Assembly (NCBI GenBank): GCA_040400005.1
Contig: JBBARC010000007.1
Location: 17,744 to 81,743, forward strand
Direction: 5' to 3'
DNA from: Acetobacteraceae bacterium
GTDB lineage: Bacteria > Pseudomonadota > Alphaproteobacteria > Acetobacterales > Acetobacteraceae
DNA length: 64,000 nucleotides
Position 1 is the stretch's first letter. The number at the start of each line of letters is the position of its first letter. Below are positions 1-64,000 of this stretch, piece after piece. The notes beneath the pieces were generated by a model. It was not told the DNA's origin. It saw nothing but the letters and a program-made list of their open reading frames with translations, and did no database searches. The position numbers were made by a program, and so were the translations under genes.

Positions 1-337
1 CGATGGCATTGTGGTATCCAACCATGGTGGCCGGCAATTGGATGGCGTGCTGTCCACCGCCCGTGTGTTGGCTGGGATTGCCGATGCGGTGAGCGATCGG
101 CTGGTGGTGCTGGCCGATAGCGGGGTGCGCTCGGGGTTGGATGTGGTGCGGTTACTGGCGTTGGGGGCGCGCGGGGTTTTGCTCGGGCGGGCCTGGGCGT
201 TTGCGCTGGCCGCCGGCGGGCAAGCGGGGGTTGCCGACATGCTGGCCATACTGCAGGCCGAGATACGCGTGGCCATGGCGCTAACCGGCTGCACATCGAT
301 CGCCGCAATCAACCGGGGGATTTTAGATCGCGTCTAG
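1..337 (+). CDS. lldD: FMN-dependent alpha-hydroxy-acid (L-lactate) dehydrogenase, C-terminal fragment; the 5' end lies outside the window
   Basis: The ORF enters from the window edge. The string [10 protein letters not shown]...[18 protein letters not shown]...GR is typical of the LldD/glycolate-oxidase family C-terminus. Confidence 0.8.
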
Positions 338-364
338 CTGGCGTTTGGGGGGCTATTTTTAGCG

Positions 365-931
365 GTGTCTGTGCGCGAAATCACCCGCCAGGTGGCCAAT
401 GCCGCCGCCACCGCCCGCAAAGCCGATAGCGGCGCCCGCACCATCGGCGATGTGATGCGCACATTACCCGGCGCGGTTGCCCGCATTGGCGACGTGGCCA
501 GCCTGATTGCCGATATCGCCGGGCGTACCAATTTTCTGGCGCTGAATGCAACGATCGAGGCGGCGCGGGCCGGTGATGCCGGGCGCGGCTTTGCGGTGGT
601 TGGCGGCGACGTAAAAACCCTGGCGACCCAAACCGCCACCGCCACCGAACAGATCGCCGCCCAAATCGCCGCCATTTCAGAAAGCTCCGGCGCTATTACC
701 GCCGCCGTGGAAGAACAACAGGCGGCGACGGGCGAAATTGTGCGCGGCGTGCGCGGTGCTGCCGGTGGCGTGGCCGACGTGGCGGCAGGCATTGCGGCGC
801 TCACCGCCATGACACTCGGATCGCGCACGACCGCAGGCGGGCTTGCTGGCGCGGTTGGCCGTTTAGAAACCAGGGCGGTGTCGTTACAAGATACCGTGGG
901 TGGGCTGGTGCGCGATTTGCGGGCGGCATAA
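365..931 (+). CDS. Methyl-accepting chemotaxis protein signalling-domain-only protein (188 aa; no sensor, TM or HAMP region)
   Basis: Contains the MCP hairpin-tip motif [40 protein letters not shown] start 25 bp after the lldD stop. Confidence 0.6.
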
Positions 932-1395
932 TTGTAACGACTAAGTAATATCATGCAAGGTCGCGCCTGGTGCGCCTCCGGCTGCCGACCAGCGCACGTC
1001 TGTACCCGTCGCGGCACTCTCTATGCCACGTCGCTCAGTTCGCCTATCGGCGGGCGCCCGGCATGGCGCCCAGCGTGACGTTGGCATAGTGGCTTGGCTA
1101 TCCTGCCGTGTTGCTGTGAGCCGTATGCGGGCGCGGCGTGGGGCGCCGGGGAGTGCAATAATTCTAGAATGGTGTCGAAAAATGAGAACCAAAATAACAA
1201 ATGCCGAATACTTTTGCATTTGCGACGATTACCCACGTCATCTACATACTTTCGTGCGCCAGACTCACATTATTTTGATGGCATAAGCGTTTTTCAGTTG
1301 GTAGAATCGGCGCAAGGGACTACAACCGGCAATAGTCGCTGCGCCCCTTCGCACCCTGCGTTCGCCGTGTGGCCACCCCTTGAGGTTGTCGTCAA

Positions 1396-1713
1396 ATGCG
1401 GTTCCTGTTCCCCGTCCGTGCCTTTGCGCACATGTTCCGGTTTGTGCGTCGGCAGGTGGCCGATACTGGCCACGCCGAAGCGGTGCGCACAATTCACAAT
1501 TCGCTGTACCAACAGGCCCGCGTGCTTAACGCCGTCACTTGCTATCCGCTGGAAGCGGAAGTGGTCAAAACGGTGGAAGAAAGCGTCATCGCCATGCGCC
1601 ACGCCGCCTACCGGGTGCAAATGCTGGAACGCGAACTCGCTGGCGCCAATGCGTCGCGCCGGCCGCCCCGCTCGCCATCGCCGGCCCAACCCGGGGTTGC
1701 CGCTAGTATTTAA
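1396..1713 (+). CDS. Hypothetical small helical protein (start may be the ATG at 1432)
   Basis: High GC3 in this frame and a non-shadow-like amino-acid composition (E/K/Q-rich helices). No recognisable family. Confidence 0.45.
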   Translation: MRFLFPVRAFAHMFRFVRRQVADTGHAEAVRTIHNSLYQQARVLNAVTCYPLEAEVVKTVEESVIAMRHAAYRVQMLERELAGANASRRPPRSPSPAQPGVAASI

Positions 1714-1982
1714 GCGCGTCGTTACTCAATTACTTAAATTCGTACTGTTGACCCTGTGGTTTGTTCGCTGTTTGCTGGGTCAATCTTGGCTGTAAGGCAC
1801 CACTGGCATTGCTGCCGGTGGGGCAATTTTACCTTGCAGCCGAAACAACCGCCGGCGCGCATTGGGTTCGCGCACTAAAATCTGCCCGATTTGTCCTGCC
1901 GGCCGTACCCCAGCAGGTGCTTTGCGGCCGGCCGTAATATCGCTAAGCCTAGCACAGCGGCGGTTAGGGGCAGGGCAGGCAT

Positions 1983-2963
1983 ATGGCAGGTTGGTTTCGC
2001 AATTTATTTCCCAAAAAACCAGCGACGCCCGCGCCAATCGCGGCCCCGCGGCCCCGGCCCGCGGCGTTCGAATCGCTGTTCGGCGTGGCTTTGGCCGCCC
2101 CCGCAACCGCGCTCGCCACCCCGGCACTGGCGCTTGCGGTGGATGGGATAGCGGCCAAAGAAACCATCATGATCGCCGGCAATTGCTGTGCCGATAGCCT
2201 GGTTCAAATGTTTCAAACCGATGACCGCCTGCGTGCCCAGTACCGTTTCATCCGGCTAGGCAGTGTGGAAGATCGCCGCCTAACCGACGCCCAAAAAGCC
2301 GAAATTTGCGCGGCGCGCCGGATCGTTATTCAAGATGTCGGCTCCATCGAGGCCAAAGCGATCGAAGCCTGCGTGCCAGATCAGTGCGAAATTATCCGCT
2401 TTCCGCAGCTCAATCTGCGCGCCCTATGGCCGTGGAACTGGCGCATGCTGCCGCCGGCACAAGGCGATACGCTCCTGCCACAAGCACGATTTGTATACTG
2501 CGACACGGCTTTGGAAAGCTTGCGCAAAACCATCAGCGATAAAACCGAATTGCTCGCGGCCTACCGCCAGACACAGCCAACCATGATGCAGACATTTCTA
2601 AAATTGCACGCATTCGATCAGCACCAGTTGCTCGAATACGATGAGATTTACGGCATGACGATTGGCGCTAGGATTTTGGCGGCGGTCCCCGAACGGCAAA
2701 TATTTTATAACCCAAGCCACCCGCACATGATTATTTACCAATGGCTGGGGGAGCATATTTGGGCCAAGCTTAACCTGCCTGGCACCTGCCCGGTGTTCGC
2801 CGGCGGCGATACCTGGCGCCAACACAGCCTGCCGGTGCATCCGGCCGTTGCGGCCCATTTTGGCCTAGCTTGGGCCAACGATGCGACTGTTTACACTAAC
2901 AAGGTGGCGGGTGCAGTAACCTGGGAAGACTACACGCGGGCCTACATCGCCGCCATGGACTAG
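1983..2963 (+). CDS. Hypothetical protein, possibly WcbI-like (polysaccharide-biosynthesis-associated); the start is uncertain (alternative ATG at 2169)
   Basis: 326-aa ORF with normal composition. The N-terminal IAGNCC string resembles the GNCQ start of the WcbI family as I remember it, but the assignment is weak. Confidence 0.55.
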   Translation: MAGWFRNLFPKKPATPAPIAAPRPRPAAFESLFGVALAAPATALATPALALAVDGIAAKETIMIAGNCCADSLVQMFQTDDRLRAQYRFIRLGSVEDRRLTDAQKAEICAARRIVIQDVGSIEAKAIEACVPDQCEIIRFPQLNLRALWPWNWRMLPPAQGDTLLPQARFVYCDTALESLRKTISDKTELLAAYRQTQPTMMQTFLKLHAFDQHQLLEYDEIYGMTIGARILAAVPERQIFYNPSHPHMIIYQWLGEHIWAKLNLPGTCPVFAGGDTWRQHSLPVHPAVAAHFGLAWANDATVYTNKVAGAVTWEDYTRAYIAAMD

Positions 2964-3474
2964 CCGATCAGGCGCATGCCGCCATTATGCCAGCGGCAAA
3001 CATCGAGCATAAGCCTGCGGTTTTACCATTTGATCACCCGTAAAATATCTGCCCGCTCATCGGTCCACAGCACCGGGCCAGGGGCCGGCACATCCCAGCC
3101 ATCGGCGGCAACGGCGCGGTCGCCGAAACCGCCAGAAACGGCGGGCCGATGGTTAGCGTCAGCCTGATCAGTAACCACAATGCCGGCGATCCGCTGGTTG
3201 GCGGGGCGGCCGTGCCAATGGCCAGCGGCAACAGCAAAAACAAATCCCAACACGCAGCATTCAGAAAAACTTGCGTGCGCGACCGCAAGCGATGGGCCGG
3301 TTGAATTTGCGCGTGCCCGGCCGCCCGGCCGCTTGGCGCCCAGTACACACCGTGTTTGGTTTTTTGCCGCGATAAGTAGTTTCCGTGGCTTGGGCGGCAT
3401 GCCGAGTATCGTTAGCTTGCCTCACCCCAACGTCGTTTGCCAATCGCTGCGAGGCCGACACAACAAAGACGCGA

Positions 3475-4872
3475 ATGCCCCATGGAGATGCACCTTTGCA
3501 AATAAAGGCTACAACCGCCGGCCTTGCCCCGACCAATGTGGCCCCGATCAGCCTGGCCCTGATCAGCCTGGCCCTGATCAGCCTGGCCCTGATCAGCCTG
3601 GGCGCTTGCGGAGATCAGGCAAAACTTACGCAATCATCGGGCTACGGTGCCGCACCCGAGCTGCCAGCGCCGCCCCCGACCCTAATCCCCACGCTTAACA
3701 TAGCACCGGCGGTGCGCTGGCGCGAAGGTGGCACCCCGACAGTCGCCCAGGTGGCGGCTGGCGATTTGCAGGTAACCCGGTTTGCCGAAAACCTTGATCA
3801 TCCGCGCTGGCTTTACGTGCTGCCTAATGGCGACGTGCTGGTGGCGGAATCTAACGCACCGCCCAAACCCGAAGACAGCAAAGGCATCCGCGGTTGGGTG
3901 CAACACCTGGCCATGCGGGCGGCAGGCGCGGTAACCGAAAGTGCTAACCGCATCACCTTATTACGATCAACCCGCCACAATGGCATCGCGGACCTGCGCA
4001 TGGTGTTTTTAAGCGGCCTGCATTCCCCGATCGGCATGGCGCTGGTTGGGCGCGATTTTTATGTCGCCGATAGTAACGCACTGCTGCGGTTTACCTACGC
4101 CGCCGGCGCCACCGCCATTCGCACGCCAGCGACAAAACTGCTCGATCTGCCGGCAGGCCCGATCAATCACCACTGGACCAAAAACGTCATCGCCAGCGCC
4201 GATGGCAGCCGCCTTTACGTTACCATCGGGTCCAACAGCAATGTTTTGGAAAATGGCGTGGCAGCCGAAGCGGGCCGCGCCGATATCTGGCAGATAAACC
4301 CCGCCGACGGTACCCACCGGGTGTTTGCCGCCGGCTTGCGCAATCCCAACGGCATGGGGTGGTCGTCCACCGGCAAGCTATGGGTGGCGGTGAACGAACG
4401 CGACGAGATCGGCAGCGATCTGGTGCCCGATTACATGACGGCCGTGGTGGATGGCGGTTTTTACGGCTGGCCCTATTCGTATTACGGCCAGCATGTCGAT
4501 GACCGTGCCAAACCGCCGCGGCCGGATCTGGTGGCGGCGGCCATACCGCCGGATTATGCACTGGGCGCACATACTGCCTCACTCGGCCTGGCGTTTCATA
4601 CTGGCCCAGGTCTTACCGCCGCCTTTGCCGAAGGCGCGTTTATTGGTCAGCACGGATCCTGGAACCGTAACCCATTGAGCGGGTACAAGGTTATTTTTGT
4701 GCCGTTCCGAAATGGTGCCCCAAGTGGCGCGCCGGTTGATATCCTTACCGGCTTTCTTGACCCCTACGGCCGCGCCCAAGGCCGCCCGGTAGGCCTTGCG
4801 ATCGATCCGCAAGGCGCTTTGCTGGTGGCCGATGATGTTGGCAACATGGTGTGGCGGGTCAGCGCGCGGTGA
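3475..4872 (+). CDS. PQQ-dependent sugar (sorbosone-type) dehydrogenase, lipoprotein
   Basis: [29 protein letters not shown] and GSWNR strings fit the soluble PQQ sugar dehydrogenase beta-propeller family. Signal peptide ends in the lipobox LGAC. The ATG at 3475 was chosen; an in-frame GTG at 3538 is also possible. Confidence 0.85.
3541..3605 (+). repeat. 15-bp tandem repeat GATCAGCCTGGCCCT, about 4 copies, in frame (ISLAL)n within a signal peptide
   Basis: Direct reading: units at 3546-3560, 3561-3575 and 3576-3590 are identical; 3591-3605 is partial. Confidence 0.95.
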
Positions 4873-6448
4873 TAACCGGCTTAGCTGCATTAAACGCGGT
4901 ATTCGCCATTTGCAGCACAACCTGGGCAGTGGCCTTGCTGGCAAAGCCCAGCACAAAACTATTGATGTTGGATATATCATCGCACCAGCGGCCGGGATTA
5001 TCCACACAGCCGCCATCGCGCCCGGGCACGCGGCCTTCGTAATTGCCGGTAAACCCACCCCATACCCGCACTTCGTTCAAAGATTTACAGCAATCCTGCT
5101 GGGTGAGAATGCCACTATTGGGAATCCCTACCAGGCTGAACGCGTTACTATCGGTGCCATCATTACCAAAACCGGCGATGCGGGCCGCAATACCAGCGGC
5201 CCCCAGAACGGTCGCAAACGCCTGGTTGCCGGGCTGCGATTGGGCCACCACGTTGGGCGGAAATTTGGCAACATTTGATGCATGCCCGGGGTCGGCGATC
5301 AGCACATCGAAATTGGGCGTGGCGGTGACATCCACATCAATATCAAACGCAATCGCCTGGGCCTCGGCCGCGTCCAGATGGCGGGTGTAATAGGCCGATC
5401 CGTGCAGGCCCAATTCCTCGCCGCCAAAAAACACATATCGTAAGGCGTTGCGGGTTGGCGTGTGGGCCAATTTAAGCGCAATTTCTAGGATGGTTGCGCA
5501 GCCGCTGGCATTATCGAGGATGCCGGGGCCAAAAATCGAATCCAAATGGGCATCCACCACAACCACCCGGCTTGCCGTGCCGCCAGTGGTATTAGCTGGT
5601 GGCGCATCGGCGATCAGGTTGATGTCGTGCACAGTGATTTTCTGTGTGGTGATGGCAAGCGTTACCGGCGCGTTCGTGCCCGCAAGGTAGGCTGCGCGCA
5701 AATCCGCCCCCAAGCGGGCACTCACGAAGGCCGCCACCGGTATAGTTGCGTCGCTCGCTAGCCGCGCCGGTGCCGCCGCTTGTGTGCTGGTGATGCTGGC
5801 CGCATCGGCCATTGCGGCCTGATCCCGCCGATAAACAATAACGCCGCGCGCGCCGGCAGCCGTTGCGTTGGCAACTTTGGCGCCAACCGGGCAGCCCCCC
5901 TGCGGCATCAGGGCGATTTTTCCGGTGGTAAACCCTACAAAATCCTGCGCCGCACACCCGCTTGCCTGGGCATCGCGGCCCAACCCTTGCGCCAACGCCT
6001 GCACCGTGCCGGCACCGGTGCCGATCGCCGCAAACCACGATTGGCCTAGCCGCATGGCATGCCCGCCGACACGCAACACTGGCTGTGCTGCCGCGGTCGT
6101 GTAGCTAAATTGGTAGGGTTGGCGGTGCACCGCATACCCTGCGCGGCGCAGAATTTTTTCAACATAGGCGACCGACGCCGCATAACCCGCACTGCCAGCA
6201 TCGCGGTTACCATGGCCAGCCGCATCGGGGTTGGCCGTGGCAATCGCCTGAAATTTCACCAGATGGCGCCGCACCCAGGGTGTTTGCACGCAAGCGGCCA
6301 GCAGATCGGCGGTGGCGTTGGCGCGGCTTTCGCACACCGCAAGGGTGGGCAGCACCACTGTTGCCAGCGCCACTGGGGCAGCAAAGGCAGGTGTGAACAG
6401 TGCGGTCAGCGTGACGCCTGCCAAGGTAAGGGTGCGGGCTTGGGGCAT
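4859..6448 (-). CDS. M28-family aminopeptidase with PA domain, secreted
   Basis: [30 protein letters not shown]...[15 protein letters not shown] matches the M28 zinc-ligand motifs. N-terminal signal peptide. AGGA Shine-Dalgarno sequence 5 nt before the ATG. Confidence 0.85.
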
Positions 6449-7081
6449 GACTATCCTGCGGCTTCAATGGGGGGGGCTGAAGCAGATAATCATCGTTACG
6501 CTAACCACGCAAGCAGGAGCCAGCGTTAAAAGGCTATGGCAGGACGCCTGAACGCGTAACGTGGAGCCGCCGGACTGCATGCAGCAATCGCTGTACGTTC
6601 CAATTTTGCATGAAAGTGTAACGTTTTCGGAGATTTTGCTGGCCGAAGCGCTGTGCTGGCGGATCTTTGGCGAGCCAGAAATAGCAAACCGTAGCAACCA
6701 TTACGATCGTTGCGGTATCGCCGGCATCTCTCCTGCGTCAGCGTGCCGTCGCGCGGCGGCCTTGTGGGTAATCGCCAGCCGGTCAAGATCCATACCAGGG
6801 GGAAGACGGCCCAAGTGTGGCGGAAATTCATCAAAATGGAGAGATGCTGTGTGTTGCAGTCCCCCCTAGAATCAGCGCGATTCGGGCCGACGCAGGCTTA
6901 TTTTAGCGCTTATGGGGCGAAGCCCGCTTAATTTGATCCCCCAAATTCCACCGCGCCAAAAGCCGCAGCCTAAACAGGTTTACCAGTTCGCCCTGATGAT
7001 GACTCTTCCATTATCAAGGCGGGCATCAAGGTGGGCATCAAGGCGGGTTGGTATGCGCGGCCAGGGTTGGCGGGCGGCGGC

Positions 7082-7145
7082 GCGCCAAAAAAAGACTAAT
7101 GCCGACCCGCGTTGGCCCATTCTTCATGGGTCAACACTTAAGCGG
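7082..7145 (+). repeat. Copy A of a roughly 64-bp hairpin-containing repeat (second copy at 53299-53361)
   Basis: GCGCCAAAAAAAGAC...GGCCCAT-TCTTC-ATGGGTC-AACACTTAAGCGG aligns at about 75% identity with the copy at 53.3 kb. Confidence 0.7.
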
Positions 7146-7348
7146 GTTGGTCTTAGAGCCTGATCGCTTGAAGTTGGCGCGGCAGCGATGTGCGTTCAGG
7201 CTCTTGGTGCTCCAGGCCGGGATTAGCAGAACGCCGATAAACGGAATTTGCTGCCGGGGCTGATGCCCTGCCGGCGCCATTGTGCCGGTGCGCCGGCGCG
7301 CAAACCCAGCCCGGCGGCTCGGGCGCAACCGCCCCGGACGTTAAACCG

Positions 7349-7924
7349 TTATTGCGTGCACGGCGCCTGAGCAGGCGCGCAGCTCGCGACAAAGGCGTGG
7401 GTTGCGTAGTCGCTGCTCAGGTAATTGCCGGTAAAACCGGCAGCCACATTGCCGGCAGCCAAGGTTGTTGAATACGCGCCGGGATATTGCAGGCTGTGAT
7501 GGGTGCCGTTGAAGAAAAAGCCATGCGTGATGTTGCCGGCAGCAACCCAGTTGCCCAGCACGTCGCCTTTCGCCAACACGGCGACGACCGATGTGCTGAC
7601 CGCGCCGGGATAGCTGAACGTGGTTGTTTTATTGAGCGTGTGCACAAAGCCGCGCATGACATGGCTGGCGTCCGTGTACCAGCCGCCGATGGTGCCGCCC
7701 GCGGAAATTGTGCTGATATTGGTATAGGTCGATCCTGGCGGGTCGAAGCTGGTGATGACGCCAGCCGTGTAGGTGAAGCCGTGGTTTCTGTTGTCTGCGG
7801 TGGTGTAGGTGCCGGCCACCGTGCCGGCATCATTTATGGCCGCGGGGCTGGTGGAAATTGAGCCCGGCGGATTGAAAAGTGTCACGGTGGTTTTCTTAAT
7901 CACCACGCCCGAATAGCCTGACAC
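7349..7924 (-). CDS. HAF-family extracellular-repeat protein, apparently N-terminally truncated (no signal peptide)
   Basis: About 45-aa repeats ending in HGF/RGF/HAF (NHGFTY, MRGFVH, THGFFF, THAFVA) with INDAG-type starts. The ORF begins only 150 bp from the ilvD start. Confidence 0.5.
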   Translation of the reverse strand: MSGYSGVVIKKTTVTLFNPPGSISTSPAAINDAGTVAGTYTTADNRNHGFTYTAGVITSFDPPGSTYTNISTISAGGTIGGWYTDASHVMRGFVHTLNKTTTFSYPGAVSTSVVAVLAKGDVLGNWVAAGNITHGFFFNGTHHSLQYPGAYSTTLAAGNVAAGFTGNYLSSDYATHAFVASCAPAQAPCTQ

Positions 7925-8074
7925 ACCCGCGGGTGATCGTGTCGGTGAAAATGTGCCCCAACCCGCAAGGCAACCCCAGCCCTGCGCCCCAAAACCTTTT
8001 CCCGCACTCGCCCCTCGGCTAAGCCTTCCGCAAGGAAGCCCCTAAACCCACCACCCGCGGGAGAATTTTTAGCC

Positions 8075-9811
8075 ATGGCCGACACCACCGCCCCAAAGAT
8101 CTGGGACAAATCGCGCATGCCATCGCGCCATGTGACCATCGGCCCGGGCCGTGCGCCGCACCGCAGTTATTATCACGCCATGGGCATCACCGAAGAGGAA
8201 ATTGCCCAGCCGTTTGTGGGCGTCGCCACCTGCTGGAACGAAGCCGCCCCGTGCAATATATCGCTGTCGCGCCAGGCCCAATCGGTTAAGCGCGGGGTGA
8301 TTGAAGGCCACGGCACGCCGCGCGAATTCACCACCATAACGGTGACCGACGGCATCGCCATGGGCCATCAGGGAATGAAATCCAGCTTGGTTTCGCGTGA
8401 TGTTATCGCCGATTCGGTGGAGCTGACCATGCGCGGCCATTGCTATGATGCGCTGGTGGGGGTTGCTGGCTGCGATAAATCGCTGCCCGGCATGATGATG
8501 GCCATGCTGCGGCTGAACGTGCCCAGCGTGTTTATGTATGGCGGATCGATCCTGCCCGGCAAATTCAAAGGCCGTGATGTCACCGTGCTGGATGTGTTCG
8601 AGGCCGTCGGCCAGCATGCGGCTGGTAATATGTCGGATGAGGATTTGCACGAGCTGGAATGTGTTGCTTGCCCTTCGGCCGGTGCTTGCGGCGGACAGTT
8701 TACGGCCAACACCATGGCAACCGTGAGCGAGGCCATGGGTTTGGCGCTGCCGGGATCGGCCGGGGCGCCGGCACCGTATGAGGAGCGCGACCGATGGGCG
8801 GTGGAATCCGGCCGTGCGGTGATGCGGCTGCTGGAGCTGAATATCCGGCCGCGCGATATTGTGACATTAAAAGCGCTGGAAAATGCAGCCGTTGTGGTGG
8901 GCGCTACGGGGGGATCGACCAATGCCGCACTGCATTTGCCGGCGATTGCCCACGAAGCTGGCATTAAATTCACCATGGATGACGTCGCCGCTATTATGCG
9001 GCGCACCCCGTACATCGCCGACCTGAAACCGGGCGGTAAATATGTGGCGTTGGATGTGCACCGTGTGGGTGGTATCCCGGTTATTTTGAAAGCATTGATG
9101 GATGGCGGCCTGCTGCACGGCGATTGCTTGACCGTGACCGGCCGCACCATGGCGGAAAATTTAAAAGACGTGGTTTTTCCAACCGATCAGGACGTGATTT
9201 ACACCGTCGCCAACCCTATCACCACCGCTGGCGGCGTGGTGGGCCTTAAAGGCAGCCTGGCCCCGGATGGCGCCATTGTTAAAATCGCCGGCTTGCACGC
9301 GCTGCGCTTTGAAGGCCCGGCGCTATGCTTTGATTGCGAAGAAGATGCTTTTGCCGCGGTGCAAGCGCGCGCCTACAAAGAAGGCGATGTGATTGTTATT
9401 CGCTATGAGGGGCCCAAAGGCGGCCCCGGCATGCGCGAGATGCTGTCCACCACGGCTGCGATCTACGGCCAGGGCATGGGCGAGAAAGTGGCGCTGATCA
9501 CCGATGGCCGATTTTCGGGCGCCACACGCGGGTTTTGCGTGGGGCATGTTGGGCCGGAGGCCGCCTTGGGTGGCCCGATCGGCCTGCTGCGCAATGGCGA
9601 TAAAATTATATTGGATGCCGCCGCCGGCACCATCGATGTTGATCTTACCGCGGCCGAGCTTGCCGAGCGGCGGGCCGCCTGGACCCCGCGCGAGACAATT
9701 TACCGCAGTGGCGCTATTTGGAAATACGCGCAACTCGTCGGGCCCGCCTATTTAGGCGGTGTCACCCACGGCGGGGCCGCAGTAGAAGGGGAAACCTATG
9801 CCGATGTTTAA
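8075..9811 (+). CDS. ilvD: Dihydroxy-acid dehydratase
   Basis: 578 aa. [29 protein letters not shown] and TDGRFSG motifs. Confidence 0.95.
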
Positions 9812-10235
9812 GGGTTTTTTGAGGGCCACGATGCTCGCCACGCTGATTGCTGGCCTCGTCGTAACGCCGCTAACCGCGCACGCCCAGGCGTTGCTGTACA
9901 CCGGATCGTTAAAATGCGATTCCTTGCCTGGCCAAACCGTAACCCCCGCCCCCAGCGCGGTGTTGCTGCGGGTGCAGGGTTACCGCGCTACCTACCAGTT
10001 GCTGGCGCAAGGCTACGGTACCGTGCCATCTGGCATTAACGATACCGGCCGCGGCACCATCACCGGTATGGATGCCAAACTAACTGGCGGCGGCAACAAA
10101 GCCGGCGTCGATCTTAAAACCACGGTCACTGGCATTCGCCGTGGCCGCGAATACGATCTGGCAGCCGACCAGGTGTTTTCGGGCAAAGGGCTGCTTGTTG
10201 CCATAACCCGCCGCTGTAAGGGCACGGCCCGCTAA
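9798..10235 (+). CDS. Hypothetical secreted protein
   Basis: Signal peptide [20 protein letters not shown]. Overlaps the ilvD stop by 14 nt. Confidence 0.6.
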
Positions 10236-10253
10236 TATCGCGAACCATTTCAG

Positions 10254-10289
10254 CGCGTTGCAGCAATTTCATCATCTTGTTGCAACGCG
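10254..10289 (+). terminator. Terminator-like hairpin (13-bp stem with one G-U pair, 10-nt loop); no clear U tract
   Basis: CGCGTTGCAGCAA-tttcatcatc-TTGTTGCAACGCG, 19 bp after the stop at 10235. Confidence 0.35.
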
Positions 10290-10356
10290 GTGAGTCGCTG
10301 TGCGTTATGCTTGTAGCAACGGTGCCGATTTCCGTCGCCCGCACCGGATAACCACA

Positions 10357-10527
10357 ATGCGCCTGCTTCCCGCCTCTCTGCTGATCCTCACTTTGCTTGG
10401 CCCAGCCATCGCCAGCCAAACCAGCGCCAGCCAAACCAGCGCCAGCCCAGCCAGCGCCCAGCCCATTCCCTATGCGCCGATCCCGAACTGCCAATTGAAC
10501 GTGGCCCGAAGCCGCCGCCACCGCTAG
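10357..10527 (+). CDS. Possible small secreted peptide with an (ASQTS) repeat
   Basis: Signal peptide MRLLPASLLILTLLGPAIA, followed by a region encoded by a 15-bp x3 tandem repeat (10411-10455). Short and unsupported by homology. Confidence 0.3.
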   Translation: MRLLPASLLILTLLGPAIASQTSASQTSASPASAQPIPYAPIPNCQLNVARSRRHR

Positions 10528-10572
10528 GCTATGCGCCCAGCCGCCGGGTGCTTTAATGACCAAAAACACATT

Positions 10573-10600
10573 CGCGGATCAGGATATTTCCTGATCCGCG
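10573..10600 (-). terminator. Intrinsic terminator overlapping the stop codon of the DUF482 gene
   Basis: On the minus strand: CGCGGAUCAGGA-AAUA-UCCUGAUCCGCG (12-bp perfect stem) followed by AAUGUGUUUUUGG. Confidence 0.6.
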
Positions 10601-11754
10601 TTGGTGCCTGCTTCATCCCGCCGATACGGCGAAAGCTGCCGTAAACCTTCAATCTCGGCCGCCACACTGGCACGTTCCTGACCCAGAAAATCGGCTACCG
10701 CCCGACGTAGGCCGTTATGCGCGATCCAATGCGCCGAGTAGGTTGGCTGCGGTAAATAGCCGCGCTGTATTTTATGCTCGCCCTGGGCGCCGGCTTCCAC
10801 CCGCGCCAAACCTTGTATAATGGCAAAATCTAGCGCCCGGTAATAGCACAATTCAAAATGCAAAAACGGGTAATCGCCGGTGCAGCCCCAGTTGCGGCCG
10901 TATAAGGCGTCGGCGCCGACCAGATTAAGCGCACCCGCTACCGGCGTGCCGCGATCATCGGCCAGCATTAAAACCACGGCATCGCCGAGGTAATCGGAAA
11001 GCAGCGGAAAAAACCGATCAGTGAGATAGGCACTGCCCCATTTGCGATCCACCGTGGATTGATAAAACCGGTAAAACGCCACCCAATCGGCAGCGGTAAT
11101 ATCGCCCCCGCGGACATTGCGAAAAGTCAGCCCGCACGATTGCGCATCACGCCGTTCGCGGCGCAAAGTTTTACGTTTGCGCGAGGATAATGCCGCCAAA
11201 AAATCTTCAAAACTGGCATACCCCTGGTTGTGCCAATGGTATTGCACACCCATGCGTTGCAAAAAACCGGCGTCACCCAACGCCGCATACTCATCCTGTT
11301 CGCAAAACGTAATGTGCAGCGAACTTAGCCGCATCTCGCCGGTTGCCTGTACCAAGGCGGCAGCCAACTCCGCACTATCCGGCGCACCGGGCGCGCGCAA
11401 AAACCTGGGCCCCGGCACCGGGCTAAACGGTGAGCACACTTGCAGTTTTGGGTAATAGCGGCCGCCAGCCTGCTCCAACGCGCGGGCCCAGCCGTGATCG
11501 AACACATACTCGCCGTAAGAATGGGTTTTTACGTAGGCCGGCGCACAGGCGACCAATTGGCCTTGCGCATCACGAAACGCCGCGTGCCTTGGTATCCACC
11601 CGGTTTCCGGGCCGGCCGAGCCGCTATCCTCCACTGCCCGCAAAAAACCGTGGCTGACAAACGGGTTTTTGCCGCCGGCACACTGATCCCACTCGGCGGC
11701 GCTTATCTCGGCGATCGCTGCGTGCAGGGTTAGGGAAATAGTTGGTTTTGGCAT
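10579..11754 (-). CDS. FemAB-like/GNAT-fold protein of the DUF482 family
   Basis: WDQCAGGKNPFVSHGFLRAVEDSG...THSYGEYVFDHGWA is characteristic of the family. The start was moved to the ATG at 11754 because the upstream part of the ORF is translated repeat DNA. Confidence 0.8.
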   Translation of the reverse strand: MPKPTISLTLHAAIAEISAAEWDQCAGGKNPFVSHGFLRAVEDSGSAGPETGWIPRHAAFRDAQGQLVACAPAYVKTHSYGEYVFDHGWARALEQAGGRYYPKLQVCSPFSPVPGPRFLRAPGAPDSAELAAALVQATGEMRLSSLHITFCEQDEYAALGDAGFLQRMGVQYHWHNQGYASFEDFLAALSSRKRKTLRRERRDAQSCGLTFRNVRGGDITAADWVAFYRFYQSTVDRKWGSAYLTDRFFPLLSDYLGDAVVLMLADDRGTPVAGALNLVGADALYGRNWGCTGDYPFLHFELCYYRALDFAIIQGLARVEAGAQGEHKIQRGYLPQPTYSAHWIAHNGLRRAVADFLGQERASVAAEIEGLRQLSPYRRDEAGTNADQEIS

Positions 11755-11798
11755 GAAGCGCTTATATCGGCATGCACGGCAAGAAGAAAAGGGCAGGG

Positions 11799-11872
11799 AG
11801 AAGAACCTTCTTTTTCTCGAAGAAAAAGAAGCAAAAAGACTTTTATAAGTTTGGGGCGGATTGTGTTCGGGC
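11799..11872. repeat. AT-rich palindromic repeat family, solo arm plus partial core (copy E1)
   Basis: AGAAGAACCTTCTTTTTCTCGAAGAAAAAGAAGCAAAAAGACTTTTATAAG followed by TTTGGGGCGGATTGTGTTCGGG. Confidence 0.9.
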
Positions 11873-11882
11873 TTATCTGCCC

Positions 11883-12347
11883 TCAATCAATCTCTACTAG
11901 CGCTTCCACTTCGATGGGGGCACCTAGCGGCAACGACGCAACGCCTACCGTCGCCCTTGCATGGCGGCCGGCATCGCCAAACACCGCCATCGCCAAATCG
12001 GATGCGCCATTCATGATCATCGCGTGATTGGTAAAATCCGCCGTTGCCGCAATAAACCCACCCAAACGCACAATGCGCGCCACCCGATCCAGATCACCAT
12101 CTAGGGCGGCCGCCATCTGCGCCATCACATTAATAAAACACTGGCGCGCGGCGGCGCGGGCGTCGTCCTCGCTAATGGTACCGCCAAGCCGGCCCTGCCA
12201 GCCAAGCCGGCCCTCAACCATCGGCAGCTGCCCAGATATGGTCAGCAAATTACCCGAAAGCACATACCCCACATAACTGGCAACCGGCACTGCCGGCACC
12301 GGCAAGGTAATGCCCAACGCTGCCAGCCTATCCCCAATCAGGCTCAT
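11883..12347 (-). CDS. ridA: RidA/YjgF-family reactive-intermediate deaminase
   Basis: 154 aa with the typical YjgF fold string ...ARATVGVASLPLGAPIEVEA. ATGA overlap with the upstream gene. Confidence 0.85.
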   Translation of the reverse strand: MSLIGDRLAALGITLPVPAVPVASYVGYVLSGNLLTISGQLPMVEGRLGWQGRLGGTISEDDARAAARQCFINVMAQMAAALDGDLDRVARIVRLGGFIAATADFTNHAMIMNGASDLAMAVFGDAGRHARATVGVASLPLGAPIEVEALVEID

Positions 12348-13843
12348 GCGACCACCCGAAACGCCCGGCGCCTGGCGGGCGGGCTGCTGTCATCTTTGGG
12401 CAGATCTAACGGCAGCAACGGCGCGCGATCGCCGGGGCTGGCGGCGCTGTCATCCACCACATCCGCCGGCGGCGGTGGCAGGGTTTTGCCCAGATACTGG
12501 GCGGCCAGGCTGCGCATGACGTAATCGACGATCGAGGCGGCGTGGGTGACCCCATCGTCACCCTCTACCCGCCCGGCCGGGCCAAACCTGGTGAGCGCCA
12601 GGGCATCGACAAATTCCGCCACTGGCACACCGTGCTGCAAGCCGGTGGTGATGGCTTGGGCAAAGCTTTCGGCCAAGCCGCGCACCAGCGCGTTTTCGCC
12701 GGGCAAGGTGAGCGAGACTTCGCCCAAGCTGCCATCGGCGTAATCGCCGGCGCGTAAAAACAGCCGGTGGCCGCCGACCGAGACTTTGCGGGTAGTACTG
12801 GCGTGACGCACTGGCAGGGGACCTCGCGCGGCATTGGCGGCGGCAACGGCGGTTGCGGGTGGTGGGGCCGGCAAGGCCACTGGTGGCGCTGGCATGGCGC
12901 TTAAGTATGGGGCCACCGCCGCGTGCATGGCGGCGTGGGCGGCCAGATCGGCAATTTCGACCACCCTATCCCCCAGCAACGCGTGGGCGAATGCTGCTTC
13001 TGCGGTGATGTGGCGGGATGCGAGCCTGGCGCGGGTGGCATCGGTTAGCTGCGGTTTATCGGCACTGCCCGGCAGTACCAGTGCGTAGGCCGGCGCAATG
13101 CCGCCGGTTTCTACGCCCAGCAACGCATCGGCGGCGGTGGGCGCGAAAATGCCCGCACCCAAAGCCGCATCTGGGGCGCGCAACAAGGCTGATCGGGCTG
13201 CACTTGCTGCCTGCGCCAGCCCGCTAATGGCGCAATCACCCGGCGGCCACGGCCAGTTTGCCGCGGCTGCGAGCAGATCTAGCTGATCACCGTCCAGGCC
13301 ACGATCGACGGCGGCACGAAACAAGGCGGCAAGGCAGGCGGCGGTTGCCCGCGCGCAAGGCTGGTCGTAGGCGAGGCCCAGGGACGCCAGCACATCATCC
13401 AGCCCGGAAAAACCGATTTCGCGGTTTTGGCCGGCACCATCCCATTTTTTTGTGGCGTGGGCGGCCACCCGGGCAGCATCGGCAAAGCCGGTGATATCGA
13501 ACCCAGTGTCGGGGCTGAAAAATGCCCGCAGGTTAAGCACGAACCCTGGCACCCCTGGGGCATTTTGCCAGATCACCGGATTGGCGGTGGCCCGCCGGCT
13601 GATCAGTAACTGGTGCAGGGCGGCATCGAGTGCCGCATCGCCCGCCGCGATGGGACCGATCCAGGCTTGCGCTGCCACGGGTAAATTCACCGGGCCATCG
13701 CCCGGCACCAAGGCTGCTATCGCGTTGGCCGCGGTATCATCCCAGCTTGCCGGGAGGGTGACCATTCTCTGCGCGCAATCAGGATCGGCGCTGGCCGCCA
13801 CCTGCCGCATCCGCACACCTTGCCACAGCCTGAGATTTTTCAT
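12344..13843 (-). CDS. Truncated class II ribonucleotide-reductase-like protein (TSCPD-type C-terminal domain)
   Basis: The C-terminal GGHRLFLRAGDYADGSLGEVSL...GLQHGVPVAEFVDALALTRFGPAG...AASIVDY is collinear with the NrdJ C-terminal domain. Residues 95-180 resemble an RNR barrel segment. Only 499 aa. Confidence 0.7.
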   Translation of the reverse strand: MKNLRLWQGVRMRQVAASADPDCAQRMVTLPASWDDTAANAIAALVPGDGPVNLPVAAQAWIGPIAAGDAALDAALHQLLISRRATANPVIWQNAPGVPGFVLNLRAFFSPDTGFDITGFADAARVAAHATKKWDGAGQNREIGFSGLDDVLASLGLAYDQPCARATAACLAALFRAAVDRGLDGDQLDLLAAAANWPWPPGDCAISGLAQAASAARSALLRAPDAALGAGIFAPTAADALLGVETGGIAPAYALVLPGSADKPQLTDATRARLASRHITAEAAFAHALLGDRVVEIADLAAHAAMHAAVAPYLSAMPAPPVALPAPPPATAVAAANAARGPLPVRHASTTRKVSVGGHRLFLRAGDYADGSLGEVSLTLPGENALVRGLAESFAQAITTGLQHGVPVAEFVDALALTRFGPAGRVEGDDGVTHAASIVDYVMRSLAAQYLGKTLPPPPADVVDDSAASPGDRAPLLPLDLPKDDSSPPARRRAFRVVA

Positions 13844-13967
13844 GGGAACCAGTGAAGCACCAAACCCGCGACTCGGAAACAGGTATTTTGCGTGTCAACC
13901 GGGGTTAGCCCACTAAATGTTGTGGATAACCTGCGTGGGGGCGGTGAAAGCGGGTGAATGCAAAAAA

Positions 13968-14112
13968 GTAAGAATTTTCTTTTTTCTGAAGAAAAAAGAA
14001 ACAAAAAAGACTTTATTGATGTTTTGTTCGGAAGACGCGGTTGCAGGGTTGCCCCAGGCCCGGCGTATAAAAGTCTTTTTGCTTCTTTTTCTTCAGAAAA
14101 AAAGTTTCTAAC
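13968..14112. repeat. AT-rich palindromic repeat family, complete copy (E2): arm, GC-rich core, inverted arm
   Basis: GTAAGAATTTTCTTTTTTCTGAAGAAAAAAGAAACAAAAAAGACTTTATT ... core GTTCGGAAGACGCGGTTGCAGGGTTGCCCCAGGCCC ... TATAAAAGTCTTTTTGCTTCTTTTTCTTCAGAAAAAAAGTTTCTAAC. Confidence 0.95.
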
Positions 14113-14197
14113 TTTCAGCCGATTGCCCGGTTAAAAGCGCCGCAGATTGCCCACGCTTCACTGGACCATCGCCCGCGTTCTGCCTATATGCCAAACC

Positions 14198-14566
14198 ATG
14201 AGCATTGGCACCACTTTGCATACCTTCCTGCATGGCAGCCCGGTGGGCCGCGATGCCGCTGGCAACGCCTATTACCAAGCGCGCCGCCTGCCGCCTGCGG
14301 GTGAGCGCCGGCGCCGTTGGGTGATTTATGCGGGCGAGATTGATAGCACCGCGGTGCCGGCCGAATGGCATGCCTGGCTGCATTATACGACCGATGCGCC
14401 GTTGCCCGACACCGGCCGCAAACCCTGGCAGAAAACCCATATCGCCAACCAAACCGGCACGGCGCAGAGTTATCGCCCGCCCGGCCATGATTACGCCGGC
14501 GGCACCCGCGCGGCATCGGGCGGCGATTACGAAGCCTGGACCCCCGACACCCCCGCCCAAGGCTAA
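14198..14566 (+). CDS. NADH:ubiquinone oxidoreductase subunit NDUFA12-family protein
   Basis: G.D..GN.YY......RRWVIY.G..D.S.VP.EWH.WLH pattern. ATG at 14198. Confidence 0.85.
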   Translation: MSIGTTLHTFLHGSPVGRDAAGNAYYQARRLPPAGERRRRWVIYAGEIDSTAVPAEWHAWLHYTTDAPLPDTGRKPWQKTHIANQTGTAQSYRPPGHDYAGGTRAASGGDYEAWTPDTPAQG

Positions 14567-14571
14567 CCCGA

Positions 14572-15090
14572 ATGGCCAAACACAACGCGGTGGAAATTGC
14601 CACCGGCGCCCTGGTGTTGCTGGGGGCGGCATCGTTTCTGGCCTTTGCGCTGGCCAATACCGGCACGCGTATTCGTGGTGGTTATGAACTGACCGCAAGT
14701 TTTGATCATGTTGATGGGTTGGCGAGCGGATCAGAAGTGCGCATCGCTGGGGTTAAAATAGGCAGCGTTGAGGCGATTACGCTGGATCACGATACGTTTC
14801 AGGCGCTGGTGAAGTTTACTGTCGCCGATGGTGTGGCGTTGACCACCGACAGTTCGGCATCGGTTGCCTCCGACGGGTTGCTGGGCGGCAAATATTTGGC
14901 GATCGAAACCGGCGGCGAGGATAAAAACCTTGGGCCAGGCGGACATATCACCATCACCCAGGGGTCGATGAACCTGGAGAGCCTGATTGGTAAATATATT
15001 TTTGGCTCGACCGGTAACGGACTGGGCGATGGTAAGGCGCCGGCGAAACCCGATGCGGCCAAAGATGCCGCGGGGGCTGGGCTGAAATGA
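14572..15090 (+). CDS. mlaD: Outer-membrane lipid asymmetry protein MlaD (MCE domain)
   Basis: N-terminal TM segment followed by the MCE string F..V.GL..GS.VRIAGVKIGSV. Confidence 0.85.
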   Translation: MAKHNAVEIATGALVLLGAASFLAFALANTGTRIRGGYELTASFDHVDGLASGSEVRIAGVKIGSVEAITLDHDTFQALVKFTVADGVALTTDSSASVASDGLLGGKYLAIETGGEDKNLGPGGHITITQGSMNLESLIGKYIFGSTGNGLGDGKAPAKPDAAKDAAGAGLK

Positions 15091-15296
15091 CCCAACCTGA
15101 GGTGATTTGGCGCGCCGCCAACGGTGCCCCTATCGCCTGCCGCGATAGCCTGCGCGTGCTGCACGATAACGCCGATGAACTGCGCGGCGTGATGCAGGAT
15201 ATGTTTGATGATGCGATCCTGATTGGCGTGACGGACGCCGACATGCGCGAGCATTTGCGCGCCATGGTGGCAGATTTGGTTAGCCCGAAACAATGA
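15087..15296 (+). CDS. Hypothetical small protein (69 aa)
   Basis: Overlap-coupled on both sides within the mlaD-DUF2155 operon. No family recognised. Confidence 0.5.
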   Translation: MTQPEVIWRAANGAPIACRDSLRVLHDNADELRGVMQDMFDDAILIGVTDADMREHLRAMVADLVSPKQ

Positions 15297-15682
15297 AGCG
15301 CATTTTTCTGGTGGTTATGCTGGCGGCACTTGCGCCGGCAGCACGAGCCGCAACCCAAATCACGCCGGTGCCGATGTCACCGCCCGATAGCTGGGTCGCG
15401 GTAAAATCGGGCACCGTGCGGGTGCTGAACAAAATCGATGCGCGGGTGACCAAAATCACCCTGGGCTTGGGCGAAACCAAAGTGGTGGAAGGTGCCAGTA
15501 TTACCCTGGTTGCCTGTTTTGTGCGCCCGCCCGACCTGCCGATTGATAGCGCCGCCCATTTGCAGATTAAGGAACAGCGTGCCGATGCCACCCCGTTTGA
15601 GGGCTGGATGCTGCAAAACGAACCATCGATGACCGTTTACGAAGACCCCATTCATGATGTGCACCTGGAGGCCTGCCATTAG
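15293..15682 (+). CDS. DUF2155 domain-containing secreted protein
   Basis: Signal peptide plus VRVLNKIDARVTKITL...ITLVACFVRPPD, typical of DUF2155. Confidence 0.8.
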   Translation: MKRIFLVVMLAALAPAARAATQITPVPMSPPDSWVAVKSGTVRVLNKIDARVTKITLGLGETKVVEGASITLVACFVRPPDLPIDSAAHLQIKEQRADATPFEGWMLQNEPSMTVYEDPIHDVHLEACH

Positions 15683-16178
15683 CGCGGGTGCCCGCAAAAC
15701 AGCGCTGCTGGCACTGGCGCTGTGTGCGTTTCCTCTAAGCTTTGCCTGGGGCATGCAGATTTTTGAGCACCTGATCCCGTGCCCGCTGTGCCTGGTGGAA
15801 CGCTGGCCTTACTATTTTGGCACGGCACTGGCTGCGCTGGCGTTGGCCCTGCCGGGCCGAGCCGCGCGTGCCGTGCTGTGGTTGGTTACCGCTTGTTTGC
15901 TGGTATCGGTGGGGTTGGCGGCTGTTCATGCCGGCGTTGAATTTCACTGGTGGAAAAGCCCGCTGGCGGCGTGCAATGCGCCAAACCTGACTGGCTTGTC
16001 GTTGGCTGAACGCCTGGCCGCCATGCCGGCGGTGCCGCAGCGCCCGTGCGAAGACCCTGATTATCCGTTACCCTTTTTGCCGATCAGCTTTGTGCAGCTC
16101 GGCCTGCTTTACGCAATCTCGGCCGCCACCATGTTGTTATTCGTGCAACTGCGCGATGCGCGACGGAGATTTGAATGA
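15654..16178 (+). CDS. dsbB: Disulfide bond formation protein B family
   Basis: CPLCLVERWPYY motif and four predicted TM segments. Confidence 0.8.
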   Translation: MMCTWRPAISAGARKTALLALALCAFPLSFAWGMQIFEHLIPCPLCLVERWPYYFGTALAALALALPGRAARAVLWLVTACLLVSVGLAAVHAGVEFHWWKSPLAACNAPNLTGLSLAERLAAMPAVPQRPCEDPDYPLPFLPISFVQLGLLYAISAATMLLFVQLRDARRRFE

Positions 16179-16708
16179 CTCTGCCAGGCGATACACTAGA
16201 AACTGACCGCATTGCTGCGATGATCCGGGTTGATCATGCGGGTGAATACGGCGCCAAACGTATTTATCAGGGCCAGCTTGCGGTGCTTGGCCGTGGAGAG
16301 CACGGCGATGTGCTGCGCCATATGCAGGCGCAGGAAGAGGCGCATTTACAAAAATTCACGCATTTGATCGCCGAGCGCCGGGTGCGTCCCACGGCTTTGT
16401 TGCCGTTTTGGCATGTTGCTGGTTTTGCGCTGGGGGCGGCAACGGCGGCAATGGGGCCCAAGGCTGCCATGGCCTGCACCGTTGCGGTGGAAGAGGCGAT
16501 CGACGACCATTACCGCGCCCAGAGTGATAGCTTGGGTGAGCCCGAAGCCGATTTACGCGACACCATCGACGGTTTTCGCGCCGAGGAGCTGGAACATCGC
16601 GAAATCGCGCTGGATCGTGGCGCTGAACAGGCCCCCGCCTACCGCCTGCTGCGCGCCGTGATAAAAGCCGGGTGTCGCACGGCAATCGCCATCAGCGAAC
16701 GCATCTAA
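16175..16708 (+). CDS. coq7: Demethoxyubiquinone hydroxylase (COQ7 family)
   Basis: IRVDHAGEYGAKRIYQGQ and EE.H di-iron motifs. ATGA overlap with dsbB. Confidence 0.9.
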   Translation: MTLPGDTLETDRIAAMIRVDHAGEYGAKRIYQGQLAVLGRGEHGDVLRHMQAQEEAHLQKFTHLIAERRVRPTALLPFWHVAGFALGAATAAMGPKAAMACTVAVEEAIDDHYRAQSDSLGEPEADLRDTIDGFRAEELEHREIALDRGAEQAPAYRLLRAVIKAGCRTAIAISERI

Positions 16709-16724
16709 CCTCGGGTGTGCTGCG

Positions 16725-16752
16725 GGCAGGGGGGCAATCAAGCCCCCCTGCC
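16725..16752. terminator. Bidirectional terminator-like hairpin between convergent coq7 and the TonB receptor gene
   Basis: GGCAGGGGGGC-aatcaa-GCCCCCCTGCC, an 11-bp perfect GC-rich stem. Weak U tracts. Confidence 0.5.
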
Positions 16753-16757
16753 AATCA

Positions 16758-19121
16758 TCAGAAATGATATGCCAGCTCCACGCCATAAAACGCCGGGTTA
16801 TTTTCCGGCCGCACATACGGTGTTTGCAACGTGTCTGCGGTAATGCGGTTAATGCCACTGACATAGCGGTTATCAAACAGATTTTCGACGTATGCGGCAG
16901 CTTCGTAATGGCCAGACGCACTCAGCCAGGTTAGCCGCATATCACTCAGGTTACGTTCGCCTTCGTAGCCTGGCAGTTTGCCTAAATTGACCAGTTGCGC
17001 ATTCAGCACATCCTGCTGGATGCTATTGGTGTTCCGCCGTTGGGCGGTGGTAAAGCTGTGGGTTGCGTGCAACCGCAGCGATCCACGATCAGCCATATCC
17101 CAGCTGTAATCAGCACTGACTGCCAGACGCAACTCTGGCTCGCCCGTGGGTTGGCCAGCTAGGTCGTAGCCGTTGATTAAACGCTTGGTCCAGGTGGTGT
17201 CGATAAAACCTGCCACCATGCCCAGCACAAGATCGGGCACCGGTGTACCGTGCAATTCAAAATCGATACCTTTACCTTCGGAATCACCCACTTGCACGAG
17301 ATATTGCGGCACAAGCGAACCTGGCACTTTCGCCAGGGTTAGGGATTGTTGATTGGCGTAGGTGTAGTAAAAACCAGTAATATTGGCCCGCAGACGATGG
17401 TCGAGCCAATCAGATTTCACGCCAATTTCGTAGCTGTCTACGGTTTCGGGTTGAAACGTGGAATTGGGCTGCACGCTGTTAAAGCCACCGGCAATGTAGC
17501 CGTAGGATGCGGAGGCATAGACCATGGCGTCGCGGGCAAAATGGTAATCGGCTACAAAGCGCGGGCTTGCATTGGTGGACGATAACTGGCGGTTGATTGG
17601 GGTGCCTTGGGGCACCGGGTAGGTGTTAAAAATTGCATTGCCATTATTAACTAAATTCAAAAGATACTGTGCAGTAGTAGAAACAATCGCCGGTGCCCCC
17701 AGCACCACACCGGGTGGTGAATTCCACTGGAAATCTTTGTCGTCGCCGGTGATGCGCAAACCGGTGGTCAGGTTGATTGTGGGTGTTAGCGCATAGGTTG
17801 CGTCGCCAAACACCGACCATGCCTTGTTTTGCCCCAAATTCCGCATCTGTTCCTGGTAGGGCAGGCCGGAGAGATTATACCCGGTCTCGCCGCCCACAAT
17901 TTCAAACAGCGGCGCGCCAAAGGCCACATCGGCGCTGTCGGTCAGGGTTGTTGCAATACTCGCTTGTTTCGCGCGTTCCTGAAAATAGCTCGCCCCCGCT
18001 GTATAAGTCAGATCACGCCACACCCCGTTGGCGCGAAATTCCTGATAATAACTGTGGTTGGTTTCACGGTTTTCGGTATCAAAATACCGGTCCGTTATTA
18101 TTGATCCGGTTTCGCTCTCGCGATTGCTGGTGTGAAACGCTTTGAATGCGCTGAGCGACGTGAGCGAAAACCCATCAAACTGGTGTTTGGCGGTGAGCGT
18201 AAGCCCATCCAACGTGCGCGATTCACGCCCGCCAATTACCCGGCTATACACACCGTTAAACGGATCGCCGCCATTGGGCGTGTATGGCCCGACGCCCAGT
18301 GCGGTGGGGGCTGCCACATTGGTATTATCGTGATCCCAGGACAAAAGAATATCGTTATCGGTGCCTGGCTTCCAGCGTGCCGCAAGCCGGGTCGAATTAT
18401 TATGCTCGTTGTTTAGCGATGCGCCATTGTAATTGGTCAGCCAGCCATTGCGACGGTTGATTACCCCATCCATGCGCACCGAAAAGTTATCGGTGACCGG
18501 CACGTTAAGCACTAACGAGCCTTCCTGCTTATCGTAATTGCCGATTTTGTAATCGATCGTGCCCTCGAATTTGTCGGTCGGTTTTTTGGTGATAATGGCA
18601 ATGGCACCGGCCGCGGTGTTGCGGCCGAACAGCGTGCCCTGTGGGCCTTTCAGCACTTCCACCCGTTCCAGATCGTTGAAAAAGATCAGCGCCTCGCCCG
18701 ACCGGGCCGAGTACACGCCATCGACATACAAGCCAACCGAAGGATCGGTGCCGACGCCAAAATCGCTGGTGGCGACGCCGCGAATATTATAATTCGGCTG
18801 CGTTGTGCTGCTGTGATCAACGCTCAAACCAGGGGTGAATTGCTGCAAATCCGCGACTGTTTGCGCGCCGACCTGGCGGATAAAATCGGCATTGAACGCG
18901 TTAATCGATATCGGCACGCGCTGTAGCTTTTGCGCCCGCGATTGCGCGGTGACCACGATATCTTCAACGCCAGATTTGTGTGTGCGCACGGTGGCGGTAG
19001 TTGTAGTGTCGGCCGCCGGTGGTGCAGCAGGTGATGCAACCGATGGTGTTTGGGCCAAAGCTGGTGCTGCCAGCGCCACCACACTTGCGCACGCCAACAG
19101 GTAAATTCGCCGTTTCGGCAT
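16758..19121 (-). CDS. TonB-dependent outer-membrane receptor
   Basis: Signal peptide, plug string DIVVTAQSR...VPISI, and a C-terminal ...YGVELAYHF terminal-Phe beta-barrel signature. Confidence 0.9.
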   Translation of the reverse strand: MPKRRIYLLACASVVALAAPALAQTPSVASPAAPPAADTTTTATVRTHKSGVEDIVVTAQSRAQKLQRVPISINAFNADFIRQVGAQTVADLQQFTPGLSVDHSSTTQPNYNIRGVATSDFGVGTDPSVGLYVDGVYSARSGEALIFFNDLERVEVLKGPQGTLFGRNTAAGAIAIITKKPTDKFEGTIDYKIGNYDKQEGSLVLNVPVTDNFSVRMDGVINRRNGWLTNYNGASLNNEHNNSTRLAARWKPGTDNDILLSWDHDNTNVAAPTALGVGPYTPNGGDPFNGVYSRVIGGRESRTLDGLTLTAKHQFDGFSLTSLSAFKAFHTSNRESETGSIITDRYFDTENRETNHSYYQEFRANGVWRDLTYTAGASYFQERAKQASIATTLTDSADVAFGAPLFEIVGGETGYNLSGLPYQEQMRNLGQNKAWSVFGDATYALTPTINLTTGLRITGDDKDFQWNSPPGVVLGAPAIVSTTAQYLLNLVNNGNAIFNTYPVPQGTPINRQLSSTNASPRFVADYHFARDAMVYASASYGYIAGGFNSVQPNSTFQPETVDSYEIGVKSDWLDHRLRANITGFYYTYANQQSLTLAKVPGSLVPQYLVQVGDSEGKGIDFELHGTPVPDLVLGMVAGFIDTTWTKRLINGYDLAGQPTGEPELRLAVSADYSWDMADRGSLRLHATHSFTTAQRRNTNSIQQDVLNAQLVNLGKLPGYEGERNLSDMRLTWLSASGHYEAAAYVENLFDNRYVSGINRITADTLQTPYVRPENNPAFYGVELAYHF

Positions 19122-19223
19122 AGTATTTTCTCCCCCATGCACAGGCTATCCCCATAGCGCGTGACTAACATCCCCAAGAACTTATCCCGAACCCCAAATT
19201 GGTGGGGCCAATACAAGGCCGTA

Positions 19224-20387
19224 TTATTCCGCTTGGCAAGCGCCAGGCAAACCGGCAATCCAGGCGCGTATCAGCGCCACCCCTTCTTCATGCACCAAAT
19301 TGCGCCCCAGTTCTGGCATGCGCACGCCTGGCCGCGTTGCCGCCAGGCGGTAGGCCAAAATACTGTCATCAGGCCGGCCCGGAACAATATCGAAATTATG
19401 ATCGCCGGTGCCTGGCCCGGCCGCCACCGGCGGTTTGCAAAAGCCCAGGCGCAACGGCTCGGTGACGTTCGCATCCAGATGCAGCCCGGTGGTGCGCGCA
19501 AGGCCCATCGCCGAATGGCAATGGCTGCAATTGATATCCAAGTAAGCCCGTGCCCGCGCATCAACGCTGGCGGTGGTATCGTAAAATCGTGCATTGCGGG
19601 GTGCTGCATCGGGTGCCGGTGCGCCACGCAGCCAGCCGATACGGGTTAAATACGCCAGCTGGTTTTCGCGGCCGGTGGTGTAGGCAAAATCATGGTTGAG
19701 ATGCCGCGCCTTTGGCCCGATGGGCGACAACGCGCGGCTGGCGTGATTGGGCGTGTGGCAACTGGCGCATTGGTTAGCGTTAGGCACCGCATAGACAAAC
19801 TTGGTCACCCGGCCGTCGTCGCGGGTGAGCTCCAAATCCGCGCGCGCGCCAACGCGGGCGAGGGTTGCCTCGGTTTGATCGGCATTCCACACATAGGGCA
19901 ACGCCACCCAGCCGCTGGCACGCCGCACTAGCACGCGGGTTTCCACCAATCGAATGGTTGAAAGTTCTAGCCCATCGGCACCGCTTTGCAGCAACGCACC
20001 CAGGGCAGGGCGCACGGCGGCCGACCCAGCCGGCTGGCCTGCCACGCGCGGGTAATAAAACGTTTTGCTGATAATGGTGCCAACCGGGAAATCGAAGGTT
20101 TGCGTTGCATCATAGGTTGCACTGGTGCCGGCCGGCAGCCAGATGGTGCGTAGCTTGCCGGCGTAATCGGAAAATAGTGCGGTTGCCAGATCGTAAGGCA
20201 CGACCCCGGCGCCCAGAGCCAAGTGCTGGCCGTGGGCGGCAACTACCCCCCAATCGCTTAAATTGGCCGGGTTGCTATTGGCAAAATAATGCGGTGCCAG
20301 CGGGGCACGGGTAAACGCCCGCGCCCCCAGTACACCTAGTGTACCCAGGCAAATCGCCGCAATCGTTGCGAGCAGCGACCGCCTCAC
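19224..20387 (-). CDS. Diheme c-type-cytochrome-like protein (HNE_0200/SO_2930-like family)
   Basis: Two CxxCH motifs (CASCH and CSHCH) and a signal peptide. Overlaps the stop of the beta-helix gene. Confidence 0.7.
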   Translation of the reverse strand: MRRSLLATIAAICLGTLGVLGARAFTRAPLAPHYFANSNPANLSDWGVVAAHGQHLALGAGVVPYDLATALFSDYAGKLRTIWLPAGTSATYDATQTFDFPVGTIISKTFYYPRVAGQPAGSAAVRPALGALLQSGADGLELSTIRLVETRVLVRRASGWVALPYVWNADQTEATLARVGARADLELTRDDGRVTKFVYAVPNANQCASCHTPNHASRALSPIGPKARHLNHDFAYTTGRENQLAYLTRIGWLRGAPAPDAAPRNARFYDTTASVDARARAYLDINCSHCHSAMGLARTTGLHLDANVTEPLRLGFCKPPVAAGPGTGDHNFDIVPGRPDDSILAYRLAATRPGVRMPELGRNLVHEEGVALIRAWIAGLPGACQAE

Positions 20388-21679
20388 GATTTGGCAGCAC
20401 CGGAGGTTGCCGGTGTGTCGGCCAATGGGCCGGTCAAGGTGATCGGCGCCATTTTTTCCAGATTGCAGGCAAACGCCGCCGTATCCACTTTTGCACCCTT
20501 AAAGTCGTTCGGGCCATCGGCGTTCAACACGTCAGATGGCGCATTATCGACGCAAATGGCGCTATCGGCGGGTAATTTGCCATCCACAAGTTTTTTCGGA
20601 TTGGCAAAACCATCCCAGATCACATCGGGGAAATGCCCGGTCAGGCCAAACAGCGCCAGCTTCGCCGCCTTTAGTTTTAGCGTATCCGGCGCATCGCCAC
20701 CGCCCTTAAAGTGGTTGCCATAGATATAAATGGCTTCCGGGTAAGGATCGTAGGCCTCGGCCACGCCAGTTTTGGTCATGAAACCGGTGGAAAAATACGA
20801 TGCAATGATCACATTGCCGGTGGCGTTATCGGCAATATCGTTATCAAAAATCTCAACCTTTTTATTGGCATTCACAATTACCCCGGTGCCGGCCGGCACC
20901 GAGCTGACTGCGGTGCCCTTGGCGCCAAAATTGGGCGTATTGTTGGCGTACGCGTGGTTGTGAAACACCCGGGTGGAATGGCCCGGCACCGGGAGGTTGG
21001 GCATGTTAAACACCAAAATGCCGCCGGTGTTTTTGGTCGCTTCGTTATCGTAGATATCAGCGAAGCTTGAATTTTCGATCTCGATGCCGGCAACATTTTC
21101 GATCGCATGGTTGCGCCGCACCACAATGTTTTGCGATTGCCCGACGTAAATGCCGGCGTCAGACGCGCCGCGCACATAACAATCTTCTACCAGCAGGTTT
21201 TTGGTTTGCACCGGGTATAACCCATACGCACCGTTGGATGTGGCCGGCCCATTGGTCCATTCCGCGCGCACCCGGCGGATGATAATGTTTTGGCCCTCGT
21301 TTACCTTCAGCGCATCGCCCTTGCTGTTTTGCAGTGCAATATCTTCAATGGTGAAATTGCTGGCGTGCACCGCAAACCCTTCAGACCCGTTGATCTGATT
21401 GGTAAAATCCAGCACGGTTTTATCCATGCCCTCGCCACGTACCGTCACGCCATCAACGTTTAGGCTGATCGAGCTATCTAAATGGTACACCCCGGCCGGG
21501 ATAGTAATCACGTCACCCGGCTTGGCATCCAGCAGCTTTTGCAAAATCACCGTCTGCCCGCTGGTGTCGGCGGGTGCCGCGGCCTGCTGTTTGGGCTTGT
21601 CGCAGCCGGCCAGCATCGCCGCCAAGCTGACACTTGCCAATAATCCCGTGAGACATCCCGTGGTCACGCGCATCACCAT
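20384..21679 (-). CDS. Parallel beta-helix repeat lipoprotein
   Basis: Lipobox LAGC. Repeated G..I..S.N..I..N turns typical of a right-handed beta-helix. Start chosen at the ATG at 21679 after a GGAGG sequence. Confidence 0.8.
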   Translation of the reverse strand: MVMRVTTGCLTGLLASVSLAAMLAGCDKPKQQAAAPADTSGQTVILQKLLDAKPGDVITIPAGVYHLDSSISLNVDGVTVRGEGMDKTVLDFTNQINGSEGFAVHASNFTIEDIALQNSKGDALKVNEGQNIIIRRVRAEWTNGPATSNGAYGLYPVQTKNLLVEDCYVRGASDAGIYVGQSQNIVVRRNHAIENVAGIEIENSSFADIYDNEATKNTGGILVFNMPNLPVPGHSTRVFHNHAYANNTPNFGAKGTAVSSVPAGTGVIVNANKKVEIFDNDIADNATGNVIIASYFSTGFMTKTGVAEAYDPYPEAIYIYGNHFKGGGDAPDTLKLKAAKLALFGLTGHFPDVIWDGFANPKKLVDGKLPADSAICVDNAPSDVLNADGPNDFKGAKVDTAAFACNLEKMAPITLTGPLADTPATSGAAKS

Positions 21680-21807
21680 ACCCCTCCCCTTTTGGCACCA
21701 CGAACGAGCACCTTGCAAAAATGCTAGCTGCTACGGTGCCGGGCTGCAAGTCAGAATGGAATCAGTTTCAGGTTTCGGTTTGGGCTAGCTCCGTCTATGA
21801 TCATGCT

Positions 21808-22527
21808 ATGCTCGACGACCATCCAACACTAACGTACAACGCCCCCGGAAATATGGCTCCCACCCCGACCCCCGCCCCCGCCCCCGCCTCTGGTCCCACC
21901 TTGGGCCACACGCTCGCCAGCCGCGCCATGCCGCGCCAGCGCCGCGCTATCGAACGGCGCCAGGCGATTCTCGATGCCACCCTCGCCATCCTGGCAACCG
22001 ATGGGCTGGCAGCGATCTCAACCTCGGTCATCGCTGCCCGCGCCGGCGTGCCGGTGGCCTCGGTTTATGCCTATTTTCCCAATAAATTCGCCATTGTCGC
22101 CGAACTCGCCCGGCAGACTTTTGCCCAAGGCGACGCAGCGCTGGACCATATTCTCGGCCAGGCCGGCACCGGCGTAAAACTTTCCGCCATTATCGACCAG
22201 GCCATAGCCGCCGTGCTCAACGGCTACCGAGAAGTGCCCGGCCGCCGCCATTTGTTCAGCGCCATCCGCAACAACGAACTGCTCGACGCCGTGCAGGTCG
22301 AATCGGAAACCCGCATGATCGCCGTCACCACCAGCATCATCACCCGCCTGCGCCCCGATGCCCCCGCCCGCCACATCGCCGCCATCGCCGCCACCGCCGT
22401 GCGCGCCTTCACCGTGCTGCAGCACCACGCCGTCAGCTGCGACGACGATGCGCAGTTACCCCTGCTGGTTGCCGAATGGCGCCAACTGCTGCTGGCCTAT
22501 TTGCAGCCCTATTTGCCGGGGCTGTAG
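21808..22527 (+). CDS. TetR-family transcriptional regulator
   Basis: HTH string ILDATLAILATDGLAAISTSVIAARAGVPVASVYAYFPNK. Divergent from the beta-helix operon. Confidence 0.85.
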   Translation: MLDDHPTLTYNAPGNMAPTPTPAPAPASGPTLGHTLASRAMPRQRRAIERRQAILDATLAILATDGLAAISTSVIAARAGVPVASVYAYFPNKFAIVAELARQTFAQGDAALDHILGQAGTGVKLSAIIDQAIAAVLNGYREVPGRRHLFSAIRNNELLDAVQVESETRMIAVTTSIITRLRPDAPARHIAAIAATAVRAFTVLQHHAVSCDDDAQLPLLVAEWRQLLLAYLQPYLPGL

Positions 22528-22542
22528 GGGCCAGGGTAAGGC

Positions 22543-22662
22543 TAAGACTCTTTTTTTTCTGAAGAAAAAGGAGCAAAAAGACTTTTATTACGCTGGGACT
22601 GGGGCTGCGATGCCACCGCGAATCCCGGCCCGACATATAAAAAGTCTTTTGCTTCTTTTCTT
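22543..22662. repeat. AT-rich palindromic repeat family, copy E3 (left arm, core in inverted orientation, proximal part of right arm), interrupted by a MITE
   Basis: TAAGACTCTTTTTTTTCTGAAGAAAAAGGAGCAAAAAGACTTTTATTA ... core ... TATAAAAAGTCTTTTGCTTCTTTTCTT. Confidence 0.9.
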
Positions 22663-22852
22663 GTAACTGCCCAGGTAGGGGTGAGAACGCTAACTGCCTC
22701 AAAAAACTCAACTCTCGGCGCGCAGGCCATTACGTTACCGACGCAAACTGTCCCTTTTTCGGCAGTTTGCGTATCGAAACCAGACCTAAACCCGAAGTCG
22801 CCATAAATGTTTTCAATGGGTTGTGTAGCTTCGACCCTACCTGGGCAGTTAC
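22663..22852. mobile_element. 190-bp MITE with perfect 18-bp terminal inverted repeats and an 8-bp target-site duplication
   Basis: Left end GTAACTGCCCAGGTAGGG (22663-22680). Right end CCCTACCTGGGCAGTTAC (22835-22852). Flanked by CTTTTCTT at 22655-22662 and 22853-22860. Removing the insert plus one TSD restores the intact repeat arm seen at 28351-28387. Confidence 0.85.
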
Positions 22853-22882
22853 CTTTTCTTCAGAAAAGAAGGGTCTTGCCGT
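22853..22882. repeat. Distal remainder of the right arm of repeat copy E3
   Basis: CTTTTCTTCAGAAAAGAAGGGTCTTGCC matches the ends of other arms. Confidence 0.85.
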
Positions 22883-22946
22883 TACCTTGCCTAGCCCGGC
22901 GTTTTGCCCATACCATCACGGTGTTTTCCTGGGAGTAAACACGGCC

Positions 22947-24374
22947 ATGCAGGTTGAGATGCTGATTGGCGATCGTTTCGTCGCGGGTGAGGGGGAGGTT
23001 GAGCGGATTGTCGACCCCCGCACGGGGGCTGCGGTGATTGATTTACCGCAAGCATCGGCGGCGCAGTTGGATCAGGCGGTGGTGGCGGCGCGGGCGGCGT
23101 TTGAAACTTTTGGCCGTGCCCCGCCGGTGGAGCGGGCCGGTTATCTGCTGAAGCTGGCCGATGCGGTGGAGGCAAATGCGGAGAGTTTAGCGGCGCTGGA
23201 GCACGCCAATACGGGTAAGCCACTGCATGCGGTGTTGCGTGATGAAATTCCCGCCATTGCTGATGTGTTCCGCTTTTTTGCCGGTGCTACGCGCACTATG
23301 CCGGGCTTGGCGGCCGGAGAATACATGGCCGGCTACACCAGCATGTTGCGGCGCGACCCGGTGGGAGTAGTGGGATCGATCGCGCCATGGAATTACCCGT
23401 TGATGATGGCGGCGTGGAAGATTGGCCCGGCGTTGGCGGGTGGCAATACGGTGGTGATTAAGCCATCGGAAAATACGCCGCTGAGTTTGCTAGCTTTGGG
23501 GCCATTGCTTGCTGAAATTTTGCCGCCTGGGGTTGTGAACATTGTGCTTGGTCGCGGTGCGGTGGTGGGGCAGGGCATGATTGATCATGCTGGAATAGAT
23601 ATGATATCGCTGACTGGCGATATTGGTACTGGACGAAAAGTGATTGCCGCTGCGGCAAAATCGATTAAGCGCACGCATTTGGAACTGGGTGGCAAGGCGC
23701 CGGTGATTGTGTTTGACGATGCTGATATAGACAGCGTTGTTGAAGGGTTGCGGGCGTTCAGTTTTTATAATGCTGGGCAGGATTGCACGGCGGCTTGCCG
23801 GGTTTATGCTGGCGCCAAGATTTATGACCGGCTGGTGGCTGATCTTGCCGGTGCTGCCAGTTCCATTGTGTTTGACCGCGCGGAAGATAGTGAAAACGAA
23901 ATTCCGCCGTTGATTTCAGCGCGGCAACGCGATCGGGTTAGCGGTTTTGTTGATCGTGCGGCGGCAGAAAAACACATTGAGGTTGTTGCTGGCGGGAAGG
24001 CGGGTGTTGGTGGTGGGTTTTTCTATGAGCCGACTGTGATTGCGGGTGCCCGCCAGGCCGATGAGATTGTGCAGCGGGAAGTGTTTGGCCCGGTTGTATC
24101 GGTTACCCGGTTTGATGATGTCGATCAGGCGATAGGCTGGGCGAACCAATCGGAATATGGGCTTGCATCATCTGTATGGTCGGGCAGTGTTGGGCGCGCG
24201 ATGGAGGCGGCATCGCGTTTGCGTTACGGCTGCACCTGGGTGAACTGCCATTTTATGCTGGTGAGTGAAATGCCGCATGGTGGGCTGAAAAGCTCTGGCT
24301 ACGGTAAGGATCTTTCTATGTTGTCGGTGGAGGATTATACGGTGGCCCGCCACGTTATGGTTAAACTCGGGTGA
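22947..24374 (+). CDS. patD: NAD-dependent aldehyde dehydrogenase, gamma-aminobutyraldehyde dehydrogenase-like
   Basis: About 475 aa from the ATG at 22947. ALDH motifs ELGGKAP and GQDCTAACR. Adjacent to a YdcSTUV-like transporter, as in E. coli ydcSTUV-patD. Confidence 0.8.
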
Positions 24375-25402
24375 GCAAAGCGGCCCAGGATCTGCCGCCA
24401 GCGGTTATTCGGCTTGCTGGCATTCGAAAAACCTATGGCGCGGCGGTGGCGGTGGCATCGCTTGATCTTACCATTGCGCGCGGAACGTTTTTTACCTTGC
24501 TGGGTCCGTCTGGGTCGGGGAAAACCACAACTTTGCGGATGATCGCCGGCTTTGAATATCCTGATACTGGGGTGATTGAACTTAACGGCCAGGATGTATC
24601 CAGCCTGCCGCCCAACGCGCGCAATGTGAACACGGTGTTTCAGGATTACGCGCTGTTTCCGCACATGAGCGTGCTGGATAACGTCGCCTATGGGTTGATT
24701 GCCCGTAAAATTGACAAAGCCAGCGCCCTTAAGCGTGCCCAGGCAACGCTGGATCAGGTGCGTTTGGGCGACTTTGCCGCGCGCAAGCCGGGGCAATTAT
24801 CCGGCGGCCAGCGCCAGCGTGTGGCGTTGGCGCGGGCCATTGTTAATCGGCCGCAAGTGTTGTTGCTTGATGAACCGCTTGGCGCGCTTGATCTAAAGCT
24901 GCGCCACCAGATGCAGATTGAGCTTAAGCAACTGCAAAGCGAGACCGGCATTACTTTTGTGTATGTCACCCACGATCAGGAAGAAGCCCTGACCATGAGT
25001 GACCGTGTGGCGGTGTTCAATGAAGGCCGCATTGTGCAACAGGGATCGCCGGCTGACATTTACGAACGCCCGGCGAACGCGTTTGTTGCGGGCTTTGTTG
25101 GCACGTCCACCTTGTTAGATTGGCACGGCGAAACTTTGATGCTGCGCCCGGAAAAGCTGCGCGTGGCAGGGCCAGGCACAGCCGCCTACCCCGGCGAAGT
25201 GGCGGTGCCGGGTATGGTAAAGACGGCTGCCTATTTTGGTTCGTTTACTCGCCTGACGATATGTTTGGAAAACGGGGCGACACTGATTGCCGCTTGGCCG
25301 CATGGCCACGCGGTGGATGCGGCCAACGCGCCGCAGGTTAATACGCCAGTGACGATCATTTGGCGCGACGATGACGCCTACCGGCTTGCCAAAACGGCAT
25401 GA
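24371..25402 (+). CDS. ABC transporter ATP-binding protein (PotA/YdcT-like)
   Basis: Walker [10 protein letters not shown], signature [14 protein letters not shown], Walker B LLLDEP. Confidence 0.9.
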
Positions 25403-25428
25403 CCGCAATTTTTTGGGGAGAGTGCACA

Positions 25429-26547
25429 ATGCGTGGATTTGCATATATGTTACTGGCTAGCTGCATCGCCGTACCGGCCCTTGCTGGCACCATGAAAACC
25501 ATCGGCAAGGGCGAAGGTGCGGTCAACATCGTCGCCTGGGAAGGCTACGCGCAAGATGACTGGGTAAAACCGTTTGAAGTGCAAACCGGCTGCAAGGTTA
25601 ACCACAAATACGCTGGCAGTTCCGATGAAATGGTAGCCCTGATGCGCCAGGGCGGTGGCAGCCAATACGATCTGGTATCTGCATCGGGTGATGCAACGTT
25701 ACGGCTGATTGCTGGCAAAAATGTGCAAGCGATTAATATGTCGCTTATCCCTGCCTACAAAGATTTTATCCCCCAGCTGCAATCGCCTGATTTTAACACG
25801 GTCAAGGGCGTGCATTATGGCGTTTCCTATGAATGGGGGCCCAATGTGCTGATGTGGAACACCGCCAAACTTAAAACCGCGCCCACCAGCTGGGCGGTGA
25901 TCTACGATAAAGCACATGCCGGCCAGATCACTATCCCGGACAACGCCATTCAAATCGCCGATGCTGCCCTTTACCTATCCAAAAACGAACCTGCTCTGGG
26001 TATTAAAGACCCTTATGAGCTGACCCAGCCGCAAATGGATCGGGTTGAGGCGCTGCTTAAAGACCAAAAATCGCTGCTGAAAAAATACTGGGCACTGGCA
26101 TCTGACGAAATCGATTTGTTTAAAAACGGCGATGCTATGGTGGGTGCCGCTTGGCCCTACATGACCAATTCGCTGAAAGATGCCAAAGTGCCGGTGGCCG
26201 ACACGATTCCCAGCGAAGGTGCCACGGGTTGGGCCGATACCTGGATGGTATCCGCCAAGGCAGCCCACCCCAATTGCGCCTATCAGTGGATAAATTTTGT
26301 CACCACACCAAAAGTGCAAGCCCAGCAGGCGCTGTATTTTGGCGAATCGCCCGCCAACACCAAGGGCTGCGCCGAGATGGATAAGATCACCCCCGGCAGT
26401 TGTGCCAAATACCATGCCGATGCCCCGGCAAGCTATTTCGAACAGATCCATTTCTGGAAAACGCCGATGAAAGCTTGCGGCAACGGCCATAATGATTGTC
26501 TCGATTACAGCGCCTGGCAGCAGGTGTGGCAGCGCGTGAAAGGCTGA
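25429..26547 (+). CDS. ABC transporter periplasmic substrate-binding protein (PotD/PotF/YdcS-like)
   Basis: Signal peptide and a family-1 solute-binding protein of about 370 aa within the pot-like operon. Confidence 0.8.
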   Translation: MRGFAYMLLASCIAVPALAGTMKTIGKGEGAVNIVAWEGYAQDDWVKPFEVQTGCKVNHKYAGSSDEMVALMRQGGGSQYDLVSASGDATLRLIAGKNVQAINMSLIPAYKDFIPQLQSPDFNTVKGVHYGVSYEWGPNVLMWNTAKLKTAPTSWAVIYDKAHAGQITIPDNAIQIADAALYLSKNEPALGIKDPYELTQPQMDRVEALLKDQKSLLKKYWALASDEIDLFKNGDAMVGAAWPYMTNSLKDAKVPVADTIPSEGATGWADTWMVSAKAAHPNCAYQWINFVTTPKVQAQQALYFGESPANTKGCAEMDKITPGSCAKYHADAPASYFEQIHFWKTPMKACGNGHNDCLDYSAWQQVWQRVKG

Positions 26548-26555
26548 TCGCGCAG

Positions 26556-27428
26556 ATGGCATCAGCGGCAGAAAGGGTATTGTGGCGCCGGCCGCGCTTG
26601 GCCATTGCGGCGTTGGCAGCTCTTCCTGCCGCCTGGTTTCTGGGGTTTTATCTGGCGGCCTTGGCGGCACTGTTTGTGTCGTCATTCTGGTCGGTCGATC
26701 AGCTTTCGGGCGAGTTACTGCCCGGCTGGTCGCTGGATAATTTTCGCACGCTGCTCACCGAACCAACCTACCGCATCGTTGCCCAGCGCACCTTGTTTCT
26801 TTCGGCGGCGGTTACCATCACCGATGCGCTGCTCGCTTGGCCTTTTGCCTACTACATGGCACGTGCTGCCAGCCCACGCGGCCGTGCGGCGCTAATGGCG
26901 GCGGTTATGCTGCCATTGTGGTCTAGCTATCTTGCCCGCGTTTACGCCTGGCGCCTGATATTGTCGCATGACGGCGCGCTCAACTGGGCGCTGCATCTGG
27001 TGGGGCTGCCATCACAGAGTTTTGCTTATACTAACTGGGCGATGTGGGTGGTGTTTTCCTATCTGTGGCTGCCCTTTATGATCTTGCCGGTCTATGCGGC
27101 CATGGAACGTATCCCGCAATCTTTGCTGGAAGCATCAGATGACCTCGGCGCCGGCAGCTTTATGACGATACGCCGTATTGTTGTGCCAATGGTGCTGCCC
27201 GGTCTTGTTGCTGGTTCCATCTTCACTTTTTCGCTTACGTTGGGCGATTTCATCACCCCCATGCTGGTGGGCGGCCCTAGCTCAGATTTTATTGGGAACG
27301 TTGTTTATACCAGTGTCGGGGTTGCCAATAACGTGCCGTTTGCTGCCGCCTACGCGGTGTTGCCGCTACTAGTTATGGCGTTCTACTTGATGATCGCACG
27401 CCGCACCGGCGCGTTTGAGGCACTATGA
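26556..27428 (+). CDS. ABC transporter permease (PotB/YdcU-like)
   Basis: Multi-TM protein with the EAA-type loop LLEASDDLGAG...RRIVVPM. Confidence 0.85.
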   Translation: MASAAERVLWRRPRLAIAALAALPAAWFLGFYLAALAALFVSSFWSVDQLSGELLPGWSLDNFRTLLTEPTYRIVAQRTLFLSAAVTITDALLAWPFAYYMARAASPRGRAALMAAVMLPLWSSYLARVYAWRLILSHDGALNWALHLVGLPSQSFAYTNWAMWVVFSYLWLPFMILPVYAAMERIPQSLLEASDDLGAGSFMTIRRIVVPMVLPGLVAGSIFTFSLTLGDFITPMLVGGPSSDFIGNVVYTSVGVANNVPFAAAYAVLPLLVMAFYLMIARRTGAFEAL

Positions 27429-28246
27429 GCCGCGCCATCACAACCGCCCGGCCGGGTAAAGCGATGGCGACCGCTGCCCTTACCATTGCGGCTGGTGCTG
27501 TGTTGCTGTTCCTGGTTATACCCATCGCCATCATCCTGGCGTACGCGTTCTCCGCCTCTCCCGTGCAAAGCTGGCCAATTCCCGCCTTCACGCTGCACTG
27601 GTTCACCGATACTTTCGCCGATGAAGAGATCCGTGCAGCATTCGTTCTATCAGTACAGGTCGCTGCCCTTTCCACTGTGATCTCGCTCGTGCTTGGCACA
27701 CTGGCCGCTTTCGCTGTCAGCCGGATGCAATCCGCCGCCCGTGAGGCGGTTTCCTTCGTGCTTATTCTGCCCATTGCGTTGCCAGGTATCCTCACCGGTA
27801 TGGCGCTAAACGCTTATTTTGTGGCGATCAACATGCCACTAAATTTCACCACAATTGTCATTGGCCACGCCACTTTCTGCATCGTTATTGTTTACAACAA
27901 TGTCCTTGCCCGGTTGCGCCGCCTGCCCCGCAGCCTTGCCGAAGCCTCCGCCGATCTAGGGGCCAGCCCGGCCATGACTTTTCGCCGCGTATTGCTGCCC
28001 ATGCTTGCCAGTGCCATCGGCGCCGGCGGGCTGCTGGCCTTCGCACTCTCGTTTGATGAAGTCATTGTCACCACCTTTACCGCCGGCGTGCAAACCACAC
28101 TACCCCTATGGATCCTCGGCGCCATTCGCCTCGGGCAACGGCTGCCAGAAGTGAATGTGGTGGTTTTCTGCGTTATTGTTATGACGCTTATTCCCGTATT
28201 TCTGGCGCAGCGGCTTATGGGAGATTCGGGGAGTTTGCATAAATAG
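27425..28246 (+). CDS. ABC transporter permease (PotC/YdcV-like)
   Basis: Multi-TM protein with the EAA loop LAEASADLGASPAMTFRRVLLPM. ATGA overlap with the upstream permease. Confidence 0.85.
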   Translation: MSRAITTARPGKAMATAALTIAAGAVLLFLVIPIAIILAYAFSASPVQSWPIPAFTLHWFTDTFADEEIRAAFVLSVQVAALSTVISLVLGTLAAFAVSRMQSAAREAVSFVLILPIALPGILTGMALNAYFVAINMPLNFTTIVIGHATFCIVIVYNNVLARLRRLPRSLAEASADLGASPAMTFRRVLLPMLASAIGAGGLLAFALSFDEVIVTTFTAGVQTTLPLWILGAIRLGQRLPEVNVVVFCVIVMTLIPVFLAQRLMGDSGSLHK

Positions 28247-28250
28247 AAGC

Positions 28251-28387
28251 AGGAACTTTCTTTTTCTGAAGAAAAAGAAACAAAAAAACTTTTACTAATT
28301 GGGTTCGGAATTCGCGGTGGCAGGGAAGCCCCAGGCCCAGCATAATAAAAGTCTTTTGCTTCTTTTCTTCAGAAAAGAAGGTTCTTC
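28251..28387. repeat. AT-rich palindromic repeat family, complete copy (E4)
   Basis: AGGAACTTTCTTTTTCTGAAGAAAAAGAAACAAAAAAACTTTTACTAA ... GGTTCGGAATTCGCGGTGGCAGGGAAGCCCCAGGCCC ... ATAAAAGTCTTTTGCTTCTTTTCTTCAGAAAAGAAGGTTCTTC. Confidence 0.95.
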
Positions 28388-28400
28388 ACCTTACCTTTTT

Positions 28401-29360
28401 CTAAAACTTCAAAGCACTACCAAGCCAAGTGCTGTGGGTGGCAAGCGCCGGGACAACCTGTGTTTGCAGCGCCAGGCGTGCGATAGCGGCAAGCCTATCG
28501 GGTGCGCGGCCGAGTTCTCTGGCGCGAGCGATGAGGGTTAGCGTGCGGGTGAGGGTTGGTGTGGTTAGGCGGTGGATATCCACGGCGGCGAGGGGCACGC
28601 CGGATTCGTATAGGCACAGGGGTGTGGTGATGGCAAAGCCTAAGCCGCGCGCGACAGAGTCTGTCAGGCCCAGCGGTGTTTCGAATTCAAGTGTGCGGGC
28701 GGGTTCTAGGCGCAGGCGGCGCAGGTGGCGTTCTATTTCTATGCCAGTGCGGCTGCGGCTGGCATAGCGCAGCATGGGCAGGCGGGCGGAAATTTCGGCC
28801 AGTGTAACTGGGCCGGTGTGTTTTGGGCAGATGAATACGTAGGGTTCGCGGCAAATCGGCAGGCGCACCACGGCGGCGAGATCGGCTTGTTCATCGGCGC
28901 CTAAAAACACATCTAGGCGGCGGGTGAGCAGGGCGCTGGCATGGTCATCGGTTAGGCCGGCGCGGAAGGTGGCGTGGTCAGCGAGCTGGCCAATTTCGGC
29001 TGCCAGCGCGCCGGTGACCGCGCGCGAGAGGCTATCCACCAGGCCAATGCGCAGGGTTGCCACCCGGCCATCGCGGGTTTGGCGCATGAGTGGTGCGATT
29101 TGGCGGGCATCATCCAGCAGGGCACGGGCGCGTTCGAACAGCACCAGCCCGGCGGCTGTGGGGCCTAGCGGGCGGGTGCGGCGGTCTAGCAGGGTAAGCC
29201 CGCTTTTACTTTCCATATCGGCGATTGTTTGCGAAACAGCAGGCTGGGTAAGGCCCAGGGCGCGGGCGGCGGCCGACATGGTTCCGCTATCGCAGACGGC
29301 CAGAAACACTTCAAGGCCACGCAGATCAAACGGTAAGGGCAGGGGGGTGGGTGTTTCCAT
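28401..29360 (-). CDS. LysR-family transcriptional regulator, divergent from the sox operon
   Basis: N-terminal HTH LEVFLAVCDSGTMSAAARALGLTQPAVSQTIADME. Confidence 0.9.
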   Translation of the reverse strand: METPTPLPLPFDLRGLEVFLAVCDSGTMSAAARALGLTQPAVSQTIADMESKSGLTLLDRRTRPLGPTAAGLVLFERARALLDDARQIAPLMRQTRDGRVATLRIGLVDSLSRAVTGALAAEIGQLADHATFRAGLTDDHASALLTRRLDVFLGADEQADLAAVVRLPICREPYVFICPKHTGPVTLAEISARLPMLRYASRSRTGIEIERHLRRLRLEPARTLEFETPLGLTDSVARGLGFAITTPLCLYESGVPLAAVDIHRLTTPTLTRTLTLIARARELGRAPDRLAAIARLALQTQVVPALATHSTWLGSALKF

Positions 29361-29411
29361 AACAAAATCTTATAGTGCAACTGCCGGTCATAGCGAGCTA
29401 GTAATAGGCTT

Positions 29412-30689
29412 ATGGCGAAATCACCGCAATCTGGCACTGACCGCTATTCCATTTTTACCGTACTGCGCGAAGCTTTGCGCGGCCACACCGGTTGGCGCCC
29501 GGCTTGGCGCGAGGCTACACCCAAGCCGCGTTATGACGTGATCATTGTTGGCGGCGGCGGCCATGGCCTGGCCACCGCCTATTATCTGGCCCGCCGCCAC
29601 GGCATTACCAATGTGGCGGTGGTGGAAAAGGGCTGGCTTGGCTCGGGCAACATCGGCCGCAATACCACCATTATCCGCTCTAACTACATGCTGCCGGGCA
29701 ATGAGCCGTTTTACGAACATAGCATGAAGCTGTGGGAAGGGTTGGAACAGGATATCAATTATAACGCGATGGTGAGCCAGCGTGGCATTATCAATTTGTG
29801 CCATTCTGATGCGCAGCGCGATGCGTACGCGCGCCGCGGTAATGCCATGCGGCTGCATGGGGTAGATTCTGTTTTGCTTGATGCGGCTGGGGTAAAGCTG
29901 CATTTGCCGATGCTGGATTTCACTAACGCGCGGTTTCCTATTGTGGGTGGGCTGATGCAGCCGCGCGCCGGCACGGTGCGCCACGATGCGGTAGCCTGGG
30001 GCTATGCGCGCGCCGCCGACAGGCTAGGCGTGGATATCATTCAAAACTGTGAAGTCACCGGCATTCGCCGTGAAGCCGGCCGTGTTGTGGGTTTGGAAAC
30101 CGCACGCGGGTTTATTGGCGCCAATCGTGTCGGGCTGGCGTGCGCCGGCCATTCATCGCGGGTGGCGGAAATGGCAGATTTGCGGTTGCCAATTGAAAGC
30201 CACGCGCTGCAGGCGTTTGTGACAGAAGGTATTAAACCGTTCATTGATACCGTGGTAACTTTTGGTGCGGGGCATTTTTACATCAGCCAGTCAGACAAAG
30301 GTGGCTTGGTGTTTGGCGGCGATATAGATGGTTATAACTCATACGCGCAGCGGGGTAATTTGCCAACCGTGGAAGACGTTTGTGAAGGCGGCATGGCATT
30401 GATGCCGCAAATCGGCCGCCTGCGTCTGTTGCGCAGTTGGGGTGGCATTATGGATATGTCGATGGATGGAAGCCCGATCATTGATCGCACACCGGTGGAT
30501 GGCTTGTTTCTTAACGCTGGCTGGTGCTACGGCGGGTTTAAGGCAACGCCGGCCTCGGGCGATTGTTTCGCGCACCTCATCGCGACCGGCCAACCGCACA
30601 AAGTCGCCACCGCTTTTCGCCTTGATCGCTTTGCCTCCGGCCGGGTAATCGACGAAAAAGGTATGGGCGCTCAGCCCAACCTGCATTGA
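29412..30689 (+). CDS. soxB: Sarcosine oxidase subunit beta (heterotetrameric type)
   Basis: YDVIIVGGGGHGLATAYYLA...GSGNIGRNTTIIRSNY. Confidence 0.9.
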   Translation: MAKSPQSGTDRYSIFTVLREALRGHTGWRPAWREATPKPRYDVIIVGGGGHGLATAYYLARRHGITNVAVVEKGWLGSGNIGRNTTIIRSNYMLPGNEPFYEHSMKLWEGLEQDINYNAMVSQRGIINLCHSDAQRDAYARRGNAMRLHGVDSVLLDAAGVKLHLPMLDFTNARFPIVGGLMQPRAGTVRHDAVAWGYARAADRLGVDIIQNCEVTGIRREAGRVVGLETARGFIGANRVGLACAGHSSRVAEMADLRLPIESHALQAFVTEGIKPFIDTVVTFGAGHFYISQSDKGGLVFGGDIDGYNSYAQRGNLPTVEDVCEGGMALMPQIGRLRLLRSWGGIMDMSMDGSPIIDRTPVDGLFLNAGWCYGGFKATPASGDCFAHLIATGQPHKVATAFRLDRFASGRVIDEKGMGAQPNLH

Positions 30690-30699
30690 GGGCACCACC

Positions 30700-30981
30700 A
30701 TGCGTATAAACTGCCCCTGTTGCGGCGAACGCAGTTTGGAAGAATTCACCTATCTGGGTGATGCACGGAAAACGCGCCCGGCCGGCGATGCCGCCGCCGA
30801 TGTATGGGTGGATTACGTCTATTTGCGTGAAAACCCCGGTGGCCGTCACAGCGAATTCTGGTATCATGGTAGCGGCTGCCAATCGTGGCTGGTGGTGGAA
30901 CGCGATATGACCACACATGCGATCTTCGGGGTAAAATTTGCCCGCGATGCCGCCATTGCAGCCGTTGTCCACACATCATGA
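30700..30981 (+). CDS. soxD: Sarcosine oxidase subunit delta
   Basis: MRINCPCCGERSLEEFTYLGDA zinc-ribbon start; 93 aa. Confidence 0.9.
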   Translation: MRINCPCCGERSLEEFTYLGDARKTRPAGDAAADVWVDYVYLRENPGGRHSEFWYHGSGCQSWLVVERDMTTHAIFGVKFARDAAIAAVVHTS

Positions 30982-33962
30982 CCCAGCTCTTTCGTGTCCC
31001 CAACGGCGGCCTTATAGACCGCGAAACCGCGGTGCAATTCGCCTTCGATGGTAAATCCTATCAAGGGTACGCCGGCGATACGCTGGCATCGGCCTTGCTC
31101 GCCAACGGTGTACGCCTGGTCGGCCGTTCGTTTAAATATCACCGCCCGCGCGGCATTTTGTCGGCTGGTGCCGAAGAACCCAACGCGTTGTGCGAATTGC
31201 GCGGCGGGGCCCGGCGCGAACCCAACACGCGCATGACCACGGCCGAAATTTTCGATGGCTTATGTGCCAATAGCCAAAATCGCTATCCGTCGCTAAATTT
31301 TGATTTGCTCGCGGTCATTAGCCTGGCGGGCCCAGTGTTTTCCGCTGGCTTCTACTACAAAACCTTCATGTGGCCAGCATCATTTTGGGAAAAACTTTAC
31401 GAGCCGATGATCCGCCGTGCGGCGGGTTTGGGCCGTGCCGCGCCAGCGCCAGATCCTGATACTTACGAAAAAGCAACGGCATTCTGCGATGTGCTTGTGA
31501 TCGGCGCGGGTGCTGCCGGTATTGCCGCTGCCCTTGCCGCGGCGCACACCGGTGCGCGGGTCATTCTGTGCGAAGAAGATTTTGTCGCTGGCGGCCGCCT
31601 GCATGCCGATCGCCGGCAGATCAACGGTTATGCCGCATCGCAATGGGCCGATACCGCGCTTGCAGATTTGTGCGCTTTGCCGAATGTTACTCTGATGGTA
31701 CGAACTGCTGTTGTTGCGGTTTATGATGGTGGCACCTACGCTGCCCTGCAACGCGTTAGCGACCATCTCATTACTCCCTTGCCGCACCAGCCGCGCCAGC
31801 GGCTGTGGCGTATCGTTGCCAAACACACCGTGCTTGCAGCAGGCGCAATTGAACGTCCGCTAGTGTTTGGTGGCAACGATAAGCCGGGTGTTATGCTGGC
31901 GGGCAGCGTGCGCACCTACATCAATCGCTTCGCCGTGCGCCCTGGCACGCGCGCCGTGGTGTTCGCCAATAACGATGATGCGGCGCGAACCGTTGCCGAT
32001 CTTGCTGAAAGTGGCATAACCGTTGTCGCCTTCATCGATCCGCGGCCAGCCGCATCAGAATTTCTGCGGGCATCGCTTGCCACAAGCCGGGTGCCGCTGA
32101 TCACTGGCGTGGTTGATCACGCCAGCGGTTTTTCAAAACTTAGCGCTGTTCATGTGCGCACGGAAAATGGCAAACTCGAGACACTGTCATGCGACCTACT
32201 GGCCATGTCGGGTGGTTTTATGCCCAACATTCACCTTACCACGCATCTTGGCGGCAAGCCGGTGTGGCAGGGCGATGTAGCGGCATTTGTGCCTGGCACG
32301 CTGCCGCCAACCATGCTCGTGGCAGGGGCTGCCACTGGTGAAGGCGGGCTTGCTGCTGGTATCGCCCAAGGTGCCCGCGCCGGGGCTGATGCCGCGCACT
32401 CCGCCGGTTTCGTGCCCGTACAATTTCCCGCCGCCATAACCGTTCTGTGCACTGATGATGATGCGCTGGGCTTTGCGCCACTTTGGCATGTCGATGGCCG
32501 CGGCAAAGCTTTTATTGATTTTCAAAACGATGTCACGGCCACAGATGTGAAACTCGCGGCGGTCGAGGGTTTTCGGTCGGTTGAACATTTAAAACGCTAC
32601 ACAACCTTGGGCATGGCAACAGATCAGGGCAAAACGGCCAACGTCAATGGCCTCGCTCTGATGGCTGAAATTACTGAACGTACCATTGCCCAAACCGGCA
32701 CCACGCGGTTCCGCCCGCCCTACGCACCGGTCGCCATCGGCGCACTCGCTGGGCACCATCGCGGCGCGCATTTTCGCGCAACCCGCCTTACCCCCACTCA
32801 CGCGTGGGCGACAGGGCAGGGGGCCGTATTCACCGATGCCGGGCAATGGAAACGGGCCCAGTATTTCCCCGCTGCCGCTGAAACCGATTGGCTAGATGCC
32901 ACCATCCGCGAAGTGCGCTCAGTGCGCGCAAGCGTTGGTATTTGCGATGTTACCACCTTGGGCAAAATCGATATTCAAGGTGCCGATGCCGCTGAATTTC
33001 TTGAACACGTTTATACCAATTCGTGGAAAAATCTTGCCATTGGCCGCGCCCGCTACGGGCTGATGCTGCGCGAAGATGGGTTTGTGCTTGATGATGGCAC
33101 CACTGCGCGCCTGTCTGATGATCGCTATATCATGACCACCACCACGGCGAATGCAGCACGGGTGTTTCAGCACCTCGAATTCTGCCGTCAGGTGCTGTGG
33201 TCTGGCTACGATGTGCACCTTATTTCGGCAACCGAGGCGTGGGCCCAAATCGCCGTAGCCGGCCCCCGCGCGCGCGAGGTTCTGCGCAAACTGATAGACC
33301 CAGCATACGACATTTCCAACGAGGCGTTCCCCTATATGGCGGCAGGGGAGGTAACTTTGTGTGGCGGCGTGATGGGGCGGCTGTTCCGCCTTTCATTTTC
33401 GGGGGAGCTGGCCTACGAAATCGCCGTGCCCGCCCGCTTTGGCCAAGCCCTGGCGGAGGCCCTCATGGCCGCTGGCGATGAATTTTCCATTACCCCATAC
33501 GGGCTAGAAGCGCTGGCCGTTATGCGCATCGAAAAGGGCCATGCGGCCGGTGCGGAGCTTAACGGCACCACCACCGCGCATGATCTGGGTCTTGCCAAGT
33601 TGCTGTCGCGTAAAAAGGATTTTGTTGGCCGTGTTATGGCAGAGCGGCCCGCCCTAACGGACGCCGCCCGCCCTGGACTGGTCGGGTTTCGCCCGCTCGA
33701 TACAACCGCGCGGGTGCGCGGCGGGGCGCAATTTCTGCCGCCCACGGCCGATGCCACCGCTGCCAATGCGCAGGGCCACGTTACATCGGCGGCATTCTCC
33801 CCGCATCTTGGCCAATGGATCGGCCTCGGCCTGCTCACCAATGGCGCCACCCGCCACGGCGAAGTTTTACGCGCCTACGATCCGGTGCGTGGCAACGATA
33901 CCCAGGTCGAAATTGTGCCGCCCGTGTTCTACGACGTCCAAGGAACCCGCCTGCATGGCTAA
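30978..33962 (+). CDS. soxA: Sarcosine oxidase subunit alpha
   Basis: FAFDGKSYQGYAGDTLASALLANGVRLVGRSFKYHRPRG, plus a C-terminal GcvT-like folate-binding domain. ATGA overlap with soxD. Confidence 0.9.
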   Translation: MTQLFRVPNGGLIDRETAVQFAFDGKSYQGYAGDTLASALLANGVRLVGRSFKYHRPRGILSAGAEEPNALCELRGGARREPNTRMTTAEIFDGLCANSQNRYPSLNFDLLAVISLAGPVFSAGFYYKTFMWPASFWEKLYEPMIRRAAGLGRAAPAPDPDTYEKATAFCDVLVIGAGAAGIAAALAAAHTGARVILCEEDFVAGGRLHADRRQINGYAASQWADTALADLCALPNVTLMVRTAVVAVYDGGTYAALQRVSDHLITPLPHQPRQRLWRIVAKHTVLAAGAIERPLVFGGNDKPGVMLAGSVRTYINRFAVRPGTRAVVFANNDDAARTVADLAESGITVVAFIDPRPAASEFLRASLATSRVPLITGVVDHASGFSKLSAVHVRTENGKLETLSCDLLAMSGGFMPNIHLTTHLGGKPVWQGDVAAFVPGTLPPTMLVAGAATGEGGLAAGIAQGARAGADAAHSAGFVPVQFPAAITVLCTDDDALGFAPLWHVDGRGKAFIDFQNDVTATDVKLAAVEGFRSVEHLKRYTTLGMATDQGKTANVNGLALMAEITERTIAQTGTTRFRPPYAPVAIGALAGHHRGAHFRATRLTPTHAWATGQGAVFTDAGQWKRAQYFPAAAETDWLDATIREVRSVRASVGICDVTTLGKIDIQGADAAEFLEHVYTNSWKNLAIGRARYGLMLREDGFVLDDGTTARLSDDRYIMTTTTANAARVFQHLEFCRQVLWSGYDVHLISATEAWAQIAVAGPRAREVLRKLIDPAYDISNEAFPYMAAGEVTLCGGVMGRLFRLSFSGELAYEIAVPARFGQALAEALMAAGDEFSITPYGLEALAVMRIEKGHAAGAELNGTTTAHDLGLAKLLSRKKDFVGRVMAERPALTDAARPGLVGFRPLDTTARVRGGAQFLPPTADATAANAQGHVTSAAFSPHLGQWIGLGLLTNGATRHGEVLRAYDPVRGNDTQVEIVPPVFYDVQGTRLHG

Positions 33963-34581
33963 CCCGCAATCCGCACCCAGCCTGGCCGCCGTATCCGCCG
34001 TGGCCGCGCTTACGGCACCCGCACCACATGGCAACATCGGCGTCGCTATCAGCGAAATTGTCCCGTCTATCGTAAGCCTCGCCGCCCGTGCGGGCCACCA
34101 GGCAGACCTTGCCGCAGCTATTGCAGCCAGCGCCGGCGCCACCCTGCCGCCGCCTGGCCACATTAGCCACAGTGCTGATCTTAGCTTTTTGGGTGTCGCC
34201 CCTGGCCGCTGGTTTGTGATCGCACCGCCCGCGCCGCCGGCATTGCTGGAATTCACGCTGCGCCAGGCGCTGGGCGCGTACGCCACATTGACCGACCAAA
34301 CCGATGGCCGCGCCGTGCTGCGCATCAATGGCCCTGCCGCCGTGGCAACCCTTGCCAAGCTGGTACCGCTCGATTTGCATCCCAGTGTCTTTGGTGCTGG
34401 CCGGGTTGCTCAAACCATTGCCAGCCACATCAACATCATGATCTGGCGCAACGGCGCCGGGCAAAGTTTCGATATCGCAGTGTTTCGTGGTTTTGCGTTA
34501 AGCTTTGCCGAAAGCCTTATCGCATCTGCAGCCGAATTTGGCGTAAGCTTCACCCCAAATCTTGAAGGACCCGCGCCGTGA
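33955..34581 (+). CDS. soxG: Sarcosine oxidase subunit gamma
   Basis: About 208 aa in the position expected in a soxBDAG operon. Overlaps the soxA stop. Confidence 0.75.
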
Positions 34582-35504
34582 CCGAATCCGCCAAATCGCT
34601 TGCGTCAAAATTCACCGCTGCCACCATTCCCGCCGGCACCGAACAGCCAGCCAAAACCCGGCTGATTCTCACACTATCCTGCCCTAATCGCCCCGGCATT
34701 GTGGCAGCTGTCAGCACCTTGATCAGCGAATTGGGCGGCGATATCCGCGAAGCCCAGCAATTCGACGATCCCGAAACCGGCCGCTTTTTTATGCGCACAG
34801 TGCTCGATATCGCAACCGCCAACGCAGAACGGTTACAGGAAAAATTCGCCACTATCGCTGCCCATTTTACCATGAGTTGGAAAGTGTCCGACCTGGTCAA
34901 ACCCAAACGCGTGCTACTGCTGGTATCCAAATTTGATCATTGCTTGGTTGATCTTCTGTACCGCTGGGGCATTGGCGAATTGCCGATGGTGCCGGTCGGT
35001 ATTGTTTCCAACCACCCACGCGAGGCCTACGGCAACGCAAATTTTTATGGCATTCCGTTCCAGTATTTGCCGGTCGATAAATCCACTAAAATGGAACAAG
35101 AGGCCGCCATCTGGCAGGCTGTTAAAGACAGCAATGCCGATCTTGTAGTGCTGGCGCGCTATATGCAGGTGCTGTCAGATGGTCTCTCCGCCAAGCTCAG
35201 CGGCCGCTGCATTAACATTCACCATAGTTTTTTGCCTGGCTTTAAGGGCGCCAAACCGTATCACCAGGCCCATTCACGCGGGGTTAAGCTCATGGGGGCC
35301 ACCGCCCATTACGTGACATCAGACCTCGATGAAGGCCCGATCATCGAACAAGATGTAGAGCGCATAAGCCATAACGACACCCCCGATGATCTGGTGCGCA
35401 AAGGCCGCGATATCGAACGCCGTGTGCTGGCCCGCGCGGTGCGCTATCATCTCGCCGATCGCGTGTTGATCAACGGCCACAAAACTGTGGTATTCGGTGA
35501 ATAA
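34578..35504 (+). CDS. purU: Formyltetrahydrofolate deformylase
   Basis: N-terminal ACT domain ([16 protein letters not shown]) and formyltransferase motifs INIHHSFLP and [12 protein letters not shown]. Confidence 0.9.
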
Positions 35505-35530
35505 ACGGTGCCGCGTCGCGCCCTGCCGGA

Positions 35531-36454
35531 GTGTTCGCTATGACCCAGATACCAGATCTGCAACCCAAAAGCACCGCAACCATTATCGATGGCAAGGCGG
35601 CGGCGCAAAAATTGGTTGGTAGCATCGCCAGCGCCACCGCTGGCCTTATCGCGAGCACCGGCATCACCCCAGGTTTGGCCGTGGTGCTGGTGGGCGATGA
35701 TCCGGCAAGCCAAGTTTATGTACGCAACAAACATCGCACAACTTTGGCCGCCGGCATGAACTCTTTCGAACATCGCCTGCCGGCAAGCACCGCCCAGCAC
35801 AGTTTGCTCGCCTTAATCGATACTTTAAACGCTGACCCCGCCGTGCACGGAATTTTGGTGCAACTGCCGCTTCCCGCAACCATCAACACCGCCGCAATAG
35901 TGGCAGCAATCAATCCCGATAAAGATGTCGATGGTCTTCACGTGGTCAATGCTGGCCGTCTGGCCTTGGGCCTACCCGGCATGGTGCCCTGCACGCCTCT
36001 GGGCTGCATCATCGTTTTACGCGAAACCCTGGGCACACTCAGCGGCCTTCATGCGGTGGTGATTGGCCGCTCGCATCTGGTTGGCAAACCGGTGGCACAG
36101 TTGCTGCTGGCGCAAGATTGCACCGTGACCATCGCCCATTCACGCAGCCGCGATTTGCCTACGATCTGCCGCAGCGCCGATATTCTGGTTGCGGCTGTCG
36201 GACGGCCGAACATGGTGCAGGGCGATTGGATAAAACCGGGTGCAACGGTCATTGATGTTGGCATCAACCGCGTTGCCATGCCCGATGGTAAATCGCGCTT
36301 GGTGGGGGATGTGAATTATGCCCAGGCGCTAGGCGTTGCCGGCGCCATTACCCCGGTGCCAGGCGGGGTTGGCCCCATGACCATCGCCTGCCTGCTGCGC
36401 AATACGCTCACTGCTGCGCGTTACGCTGCAGGCATTGCGGATAGCCCGCTCTAG
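35531..36454 (+). CDS. folD: Bifunctional methylene-THF dehydrogenase/methenyl-THF cyclohydrolase
   Basis: [28 protein letters not shown] and [11 protein letters not shown] motifs. Confidence 0.9.
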
Positions 36455-36460
36455 CGGCCG

Positions 36461-36802
36461 TTATTTTACCGTAACACTCAGGTTAAAGCCGGCCACCGGT
36501 TCACGCAGATAATCCACCGTTTCGTTGTGGCTGGACCCCAACGCATAGCCATCGGTTTCGGCCAGCCGCTTTTCGTGGAAAAAATGCGGGTCAAGCCGCG
36601 CCGAGCGTTCCCCCGGTATAGGCGCCGCCGGCCCCAGCATATCGGGGTCGGGCACCGGTGCGGGTGCGAAAAGCGGGGCTTGGGATACGATTTGCGCCCC
36701 GGCATGCGGCGCAGCGGACGCCCCATTGCTAGGCCCCGCGGCACAGGCCGGCATCGTTGCCGCCGCCAAAACCGCCGCCAAAGCTAAATATCTAGCAACC
36801 AT
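36461..36802 (-). CDS. Hypothetical secreted protein
   Basis: Signal peptide MVARYLALAAVLAAATMPACAA. No family recognised. Confidence 0.45.
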   Translation of the reverse strand: MVARYLALAAVLAAATMPACAAGPSNGASAAPHAGAQIVSQAPLFAPAPVPDPDMLGPAAPIPGERSARLDPHFFHEKRLAETDGYALGSSHNETVDYLREPVAGFNLSVTVK

Positions 36803-36916
36803 GCCAGCATATTGGGCACTGCCGCCGGGCCGTAGCAAGCCAAATCGGCAAAACGCTGCCCAATTATGCAAAAATGTGTCACCAAATTTAACTGCGCGTC
36901 CTGTGGTGCCCCCCGA

Positions 36917-38134
36917 TTAGCCGGGAAAAATCGTGCCGCTCAGCGCGTCAAGCGCCTGAATCCCCGGCAGCACTTTGCCCTCCAGCCACTCCAAAAACGC
37001 ACCGCCCGCGGTTGAAACGTAACTCATGTCGTCCATCACGCCGGCCGCCTTCAGGGCCGCCACCGTATCGCCGCCACCCGCCACACTGCGCAAATGCCCG
37101 GCCTTTGTCAGCCTGGCCACCGCATGGGCAAGCTGCACGGTCGCTGCATCAAACGGCTTGGTTTCAAACGCCCCCAGCGGTCCGTTCCACACCAGCGTGC
37201 GCAAGCCCGGCAACGCCGCAATCACCGCCGCCACACTGGCCGGCCCAACGTCCAAAATCATTGCGTTATTAGGCACGGCATCAATATCCACCACGTGGGT
37301 TGCCGCATGTTCACGAAACTCAGTGGCGGTTACCGCATCAATCGGCAGCATAATCTGGCAGCCACAGGCTTTGGCGCGCGCCAAAATATCGCGCGCGATA
37401 TCGTGCATGTCGGCTTCTTGTAACGATTTACCAACCGCCACACCCTGGGCCGCCAAAAACGTATTGGCCATCGCACCACCAATCACCAGCACATCCACGC
37501 GGCCGACCAAATTACCCAGCAATTCCAGCTTGGTGGACACTTTCGCACCGCCCACAATGGCGCCCACTGGGCGATCCGGGTTATCCAACGCCGCCGTCAG
37601 GGCCTCCAACTCCGCCTGCATCAACCGCCCCGCCAGCGACGGCAGCAATCGGGCAACCCCTTCGGTGCTGGCATGCGCCCGGTGCGCAGTGGAAAACGCA
37701 TCATTAACATAAATATCAGCAAGCTTGGCCAAGGCCGCTGCCATCTCGGGGTCGTTCGCTTCTTCGCCCTGATGAAACCTGGTGTTTTCCAGCACCAGAA
37801 TTTGGCCCGGCTCTAACGCCGCCACCGCCGCCTCGGCAATGGCACCCACGCAATCATCGGCGAAAAACACGTCGCGCTGCAACACATCGCGCAGCGCCGC
37901 CGAAACCGGGCGCAGCGATAAAGCCGGCACCACCCGGCCACACGGCCGGTCGAAATGGCTTACCACAATCACCCGGGCGCCACGCTCGGCCAATTCCCGA
38001 ATGGTCGGCGATAAGCGCTCCAACCGCGTCACATCGCTAATCGCCCCATCACGCACCGGCACGTTAAGATCTGCGCGCAACAGAACGCGCAAATTTTTAA
38101 CGTCAACATCATCGAGCGTGCGAAAATTGGCCAT
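36917..38134 (-). CDS. pgk: Phosphoglycerate kinase
   Basis: [17 protein letters not shown] and GGGDT motifs; 405 aa. Confidence 0.95.
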
Positions 38135-38226
38135 GGTTAGGCTCCGGGTGGGGTCGGCAAAGGAAGGGAAGAAAAGGCTGGTGGAGCGAGCCGCTCCCCC
38201 AGACCCCCTACGCTATTTAAGAAAGG

Positions 38227-39243
38227 TTACAGGCTGCCGAACAGTGCGGCCGTATCAGACATACGGTTGGAAAAGCCCCATTCATTGTCGTACCAGCCAA
38301 CCACCCGCACCATGGCGCCGCCATCAACGCTGGCAGTTTGGGTGGCGTCAAACGTGCAACTGGCCGGCACGCCGTTAAAATCGCTGCTCACCAGTTTCGC
38401 CGTGTTGTAATCCATAATGCCGGCCAGCGCGCCGGCACTGGCGGCGGCAAATACCGCGTTCACTTCGGCCACACTCGGGTGCTTGGCCAAGTTCACATCC
38501 AGCGACACCACCGATACGTTGGCGGTGGGCACGCGAATGGATGTGCCATCCAGCTTGCCTTTTAGCGTCGGCAACACCAGCCCCACGGCTTTGGCAGCCC
38601 CGGTGCTGGTGGGAATCATGGAAAGGGCAGCGGCGCGCGCGCGGTGCAAATCTTTATGCAGCGTATCCACCGTGCGCTGATCGCCAGTGTAGCTGTGGAT
38701 GGTCACCATATAGCCGCGTTCAATGCCAAACGCATCGTTCAGCACCTGCGCCATGGGGGCTAGGCAGTTGGTGGTGCACGATGCGTTGGAAATGACGGTC
38801 ATATCGGCGGTCAGCACCTGGTGGTTGACGCCATACACGATGGTTGCATCCACCTCATCGGCGGGGGCAGAAATAATCACCCGCTTGGCGCCCGCTTCTA
38901 ACAGGCTAGAGGCGGAGGCTTTGGTGGTGAACAGCCCGGTGCATTCCATCGCCACATCCACCCCGGCCCAGGGCAGTTTTTTGGGGTCGCGCTCGGCGGT
39001 CACTTTTATCGGGCCCCAGCTGCGGTCGCCAATTTTCAGCGTAATGCTGTCGCCATTTACCAGCACCTCGCCGGGGAAGCGGCCGTGCACGCTGTCGTAA
39101 CGTAGCAAATGCGCGTTATCCTCAACGCTGCCCAAATCATTGATCGCCACCGGCACCACGTCGCTACGCCCGCTTTGCACCAGCGCGCGCAGCACCAAAC
39201 GGCCAATGCGGCCAAAACCATTTATAGCGATCGTCACGGCCAT
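38227..39243 (-). CDS. gap: Glyceraldehyde-3-phosphate dehydrogenase
   Basis: INGFGRIGR, SNASCTTNCLAP and WYDNEWGFS motifs. Confidence 0.95.
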   Translation of the reverse strand: MAVTIAINGFGRIGRLVLRALVQSGRSDVVPVAINDLGSVEDNAHLLRYDSVHGRFPGEVLVNGDSITLKIGDRSWGPIKVTAERDPKKLPWAGVDVAMECTGLFTTKASASSLLEAGAKRVIISAPADEVDATIVYGVNHQVLTADMTVISNASCTTNCLAPMAQVLNDAFGIERGYMVTIHSYTGDQRTVDTLHKDLHRARAAALSMIPTSTGAAKAVGLVLPTLKGKLDGTSIRVPTANVSVVSLDVNLAKHPSVAEVNAVFAAASAGALAGIMDYNTAKLVSSDFNGVPASCTFDATQTASVDGGAMVRVVGWYDNEWGFSNRMSDTAALFGSL

Positions 39244-39365
39244 GGGAAAGAAAATCCTCAATACAAGCAGGTCAAACGGCGGGCGCGGAGCCCCAATCGC
39301 GTCTCCCTACTGAAATATTGCCGCACTTGCCAGGGGGCCATGCTTGCGAAAAACCCGGTAACGAG

Positions 39366-41054
39366 TCAGGGCTGGGTTGCCTCGCCATCATCCTTGGGCG
39401 CCAAACCGCGCAAAACCGCCTCGCGCAAGGTTTGCGTATCGGCCAAATTCTGCCCTGCCGGCACCGCCAGAAAATGCCCAGCCGCACCCAGCCACCGCTC
39501 GGCGCCAAAACCGCTGCCGCGTTCAATGGCAAAACGCGGGGCATGGCCCAAAATAGCCGCCTGGGACGCCGCGTCACGCCCGGCAAACAGCTCCCAGCAC
39601 GGCATGGATACCACGCACGTGGGCAAACCCAGCGCATCCAGCTCATCGCCCAAGGCCAGGGCCAGCGCCAATTCGGGGCCGCTGGCAATGAGCGTCAACG
39701 TCCGCTGGTTACCGCCGGCGGCAGGCTCGCGCCTCACGTAGGCCCCGCCGGCGCAGGCGCCGCGCCGGTCCATGGGTGGTAAAATCGCCGCCTCAGCGGA
39801 TAGCAGCAGCACCGACGGCCCGGCCACGTGGCGCAGCGCCAGCGCCAGGCATTCCGCGGTTTCATGCGCATCGGCGGGGCGAAACACGGTTAGCCCCTGC
39901 AAACTGCGCCACGCCGTGCGCTGCCCGCCACTGGGGCAATCCATCCCCGGTTCAATTAATCCCAGCACCATCCGCCAGCCGTTGACCGCGGCCATGCGCA
40001 TGGCCGGGCGCAACGCTTCTGCATCTTCCAGGCTCAGCACGCTTAAGGCCACCACCCCGCCATGCTGGGCCATGCCACCCAACCCCGCCCCCATCGCCTG
40101 AATTTGGCCCTGCCACGGTATCGCCCGGCCCGGGCTTTGCCCCGACATGACCGCTTGGCCCAGCGGTATATCGGCGGTCATGCCGGCAACGTCAGGCAAA
40201 CCTGCTGCCAACGCGGTTAGCTGCAAAACCGCTTCGGTGCTGGGCGCACAGGGGCCAGCCGTGGCCCCGCCGGCCGCCGCCGGCACCGCGTAACGCCCGT
40301 CCATGCTCGCCAAAAACTCCGCCCGCTGCGCATGACGCGCCAGCCGTTTTAGCCACCCGCGCCGCACCGCAGCCCGGCTGCCAGCGCGGCCCCAAGCGGG
40401 CGGCTGATCGCCCAATGGCGCATCGGCCACCGATAAATCTGCGCATAAAATTAAACTCGGCCGCCGCCCGCGCTGGGCGGCCGACACCGCCGATGCCAGC
40501 GCCACCATGCCGGCATCGGGCCGTTTAACCAGCCAGCCGAGGGCTGCGAAAAGGGTCGCTGTTTCCTCGGCGCCGTCCGCTGCCACCAGAACGCACAAGC
40601 GATCCAGTTTTAAACTGCCGGCGAGCGATGCCGCTTCCCGCGCCGTCCCATGGGCAAGGCTTGCAGCATCCCCCACTAGCCAACACGCATGATCCACCAG
40701 CGACCGGCCAAACCGCGCCGCCAGCAGGCGTTCGGCCAAGGCCGCCCCCACGGCAATGCCCAGCATGTGCGCAGGGTTTGCGGTGACCTGTTCGTGCAAG
40801 GGCTGTATGGCGCCGGCCAGGTGCGTAAGCGCGTCGCCCAATGCGGCCGTGCTGCCGGCCAAAAATAACCGGTCGCGGTCGAGCCAGTGCGGGTCGGCGG
40901 GGTCTAGCCGCCATTGCCGTGTAAGCAAATAGGCCAGCGCCGCCGCCGCCGGCCGTAAAATTTTATCGTCAGTGAGGGCTGCCGCCATGGCGGCAATTTC
41001 GTTATCTATCGATGCAGGTGGTGTGCCCAGTGGCGTGACAATGGGCTGGGTCAC
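39366..41054 (-). CDS. Transketolase-like protein with degenerate cofactor and catalytic motifs (putative pseudoenzyme)
   Basis: Collinear with Tkt over its full length and sits in the tkt slot of a tkt-gap-pgk operon. However SNGHG is replaced by AGSTA, GDG by GDA, DDN by AAD and GEDGPTHQ by CPSGGQRT. GTG start overlaps the upstream stop (GTGA). Confidence 0.7.
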   Translation of the reverse strand: MTQPIVTPLGTPPASIDNEIAAMAAALTDDKILRPAAAALAYLLTRQWRLDPADPHWLDRDRLFLAGSTAALGDALTHLAGAIQPLHEQVTANPAHMLGIAVGAALAERLLAARFGRSLVDHACWLVGDAASLAHGTAREAASLAGSLKLDRLCVLVAADGAEETATLFAALGWLVKRPDAGMVALASAVSAAQRGRRPSLILCADLSVADAPLGDQPPAWGRAGSRAAVRRGWLKRLARHAQRAEFLASMDGRYAVPAAAGGATAGPCAPSTEAVLQLTALAAGLPDVAGMTADIPLGQAVMSGQSPGRAIPWQGQIQAMGAGLGGMAQHGGVVALSVLSLEDAEALRPAMRMAAVNGWRMVLGLIEPGMDCPSGGQRTAWRSLQGLTVFRPADAHETAECLALALRHVAGPSVLLLSAEAAILPPMDRRGACAGGAYVRREPAAGGNQRTLTLIASGPELALALALGDELDALGLPTCVVSMPCWELFAGRDAASQAAILGHAPRFAIERGSGFGAERWLGAAGHFLAVPAGQNLADTQTLREAVLRGLAPKDDGEATQP

Positions 41055-41758
41055 GCGATGGTAATGCTTAAGGGTGCATCGCCCAAGCCGATAAACAGCC
41101 GGGGTATGGCATTATCCAAGCCGCTATCATCCAGCGCCCGCGGCAGCACGATATCGGCAATCGGCCCCCCGCCGGCAGCGCGTAGAGCGGCGATAATGCC
41201 GGGGTCGGCTGCCAGCGGTGCCAGCGTCCAGGTGCTGGCCACGGTTAACTGTGTGGCCGCGTCGCGCGCGACAAAACCTGCCTCGCGCGGAAATTGCGCC
41301 GCCAGCCGCGCCAATTCGGTGGCCGATAGGTGATCAAACCATAGGGTGACACTGGCTTCATCAGGAATCGTCCCGGCTTGGGCGGCGCCAAAATTCACCT
41401 CGGAAACGCCGCTCAGGCAACCCACGCCCCGTGCCCGCGCCATACGGTCGGCCGCGTCAATCAGCCGCGCAACCGTTAACACCGGGTCTTGCCGGGCTGC
41501 GTGCGGGGTGGTTGCGTGGGCGGCCGCGCGGCCTTTTACCAGTAGCCGAAATCCCACCCGGCCGGCGGCAATGGGGGCCACCGCAAGCGCGCCTGGCGCC
41601 ACCAGATCAGGCACCACGGCCGCCACAATAACTAACCCAGCCGGCGCCCCCATGGTGTGGTCACCACCCGGCAAATGGGCCGCCATGGCCGCCGCTGCTG
41701 GCCCGGCCAGGTGAATGCGCCCAGGCGGCGGCACAAAGCCGCCCAATATACCCGTCAT
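41051..41758 (-). CDS. Truncated M20-family (carbamoyl-amino-acid/allantoate amidohydrolase-like) protein lacking the N-terminal metal-binding half
   Basis: LLVKGRAAHATTPHAARQDPVLTVARLI...GVSEVNFGAAQAGTIPDEASVTLWFDH is collinear with the dimerisation-domain region of M20 amidohydrolases. Only 235 aa. Confidence 0.5.
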   Translation of the reverse strand: MTGILGGFVPPPGRIHLAGPAAAAMAAHLPGGDHTMGAPAGLVIVAAVVPDLVAPGALAVAPIAAGRVGFRLLVKGRAAAHATTPHAARQDPVLTVARLIDAADRMARARGVGCLSGVSEVNFGAAQAGTIPDEASVTLWFDHLSATELARLAAQFPREAGFVARDAATQLTVASTWTLAPLAADPGIIAALRAAGGGPIADIVLPRALDDSGLDNAIPRLFIGLGDAPLSITIA

Positions 41759-41839
41759 GGTATTCACAAAAACAGGGCAGGGCAGGGTTTCATTCCCCCA
41801 TCTTGCCGCTGAACGCTGGCTCTGCAACCCTGTATCGTA

Positions 41840-42280
41840 ATGCAAACCCATGCCCGCCGTACCGCACGTTTATTAGCCCCAGCCGTTTTGGCGCTGCTGG
41901 CGGTAGTTTTGGGCGCCTGCCATCTGATCGATCAGCGCGATTTCACCCCTGGCGCCGGAAAAAAACCCCAGCCGCCAGCGGCGCCGTTACCGGCCCCGCC
42001 CGCCCCGGCCCTGGTGACTATCCGGTTTGACACGCCCACCCCGGCCTATGGCATCCCGCTGGCCCGCGCGGTGGCCCGTGCCCTGGCGGTGAAACCTAAT
42101 GTCACTTTCTTAATTGAAGCCGCCACCGCCAACGCCGGCCAAACCCCGGCCGCCATCGCCGCCGGGCAGGATGTCGCCCGCGTGGTGCGCGCCAGTGGTG
42201 CGGCGCGCGGCCAAATCGAACAATCCGTGGCGATCGACCCGGCCCTTACCGCAACCGAAGTCCGCGTGCGCCTGCGCTAG
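41840..42280 (+). CDS. Hypothetical lipoprotein
   Basis: Signal peptide with lipobox LGAC, followed by a Pro/Ala-rich linker. Confidence 0.5.
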   Translation: MQTHARRTARLLAPAVLALLAVVLGACHLIDQRDFTPGAGKKPQPPAAPLPAPPAPALVTIRFDTPTPAYGIPLARAVARALAVKPNVTFLIEAATANAGQTPAAIAAGQDVARVVRASGAARGQIEQSVAIDPALTATEVRVRLR

Positions 42281-42444
42281 GCCCCAAGCCCCCCCATTCG
42301 CTCTCACTGATCTGAGTCAACGCCAACCCCACTTAGGTATAGCGTAAAGTAAAATACCGTAGCCTCACGCCGACCCGCACCTTGAGCGGTAAAATCTTCA
42401 CACTACTTGCCTTTAGGGCCACCCGCATGCGATGGCCGAATGTC

Positions 42445-43674
42445 ATGAGGACAGTACCCGTGCATCCTTTCTACGATCACTGCCGCGCAACACTGGCTGA
42501 CATCCACACCCAAGGGCGCTATCGGCGTTTCTCGCCGCTGGCCAAGCAGGCCGGCCGCTACCCGCGCTACCGCATGGACCAGGACGGTCTTTCGCGCGAA
42601 GTGATCGTCTGGTCATCTAACGACTACCTCGGAATGGGCACCGATCCCGTGCTGATTGAAGCAGCCGTAGAAGCCGCGCAAAAATACGGCACCGGCGCCG
42701 GCGGCACCCGCAACATAGCCGGATCATCCCCGCTGCACCGCGCGCTGGAAGCGGAATTGGCCAGCCTGCACGGCAAGGAAGCGGCGCTGTTGTTCGTGTC
42801 CGGCTACGTTTCCAACCAGGCCAGCCTGCAAACCATCCTGCAAAGCTTCCCCAACTGGCAGGTGTTTTCGGATGCCAAAAACCACGCCAGTATGATCGCC
42901 GGCATTAAATCGGCCCGCCACGCCACCTGCCATGTATTCGCCCATAACGACATGGACGATCTGCGCGCGCGCTTGGCCGCCGCCCCCAAAGACGCGCCCA
43001 AAATGATTGCCTTCGAAAGCGTCTATTCGATGGACGCCGATATCGCGCCGATCGAGGAGATTGTGGCACTGGCGGAAGAATTCGGGGCGCTGACCTATTT
43101 GGATGAAGTCCACGCCGTTGGCATGTACGGCCCATCGGGTGCCGGCGTCGCTGAACGCGAAGGCCTGGCCCACCGCATCGACATCATTGAAGGCACGCTG
43201 GCCAAAGCTTTCGGCTGCCTGGGTGGTTACATCACCGGATCGGCCGAGCTGGTTGATTTTGTGCGCTCCACCGCATCAGGCTTTATCTTTACCACATCCT
43301 TGCCGCCAACCGTGGTGGCGCCGGCGCTGGCCAGTGTGCGCCACGTGCGCCGCGACCACACCCGCCGCGCCGCCCTGTTTGCCCGCGCTGAAACCCTAAA
43401 GGCAAAACTCGATCGTGCCGGCCTGCCACGCCTGCCATCGGTTAGCCACATCGTGCCCGTGCACATTGGCGATGCAGCGCTGTGCAGCGATGTCAGCCGC
43501 CGCCTGCTGGACGATTTCGGCCATTACGCAACCCCGATTAATTACCCAACGGTTCCCCGCGGCACCGAACGCCTGCGCCTGACGCCGGGGCCGTTTCATA
43601 CCGATTCCATGATGGATAATTTGGTTGAGAGCCTGACTAAGATTTTGCGGCCAGCTAAGGCTGTGGCGGCTTAA
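42445..43674 (+). CDS. hemA: 5-aminolevulinate synthase
   Basis: GRYRRFSPL...[11 protein letters not shown] and a PLP-enzyme body of about 409 aa from the ATG at 42445. Confidence 0.9.
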
Positions 43675-43678
43675 TAAA

Positions 43679-43797
43679 AGGGTCTTCTTTTCTGAAGAAA
43701 AGAAGCAAAAGACTTTTATCATGTGGGGACGGGGGGACAGCTCGCCGGCGGGTGCTGGGATGCCTGCTTAAGAAAGTCTTTTTGCTTCGTTTTCTCC
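43679..43797. repeat. AT-rich palindromic repeat family, copy E5 (left arm and core; right arm decayed)
   Basis: AGGGTCTTCTTTTCTGAAGAAAAGAAGCAAAAGACTTTTATCA ... core ... TTAAGAAAGTCTTTTTGCTTCGTTTTCTCC. Confidence 0.85.
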
Positions 43798-43869
43798 AGG
43801 ACACGGATGGGCTTGCGGCGTCTCTTCGTTCTCACTTGTGCTGCTATCTATTTCGGTTGGTTTTGTATT

Positions 43870-44778
43870 ATGAAAGCGATTTTTGATACCCGGACCGGTT
43901 CTGGTTATGACGATGACGTGACCCGGCGCTACCATTTTCCCATTCGGTATCTACCTGAGGCGAAACGCGCGTTGGGGGATTGGATTGTGTATCGCGAACC
44001 GCGGCGCGGCGGCGGGCGAGAAGGCTATGTGGCTGTTGCGCGACTGGAAAGTATCATACCTGATCCGTCCGACCCAAAACTCGCTTACGGCATGGTGTCG
44101 GATTATCTCGCTTTTGATTGCGTCGTGCCGTTGCGGCACAGCGAGGGGTTTTCTGAAGATCGACTCGATTTGGTGGCCGACTCCTCACGGTTGGGGGCCG
44201 CTTTACAAGGTAAGTCGATACGGGCGATTTCGGATGTTGAGTTTGGTGCCATTGTGCGCGCTGGCCTAATTCAAACCTTGGCACCGGCGAACGCCATACG
44301 GTTGGGGTTGGACGCGGCTGAAAGCGGCGCGGATATCGGTGGTTTGGCACACGCCCCAATAGAGGATCAGGCGCGGCGTATTGAGGCGATGTTGGTTAAT
44401 CGTAAGATACGGGATGCTGCGTTTCGGCGTGGGGTATTGGATGCATATGATAATCGCTGCGCGGTGACTGGTATTCGAATGGTGAATGGCGGTGGACGGG
44501 CGGAGGCGCAGGCGGCGCATATTTGGCCGGTGTCTGATGGTGGGCCCGATGTGGTGCAGAATGGATTGGCGTTATCTGGCACGATCCATTGGCTGTTTGA
44601 TCGGCACCTTATTTCCTTGACCGATGATTGCGCGCTGCTGGTGGCGCATAACCGCGTGCCAGGTGAGTTGCGTGGATTGTTTGCGCAGCAATTGGATCGG
44701 ATTTTCTTGCCGAAGGATCCAAGCTTTTGGCCGCATCCGGCCTATATCCGCCGGCATAGAGAAGCGTTTGTCGGGTAA
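43870..44778 (+). CDS. HNH endonuclease with an N-terminal non-HNH domain (candidate modification-dependent restriction enzyme)
   Basis: HNH_2-type motif CAVTG...AAHIWP......VQNGLALSGTIHWLFDRHLIS. The N-terminal 130 aa (GSGYDDDVTRRYHFP...WIVYRE) precede it. GC3 is lower than in neighbouring genes. Confidence 0.8.
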   Translation: MKAIFDTRTGSGYDDDVTRRYHFPIRYLPEAKRALGDWIVYREPRRGGGREGYVAVARLESIIPDPSDPKLAYGMVSDYLAFDCVVPLRHSEGFSEDRLDLVADSSRLGAALQGKSIRAISDVEFGAIVRAGLIQTLAPANAIRLGLDAAESGADIGGLAHAPIEDQARRIEAMLVNRKIRDAAFRRGVLDAYDNRCAVTGIRMVNGGGRAEAQAAHIWPVSDGGPDVVQNGLALSGTIHWLFDRHLISLTDDCALLVAHNRVPGELRGLFAQQLDRIFLPKDPSFWPHPAYIRRHREAFVG

Positions 44779-44840
44779 GCGTTGCGACGGGCCTGAGTTG
44801 GCGAGGGCGCCGGCGGTAGCGCATTTGGCCTTACAAAATT

Positions 44841-44860
44841 GTACGTAATCGAGTACGTAA
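44841..44860 (+). promoter_or_regulatory. Putative YefM-YoeB operator: two GTACGTAA boxes (TACGTA palindromes) 12 bp centre-to-centre
   Basis: GTACGTAAtcgaGTACGTAA ends 4 bp before the yefM ATG. The E. coli yefM-yoeB operator has paired TGTACA cores at 12-bp spacing (recalled from the literature). Confidence 0.55.
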
Positions 44861-44864
44861 ACTC

Positions 44865-45137
44865 ATGCGCATAACATCATACAGCGAGCTTCGGCGGCAC
44901 TTGGCGGCGACATTGGATAGTGTGATTAATGATCACGCGCCGGTGGTGATTACGCGTGACCGAGGAAAGCCGGCCGCGGTATTGATATCGCTGGAAGATT
45001 TTGCTTCCTACGAGGAGACCAGGCATTTGCTGCGCAGCCCAAAAAATGCGGCGCGGTTGCTAGAGGCGGTGCGGGCTTTGGATGCGCCGCACGCGATTGA
45101 TGAGCGTGGTGGGAGCGTTCGCGCGTTAGCGGATTGA
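44865..45137 (+). CDS. yefM: Type II antitoxin, YefM/Phd family
   Basis: MRITSYSELRRHLAATLDSVINDHAPVVITRDRGKPAAVLISLEDFASYEET. Confidence 0.9.
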   Translation: MRITSYSELRRHLAATLDSVINDHAPVVITRDRGKPAAVLISLEDFASYEETRHLLRSPKNAARLLEAVRALDAPHAIDERGGSVRALAD

Positions 45138-45388
45138 AACTGGTTTTCCATGCACAGGCCTGGGAGGATTACCTTTACTGGCAAGCGGCTGACCGCAACG
45201 TGCTGCTGCGGATCAATGGGTTGATTAGGGAGGCGTGCCGCACGCCGTTTGCCGGCACAGGCAAGCCTGAGCCGTTGAGGAATGAGCTTTCCGGTTGGTG
45301 GTCACGGCGGATCACGCCGGAGCACCGCTTGGTGTATCGGCCGCAGAATGACAGCCTGTTGATCGCGCAATGCCGCCATCACTATTGA
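45134..45388 (+). CDS. yoeB: Type II toxin, YoeB/Txe family mRNA interferase
   Basis: W.DYLYWQ..D...L.RIN.LI....R.PF.G.GKPEPL...LSGWWSRRI..EHRLVY. TTG start overlaps the yefM stop. Confidence 0.9.
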   Translation: MKLVFHAQAWEDYLYWQAADRNVLLRINGLIREACRTPFAGTGKPEPLRNELSGWWSRRITPEHRLVYRPQNDSLLIAQCRHHY

Positions 45389-45422
45389 CGTTAAAGCAGA
45401 AGTTTTAGAAACGTTCTTTACC

Positions 45423-45476
45423 ATAAAACCAAAAGTTCTTTTGTTTCTTTTTCTTCAGAAATAGAAAATTCTGACC
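45423..45476. repeat. AT-rich palindromic repeat family, solo arm (E6)
   Basis: ATAAAACCAAAAGTTCTTTTGTTTCTTTTTCTTCAGAAATAGAAAATTCTGACC. Confidence 0.85.
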
Positions 45477-45481
45477 TTCCC

Positions 45482-47692
45482 CTACCTGTGCGTCAAAACC
45501 CTGACCAGCTCAGTGGTCGTGCCCAATGTTGTGATTTTCAGCACAGCACTAAGCACAATAGGATAAGTGCCCGTGGCAAGGCTCGCGGGCACCGTCACGC
45601 GCCCGGAAAATTCATTGGTGGCGCGGCGGTAAGTCAGGCATTGCGGGGCGGCGCCACCGATGGTGGCGGTCACCGCGCAGCTGCCCAAGGATCGCGCCAG
45701 GGTTTCGGTGATCGGCGTTGCGCTGGCATCGGCCAGTTGCAGGCTAACCGTCACAGTATTGCCGGCACGCACGGGTTTGGCCGGGGGCGGGGCAAGGTTG
45801 GTCAGCGCCAGGCCGACCACATAAGTCAGGCTGGCGGTGCCGGTGGTGCCAGCGGTGTTGGTGGCGGTACAGATCAAGCTTTTGGCACCTAGCATGGTGG
45901 CATCGGGCGGCGCGCAACTGGCGCTGGCAATGCCGGACAGGCTGGCGGCGGGGTTGGCCGCGGCGGTCACAACTGCGCCGAGCAAGGGTTGGGCCGGGGT
46001 GATGGTTGGGGTGAGCGCTGGTATGGCGCTGTCTATGTTGATGGTGGCGAGGGACGCCGCACTGGTGGCGCCGGCGGCATCGGTTGCTGTGCAAGAAACG
46101 GCGTTGGCCCCGGGGGTGGTAACTAACACGGCGGCGTTGGCCGCTGTGGTGGCGATGCCGGTTGGTGCGGCAAGCGTCGCACCAGTGCATTGCAGGCTCG
46201 CGATGGTGCTGGTGGACGTGCTGGCGGCAAAGCTGCCGGTAACCGGGCTTGCGGCAAACCAGCCACTTGCGGGTGCTGCGGGCAGGCTAAGCGTCGCGGC
46301 AGGCGGCACCGCCGCTGGCAGGTTCACAATGGCGGTAAAAACATCGAAATTGGTGGCGCCGTTGGGGTTGTCGCCGGTGCTGTTGGAATTATCGGCCCAC
46401 GCCGGCACCAGGCGGCCGTTGGCAAAGGCGTTGCCGGTGTAATCACCGTAATCGGCTTTTTTAAACGCGGCGATGCTATTGGCCTGGTTAGACGTGCCAG
46501 CGCTGATCAAAAAATTGGCAGAAAAACTAGCACCACCATCGGTGCTGAAACTGCCGGCGTATTGGGCTGTATTGTTCAGCGGCGCATTGCGTGCATCGTA
46601 CCAGGTAACGGCCACGGCACCGGTGGATTGGTCCAGCGCAATACGCGGCAGAAACTGGCTGTTGGCGGTGGCATCATCGTTCACCCGCACAGGGTTGTGC
46701 CAGGTGACACCAAGATCATCGGATGTGGTGACAAAGATATTGGTATCTGGCCCGCCGGGGGCGGTGGCATCGGTATAAACCAAGTAGACACGGCCGCGGT
46801 GGGGGCCGGTTGTGCGGTCTATCGCCAGGCCTGCTTCGGGGTCGATGCCCCAGTTGGGTTGGGCGGGGATATTAGTGAAGCCGCCCAGGTTGGTGGCGGC
46901 CACTTGCACCGGCGGGTTGAAAGGCGCGGCGCCTAACCCGTCGGGGTCGGTTTGGGTATAAATGGTGCCGCCGCTGCCGCCCGAATTGGGGCCGTAGGTG
47001 ACAATCGCTTCGCCCGCAGGGCCCACTGCGATATCGCCAAAGTTTACCCCCACCGGCTGGCTCGGCAGCAATTGCGAAGTAAACGCACCGACCTTGCCGG
47101 TGCCGGTCACGGCAGCCGAGGACACCGCGATGCCGCCCTGGGTAAAATAGGTCAGCCACACACTACCTGGCGCGCCGTTGCTGCCCGGGCCAACGGCCAC
47201 TGTCGGCTGGTCGCCCGCCAGCGGCAGGTTGGTTGCTGGCAGCAACAACACAGGGGCTGTGCTGACCGGCGATTTGAAATTTTGGCCGCCATCAGTGCTC
47301 AGCGCGAGGCCGACGTAGCTGGCAGAACGGGTGGACCCTTGCACCAAATAGGTGATGAACAAATTGCCAAAACTGTCCCAGGCAAGGCTCACGTTACCAT
47401 AAGCGCGCGGCAGGTCGCCGGCGGCGGGAATAGGCGAAATCGCGATGATTTTGTGTGCCCAACTGATGCCGGCATCTCTGCTGTGGGCGATCGCCAGGCC
47501 GCCGGTTTCGTTGCGGGCGGCAATAAACATTTCTGTGGGGTCGGCAGGGTTTATGGCGACCGCGGGTTCGTATTGGTTACCAGGCGCTTGGGATAGGTTG
47601 ATGTTGGGGCCAACAACGGGCGCAGTTTGGGCGAAGGCGGGGGCGATGGCGGTTATGGCGATGCAGGTGGCCAAAAGGGTTTTTTTAAACAT
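45482..47692 (-). CDS. Secreted BNR/Asp-box repeat (sialidase-fold) protein with Ala/Thr-rich Ig-like C-terminal region
   Basis: Signal peptide. Asp-boxes SRDAGISW, STDGGQNF, SDDLGVTW and STDGGASF. Confidence 0.75.
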   Translation of the reverse strand: MFKKTLLATCIAITAIAPAFAQTAPVVGPNINLSQAPGNQYEPAVAINPADPTEMFIAARNETGGLAIAHSRDAGISWAHKIIAISPIPAAGDLPRAYGNVSLAWDSFGNLFITYLVQGSTRSASYVGLALSTDGGQNFKSPVSTAPVLLLPATNLPLAGDQPTVAVGPGSNGAPGSVWLTYFTQGGIAVSSAAVTGTGKVGAFTSQLLPSQPVGVNFGDIAVGPAGEAIVTYGPNSGGSGGTIYTQTDPDGLGAAPFNPPVQVAATNLGGFTNIPAQPNWGIDPEAGLAIDRTTGPHRGRVYLVYTDATAPGGPDTNIFVTTSDDLGVTWHNPVRVNDDATANSQFLPRIALDQSTGAVAVTWYDARNAPLNNTAQYAGSFSTDGGASFSANFLISAGTSNQANSIAAFKKADYGDYTGNAFANGRLVPAWADNSNSTGDNPNGATNFDVFTAIVNLPAAVPPAATLSLPAAPASGWFAASPVTGSFAASTSTSTIASLQCTGATLAAPTGIATTAANAAVLVTTPGANAVSCTATDAAGATSAASLATINIDSAIPALTPTITPAQPLLGAVVTAAANPAASLSGIASASCAPPDATMLGAKSLICTATNTAGTTGTASLTYVVGLALTNLAPPPAKPVRAGNTVTVSLQLADASATPITETLARSLGSCAVTATIGGAAPQCLTYRRATNEFSGRVTVPASLATGTYPIVLSAVLKITTLGTTTELVRVLTHR

Positions 47693-47870
47693 GGTGAGGT
47701 GGTGCTTTCCCGCGTGTGACGACGACATCCCCGTCGTTATGCGGCGATGCTGACCACAGCCTGACGGGGATAGCGGGATCGCTAAAATGTGAAGTACTCT
47801 TGTGCACGAGCGCTTTTCCCCCGCCCCACCCGGCGCGCTGGCAGACGGTAGTGCCTCTTCGCTGCCATCA

Positions 47871-47920
47871 TATCAGAAGTCTTTTTGTTTCTTTTTCTTC
47901 AGAAAAGAAAATTCTTACTT
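47871..47920. repeat. AT-rich palindromic repeat family, solo arm (E7), same orientation as E6
   Basis: TATCAGAAGTCTTTTTGTTTCTTTTTCTTCAGAAAAGAAAATTCTTACTT; abuts the cca stop codon. Confidence 0.85.
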
Positions 47921-49094
47921 ACCCCGTGCGCTGCAAAATATGAGCCAAATACGCTCGGCAGCCGTGCGCATCGGCGGTACAGCCTGCCGCCAGCCACCAG
48001 GCACGCACTTGCGCCAGTACTGCCCCAATGGCGGGACCAGGCGCGGCGCCAAGGGCGAGGGCATCGCGGCCGGCGAGCGGAAAAATCGGGGTTTTGGTGG
48101 CGGCGATGCGGGTGGCCAGGGCCACGCTTGTGGTAGCATCGGCAGCGGCGAGCCAAGCGCTGCCGATAACGATATCTTTGGTAAAGCCTGCCAGAAGGCG
48201 GCGCAGGTCGGCATCTGACATGCCGGGTGTTGGCGTGGGGGTTGTGCGCAGGGCGTGCAGCCGGTCGGCCTCAGCACGGGAGAATTTTAGGCGTTCGGCA
48301 AGGTTTGTATCGTTGCCGGTAAACAGGGCTGCCAGGCGCAGGATCGGATCAGCCGGGGCGGGTTTGGCGAGCAGATCGGCAAGGGTTTGCCGGCTGTAGG
48401 CTTGCGGCAGCAGGGTATCGAGCACGCCCAGGCGTTGCATCAGCGTGATGGCAGCCAGCGGGGATTGGCTCGCCAGCAGGGCGCGCAGTTCCGACCAGAC
48501 TCGTTCCACCGACAGGGTATTCAGTGTGGCGGCGGCGCTGGTGATGGCGGCTGTTGTGTCGGCGGTGGGCGGCGTTGCGCCAAACCGCGCGTAAAAGCGG
48601 AAAAAACGAAGGATACGCAGAGCATCTTCGGCAATGCGCAAGCTGGGGTCGCCAACAAAACGCAGGATACCGGCCTGCAAATCGGCGATGCCGCCAAAAT
48701 AATCGTGCACGGTGCCGTCCGGCGTTGCCGACATGGCGTTGATGGTGAAATCGCGGCGGGCGGCATCTTCGCGCCAGTCATCTGTCCACGCCACCACGGC
48801 GTGGCGGCCATCGGTCAGGATATCGCGGCGCAGGGTGGTGATTTCAAAACCATGGCCCTGGGCGATGGCGGTGATGGTGCCGTGCGCGAGGCCGGTGGGG
48901 ATGGCGCGCAGGCCGGCGGCCTGCAGGCGGGCGGTGACCGCATCGGGGGGATCGGGGGTGGCGAGGTCGATATCGCCTGGGGCAATACCAGCCAGGCAAT
49001 CGCGCACGGCGCCGCCGACCAGCCGGGCGTTGGGCAGGGCGGCCAGCACATCGGCAAGGCCTGGGGTTTGCGGGATCGTTATACGGGAGGTCAA
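47919..49094 (-). CDS. cca: CCA-adding tRNA nucleotidyltransferase / poly(A) polymerase family
   Basis: LVGGAVRDCLAG...DIDLAT...GLAHGTIT...TTLRRD motifs. Confidence 0.85.
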   Translation of the reverse strand: MTSRITIPQTPGLADVLAALPNARLVGGAVRDCLAGIAPGDIDLATPDPPDAVTARLQAAGLRAIPTGLAHGTITAIAQGHGFEITTLRRDILTDGRHAVVAWTDDWREDAARRDFTINAMSATPDGTVHDYFGGIADLQAGILRFVGDPSLRIAEDALRILRFFRFYARFGATPPTADTTAAITSAAATLNTLSVERVWSELRALLASQSPLAAITLMQRLGVLDTLLPQAYSRQTLADLLAKPAPADPILRLAALFTGNDTNLAERLKFSRAEADRLHALRTTPTPTPGMSDADLRRLLAGFTKDIVIGSAWLAAADATTSVALATRIAATKTPIFPLAGRDALALGAAPGPAIGAVLAQVRAWWLAAGCTADAHGCRAYLAHILQRTG

Positions 49095-49342
49095 TTGGGC
49101 GGGCTTTCGTGCGGCCCCGGCGCTTGAGGTCCGGGGATAATTTGGCCATTTTGCAGGCGGGCGGGCTGGTAGGCGCCGGTAATGGCGCGGCCTTCGGCCA
49201 GGTACAGCAGCAGGGCGGCGTAGGCGGCCAGCGCCACAAAGGCGGCGGCAATCGCGCGGCGGCTAAAATGGCGCGGGCCGAACCACCAGATCGCCAGCAT
49301 CACCGCCGGCACACACAATAAAACAGCTTCGGCCCAGCGCAT
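49091..49342 (-). CDS. Hypothetical small membrane protein
   Basis: Two hydrophobic segments. Overlap-coupled to cca. Confidence 0.45.
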   Translation of the reverse strand: MRWAEAVLLCVPAVMLAIWWFGPRHFSRRAIAAAFVALAAYAALLLYLAEGRAITGAYQPARLQNGQIIPGPQAPGPHESPPN

Positions 49343-49467
49343 CGCGTGGTTGTAGCGCGCGGCGGGGGATGCCGGCAAACCCAGTGGCCGCCAGAGATGC
49401 TGATCGACAGGTTAGGCGGGCTGCGCCTAGGGTGGGGGTAAGCAAAAAGCGGTAAGGGAACAGGGCC

Positions 49468-50733
49468 ATGGATAGCGATATCGGGACGAGTGATACGGGT
49501 CGGATTGAAATCGATGAGACAATATTTAATCCGTATAGTGTCGATTTTGTGCACGACCCCTTCCCAACCTGGCAGCGTTTGAACGAAACCTACCCAGTAT
49601 CGTATCACAAGCTGTTTGGTTTGTGGGTGGTTGCAACGCATGCGTTAAATTTTGAACTGCTCAAAGACCCGCGCCTAACCGCAAGCCCGCGGGCATGGGC
49701 GCTGGCAACCCCCGAAAAAGCCGAGGCCGATAAAAACGCGTTTGATCATATGAACGATCATTTGTTGTTTAACGTGGCGGTGGCCGATCACATACGCCTG
49801 CGCAAGCTAACTTTTCCGGCGTTTGCAAAAACCGTGATGGATCAGATCGAGGCGAAAATTCGCGATGTGATTGTCGGCGTTTTTGATGCGATTGGCGATG
49901 CCGACAGTTTTGATGCGTATGAGGATGTCGCCGCCCAAATTCCTGTGCGCACCATCACTCACATGGTGGGTGTGCCAAAAGATGCGGAGGAATTATTCGA
50001 ACACGGGTTTGTCCATAATCTGGTGCTCATCGGTAACCCGCTCTACCCAATGGATCAGCGCATTGCCGCGATGAACGCAACCATTCCCGGCATCGAGCTG
50101 CTGCGCGGGCTGATCGCCGAGCGGCGCGCACTGGCCGATCCCGGCGATGATTTTTTGGGCACCTTGGTTGGCACGGTGCAGAACGGCGATCGCTTGTCGG
50201 ATATGGAAATTATCGCTCTGGTCGGTGCGGTGATTTCCGCCGGCGCCGATACTGCCACCGATTTGCACACCTTTGCTATTCAGGAGTTGCTGCAAAATCC
50301 TGAACAATGGCAGTTGTTGCAGCGCGAACCAGCACGGATTAACGATGCCATCCACGAAATTTTGCGCTGTTCGTCGGCCGGCAAAATGGGGCTGTACCGG
50401 TTTGCCTTGCAGGATTGTGTGATTGGCGGCCAGCACATCCGCAAGGGTGAGGCCATTATGATGGCGATAACGGCGGCGTGGAACGATCCGGCGCGGTGGC
50501 CCGATCCGCGGCGGTTTGATATTACCCGATCGGCGGAACACGGGCTGGTGTTTGGCGTTGGGCCGCATTTTTGCATTGGCAGTTCATTGGTCAACGTGCA
50601 GGGCAAAGTGATGATCGAGGAGCTTTCGCGGCGGTTTCCTAACGCCACGTTGGCGGGGGATGTTGCTTATGACTACACGCATCATAACGCGCGGCGGATT
50701 GTTAAAATGCGGGTGAATACGAATTTGGCGTAA
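49468..50733 (+). CDS. Cytochrome P450
   Basis: Heme-ligand loop FGVGPHFCIGSSL, the EILR (ExxR) motif and AGADT in the I-helix. Confidence 0.9.
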   Translation: MDSDIGTSDTGRIEIDETIFNPYSVDFVHDPFPTWQRLNETYPVSYHKLFGLWVVATHALNFELLKDPRLTASPRAWALATPEKAEADKNAFDHMNDHLLFNVAVADHIRLRKLTFPAFAKTVMDQIEAKIRDVIVGVFDAIGDADSFDAYEDVAAQIPVRTITHMVGVPKDAEELFEHGFVHNLVLIGNPLYPMDQRIAAMNATIPGIELLRGLIAERRALADPGDDFLGTLVGTVQNGDRLSDMEIIALVGAVISAGADTATDLHTFAIQELLQNPEQWQLLQREPARINDAIHEILRCSSAGKMGLYRFALQDCVIGGQHIRKGEAIMMAITAAWNDPARWPDPRRFDITRSAEHGLVFGVGPHFCIGSSLVNVQGKVMIEELSRRFPNATLAGDVAYDYTHHNARRIVKMRVNTNLA

Positions 50734-50738
50734 GGGCG

Positions 50739-51269
50739 TTACGGCACGTGGGCGGGATCATAGGTCGTCCAGGTGCCATTTTCCAGGTTCTCCCCCGACA
50801 GGGTCAGCAGAAAAGCCCAGTGGCTCACCACCAGCGTGTGGCGCCACAGCTCATCTTGTTGCATGTCGGCACGAAACTGCGCGGCTCGCGCCATGGTGCT
50901 TTCGGTGGTTTCGGTCTCGTTCGGCCACCAGCAATCGTCGATATGGCCAAAATCATGATGCGGCCACGCTTGCGCCAACACGCTAACCGGTGTGCCAATG
51001 TCGCAAGAAAAATGGTAGCGCTCGCGCACCAACGGGGTGATCGACACCGGCAATTTTAGCGCCGCCGCAATCGGTGCCGCGGTTTGCAGGGCCCGGGTGT
51101 AGGGCGATGCAATAATGCGGCGAATGTCCCTACCCGCCAGTGCCGCCGCCGCGGCCTGTGCTTGGGCGGCACCCTCGTCGGTTAAATGCGGGTCGGGGAT
51201 GCCGGGATCGCGCCGGGTTGCGGTGAAATGCAGGTTAAATTGGCTTTGGCCGTGTCGCAGCAAGATCAT
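50739..51269 (-). CDS. Histidine phosphatase (phosphoglycerate-mutase-like) family protein
   Basis: N-terminal LLRHGQS catalytic motif. Confidence 0.85.
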   Translation of the reverse strand: MILLRHGQSQFNLHFTATRRDPGIPDPHLTDEGAAQAQAAAAALAGRDIRRIIASPYTRALQTAAPIAAALKLPVSITPLVRERYHFSCDIGTPVSVLAQAWPHHDFGHIDDCWWPNETETTESTMARAAQFRADMQQDELWRHTLVVSHWAFLLTLSGENLENGTWTTYDPAHVP

Positions 51270-51371
51270 GAGCAGGCAGGTAGCGCGCTATCGGCGCCGG
51301 TGCAATTGCGGTGGCGGCTCGGGCTTTGTAAGGGTAGGATGATCACAGCAGATTGCGGGAGTTTTGTTTGT

Positions 51372-52031
51372 ATGGGCGGCGCTGACGGTATACCGATTAG
51401 CCTGGTGTTGGTCGCGGGGATCGCGGTTTTTCTGGGCCTCCGCCTGCGCAGTATTCTGGGCACGCGGGCAGGGTTTGAAGGCACGCCGCCCAACCCGCCA
51501 GTGATCGGGCGCGCCGCCGGGCCAGTGATCGATGTGGCGCCAGCCCCTGCCGGTGCTGCGCACCCAGCCCCCGATCCGGGCACCCCGGTGGGCCGCACGC
51601 TAACTGCCATGCACGTCATCGATGCGCGGTTTGACGCTGGCCATTTTCTCGCCGGCGCCGAGGCCGCGTTCAAGATGATCGTGGCAGCCTTTACCGCCGG
51701 CGCACGCGATAAATTGCGGCCCTTACTCACCGATGAGACGTTTAGGGCGTTTGATGGCGCCATTGCCGCACGCGAATCCGCCGGTGAAGTGCACCGCACT
51801 GAAATTAAAGAAATGCTGAACATCAAAATCGATGATGCCAAATTGGCCGGCAATTTTGCCAGCATCACCGTGCGCTTTGTCAGCCGCCAGATTAACCTCA
51901 CCGTGGGCGCCGATGGCAACCCGGTGGCGGGCACCGATGCGATGACCGAAATTGTCGATGTCTGGACCTTCACCCGCGATCTCGGGGCTGCGGATCTAGC
52001 CTGGCGGCTGTCAGCGGCGTTGAGCGGTTAA
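51372..52031 (+). CDS. Tim44-like domain protein
   Basis: N-terminal TM segment followed by FLAGAEAAFKMIVAAF..G....LRPLL....F..F, typical of the alphaproteobacterial Tim44 homologue. Confidence 0.8.
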   Translation: MGGADGIPISLVLVAGIAVFLGLRLRSILGTRAGFEGTPPNPPVIGRAAGPVIDVAPAPAGAAHPAPDPGTPVGRTLTAMHVIDARFDAGHFLAGAEAAFKMIVAAFTAGARDKLRPLLTDETFRAFDGAIAARESAGEVHRTEIKEMLNIKIDDAKLAGNFASITVRFVSRQINLTVGADGNPVAGTDAMTEIVDVWTFTRDLGAADLAWRLSAALSG

Positions 52032-52077
52032 GGTTGGAGCGGTTAAGGTTGGGGCGGCTGAGGTGGCGAGCGGCTAA

Positions 52078-53256
52078 ATGGGCGTGACGCGGGCGGCGAC
52101 TCTGGCAGCGTCCCTGGCAGCGTCCCTGGCAGCGACCCTGGCGCTGGCTGGCTGTGTCACCGCCCCCAAACTGCCCGATGGCGCGCTGGTGGCGGTTGAT
52201 TTTCTCGATATGCCGGGCTGGAAAACTGATACCATCGCCGACGGCCTGCAGGCGCTGCGCACCGGCTGCGCCCGGCTAAAAACCCTGCCCGTCGATACAG
52301 CCCTGGGTGGGCTTGGCATTGCCCGCGCCTTGGGCGGCACGGCGGCAAGCTGGGCCAGCCCTTGCAGCGCCGCTGACGTGCTCGCCAGCGCCGATGACCA
52401 GGAAGCGCGGCAGTTTTTTGAAACCTGGTTTACCCCGTACAGGGTGGCAGGGCCGGCGCGCTACACCGGCTATTACGACCCCGAAATTGCCGGCAGTTTG
52501 GTCCGCACCGCCAATTTTACCGTGCCGGTGTATGGCCGGCCGGCCGATTTATTGGTTGGCCAAGCGCCAACCGATAGCACCACCTCGCGCGCCATGGGGC
52601 GGCTTTCGGCGGGGCATTTGGTGCCTTACTGGACGCGCGCCGAGATCGAAGCGGGGGCCATGGGCAGCGCCGCAACCCCGATTGCCTATGTCGCCAGTGC
52701 GGTCGATTTGTTTTTTCTGCAGGTGCAGGGATCGGGGCGCATCCGCTTGCCCCATGGCGGGCTGGTACGGGTAGGTTTTGAGGCCAAAAACGGTCGCCCC
52801 TACACCCCGATCGGCCGGGTGCTGGTGGCCCGCGGGGCAATCACCGCAGACCAGGTGAGCTTGCAAACCTTGCGCGCCTGGCTGCTGGCACACCCGAAAG
52901 AAGCGCCAGCGGTGATGGCGCAAAATCAGTCCTACGTGTTTTTCCGCTTGGTGCCCGATGCCGATCCCGCCCTGGGGCCGCCTGGTGCTCTGGGGGCGGC
53001 GCTCACCCCGCAGCGCTCGGCCGCCGTGGATCGGCGGTTTATGCCGCTGGGGGCGCCACTGTTTGTCGATACGGTGGACCCGTTAACCGGCGATGCCTGG
53101 CGCCATGTGGTGATCGCCCAGGATTTGGGCAGCGATATCAACGGGGCCGCGCGGGTGGATCTGTTTATGGGGGCGGGGGCGCAGGCGGAAGCGCGTGCTG
53201 GGCGCATGCATGGCGGCGGGGCGTTGTTTGTTTTGCTGCCGCGCGGACAGGATTAG
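52078..53256 (+). CDS. mltA: Membrane-bound lytic murein transglycosylase A (lipoprotein)
   Basis: Lipobox LAGC, MltA and 3D domain strings (YFLQVQGSGRI...; DTGSAI-like DLGSDINGAARVDLFMG). Confidence 0.85.
   Translation: MGVTRAATLAASLAASLAATLALAGCVTAPKLPDGALVAVDFLDMPGWKTDTIADGLQALRTGCARLKTLPVDTALGGLGIARALGGTAASWASPCSAADVLASADDQEARQFFETWFTPYRVAGPARYTGYYDPEIAGSLVRTANFTVPVYGRPADLLVGQAPTDSTTSRAMGRLSAGHLVPYWTRAEIEAGAMGSAATPIAYVASAVDLFFLQVQGSGRIRLPHGGLVRVGFEAKNGRPYTPIGRVLVARGAITADQVSLQTLRAWLLAHPKEAPAVMAQNQSYVFFRLVPDADPALGPPGALGAALTPQRSAAVDRRFMPLGAPLFVDTVDPLTGDAWRHVVIAQDLGSDINGAARVDLFMGAGAQAEARAGRMHGGGALFVLLPRGQD
52101..52148 (+). repeat. 12-bp tandem repeat CTGGCAGCGTCC, 3 copies plus one degenerate copy, in frame (LAAS)n within the MltA signal peptide
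   Basis: Direct reading: units at 52101-12, 52113-24 and 52125-36; 52137-48 is degenerate. Confidence 0.9.
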
Positions 53257-53298
53257 GGGACAATGCGTAAAGCGGCGTCCGAGTTGCCCGGCGGCGGT

Positions 53299-53361
53299 GC
53301 GCCCAAAAAGACGCCCCACGGCCCGTATTGGCCCGTTCGTCGCGGGTCAACACTTAAGCGG
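53299..53361 (+). repeat. Copy B of the roughly 64-bp hairpin-containing repeat (see 7082-7145)
   Basis: GCGCCCAAAAAGAC...GGCCCGT-TCGTC-GCGGGTC-AACACTTAAGCGG, between the convergent mltA and speE ends. Confidence 0.7.
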
Positions 53362-53368
53362 ATCAGTA

Positions 53369-54235
53369 TTACGGCAGCAGTTTTGCGATATACGGCGGCA
53401 GATTAAAACTGCCGGCATGGATCTCGGGCGTCCAGTATTGGGTGGTGCCCAAAATGCCCTGGCTTGCCGCGCGTTCGCGAATGGTGGCAACGGTTTCGCC
53501 GCCGATCGGCGCCGCCCCTTTGCCGGCGACGCCCAGGGTCATGTAGCCGCCCACATAGGTCGGCACGGCTAGCACATAGGCAGTAACGCTGGGAAAAAAC
53601 GCCCGGCGCCGCGCACTGGTGTCGCGCAGCTCGACATCCTGCATAAACGGCACGCCGCACTGGTTCACCACCAGGCCGTTGGCGGACAGGATGCGCGCGC
53701 AATTGGCATAAAATTCATCGGTGAACAGCACTTCACCAACCCCAATGGGATCGGTACTATCAACGATAATCACGTCAAAACTTTCGGCCGGCGCCTTTTT
53801 CACATAATCGATGCCGTCGCCAACAATCACATCGGCGCGCGGGTCGGTCCAGGCGCTGCCGCCGATATTGGGCAGGTATTCTTTCGACAGGCGGATCACA
53901 TCGCCATCGATTTCCACCATCACCGCTTTTTCAACGCTGCGATGCTGCAGCACGCGTTTCAGCACGCCGCCATCGCCGGCGCCAATAATCAGCACGTTTT
54001 TGGCCGCCCCATGCGCCAGCAGCGGCACGTGGGCGATCATTTCCTGATAAACGAACTCGTCCCGTTCGGTGATTTGAATGCAGCCATCCAGCACCATCAC
54101 CCGGCCATGCGAGCTGCTCTCAAAAATCACGATATCCTGAAAATGGCTCTGCACGCGGGCCAACTCGCGGGTCACCATAAAACGCTGGCCCCAATCGGGG
54201 TACAAAGTTTCGTTCAGCCAGATATCGGTCGCCAT
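53369..54235 (-). CDS. speE: Spermidine synthase (polyamine aminopropyltransferase)
   Basis: VLDG..Q.TERDEF.YQEM..H.PL and VLIIGAGDGG motifs. Confidence 0.9.
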   Translation of the reverse strand: MATDIWLNETLYPDWGQRFMVTRELARVQSHFQDIVIFESSSHGRVMVLDGCIQITERDEFVYQEMIAHVPLLAHGAAKNVLIIGAGDGGVLKRVLQHRSVEKAVMVEIDGDVIRLSKEYLPNIGGSAWTDPRADVIVGDGIDYVKKAPAESFDVIIVDSTDPIGVGEVLFTDEFYANCARILSANGLVVNQCGVPFMQDVELRDTSARRRAFFPSVTAYVLAVPTYVGGYMTLGVAGKGAAPIGGETVATIRERAASQGILGTTQYWTPEIHAGSFNLPPYIAKLLP

Positions 54236-54360
54236 GACGTGAAAACTCCGCAAGCGCCAGGGTGCGTGCCCGGGCCGCTTGCTTGGATGGTGTATGTAAA
54301 GAGCGCGGGCAGGGCACGGGCGCGCAGATGCGCAACCCGGCCCATTGGCGTTGATGTTAA

Positions 54361-54396
54361 CTAAACAAACCGCCGGCGGCGATTAAGCCGCCGGCA
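54361..54396 (-). terminator. Intrinsic terminator/attenuator between speH and speE
   Basis: On the minus strand: GCCGGCGGC-UUAAUC-GCCGCCGGC followed by GGUUUGUUUAGUU, starting 6 nt after the speH stop. Confidence 0.65.
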
Positions 54397-54401
54397 TTTG
54401 G

Positions 54402-54869
54402 TTAGAACACGCGGCCGCGCCGTTGTTCGTCGAGTTCGATACGATCGGGATGGAACGCCGCTTGCAGCACCGGTATCGCCTTGTGCGGATCGCAATCACC
54501 ACACATGAAAATATCAATCGCCGCAAAATTGCGTTCTGGCCACGTATGGATCGAGATATGGCTTTCCGCCAGCACAACCACGCCCGACACGCCACCATTG
54601 GGGGTGAAGTGATGGAAATGACTGTGCAAGATGGTAGCACCTGCTACCACCGCCCCATGGCGTAACGCCGCATCGATCAGTGCGGGCTGATCCAGATTAC
54701 TGGCGCCCCACAGATCCACGAGCAGATGTGTGCCGGCAAACTTCATGCCGTCACGCTCAACAAAATAATCCGTTCGCTCCTCACCCGAATGCTGCGGGAA
54801 AGAAACGTTGTTGCTCTGGTTCTCGCTCGGGAAATCCGAGACCATCCCCAGTTCAGCAAGTGCGTTCAT
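54402..54869 (-). CDS. speH: S-adenosylmethionine decarboxylase proenzyme (small, pyruvoyl type)
   Basis: GTHLLVDLWG...VVLAESHISIHTWPE...DIFMCG, including the ES self-cleavage site. AGGAG 6 nt before the ATG at 54869. Confidence 0.9.
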   Translation of the reverse strand: MNALAELGMVSDFPSENQSNNVSFPQHSGEERTDYFVERDGMKFAGTHLLVDLWGASNLDQPALIDAALRHGAVVAGATILHSHFHHFTPNGGVSGVVVLAESHISIHTWPERNFAAIDIFMCGDCDPHKAIPVLQAAFHPDRIELDEQRRGRVF

Positions 54870-55031
54870 CACGTACTCCTAATCCAGTAGATGGCCTGTT
54901 GGGCTTTCGCCCCCTTGGGCCAAGGAGGGGGGGCTTAAGGCACCCCCCCCCCTTAGCAAGAGGAATTTTTGCCAATTTGTGTGACAATTTGCCCGGAGCC
55001 TCAAAAATGGCGGGAAAGTGCCGTTTTGCGC

Positions 55032-58000
55032 TTAGTGCGCGCGCACCAGATCTGCACCAAGATTGGCACTGGCAGCGCGCGACGCGGCAAGCTCGGTGGC
55101 GGCGCGGGGCAAATCGGTGGGGGTTGCCACCGTGGTTTCGGTGATCACGGCAAACAGATCGGCGTGCGGCCCGGGCGAGAATCGCCCCGCCCATTCGCGA
55201 TGCAGGGCGGCAAGTGCTGCTTTGTTGCGGCTTTGGGCGGTCGCGGCGGCTAGGCGCAGCACAATATCTTCGGCGGGTTTGGGGATCATGCCCGCGGGTG
55301 GAACGATAGCCGCCAGTAGCTGGGTTAAGCTTTGACGAGCTGCCGCAAAATCCTGCTGATCAGATTCCATCTCGGCGCGCATATCCAAAGCTGCGGTATC
55401 GGTGGTGTTGGCCAACGCCTGACGGGCCGCAGGAAAATCGCCGGTGCTGCTGTTGGCGCGGGCACGGACCAAACTGCGGGCGTTTGCCTGGGGGGTGGAC
55501 ATGCCGGCGGGGTTAGCCGGTTCGGTCGCCGCCAGCATCGCCAGTGCGCCGGGCCCGTTGCTTTGGTCCAGTGCCAGCTGCGCCAGCCGGTTGCCAAGAT
55601 CGGCGCGCACGGCTGGGCCGGTCGCGGCGGCCAGCATACGGGCCATAATCGGGCGCGCGCGCGCGGGCAGATCAAGCGCCATCAGCCGGTCCAACAGCAG
55701 GGGGGCGAGCGCCTGGGCGGTGTCGTCGATCGCCAGCAGGTCGGCGTTATCATCCAGCAGCGCAACCAGGTCGAACGGCGAAATGGTGGCGGCCGTGCCA
55801 GCGGCGGCAAGCTTAACCAGCACATCATGTTCGGCGCGACGCAGCTTTGGTAGCGATTGCGGATACAAAATTTCGGCTTGGCGCAGCGCGGTGAGCGCTT
55901 GGCGCCAGGCACCGTTTTCGGCGGCGAGGCCGGCCAGCGCCAGGCGGGCGGCAAGCTCAGTCTCATCACCGCGCCAGGCGAACAGGGTCGCATCAAGGGC
56001 GGCGGCGGCGGCGGCGGTGTTCAGGCGGCCTTGTGCGTGATCGCGCAGCACTTTGGCCAGGCGGGCGCGCGCCGCATCGCGCCGGTCGGGGCCGTAAATG
56101 GCAGCACCCAGGCGCACGTCGGCGGTGGCGTTGCTTGCTGCGTTATTGGCGGCGTTATTGGCGGCGTTGCCTGGGGCGGGGGCACCGGTGGGCGCGTGAT
56201 CGGCGGCGAGCATCGCCACCCGGGCGCGCGCATAAGCAAGGTTCGACGGTGGCGGCTGGTTGTTTGCGTGCGCGAATTGGTCGGCAGCGGCAACCAGGGC
56301 TGCCAGCGGGCCAGGTGCTAAGCGGTCAACAATGGCGGGCAGTAAGCGGGCGCGCAAAGCCTGCGGGTAGGTCAGCGCCAGCGGCCAAAGCTGCGCCAGC
56401 GTGCCGGTGAGGGCTGCCTGGCTGGCGTGGGTGGCATCAGCGATGGCGGAATCGGCCGCTGTCGTATCGCGATCTGGCGTGGTGATGGCGCGCCAAAAAT
56501 CGATATCGTCGGTGTGGCCTAAGCTTGCGGCGGCAAACGGGGTTGCGGTTTGCGGCCGGCCGGCCAGCCAGGCAGCAATCGCCTGCAGCGCCGGTGTTTG
56601 CGGATCGGCGGCAAGCGTGGGGTCTTCGCTAGTCGCAATATCCAGCACCGCCAACGCATCGTGGCCCAGGCCGAGTGCCAGCAGGCCCAAGGCCTGGCGG
56701 GTGCGGGCGCCGGCGCGCGCCAGGGCGGGGGTGCCGGCCACCTCGGCTAGGGTAATGGCGGCCCGCGCACGCAAGGCCGCCACCGGCAGATCGGGTAGGT
56801 CAAACCTCCGGGTCATCGCGCTGCCAGGCAGCAGTGTGCTGCCGCTATCGCCATCCACCAGTGCCAGGGGGACAGCACCGGTGGACGCGATGGTAAACCC
56901 GCCGCGCCCGGTGGTGAGTGCGACGCGATCAGCAAACGGTTGCACCGCAACCCCAAGGGCTGTGCGCAGCAGGGTGAAGTCGGCCATGTGGCGGGGGGCT
57001 GCGATGTTTTGCGCATCGCCGCGCTGGGTACCGATCAGCAGCTGCGCGCCAGTAAGCCGATCGGGCACCACGACGATGGCGTTAGCATCGGAGGTGAGCA
57101 AATGCATGGCGCCGTCCCGAGTGGTGGCGGTTATCGGTTCGGACAGGCTGGTTTGTTCGCTCAGCACGCAAACCCAGCCGTCGGGCCTGCGCACCAGGCG
57201 CAGCATGTGGCCGGGCGGCACAGGAATGTCGATGAGGGTTGCGCTTCTGAGCGAAATTTTCGTGGCGCTGCCAAAAAACCTATCGTCGCGTAAGGGGGAT
57301 AAATCGATTGGGTCGGGCTGATCGAAAATCAAATAGGCAACGCCGCCGCGCAGATAGGCGGCAGCGCCCACCTCGATGCCGTAAGGCAATAAAAACGCCG
57401 GCCCGCCGAGGGTTGCATCGGCCAAACGCACCGCACCTAGCGCTTGCGGTTGTTGCGGTTGTTGCGGTTGTTGCGGGGATGGCGGTGGCGGTGTGGTATC
57501 GGCACGCGCCGGCTCGGGACGTGAGGGATCTGAACGTGAGGGTTCTGAACCTGATGGTTCTGGGCGCGCGGGCGTTGGCGGCACCATGATAGCCGCAACG
57601 GTTGGCGGCGGTGGCGCTGCCGGTGAAACCTGCGCGGTTAACACCGGCATGGCGGCCGGCGTGGTGATCCGCACGATGATGGTGCGGTTTGTTTGGCTGA
57701 CATCTGCCTGCGCGCCGGGGGCCAGGGTAATGATGGCGCTGCCAATGAAGCTGGTAAGGTTGGTAATACCGCTGGGCAGGGCGGCTTTTAAGCGCCCAAC
57801 CTGGCCTGCCCCGGGCAGGGTTAGGCTCAGGGCATCTCCGTGCCGCGCTGTGGTGAATCCGCCGGAATCGTGTCGCACAAACAGCAATTGTCCAGCACTT
57901 TGGGGGCTTTGCCCATCGCCGCTGGCGGCGGGTGCGCTGACATCGACCGCCGGCCCGGCCACGGCGCCGGCCGGCGCCGCCACAACGGGTGCAGCCGCCA

Positions 58001-58190
58001 ACAAGGCGCAAACGGCGGCAAGCACCGTGCCAATCGGTATGCAAAAAGGGCGTAAGTGGCGCCTCCATACGCAAAAACGGCGCCAGTGGCGTTTCCATTC
58101 GCAAAAACGGCGCCAGTGGCGTTTCCATTCGCAAGAACGGCGCCAGTGGCGTTTCCATTCGCAAGAACGACGCCAGTGGCGCCCGGGCAT
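55032..58190 (-). CDS. Large (1052 aa) exported or membrane-anchored protein of unknown function, coupled to cheZ. It has a basic repeat N-terminus, a TM or signal segment, a Pro/Gln-rich linker, a beta-rich middle and an Ala-rich helical (TPR-like) C-terminus.
   Basis: Longest ORF in the region. Its ATG overlaps the cheZ stop (TAATG). Hydrophobic segment IPIGTVLAAVCALLAAAPVVAAP. No family recognised. Confidence 0.65.
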   Translation of the reverse strand: MPGRHWRRSCEWKRHWRRSCEWKRHWRRFCEWKRHWRRFCVWRRHLRPFCIPIGTVLAAVCALLAAAPVVAAPAGAVAGPAVDVSAPAASGDGQSPQSAGQLLFVRHDSGGFTTARHGDALSLTLPGAGQVGRLKAALPSGITNLTSFIGSAIITLAPGAQADVSQTNRTIIVRITTPAAMPVLTAQVSPAAPPPPTVAAIMVPPTPARPEPSGSEPSRSDPSRPEPARADTTPPPPSPQQPQQPQQPQALGAVRLADATLGGPAFLLPYGIEVGAAAYLRGGVAYLIFDQPDPIDLSPLRDDRFFGSATKISLRSATLIDIPVPPGHMLRLVRRPDGWVCVLSEQTSLSEPITATTRDGAMHLLTSDANAIVVVPDRLTGAQLLIGTQRGDAQNIAAPRHMADFTLLRTALGVAVQPFADRVALTTGRGGFTIASTGAVPLALVDGDSGSTLLPGSAMTRRFDLPDLPVAALRARAAITLAEVAGTPALARAGARTRQALGLLALGLGHDALAVLDIATSEDPTLAADPQTPALQAIAAWLAGRPQTATPFAAASLGHTDDIDFWRAITTPDRDTTAADSAIADATHASQAALTGTLAQLWPLALTYPQALRARLLPAIVDRLAPGPLAALVAAADQFAHANNQPPPSNLAYARARVAMLAADHAPTGAPAPGNAANNAANNAASNATADVRLGAAIYGPDRRDAARARLAKVLRDHAQGRLNTAAAAAALDATLFAWRGDETELAARLALAGLAAENGAWRQALTALRQAEILYPQSLPKLRRAEHDVLVKLAAAGTAATISPFDLVALLDDNADLLAIDDTAQALAPLLLDRLMALDLPARARPIMARMLAAATGPAVRADLGNRLAQLALDQSNGPGALAMLAATEPANPAGMSTPQANARSLVRARANSSTGDFPAARQALANTTDTAALDMRAEMESDQQDFAAARQSLTQLLAAIVPPAGMIPKPAEDIVLRLAAATAQSRNKAALAALHREWAGRFSPGPHADLFAVITETTVATPTDLPRAATELAASRAASANLGADLVRAH
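58041..58190. repeat. 30-bp tandem repeat, 5 copies (3 near-identical, 2 degenerate)
   Basis: GCAAAAACGGCGCCAGTGGCGTTTCCATTC at 58071, 58101 and 58131, with flanking degenerate units at 58041 and 58161. Each unit contains the dyad CGCCA-G-TGGCG. Confidence 0.95.
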
Positions 58191-58843
58191 TAGTCGAAGC
58201 TCGCCAGCAAGGCATCGATGCCGGATTGGTCCATGGCGCTGGTCGGCAGTTGCGGGCCATTGAGCAGGCTGGTCGCATCCTCCGCCGGCCGTGGCGGTGC
58301 GGCGCCCAGATCATCGCGGTGGAAGACGTTGATGATATGATTGACCTTGGTTTCGATCGCTTTGAGGGTTGCCACCACTTTGGTGATACGCTGGCCGGTA
58401 ATATCCTGAAAGCTGCAAGCCTCGTAAATGCGCGTGGTCACATCCTGCAGGGCGCGGCTGGTGGCCTCGTCTAAACTTGGTGCCAGCGCATCGAGGGATT
58501 CGCAGGCTTCCAGGATGGTATCAGTGGCGCACGCGGTGTGGACGACGATGGCATCAAGTTCGTCGGTGGCGGATGGAATGTGGCTGGCGGTGATATCATC
58601 CGCCTGCAACGCCGCGATTTCAGCCCGCGCATTGGCAACTGTTTTCGCAAGATCTTCTACTTCTGCTAGCAGCGCGGTTTCGTTAACCGAGAGATCGCCG
58701 TGCATGGTCAGCAGAATGGCACGCACGATATCGGCTACCATATCGGGCTGCGCGGCGGGGTAGGTGGTGCGCAGATGCGCCAGCCTGCGGGCCAGGATCT
58801 GCGTATCGGGCAAAGCGCTAGGCAGCGGTTTGGGGTTATGCAT
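58190..58843 (-). CDS. cheZ: CheY-P phosphatase CheZ
   Basis: Catalytic-region string FQDITGQRI (FQDLTGQ in E. coli). Start at the ATG at 58843, overlapping the cheY stop. Confidence 0.8.
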   Translation of the reverse strand: MHNPKPLPSALPDTQILARRLAHLRTTYPAAQPDMVADIVRAILLTMHGDLSVNETALLAEVEDLAKTVANARAEIAALQADDITASHIPSATDELDAIVVHTACATDTILEACESLDALAPSLDEATSRALQDVTTRIYEACSFQDITGQRITKVVATLKAIETKVNHIINVFHRDDLGAAPPRPAEDATSLLNGPQLPTSAMDQSGIDALLASFD

Positions 58844-59222
58844 GGCCAAGCACCTTTTCGATTTTTTCGCGCAAGGTTTCGGCGTTAAACGGTTTGACAA
58901 TGTAGTTGGAAACCCCCGCCTGCTTGGCGGCGATAACGTTCTCGGTTTTGCTTTCAGCAGTAATCATAATGAACGGCATGGTTTTTAGCCGGGCATCCTG
59001 GCGTACCTCCTGTAGCAATTCGAGGCCGGTCATCGGCTGCATGTTCCAATCGCTAATCACCAGGCCAAACGGGCTGGCGCGCAGTTTGGCCAGCGCCTCG
59101 GCCCCGTCGCTGGCTTCTTCCACGTTGTTAAAATCGATTTGCTTGAGCAGGTTGCGGATAATGCGCAGCATCGTTTTGTAATCATCGACGATCAGCACAT
59201 TCATCGATTTATCAATGGCCAT
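58836..59222 (-). CDS. cheY: Chemotaxis response regulator CheY
   Basis: VLIVDD...SDWNMQPMTGLELL...ITAE...GVSNYIVKPF. ATG at 59222 preceded by AAGGA. Confidence 0.9.
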   Translation of the reverse strand: MAIDKSMNVLIVDDYKTMLRIIRNLLKQIDFNNVEEASDGAEALAKLRASPFGLVISDWNMQPMTGLELLQEVRQDARLKTMPFIMITAESKTENVIAAKQAGVSNYIVKPFNAETLREKIEKVLGHA

Positions 59223-59252
59223 GGGCAATCCTTGTGTGATGCGGGCGTAAAA

Positions 59253-60011
59253 TTAGGGTTGAGCGGTGAGGTTGGCCGGCGGCGCGGCGGCGGGCGTATC
59301 AGCAAGCGTCACCGCGCGGTTGCGCATCGCCGCTAGGTTTTGGGTCGCAAGGCGGGCACGATCAGGGTTCATCGCGGCCAGCACGCTGGCAATTTTGCGC
59401 GGCTGCATGCGATCCAACACCCCCAGCAGCACCGGCATATCCAGCGCATCGAAAATAACCGCGGCATCGCGCGGTTTCATCTGTTCGTAGATTTTCACCA
59501 GGCCGGCCCAATTTTCCGCATCATGGGCGCGCCGCGCGGTATCAAGGGTTTCCAGCCGGGTTTGCAGGGCGGCGAGATCGTGCACCCGTTCATCGAGTTT
59601 ACTTTGTGCGGCCGCCATGATGGCGGCGCGCGTATCAAGCGCGCGGGCACGGACATCGATCGCGTCGCGCCGCGCGCGCAGGTCTTGCAGTAACTGGCGT
59701 TCGCCAGCGCTTGGGGCGGCGGCATCGGCGCCAGCAGATCCATCGGGCGGCAGCGATGCTGCGGGCAGCACTGGTGGGGGCAGTGCGGGTTGGGAAACCG
59801 TTGATGGCGTTACCTGGTTGGGCGCGAGCAGGCCGGGCGCAGGCAGGCTGGGTGCGGGCAAGCTGGGGGCCGCGATTGGCGCCGGGCTTGCCTCACTGCT
59901 GGCGGCCAATACCAATGTGCTGGATCGCCACACCAGCATAAATCCCATCACCGCCATGGTGACTGGCAACAGGCGCGGACGTTTGAGAAAATCTTGCGCC
60001 AGTTGCGCCAT
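59253..60011 (-). CDS. motE: MotE-family flagellar motility protein
   Basis: C-terminal MgtE-N-like string MKPRDAAVIFDALDMPVLLGVLDRMQPRKIASVLAAMNPDRA, an N-terminal TM segment and a (PSLPA) repeat. Confidence 0.7.
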   Translation of the reverse strand: MAQLAQDFLKRPRLLPVTMAVMGFMLVWRSSTLVLAASSEASPAPIAAPSLPAPSLPAPGLLAPNQVTPSTVSQPALPPPVLPAASLPPDGSAGADAAAPSAGERQLLQDLRARRDAIDVRARALDTRAAIMAAAQSKLDERVHDLAALQTRLETLDTARRAHDAENWAGLVKIYEQMKPRDAAVIFDALDMPVLLGVLDRMQPRKIASVLAAMNPDRARLATQNLAAMRNRAVTLADTPAAAPPANLTAQP

Positions 60012-60012
60012 G

Positions 60013-60684
60013 TTAGCGGCCGCCCCGCAAAACGCGCAGCAAATCGCGTTCGCTTTGGCTTCGCGCGCGCGGTGCCGTTGCTGCTGCTGCTGGCAGCACG
60101 GGCGGTGGTTTGCTGGCGATGATGTGTGGAGGCATCATTGGCGCCGGTGGATAATATACCGGCGCTGGCCCGTAATGGCGCGCGGTGGCGGCCGGGGTGT
60201 CGCGCGGCTGGTCGCGCCAATCGTTTCGCCCCCCGCTATCGTCGCCCAAGCTTACCGGTGGCACAAGTCGTACCCGCGCGGGTTCCGGTGCCGCTTCAGC
60301 GATACCATCCGGCATAAACTCCGGGTAGCGTTGCGGCGCCGCGGGCTGATCAGCCAGCATACGCGCGCCACGCACGGTGCGTTCCAGCCGTTCGGCCAAG
60401 CGATCGCCGCGATCGCTGAGAAAACTCAAATCATCCCGCAGGCGCTGCGCAGTTTCGATCTGCCGCGCAATCTGGCGGCCGGTGCCGTCGGTGGCCGTGT
60501 GCAGCCGTTCGATACCGGCTTCCGCTTGGCGGGTGCTGTCGTTAAATCCTTCGACCAAAGTTTCCAGCACCGCGCGATCGCGTTTGAGCACACCCAATGC
60601 GCGTTCTAGCCGGCGGGCGTGAAACAGCGTGGCGGCGAGCAGCAAAATCAGCACGGCATCGAGGATGGTTGCGAAATTGGGCAT
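60013..60684 (-). CDS. DUF6468-like flagellar-cluster protein
   Basis: N-terminal TM segment, then a coiled-coil LERALGVLKRDRAVLETLVEGFNDSTRQAE. Position between fliM and motE. AGGAG before the ATG at 60684. Confidence 0.6.
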   Translation of the reverse strand: MPNFATILDAVLILLLAATLFHARRLERALGVLKRDRAVLETLVEGFNDSTRQAEAGIERLHTATDGTGRQIARQIETAQRLRDDLSFLSDRGDRLAERLERTVRGARMLADQPAAPQRYPEFMPDGIAEAAPEPARVRLVPPVSLGDDSGGRNDWRDQPRDTPAATARHYGPAPVYYPPAPMMPPHIIASKPPPVLPAAAATAPRARSQSERDLLRVLRGGR

Positions 60685-60771
60685 GGGCGCTCCTGGATCA
60701 GGCATTGTTTTGCGCGCAGCAGGTTAGGAAAAGGTTGAAGGTGGTGCGGGAAAAAGCGTTCGGCCGGGGCG

Positions 60772-61818
60772 TTACCCCGCCTGGGTTCGCGCAATGGGGT
60801 TGCCCAGGCGTAGCGCCACATGATTTTTTCGCCGGCCGATCGCGGCTTCGAATAACCGTACCGGGCCGCAGCGCACCTCTACCGGCGCGCCAAGTGACGT
60901 GTTGAGCACAATGCGATCGCCGATTTTCAGTGCCACCACATCGGATAGCCGCATGGTTTGTTCATCCAGCACCGCATCAAGCGAGATTTCGGTGTTCCAT
61001 AATTCTTCTGCCAGATGGGTTTCCCAGATCGAATCACGGCCGAATTTTTCACCCATAAATTGCTGCAGTAGCAATTCGCGTACTGGTTCCAGTGTTGAGT
61101 ACGGCAGTAAAAGTTCCAGCCGCCCCCCACGATCTTCCATATCAACACGCAAGCGGCCCAGCACAGCGGCATTGGACAGGCGCGAGATCGTGGCAAAGCG
61201 CGGGTTCACCTCCAGACGCTCAAAGCGAAACGTCACCGGGCAAAGCGGGTCGAAGGCGGCCGAAAGATCGGCCAGCACCACGTGGATCAGCCGTTCAACC
61301 AGATTGCGCTCGATCGTGGTATAGGGGCGCCCTTCAATGCGCATGGCCGCCGTGCCACGGCGGCCACCCAGCAGCACATCGACGATGGAATAGATCATGG
61401 CGCTGTCGATCACCATAAGCCCGTAGTTATCCCATTCCTCCGCCTTGAACACCGCCAGCATTGCCGGCAGGGGAATGGAATTAAGGTAATCGCCAAAACG
61501 CAGGCTAAGGATGTTGTCGATCGAGACTTCGACGTTGTCGCTGGTGAAATTGCGCAAGCTGGTCGACATAATGCGCACCAGCCGGTCAAAAACAATTTCC
61601 AGCATCGGCAGGCGTTCGTAAGATACCAGACCAGAGCTTATAATACGCTGAATACCACTGACCGCATCGGCCGATGATGGGTCATCATCAAAACCTAAAA
61701 GACTATCGATTTCGGCCTGGTTCAGCACCCGCGCGGGCTGGCCGCTTGGAGGGGGGCCGCTCGCCGTTTGCGCCACATGTGTTTGCGCGTCATGCGGGCC
61801 GGCGGCGGTTTCATCCAC
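60772..61818 (-). CDS. fliM: Flagellar motor switch protein FliM
   Basis: N-terminal CheY-P binding motif LNQAEIDSLLGF, a FliM middle domain and a C-terminal SpoA-like domain. Confidence 0.9.
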   Translation of the reverse strand: MDETAAGPHDAQTHVAQTASGPPPSGQPARVLNQAEIDSLLGFDDDPSSADAVSGIQRIISSGLVSYERLPMLEIVFDRLVRIMSTSLRNFTSDNVEVSIDNILSLRFGDYLNSIPLPAMLAVFKAEEWDNYGLMVIDSAMIYSIVDVLLGGRRGTAAMRIEGRPYTTIERNLVERLIHVVLADLSAAFDPLCPVTFRFERLEVNPRFATISRLSNAAVLGRLRVDMEDRGGRLELLLPYSTLEPVRELLLQQFMGEKFGRDSIWETHLAEELWNTEISLDAVLDEQTMRLSDVVALKIGDRIVLNTSLGAPVEVRCGPVRLFEAAIGRRKNHVALRLGNPIARTQAG

Positions 61819-61875
61819 CTCAGCGCCCCAGGCCGCCGCAAGATCATCATCTTCATCGGCCGTAGCACAAACCCC

Positions 61876-62442
61876 TTATTCGATAACGAGTTCGATGAAC
61901 AGCACGTCGCGCACTTGGGCCGGAGCAATCGCGACATTGGCGCGATTGATGAGTTCTTCGCGCAGGCGGTAGCTGCCGATGGAGCCTTTCAGTTCGTCGG
62001 GCCGTAAATCGCGCAGATAGGTTTGAAACAGATCCTGAATGCGCGGCATGGCGGCGCTCACCGCATCGGCATCGGTTTTGCCGGGCACTTCGAGTTTGGC
62101 GTGGAGTTTAATGTACACCTGGCGTTTGCCTGGGGCGTTGAGGTTAGTGACCATTTCGGGCAGATCGACAAACACCGGCGCGTGCGGCCCGGTGGCGATC
62201 ACGTCTGGTGGTTTGCCGAAGATCAGGCGCGGCAGGATGCCGCTGAACCACAGCCCCGCACCGATTGCCAGCAGCAACACCGGGGCGGCGATGAGGATAA
62301 TTTTTTTTCGGCTTTGGGCGGCGGGTGGGGCGGCCGCATCGGCACCATCGGCACCATCGGCACCACCGGCATCGCTGCCGGGATCATCAACGGCGGCGGC
62401 TGGGGGGGCGGTTTTGCCTTTTTTGGCAGCGTCTTTGGCCAT
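61876..62442 (-). CDS. fliL: Flagellar basal-body-associated protein FliL
   Basis: Single TM segment followed by FVDLPEMVTNL......YIKL...LEV. Confidence 0.85.
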   Translation of the reverse strand: MAKDAAKKGKTAPPAAAVDDPGSDAGGADGADGADAAAPPAAQSRKKIILIAAPVLLLAIGAGLWFSGILPRLIFGKPPDVIATGPHAPVFVDLPEMVTNLNAPGKRQVYIKLHAKLEVPGKTDADAVSAAMPRIQDLFQTYLRDLRPDELKGSIGSYRLREELINRANVAIAPAQVRDVLFIELVIE

Positions 62443-62486
62443 CGTTTAACGATAGCGCGGTTAAGTTAGTTAGCCGTTAAAATGGG

Positions 62487-63341
62487 CTAAACCGCGCAGC
62501 TCGCCATACGCCAAACCTCCGCCGCGGTTGCGCCCGCTTCCCGCAAAACCGCAACACCTGCGGCACCGTCGCGTTTGGACAGGCGCGCGCCATCCGCCCC
62601 CAGCAGCAGGCGGTGATGGGCGTAATCAGGGGCGACCCAGCCCATTAGCTGTTGCAACAGACGGTGCAAACCGGTTGCCGCCCGCAGATCTTCGCCGCGG
62701 GTCACCAGGGTAATCCCTTGGGCCGCATCATCATGGGTCACGCAAAGATGGTAGCTGCACGGCGCATCGCGGCGCGCAAGCACGACATCACCGAAAGCTG
62801 CCGGGTTGCAGGGGATTTCTAAGGGCCGGTGATCGCGGCCAAGCTCGGTGTAAGTCAGCTTGCCGCCCTCGGCACAGGCGGCTTGCATGTGCAATCGCCA
62901 GGCGTGCGGGGCGCCGGCGGCGATGCGGTCTGCTGCCTGGCTGGGATCGATGCTGCGGCAGGTGCCGGGATAGACTGCGCCACCATCTGGCGCATGCGGG
63001 GCGCCACCGGAGGCGGCAATCTCGCGCATAATATCGGCGCGCGAGCAAAAACACGGGTAAATCAGGCGACGCGCGCGCAAGCCAGCGAGGACGGCGGCAT
63101 AGTCGGGCATATGCGCCGATTGCACCCGCACCGGCTGGTCGCTGGCCAAGCCCACCCAGGCGAGGTCCTGCAGCAGGGCAAGGGCCAAGGGCGCGGTGCA
63201 GCGCGCGCCATCGATATCTTCCAGCCGCACTAGGTAGCGCCCGCCGGCGGTCCCGGCGGCGCGCCAGGCCTGCCAGGCGGCATACACATGCCCCAGGTGC
63301 AGGGCACCGGTGGGGCTGGGTGCAAAGCGGGTGGTGATCAT
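62487..63341 (-). CDS. gluQ: Glutamyl-Q tRNA(Asp) synthetase
   Basis: TRFAPSPTGALHLGH (HIGH motif), RLEDID and LSKRDGA (KMSKS-like). Start set to the ATG at 63341 (284 aa). Confidence 0.85.
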   Translation of the reverse strand: MITTRFAPSPTGALHLGHVYAAWQAWRAAGTAGGRYLVRLEDIDGARCTAPLALALLQDLAWVGLASDQPVRVQSAHMPDYAAVLAGLRARRLIYPCFCSRADIMREIAASGGAPHAPDGGAVYPGTCRSIDPSQAADRIAAGAPHAWRLHMQAACAEGGKLTYTELGRDHRPLEIPCNPAAFGDVVLARRDAPCSYHLCVTHDDAAQGITLVTRGEDLRAATGLHRLLQQLMGWVAPDYAHHRLLLGADGARLSKRDGAAGVAVLREAGATAAEVWRMASCAV

Positions 63342-63551
63342 GCACCACCCATAGCTGCACATGCGCCGATATGACATCCACGTTACATCACCAAAGCGTG
63401 GGCAGGCTTTGGGTTGCGGCGCGGGGATACCTTTGGCATAAGCGGGGCGGTCTTGGCGGCGCTTTAAATCCTGCGATTCGTCTAAATGTCTGATCGCACA
63501 TTCTGCCTGGCAAGCAGTGGTTTTTGGGGCGCGCAAGTTTAGGAGCGCGTT

Positions 63552-64000
63552 TTGCCTGACGGTGGTTTTCACTACCCAGCTCTCGTTTTGAATGCGGATT
63601 TCCGTCCGCTGTCCTATTTTCCGTTATCTGTCTGGTCGTGGCAGGATACCGTGAAAGCGGTGTTCCTTGATCGCGTCTCGGTGCTGTCGGAATACGACGT
63701 GGCGGTGCACAGCCCGAGCCGCGAAATCCGCCTGCCCAGCGTCATTGCGCTAAAAGACTACATCCCCTCGGCCAGAAAGCCGGCCTTTACCCGGTTCAAC
63801 GTGTTTTTGCGCGATGCGTTTTCCTGCCAATATTGTGGCGACCGGTTCCCCACGCACGATTTAACCTTCGATCATGTCATCCCACGCAGCCGCGGCGGCC
63901 GCACCACCTGGGAAAACGTGGTCACCGCCTGCGGCGCATGCAATTTGCGCAAAGCCAACAAGTTGCCGCGCGAATGCCGGATGTTCCCCAGGCTCACGCC
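63552..64000 (+). CDS. Small conserved HNH endonuclease (3' end outside the window)
   Basis: Not in the ORF track because there is no stop in the window. AGGAG, 6 nt, then TTG at 63552. CQYCG....H.LTFDHVIPRSRGG.TTWENVVTAC..CN..K HNH motif. Confidence 0.7.
   Translation, partial: MPDGGFHYPALVLNADFRPLSYFPLSVWSWQDTVKAVFLDRVSVLSEYDVAVHSPSREIRLPSVIALKDYIPSARKPAFTRFNVFLRDAFSCQYCGDRFPTHDLTFDHVIPRSRGGRTTWENVVTACGACNLRKANKLPRECRMFPRLT

Follow-up and report, generated by a model that had tools for sequence, protein, structure and literature searches.

At the 5' end of an open reading frame (ORF) of 1052 codons, in a flagellar and chemotaxis locus of an Acetobacteraceae bacterium, a 30-bp unit is repeated head to tail within the window analysed here, which is the whole stretch of 64,000 nucleotides. 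We consider it rather probable that this array is a young minisatellite which arose in frame, by slippage or duplication, in the Sec n-region of a candidate flagellar scaffold protein, that it is translated from a conserved ATG, that it is near-neutral, and that it belongs to a genome-wide excess of such repeats. Taken by itself, the array most likely represents a mutational accident that has been tolerated. The coordinates of all features are listed in Table 1.

Results

Structure and position of the repeat array

TRF reports the array with a period of 30, 4.7 copies, 92% matches, no indels and a score of 219, and gives its consensus as GCAAAAACGGCGCCAGTGGCGTTTCCATTC. A pattern search with this consensus at ≤1 mismatch returned 3 occurrences, against 0 in 100 shuffles, which together with the TRF result bears out the 30-bp head-to-tail repeat described in an initial annotation of this DNA, and the unit is unique to the array across the whole 3.27-Mb genome. 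That annotation had counted five units, and five can indeed be laid out in the phase of the ORF, but the first has only its last 21 nt in common with the others, ATGCCCGGG being non-repeat sequence, and hence the count of 4.7 copies. In the frame of the 1052-aa ORF the array reads, exactly as had been stated, MPGRHWRRSC-EWKRHWRRSC-EWKRHWRRFC-EWKRHWRRFC-VWRRHLRPFC, and is followed by IPIGTVLAAVCALLAAAPVVAAPAGA.

Divergence of the units is graded along the array, with a difference of 1 nt in each of the ATG-proximal copies and of 3 nt in each of the two copies closest to the hydrophobic core, and, as is typical of slippage arrays, the terminal unit is incomplete. Near-identical head-to-tail 30-bp units, an ORF open from a conserved ATG and a partial end unit together form the structure of an in-frame coding minisatellite (VNTR or aaTR). 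Homology of the unit to its flanks was not significant, and no source of the 9-nt unit segment GAATGGAAA is visible there, so that the first duplication step was not reconstructed. Searches for exact matches to the unit and junction in genome contigs and in two metagenome contig scans found none, and no second genome within the genus was found.

Table 1. Features of the array, its host gene and comparable arrays (positions refer to the window, except those with a C prefix)
Feature	Position	Strand	Basis or remark
Tandem array, 30-bp unit, 4.7 copies	58041..58181	(-)	TRF, pattern search, genome-wide uniqueness
Units in ORF phase	58190-58161, 58160-58131, 58130-58101, 58100-58071, 58070-58041	(-)	sequence
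1052-aa ORF (P0001), candidate PflA-like periplasmic flagellar scaffold	55032..58190	(-)	AF2, Foldseek, synteny
cheZ-like phosphatase gene, directly upstream of ORF	58190..58900	(-)	Pfam CheZ 7.6e-14; 43-61% identity to same-position cheZ of relatives
TAATG junction, cheZ stop TAA 58192-58190 and ORF ATG 58190-58188, one-base overlap	58188..58192	(-)	sequence, orthologous junctions
Predicted n-region, residues 1-47, net charge +15	58050..58190	(-)	ORF sequence compared with homologues
Predicted hydrophobic core and c-region IPIGTVLAAVCALLAAAPVVAAPAGA, residues 51-76	57963..58040	(-)	Kyte-Doolittle, AF2 helix 55-65, aligned homologue signal peptides
First in-frame canonical start after array, GTG, residue 56	58023..58025	(-)	sequence inspection
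TGGCACGGTGCTTGCC, 11/12 match to sigma-54 -24/-12 consensus, directly after array	58017..58032	(-)	consensus scan
Signal-peptide array analogue	C44:17791		27 bp x4.1, in n-region
Signal-peptide array analogues, same genome	C12:43128; C10:25560		
Signal-peptide array analogues, window	MltA at 52102; lipoprotein at 3539		

The start codon is conserved at the cheZ junction

On the minus strand the gene order is fliL-fliM-DUF6468-motE-like-cheY-cheZ followed by the 1052-aa ORF, and the neighbours in the locus are flagellar, chemotaxis and polyamine genes. The TAATG junction lies where the initial annotation had placed it, the last A of the cheZ stop codon TAA serving as the A of the ORF's ATG. Overlaps of stop and start (TGATG or TAATG) occur in 52 of 70 orthologous Acetobacteraceae junctions, with ATGA in 2 more, and the window retains TAATG at the ancestral position of the cheZ-to-ORF junction. 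Comparison of these junctions indicates that the overlap is the conserved and, by prediction, translationally coupled start of the gene family. The C-terminal SFD end of CheZ is likewise conserved in the relatives.

No Shine-Dalgarno-like sequence lies within 15 nt of the GTG at 58025, and initiation there would give MLAAVCALL..., which is devoid of a charged n-region; no other in-frame canonical start would leave positive charge ahead of the core. Scans for sigma-70 promoters and intrinsic terminators found none in the array, promoter-like hexamers were detected neither in nor around it, and an Rfam search at E≤1 gave no match.

The host gene encodes a candidate flagellar scaffold

The 1052-aa ORF had no match in Pfam or NCBIfam. 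Its AF2 model consists of a beta domain (residues 100-176), a disordered Pro-rich linker (180-248), another beta domain (250-436) and a TPR-like superhelix (470-1051), and the best Foldseek match of this model is 9hmf_K, with an E value of 3.9e-9 and low TM-scores of 0.13-0.16. PflA of Campylobacter and Helicobacter (PDB 9HMF) consists of a signal peptide, an N-terminal beta domain, a linker and a TPR superhelix (PMC12222027). The ORF shares with PflA the order of signal peptide, beta domain, unstructured linker and long TPR superhelix as well as the location in a flagellar gene cluster, whereas it differs by its extra beta domain and by the lack of detectable sequence similarity, neither a profile match nor a PDB sequence match to PflA having been obtained. 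With beta domain, linker, TPR region and flagellar gene context all present, the ORF product looks, as modelled, like a periplasmic flagellar scaffold of the PflA type.

The array probably lengthens a predicted Sec-type signal peptide

As the protein is predicted to be periplasmic, it needs an export signal, and its N-terminus is probably a Sec-type signal peptide that would direct export and be cleaved. The Kyte-Doolittle 9-residue mean is at least 1.5 across residues 52-70, and A-G-A at residues 74-76 could occupy positions -3 to -1 of a signal peptidase I site. In every full-length homologue a short n-region is followed by a hydrophobic core, an AxA-like site and then the motif VRxGxHPGxGRxVFD; in nearly all of about 70 homologues an Arg or Lys is found among the first few residues, and most have plain Sec-type N-termini such as MRLAGVLLL. 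The protein studied here thus has the charged n-region, the hydrophobic core and the AxA, with an n-region length far beyond the family range: 47 aa and a charge of +15 compared with 0-13 aa and 0 to +2 in the homologues. Residues 1-50 contain 15 Arg, 3 Lys, 3 Glu, 8 Trp, 5 His and 5 Cys, which at 16% Trp, 10% Cys and 10% His is an extreme composition for an n-region of any kind. No relative of the 50-residue tail was found among 5.8 billion proteins, the closest homologue of the ORF is only about 35% identical and no protein exceeded 35%. Nor was any direct precedent for repeat-expanded n-regions found in the literature.

Several other assignments of the N-terminus were discarded. For ESPR (PF13018) there was no Pfam match, either with the whole protein at E≤0.01 or with residues 1-94 at E≤10, and the architecture is not autotransporter-like. 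In the case of a Tat signal, the RR pairs precede F-C-E or H-L-R, and neither PF10518 nor TIGR01409 was matched. A lipobox is not present, since the Cys residues stand ahead of the hydrophobic core.

Coding signal and RNA structure

The codon log-odds of the array in the ORF frame is -0.44 per codon and resembles that of an off-frame, the ORF's own 50-codon windows ranging from -0.17 to +0.63 and its off-frames averaging -0.48 and -0.54. Differences between units fall at codon positions 2 and 3 without synonymous bias, and thus neither the codon log-odds nor the pattern of unit differences gives any sign of selection on the peptide sequence. Because the unit is open in each of its three sense frames, the open frame as such carries no information. 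The long, positively charged n-region proposed in the initial annotation holds, then, as far as the conserved ATG and the n-region and core layout of the homologues are concerned, but not with regard to selection on the peptide, and this partly supported reading fares better than the DNA-site alternative offered along with it.

Neither of the other frames was retained. The third sense frame, which reads METPLAPFLR and has one ATG per unit, enters Arg-rich off-frame sequence of the ORF, and the share of its unit differences at third codon positions (5/8) is not significant (p about 0.09, one frame). The continuation of the cheZ frame, ANGNATGAVF, has the best codon score (+0.16) and lies behind the conserved TAA and the conserved SFD end of CheZ.

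A predicted hairpin of -27.6 kcal/mol begins 7 nt past the ATG, and a structure of this strength could hamper initiation there. Two units fold with -24.6 kcal/mol (z -2.7), and the z value of the whole 231 nt is -3.2.

Young tandem duplications are in excess throughout the genome

The genome contains a total of 465 TRF arrays. When young arrays are defined by a period ≥10, a match ≥90% and ≥2.5 copies, 165 are counted, i.e., 50 per Mb, whereas three members of the family, sampled over 400 kb each, have 7.5, 2.5 and 22 per Mb. Periods are divisible by 3 in 310/465 arrays, and the arrays with other periods are depleted from open frames, in which 85/155 of them lie as compared with 90% of random intervals. 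Among 230 coding in-frame arrays, 62 are found ahead of or inside the first tenth of the gene, many other arrays of the genome closely precede an evident start codon, and analogous arrays recur at signal peptides (Table 1). Young short tandem duplications in this genome are therefore roughly 2 to 20 times as dense as in the sampled relatives, filtered by frame and piled up at gene starts and signal peptides. A loss of slippage-suppressing genes was considered as the cause of this burst and dismissed, recJ, xseA, mutS and mutL all being intact.

Discussion

In the explanation that we favour, replication slippage or tandem duplication would have multiplied 30 bp from the 5' end of the gene itself, the insertion coming to lie inside the Sec-type n-region encoded by the final gene of the fliL-fliM-DUF6468-motE-like-cheY-cheZ operon. 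Translation would proceed from the ATG overlapping cheZ by termination-reinitiation coupling, and the precursor would gain about 40 residues, made of EWKRHWRR[S/F]C units with a net charge of about +15, ahead of a normal core and A-x-A. As the n-region would stay in the cytoplasm, requires positive charge alone and would leave with the signal peptide, such an insertion should be tolerated, and effects, if any, would be expected on translation initiation (through the hairpin) or on export kinetics and not on the mature protein. The array would then be one product of the genome-wide excess of recent short tandem duplications, which survive where they preserve the frame and in permissive sequence, chiefly at gene starts. 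It illustrates how much an n-region may tolerate, namely 47 residues, a charge of +15 and 16% tryptophan, and it is plausible that the locus varies in length.

That the array might not be translated at all is suggested by its codon statistics in the ORF frame, which look non-coding, by the lack of synonymous bias among the unit differences, by the strong hairpins into which adjacent units are predicted to pair and by the arrays elsewhere in the genome that directly precede clear start codons. The start would then have shifted to GTG 58025 or later, and 165 nt of structured spacer would uncouple or attenuate the scaffold gene relative to cheY-cheZ. However, the conserved ATG has been kept at its ancestral overlap with the cheZ stop, the GTG is without a Shine-Dalgarno sequence and, unlike the N-termini of nearly all of the homologues, would have no Lys or Arg before the core, and the array holds no terminator-like or promoter-like site and no Rfam match, so that we regard an untranslated spacer as unlikely. 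Conversely, the peptide might be translated and selected as a cytoplasmic tail. It would then form a cationic amphipathic helix rich in Trp, perhaps with His and Cys as metal ligands, and would either keep the uncleaved protein at the interface of the inner membrane as a signal anchor or slow its export, as extended signal peptides of autotransporters do. AF2 models residues 4-43 as a single helix (pLDDT about 60), the hydrophobic moment is maximal at 105 degrees (muH 0.72-0.84), the change from AAA to AGG in the last unit preserves positive charge, and long N-terminal extensions of Sec signals do exist in autotransporters (PMC2805444). Yet shuffled sequences do not differ significantly in amphipathic moment (p 0.07-0.22), none of about 70 orthologues and none of the 5.8 billion proteins searched has the tail, ESPR and Tat profiles are not matched, most unit differences are non-synonymous (E to V, W to L, R to P, F/S) and give no hint of purifying selection, and the near-identity of the units points to a recent origin and not to maintenance. 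A selected tail is quite unlikely on this evidence. We likewise hold it quite improbable that a lineage-specific burst of duplications at translation starts has made the array a functional element of tunable copy number, setting how much scaffold is made or exported; every further unit would extend a cationic amphipathic pre-sequence and, close behind the coupled start, bring more mRNA hairpin and possibly sigma-54 binding.

The initial annotation had also proposed that the array acts as DNA, its dyads being arranged on one helix face like iterons or regulator sites; amplified sigma-54 -24/-12 elements would be a variant of this idea. Units 1-4 each contain TGGCGCCGTT(C/T)TTGCG, a 9/12 match to TGGCACG-N4-TTGCW with the exact GG-N10-GC spacing, and the 11/12 site TGGCACGGTGCTTGCC comes next on the same strand; moreover, rpoN and five sigma-54 activators are present in the genome, and motifs matching at 9-10/12 lie 27-52 nt ahead of flgE and flgF. 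Against this, matches of 9/12 number 2588 in the genome, or one per 2.5 kb, the 11/12 class (51 hits versus 37 for a reversed-consensus control) barely exceeds its control, Leu/Ala-rich coding sequence favours the motif, and 62 orthologous junctions (-400 to +250 of the cheZ stop) yielded 3 scattered hits of at least 10/12, none of them at the junction. The sigma-54-like matches in the units and just after the array are possibly due to chance. Transcripts starting there would, in addition, lack a usable start for the signal peptide, which initiation at the first start downstream would remove. As for the dyad, CGCCA-N-TGGCG was observed 100 times in the genome against 70 expected (observed/expected 1.42), which ranks it 37 of 249 palindromes, and it clusters only at the array, whose unit is unique in the genome; its 30-bp spacing is the automatic result of duplicating one unit. 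No rep gene or origin features were found nearby. With a dyad that is not over-represented, nothing similar at the junction in 62 relatives, an operon-internal site and no origin, the claim of iterons or regulator sites was abandoned, and a function of the array at the DNA level is very improbable. Finally, the draft state of the genome (85 contigs) could raise the suspicion that assembly has created the array or distorted its copy number. The longest exactly period-30 run is, however, 65 bp, below ordinary read length, and every other unit is marked by substitutions of its own, which makes a copy number created by the assembler unlikely; besides, assemblers collapse repeats and do not expand them, and assembly error cannot account for hundreds of similar arrays whose distribution depends on frame. 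An artefact is thus extremely improbable, and the array is confirmed as real.

The preferred reading, an in-frame minisatellite within an n-region, has partial counterparts in known systems. In the opa genes of Neisseria, CTCTT repeats lie in the region coding for the signal peptide, and the frame is switched on and off. Like them, the array is a slippage-prone repeat, here within the putative signal-peptide coding region of a predicted envelope protein, but its 30-nt unit, in contrast to the 5-nt units of opa, changes length only and gives no on/off phase variation. A phase-variable contingency locus was accordingly rejected, the unit keeping the frame and promoter-like hexamers being absent in and around the array. 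Autotransporters and TPS proteins possess long signal sequences with an extended signal peptide region, ESPR (PMC2805444). There, as is proposed for the present protein, an extension of tens of residues precedes a classical Sec n-h-c signal, is cytoplasmic and is then removed; ESPR, however, is a conserved domain, whereas the present extension is built of repeats, unique to its lineage and found in a host protein that is not an autotransporter. Independently of the array, the ORF family is an unannotated, cheZ-coupled family conserved across Acetobacteraceae with the architecture of a PflA scaffold, and its possible role in motility is worth testing.

Coding tandem repeats (aaTRs) are carried by Borg elements and by further genomes rich in repeats (Schoelmerich et al. 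2023, PMC9879509). As in Borgs, the arrays described here are near-perfect, recent and head-to-tail with a flanking partial unit, units divisible by 3 persist in ORFs, envelope or extracellular proteins are enriched, and the process extends over the whole genome and is largely lacking in relatives. They differ in that they reside on an Acetobacteraceae bacterial chromosome and not on an archaeal extrachromosomal element, in their concentration at gene starts, and in being known from a single genome, with no strain comparison that shows rapid turnover. The unit studied here is basic and rich in Trp and Cys, whereas a typical aaTR is disordered and acidic or rich in Pro and Thr. The genome may thus be seen as a bacterial equivalent of Borgs and ANME-1, which are likewise rich in repeats, and as a natural experiment on the tolerance of proteins for insertions.

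Tandem repeat at the start of a 1052-aa ORF

Analysis with TRF detected a single array at the junction of cheZ and a 1052-aa ORF (P0001), at positions 58041..58181, with a period of 30 bp, 4.7 copies, 92% matches and no indels. A pattern search with the consensus unit found 3 occurrences at ≤1 mismatch as compared to 0 in 100 shuffles, and together both analyses confirm the 30-bp tandem repeat that the initial annotation had described at this junction. In the frame of the 1052-aa ORF the array reads MPGRHWRRSC EWKRHWRRSC EWKRHWRRFC EWKRHWRRFC VWRRHLRPFC, then IPIGTVLAAVCALLAAAPVVAAPAGA. Although array and decapeptide frame are as claimed, the five units counted from the TAATG onwards come to 4.7 copies, and the opening nine bases of the ORF, ATGCCCGGG, lie outside the repeat. 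There is a 1-base difference between the ATG-proximal copies and a 3-base difference in each of the two copies adjoining the hydrophobic segment. Exact periodicity spans only 65 bp and the remaining units carry marker substitutions, so that a copy number invented by the assembler would be unlikely. No further copies of the unit were found in the rest of the genome (3.27 Mb, 85 contigs), neither unit nor junction matched public genome contigs or metagenome contigs, and searches found neither a second genome of the same genus nor a close protein relative of the ORF product.

The host gene and its neighbourhood

All genes around the array lie on the minus strand. Upstream ORFs were assigned by Pfam to FliL, FliM, DUF6468, an MgtE_N-like (MotE-type) protein, a CheY-type receiver and CheZ, and downstream of the 1052-aa ORF lie genes for S-adenosylmethionine decarboxylase and spermidine synthase. 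The 1052-aa ORF itself has no match in Pfam or NCBIfam. Of 24 genomes sampled from the family, 20 encode homologues with 30–39% identity, and 80 more homologue loci were found under Acetobacteraceae record names (Roseomonas, Roseococcus, Belnapia, Rubritepida, Rhodopila and others). cheZ directly precedes the ORF in nearly all loci that extend far enough, typically with a stop/start overlap (including orthologous loci L005-L023 and L090-L169).

An AlphaFold2 model of the protein, with 11 family members as input, had a mean pLDDT of 71. The top Foldseek match in PDB was 9HMF chain K (E 3.9e-9), with TM-scores of only 0.13–0.16. 9HMF is the periplasmic scaffold of the Campylobacter jejuni flagellar motor, and PflA consists of an N-terminal beta-sandwich, an unstructured linker and a 16-TPR superhelix (PMC12222027). 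The 1052-aa family, with a predicted order of beta domain, linker, beta domain and long TPR superhelix, resembles PflA in fold and context, and no sequence match to PflA or the 9HMF scaffold was found. Because of the fold match and the flagellar context, the host gene is a candidate for a PflA-like periplasmic flagellar scaffold, rather than a demonstrated homologue. The Pro-rich linker contains two further in-frame arrays, and a NAANNAANNAASNA run occurs near residue 700.

Features at the junction, segments of the modelled protein and other arrays (plain positions are those of the window, which corresponds to C7:17744-81743; C numbers are contigs of the same genome)
Feature	Position	Strand	Details
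cheZ-like ORF	58190..58900	-	Pfam CheZ 7.6e-14; stop TAA
1052-aa ORF P0001	55032..58190	-	first base of ATG is last A of cheZ TAA
Low-confidence helix across repeat	residues 4-43		AlphaFold2 model
Hydrophobic helix	residues 55-65		AlphaFold2 model
Beta domain	residues 100-176		AlphaFold2 model
Disordered Pro-rich linker	residues 180-248		AlphaFold2 model
Second beta domain	residues 250-436		AlphaFold2 model
TPR-like superhelix	residues 470-1051		AlphaFold2 model
Array in Pro-rich linker	57444-57476		9 bp x3.7, QPQQPQQPQ
Array in Pro-rich linker	57519-57562		15 bp x2.9, PS(G/R)SEPSRSDPSRPEP
Sigma-54-like matches, units 1-4	58071-58181	coding	TGGCGCCGTT(C/T)TTGCG; 9/12 to consensus, exact GG-N10-GC spacing
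Sigma-54-like match right after array	58032..58017	-	TGGCACGGTGCTTGCC; 11/12 to -24/-12 consensus; in hydrophobic-core codons
Array in signal-peptide n-region	C44:17791-17901		27 bp x4.1, (M/V)PQASIRKF units before hydrophobic core
Array in hydrophobic core	C12:43128-43182		
Array in hydrophobic core	C10:25560-25615		
Array in MltA signal peptide	52102-52142		
Array in lipoprotein signal peptide	3539-3601		

Translation start and origin of the array

The analysis covered 70 orthologous junctions whose locus contains the end of cheZ as well as the ORF. In 52 of these the cheZ stop shares one base with an ATG, once a GTG, of the ORF (TGATG/TAATG), a lower bound since the cheZ stop was mis-detected by the script at several others, and an ATGA overlap was present in 2 more. 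Following that start, the homologues (e.g., MRLAGVLLLIWFALGVPAMAQQ or MRRAALALGAALLTSLPALAQ) have an n-region, the charged part of the signal peptide, of 0–13 residues with a charge of 0 to +2, then a hydrophobic core, an AxA-like site and a conserved VRxGxHPGxGRxVFD beta domain. The TAATG is kept in the window, and here hydrophobicity over 12 residues is first reached from residue 48 onwards, following 47 residues with a net charge of +15, which makes this protein the sole outlier of such n-region length among orthologues with a secure start. Past the array, a canonical start in the same frame is first reached at GTG 58025, which has no Shine-Dalgarno-like sequence and whose product (MLAAVCALL...) would carry no charge before the core. 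As side observations, the orthologue L125 (Falsiroseomonas sp. HC035, NZ_JBNXUN010000001.1) carries a small duplication of its own (LAQDRV-LAQDRV) in the region where the signal peptide would be cleaved, and orthologue L157 has a basic n-region of 20 residues likewise beginning with MPG.

The most economical reading of these sequences would be an ancestral start of roughly M-P-G-R-H-W-R-R-F-C-I-P-I-G-T-V-L-A-A-V..., of which a 30-bp n-region piece was multiplied in frame. In-frame slippage within the signal-peptide n-region of this protein, which is conserved, coupled to cheZ, PflA-like and encoded in a flagellar cluster, would have generated the array. That the array is a slippage product is highly probable, and we infer, with moderate confidence, that it is translated and belongs to a pre-sequence that is cleaved off and nearly neutral.

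Selection on the repeat peptide and proposed alternative functions of the array

With a codon table trained on long ORFs of the genome, the array scored −0.44 nat per codon in the ORF frame and was thus similar to off-frame sequence (means −0.48 and −0.54), 50-codon windows of the same ORF ranging from −0.17 to +0.63; the low score stems from one odd 10-codon unit being counted five times. The tail is composed of 16% Trp, 10% Cys, 10% His and 30% Arg. Comparison of the units gives eight differences, five at codon position 2 of the ORF and three at position 3. Most are non-synonymous (E>V, W>L, R>P, F/S), and a double change (AAA>AGG, K>R) is conservative. In the tail, the hydrophobic moment peaked at the alpha-helical angle (muH 0.72–0.84) and was not significant versus shuffles (p 0.07–0.22), the N-terminus matched none of the profiles searched (ESPR, Tat and others) and no relatives of the tail were found among 5.8 billion proteins. 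Judging from codon score, non-synonymous changes, the non-significant moment and the missing profile or protein matches, the tail appears to be recent in origin, not under selection and located where extra sequence is permitted. In Sec signals, the n-region remains in the cytoplasm, has to be positively charged and nothing more, and is lost when the signal peptide is removed, which would explain why such a tail is tolerated. Of the two readings in the initial annotation, the long positively charged n-region finds more support, with its TAATG start being conserved, and selection on its peptide is unsupported.

The alternative that the units are iterons or regulator sites, based on the dyad CGCCA-N-TGGCG in each of them, found no support. 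Throughout the genome this dyad occurs 100 times where pentamer frequencies predict 70, it ranks 37 of 249 comparable palindromes, it is clustered at this array only, and its 30-bp spacing follows from the copying of one unit. No Rfam match, sigma-70-like promoter or terminator-like site was found in the array. RNA folding was weak for one unit (−8.4 kcal/mol, z −1.4) and stronger for two neighbouring units (−24.6 kcal/mol, z −2.7) and for a hairpin from 7 nt past the ATG (−27.6 kcal/mol, z −3.2). The predicted hairpin could lower initiation or help slippage, and would be a by-product of repeating a near-palindrome.

It is very improbable that the array represents amplified sigma-54 promoter elements. 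Although rpoN and five sigma-54 activators are present and 9-10/12 motifs lie 27–52 nt upstream of flgE and flgF, 9/12 matches such as those in the units occur once per 2.5 kb of the genome, and 11/12 matches are barely more frequent than in the reversed control (51 vs 37), the motif being favoured by Leu/Ala-rich coding sequence. Furthermore, the junction site is conserved in none of 62 relatives and a transcript starting there would be without the signal peptide. The matches in and next to the array may be due to chance. Other 11/12 matches in the genome include TGGCAAGGTTTTTGCT, 14 nt before the start codon of rpoN (C63:4165-5655, minus strand), and MTKYKLEYIWLDGY... at C42:25176, 108 nt upstream of a glnII-like gene.

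Tandem duplications throughout the genome

TRF detected 465 arrays in the 3.27-Mb genome (142 per Mb), and young arrays (period ≥10, ≥90% match, ≥2.5 copies) numbered 165, or 50 per Mb. Three other Acetobacteraceae genomes, sampled over 400 kb each, had 7.5 (G007), 2.5 (G021) and 22 (G016, small and with 45% GC) young arrays per Mb. The raw TRF density in the sample of G016 (2.7 Mb) exceeded that of the genome studied (332 arrays per Mb; 42 per Mb at score ≥100), with fewer high-identity arrays, and richness in repeats may be a recurring trait of small-genome Acetobacteraceae lineages.

The period was divisible by 3 in 310 of the 465 arrays. Open frames ≥150 aa hold 276 of these 310, about as expected for random intervals (90%), but only 85 of the 155 other arrays, and this depletion of non-multiple-of-3 periods is the signature of a frame filter acting on a general duplication process. 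Of 230 coding in-frame arrays, 62 are situated upstream of the gene or in its first tenth, a crude count as the most upstream start codon was taken as the start. Other arrays stop exactly at an obvious start codon, and the signal-peptide arrays in the table include FGALT x4, inside a hydrophobic core, and LAAS x3, upstream of a lipobox. The pattern resembles the tandem-repeat pattern described for Borg elements (PMC9879509). Taken by itself, the array is of modest interest; more useful by-products are the start-proximal excess of tandem duplications in this genome and the unannotated scaffold-like gene family. Loss of repair genes was rejected as an obvious cause of the excess, recJ, xseA, mutS and mutL being intact. 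The otherwise intact MutL has a 24 bp x3.3 array (AGLANLAP units; C29:10107-10185) at its N-terminus or immediately upstream.
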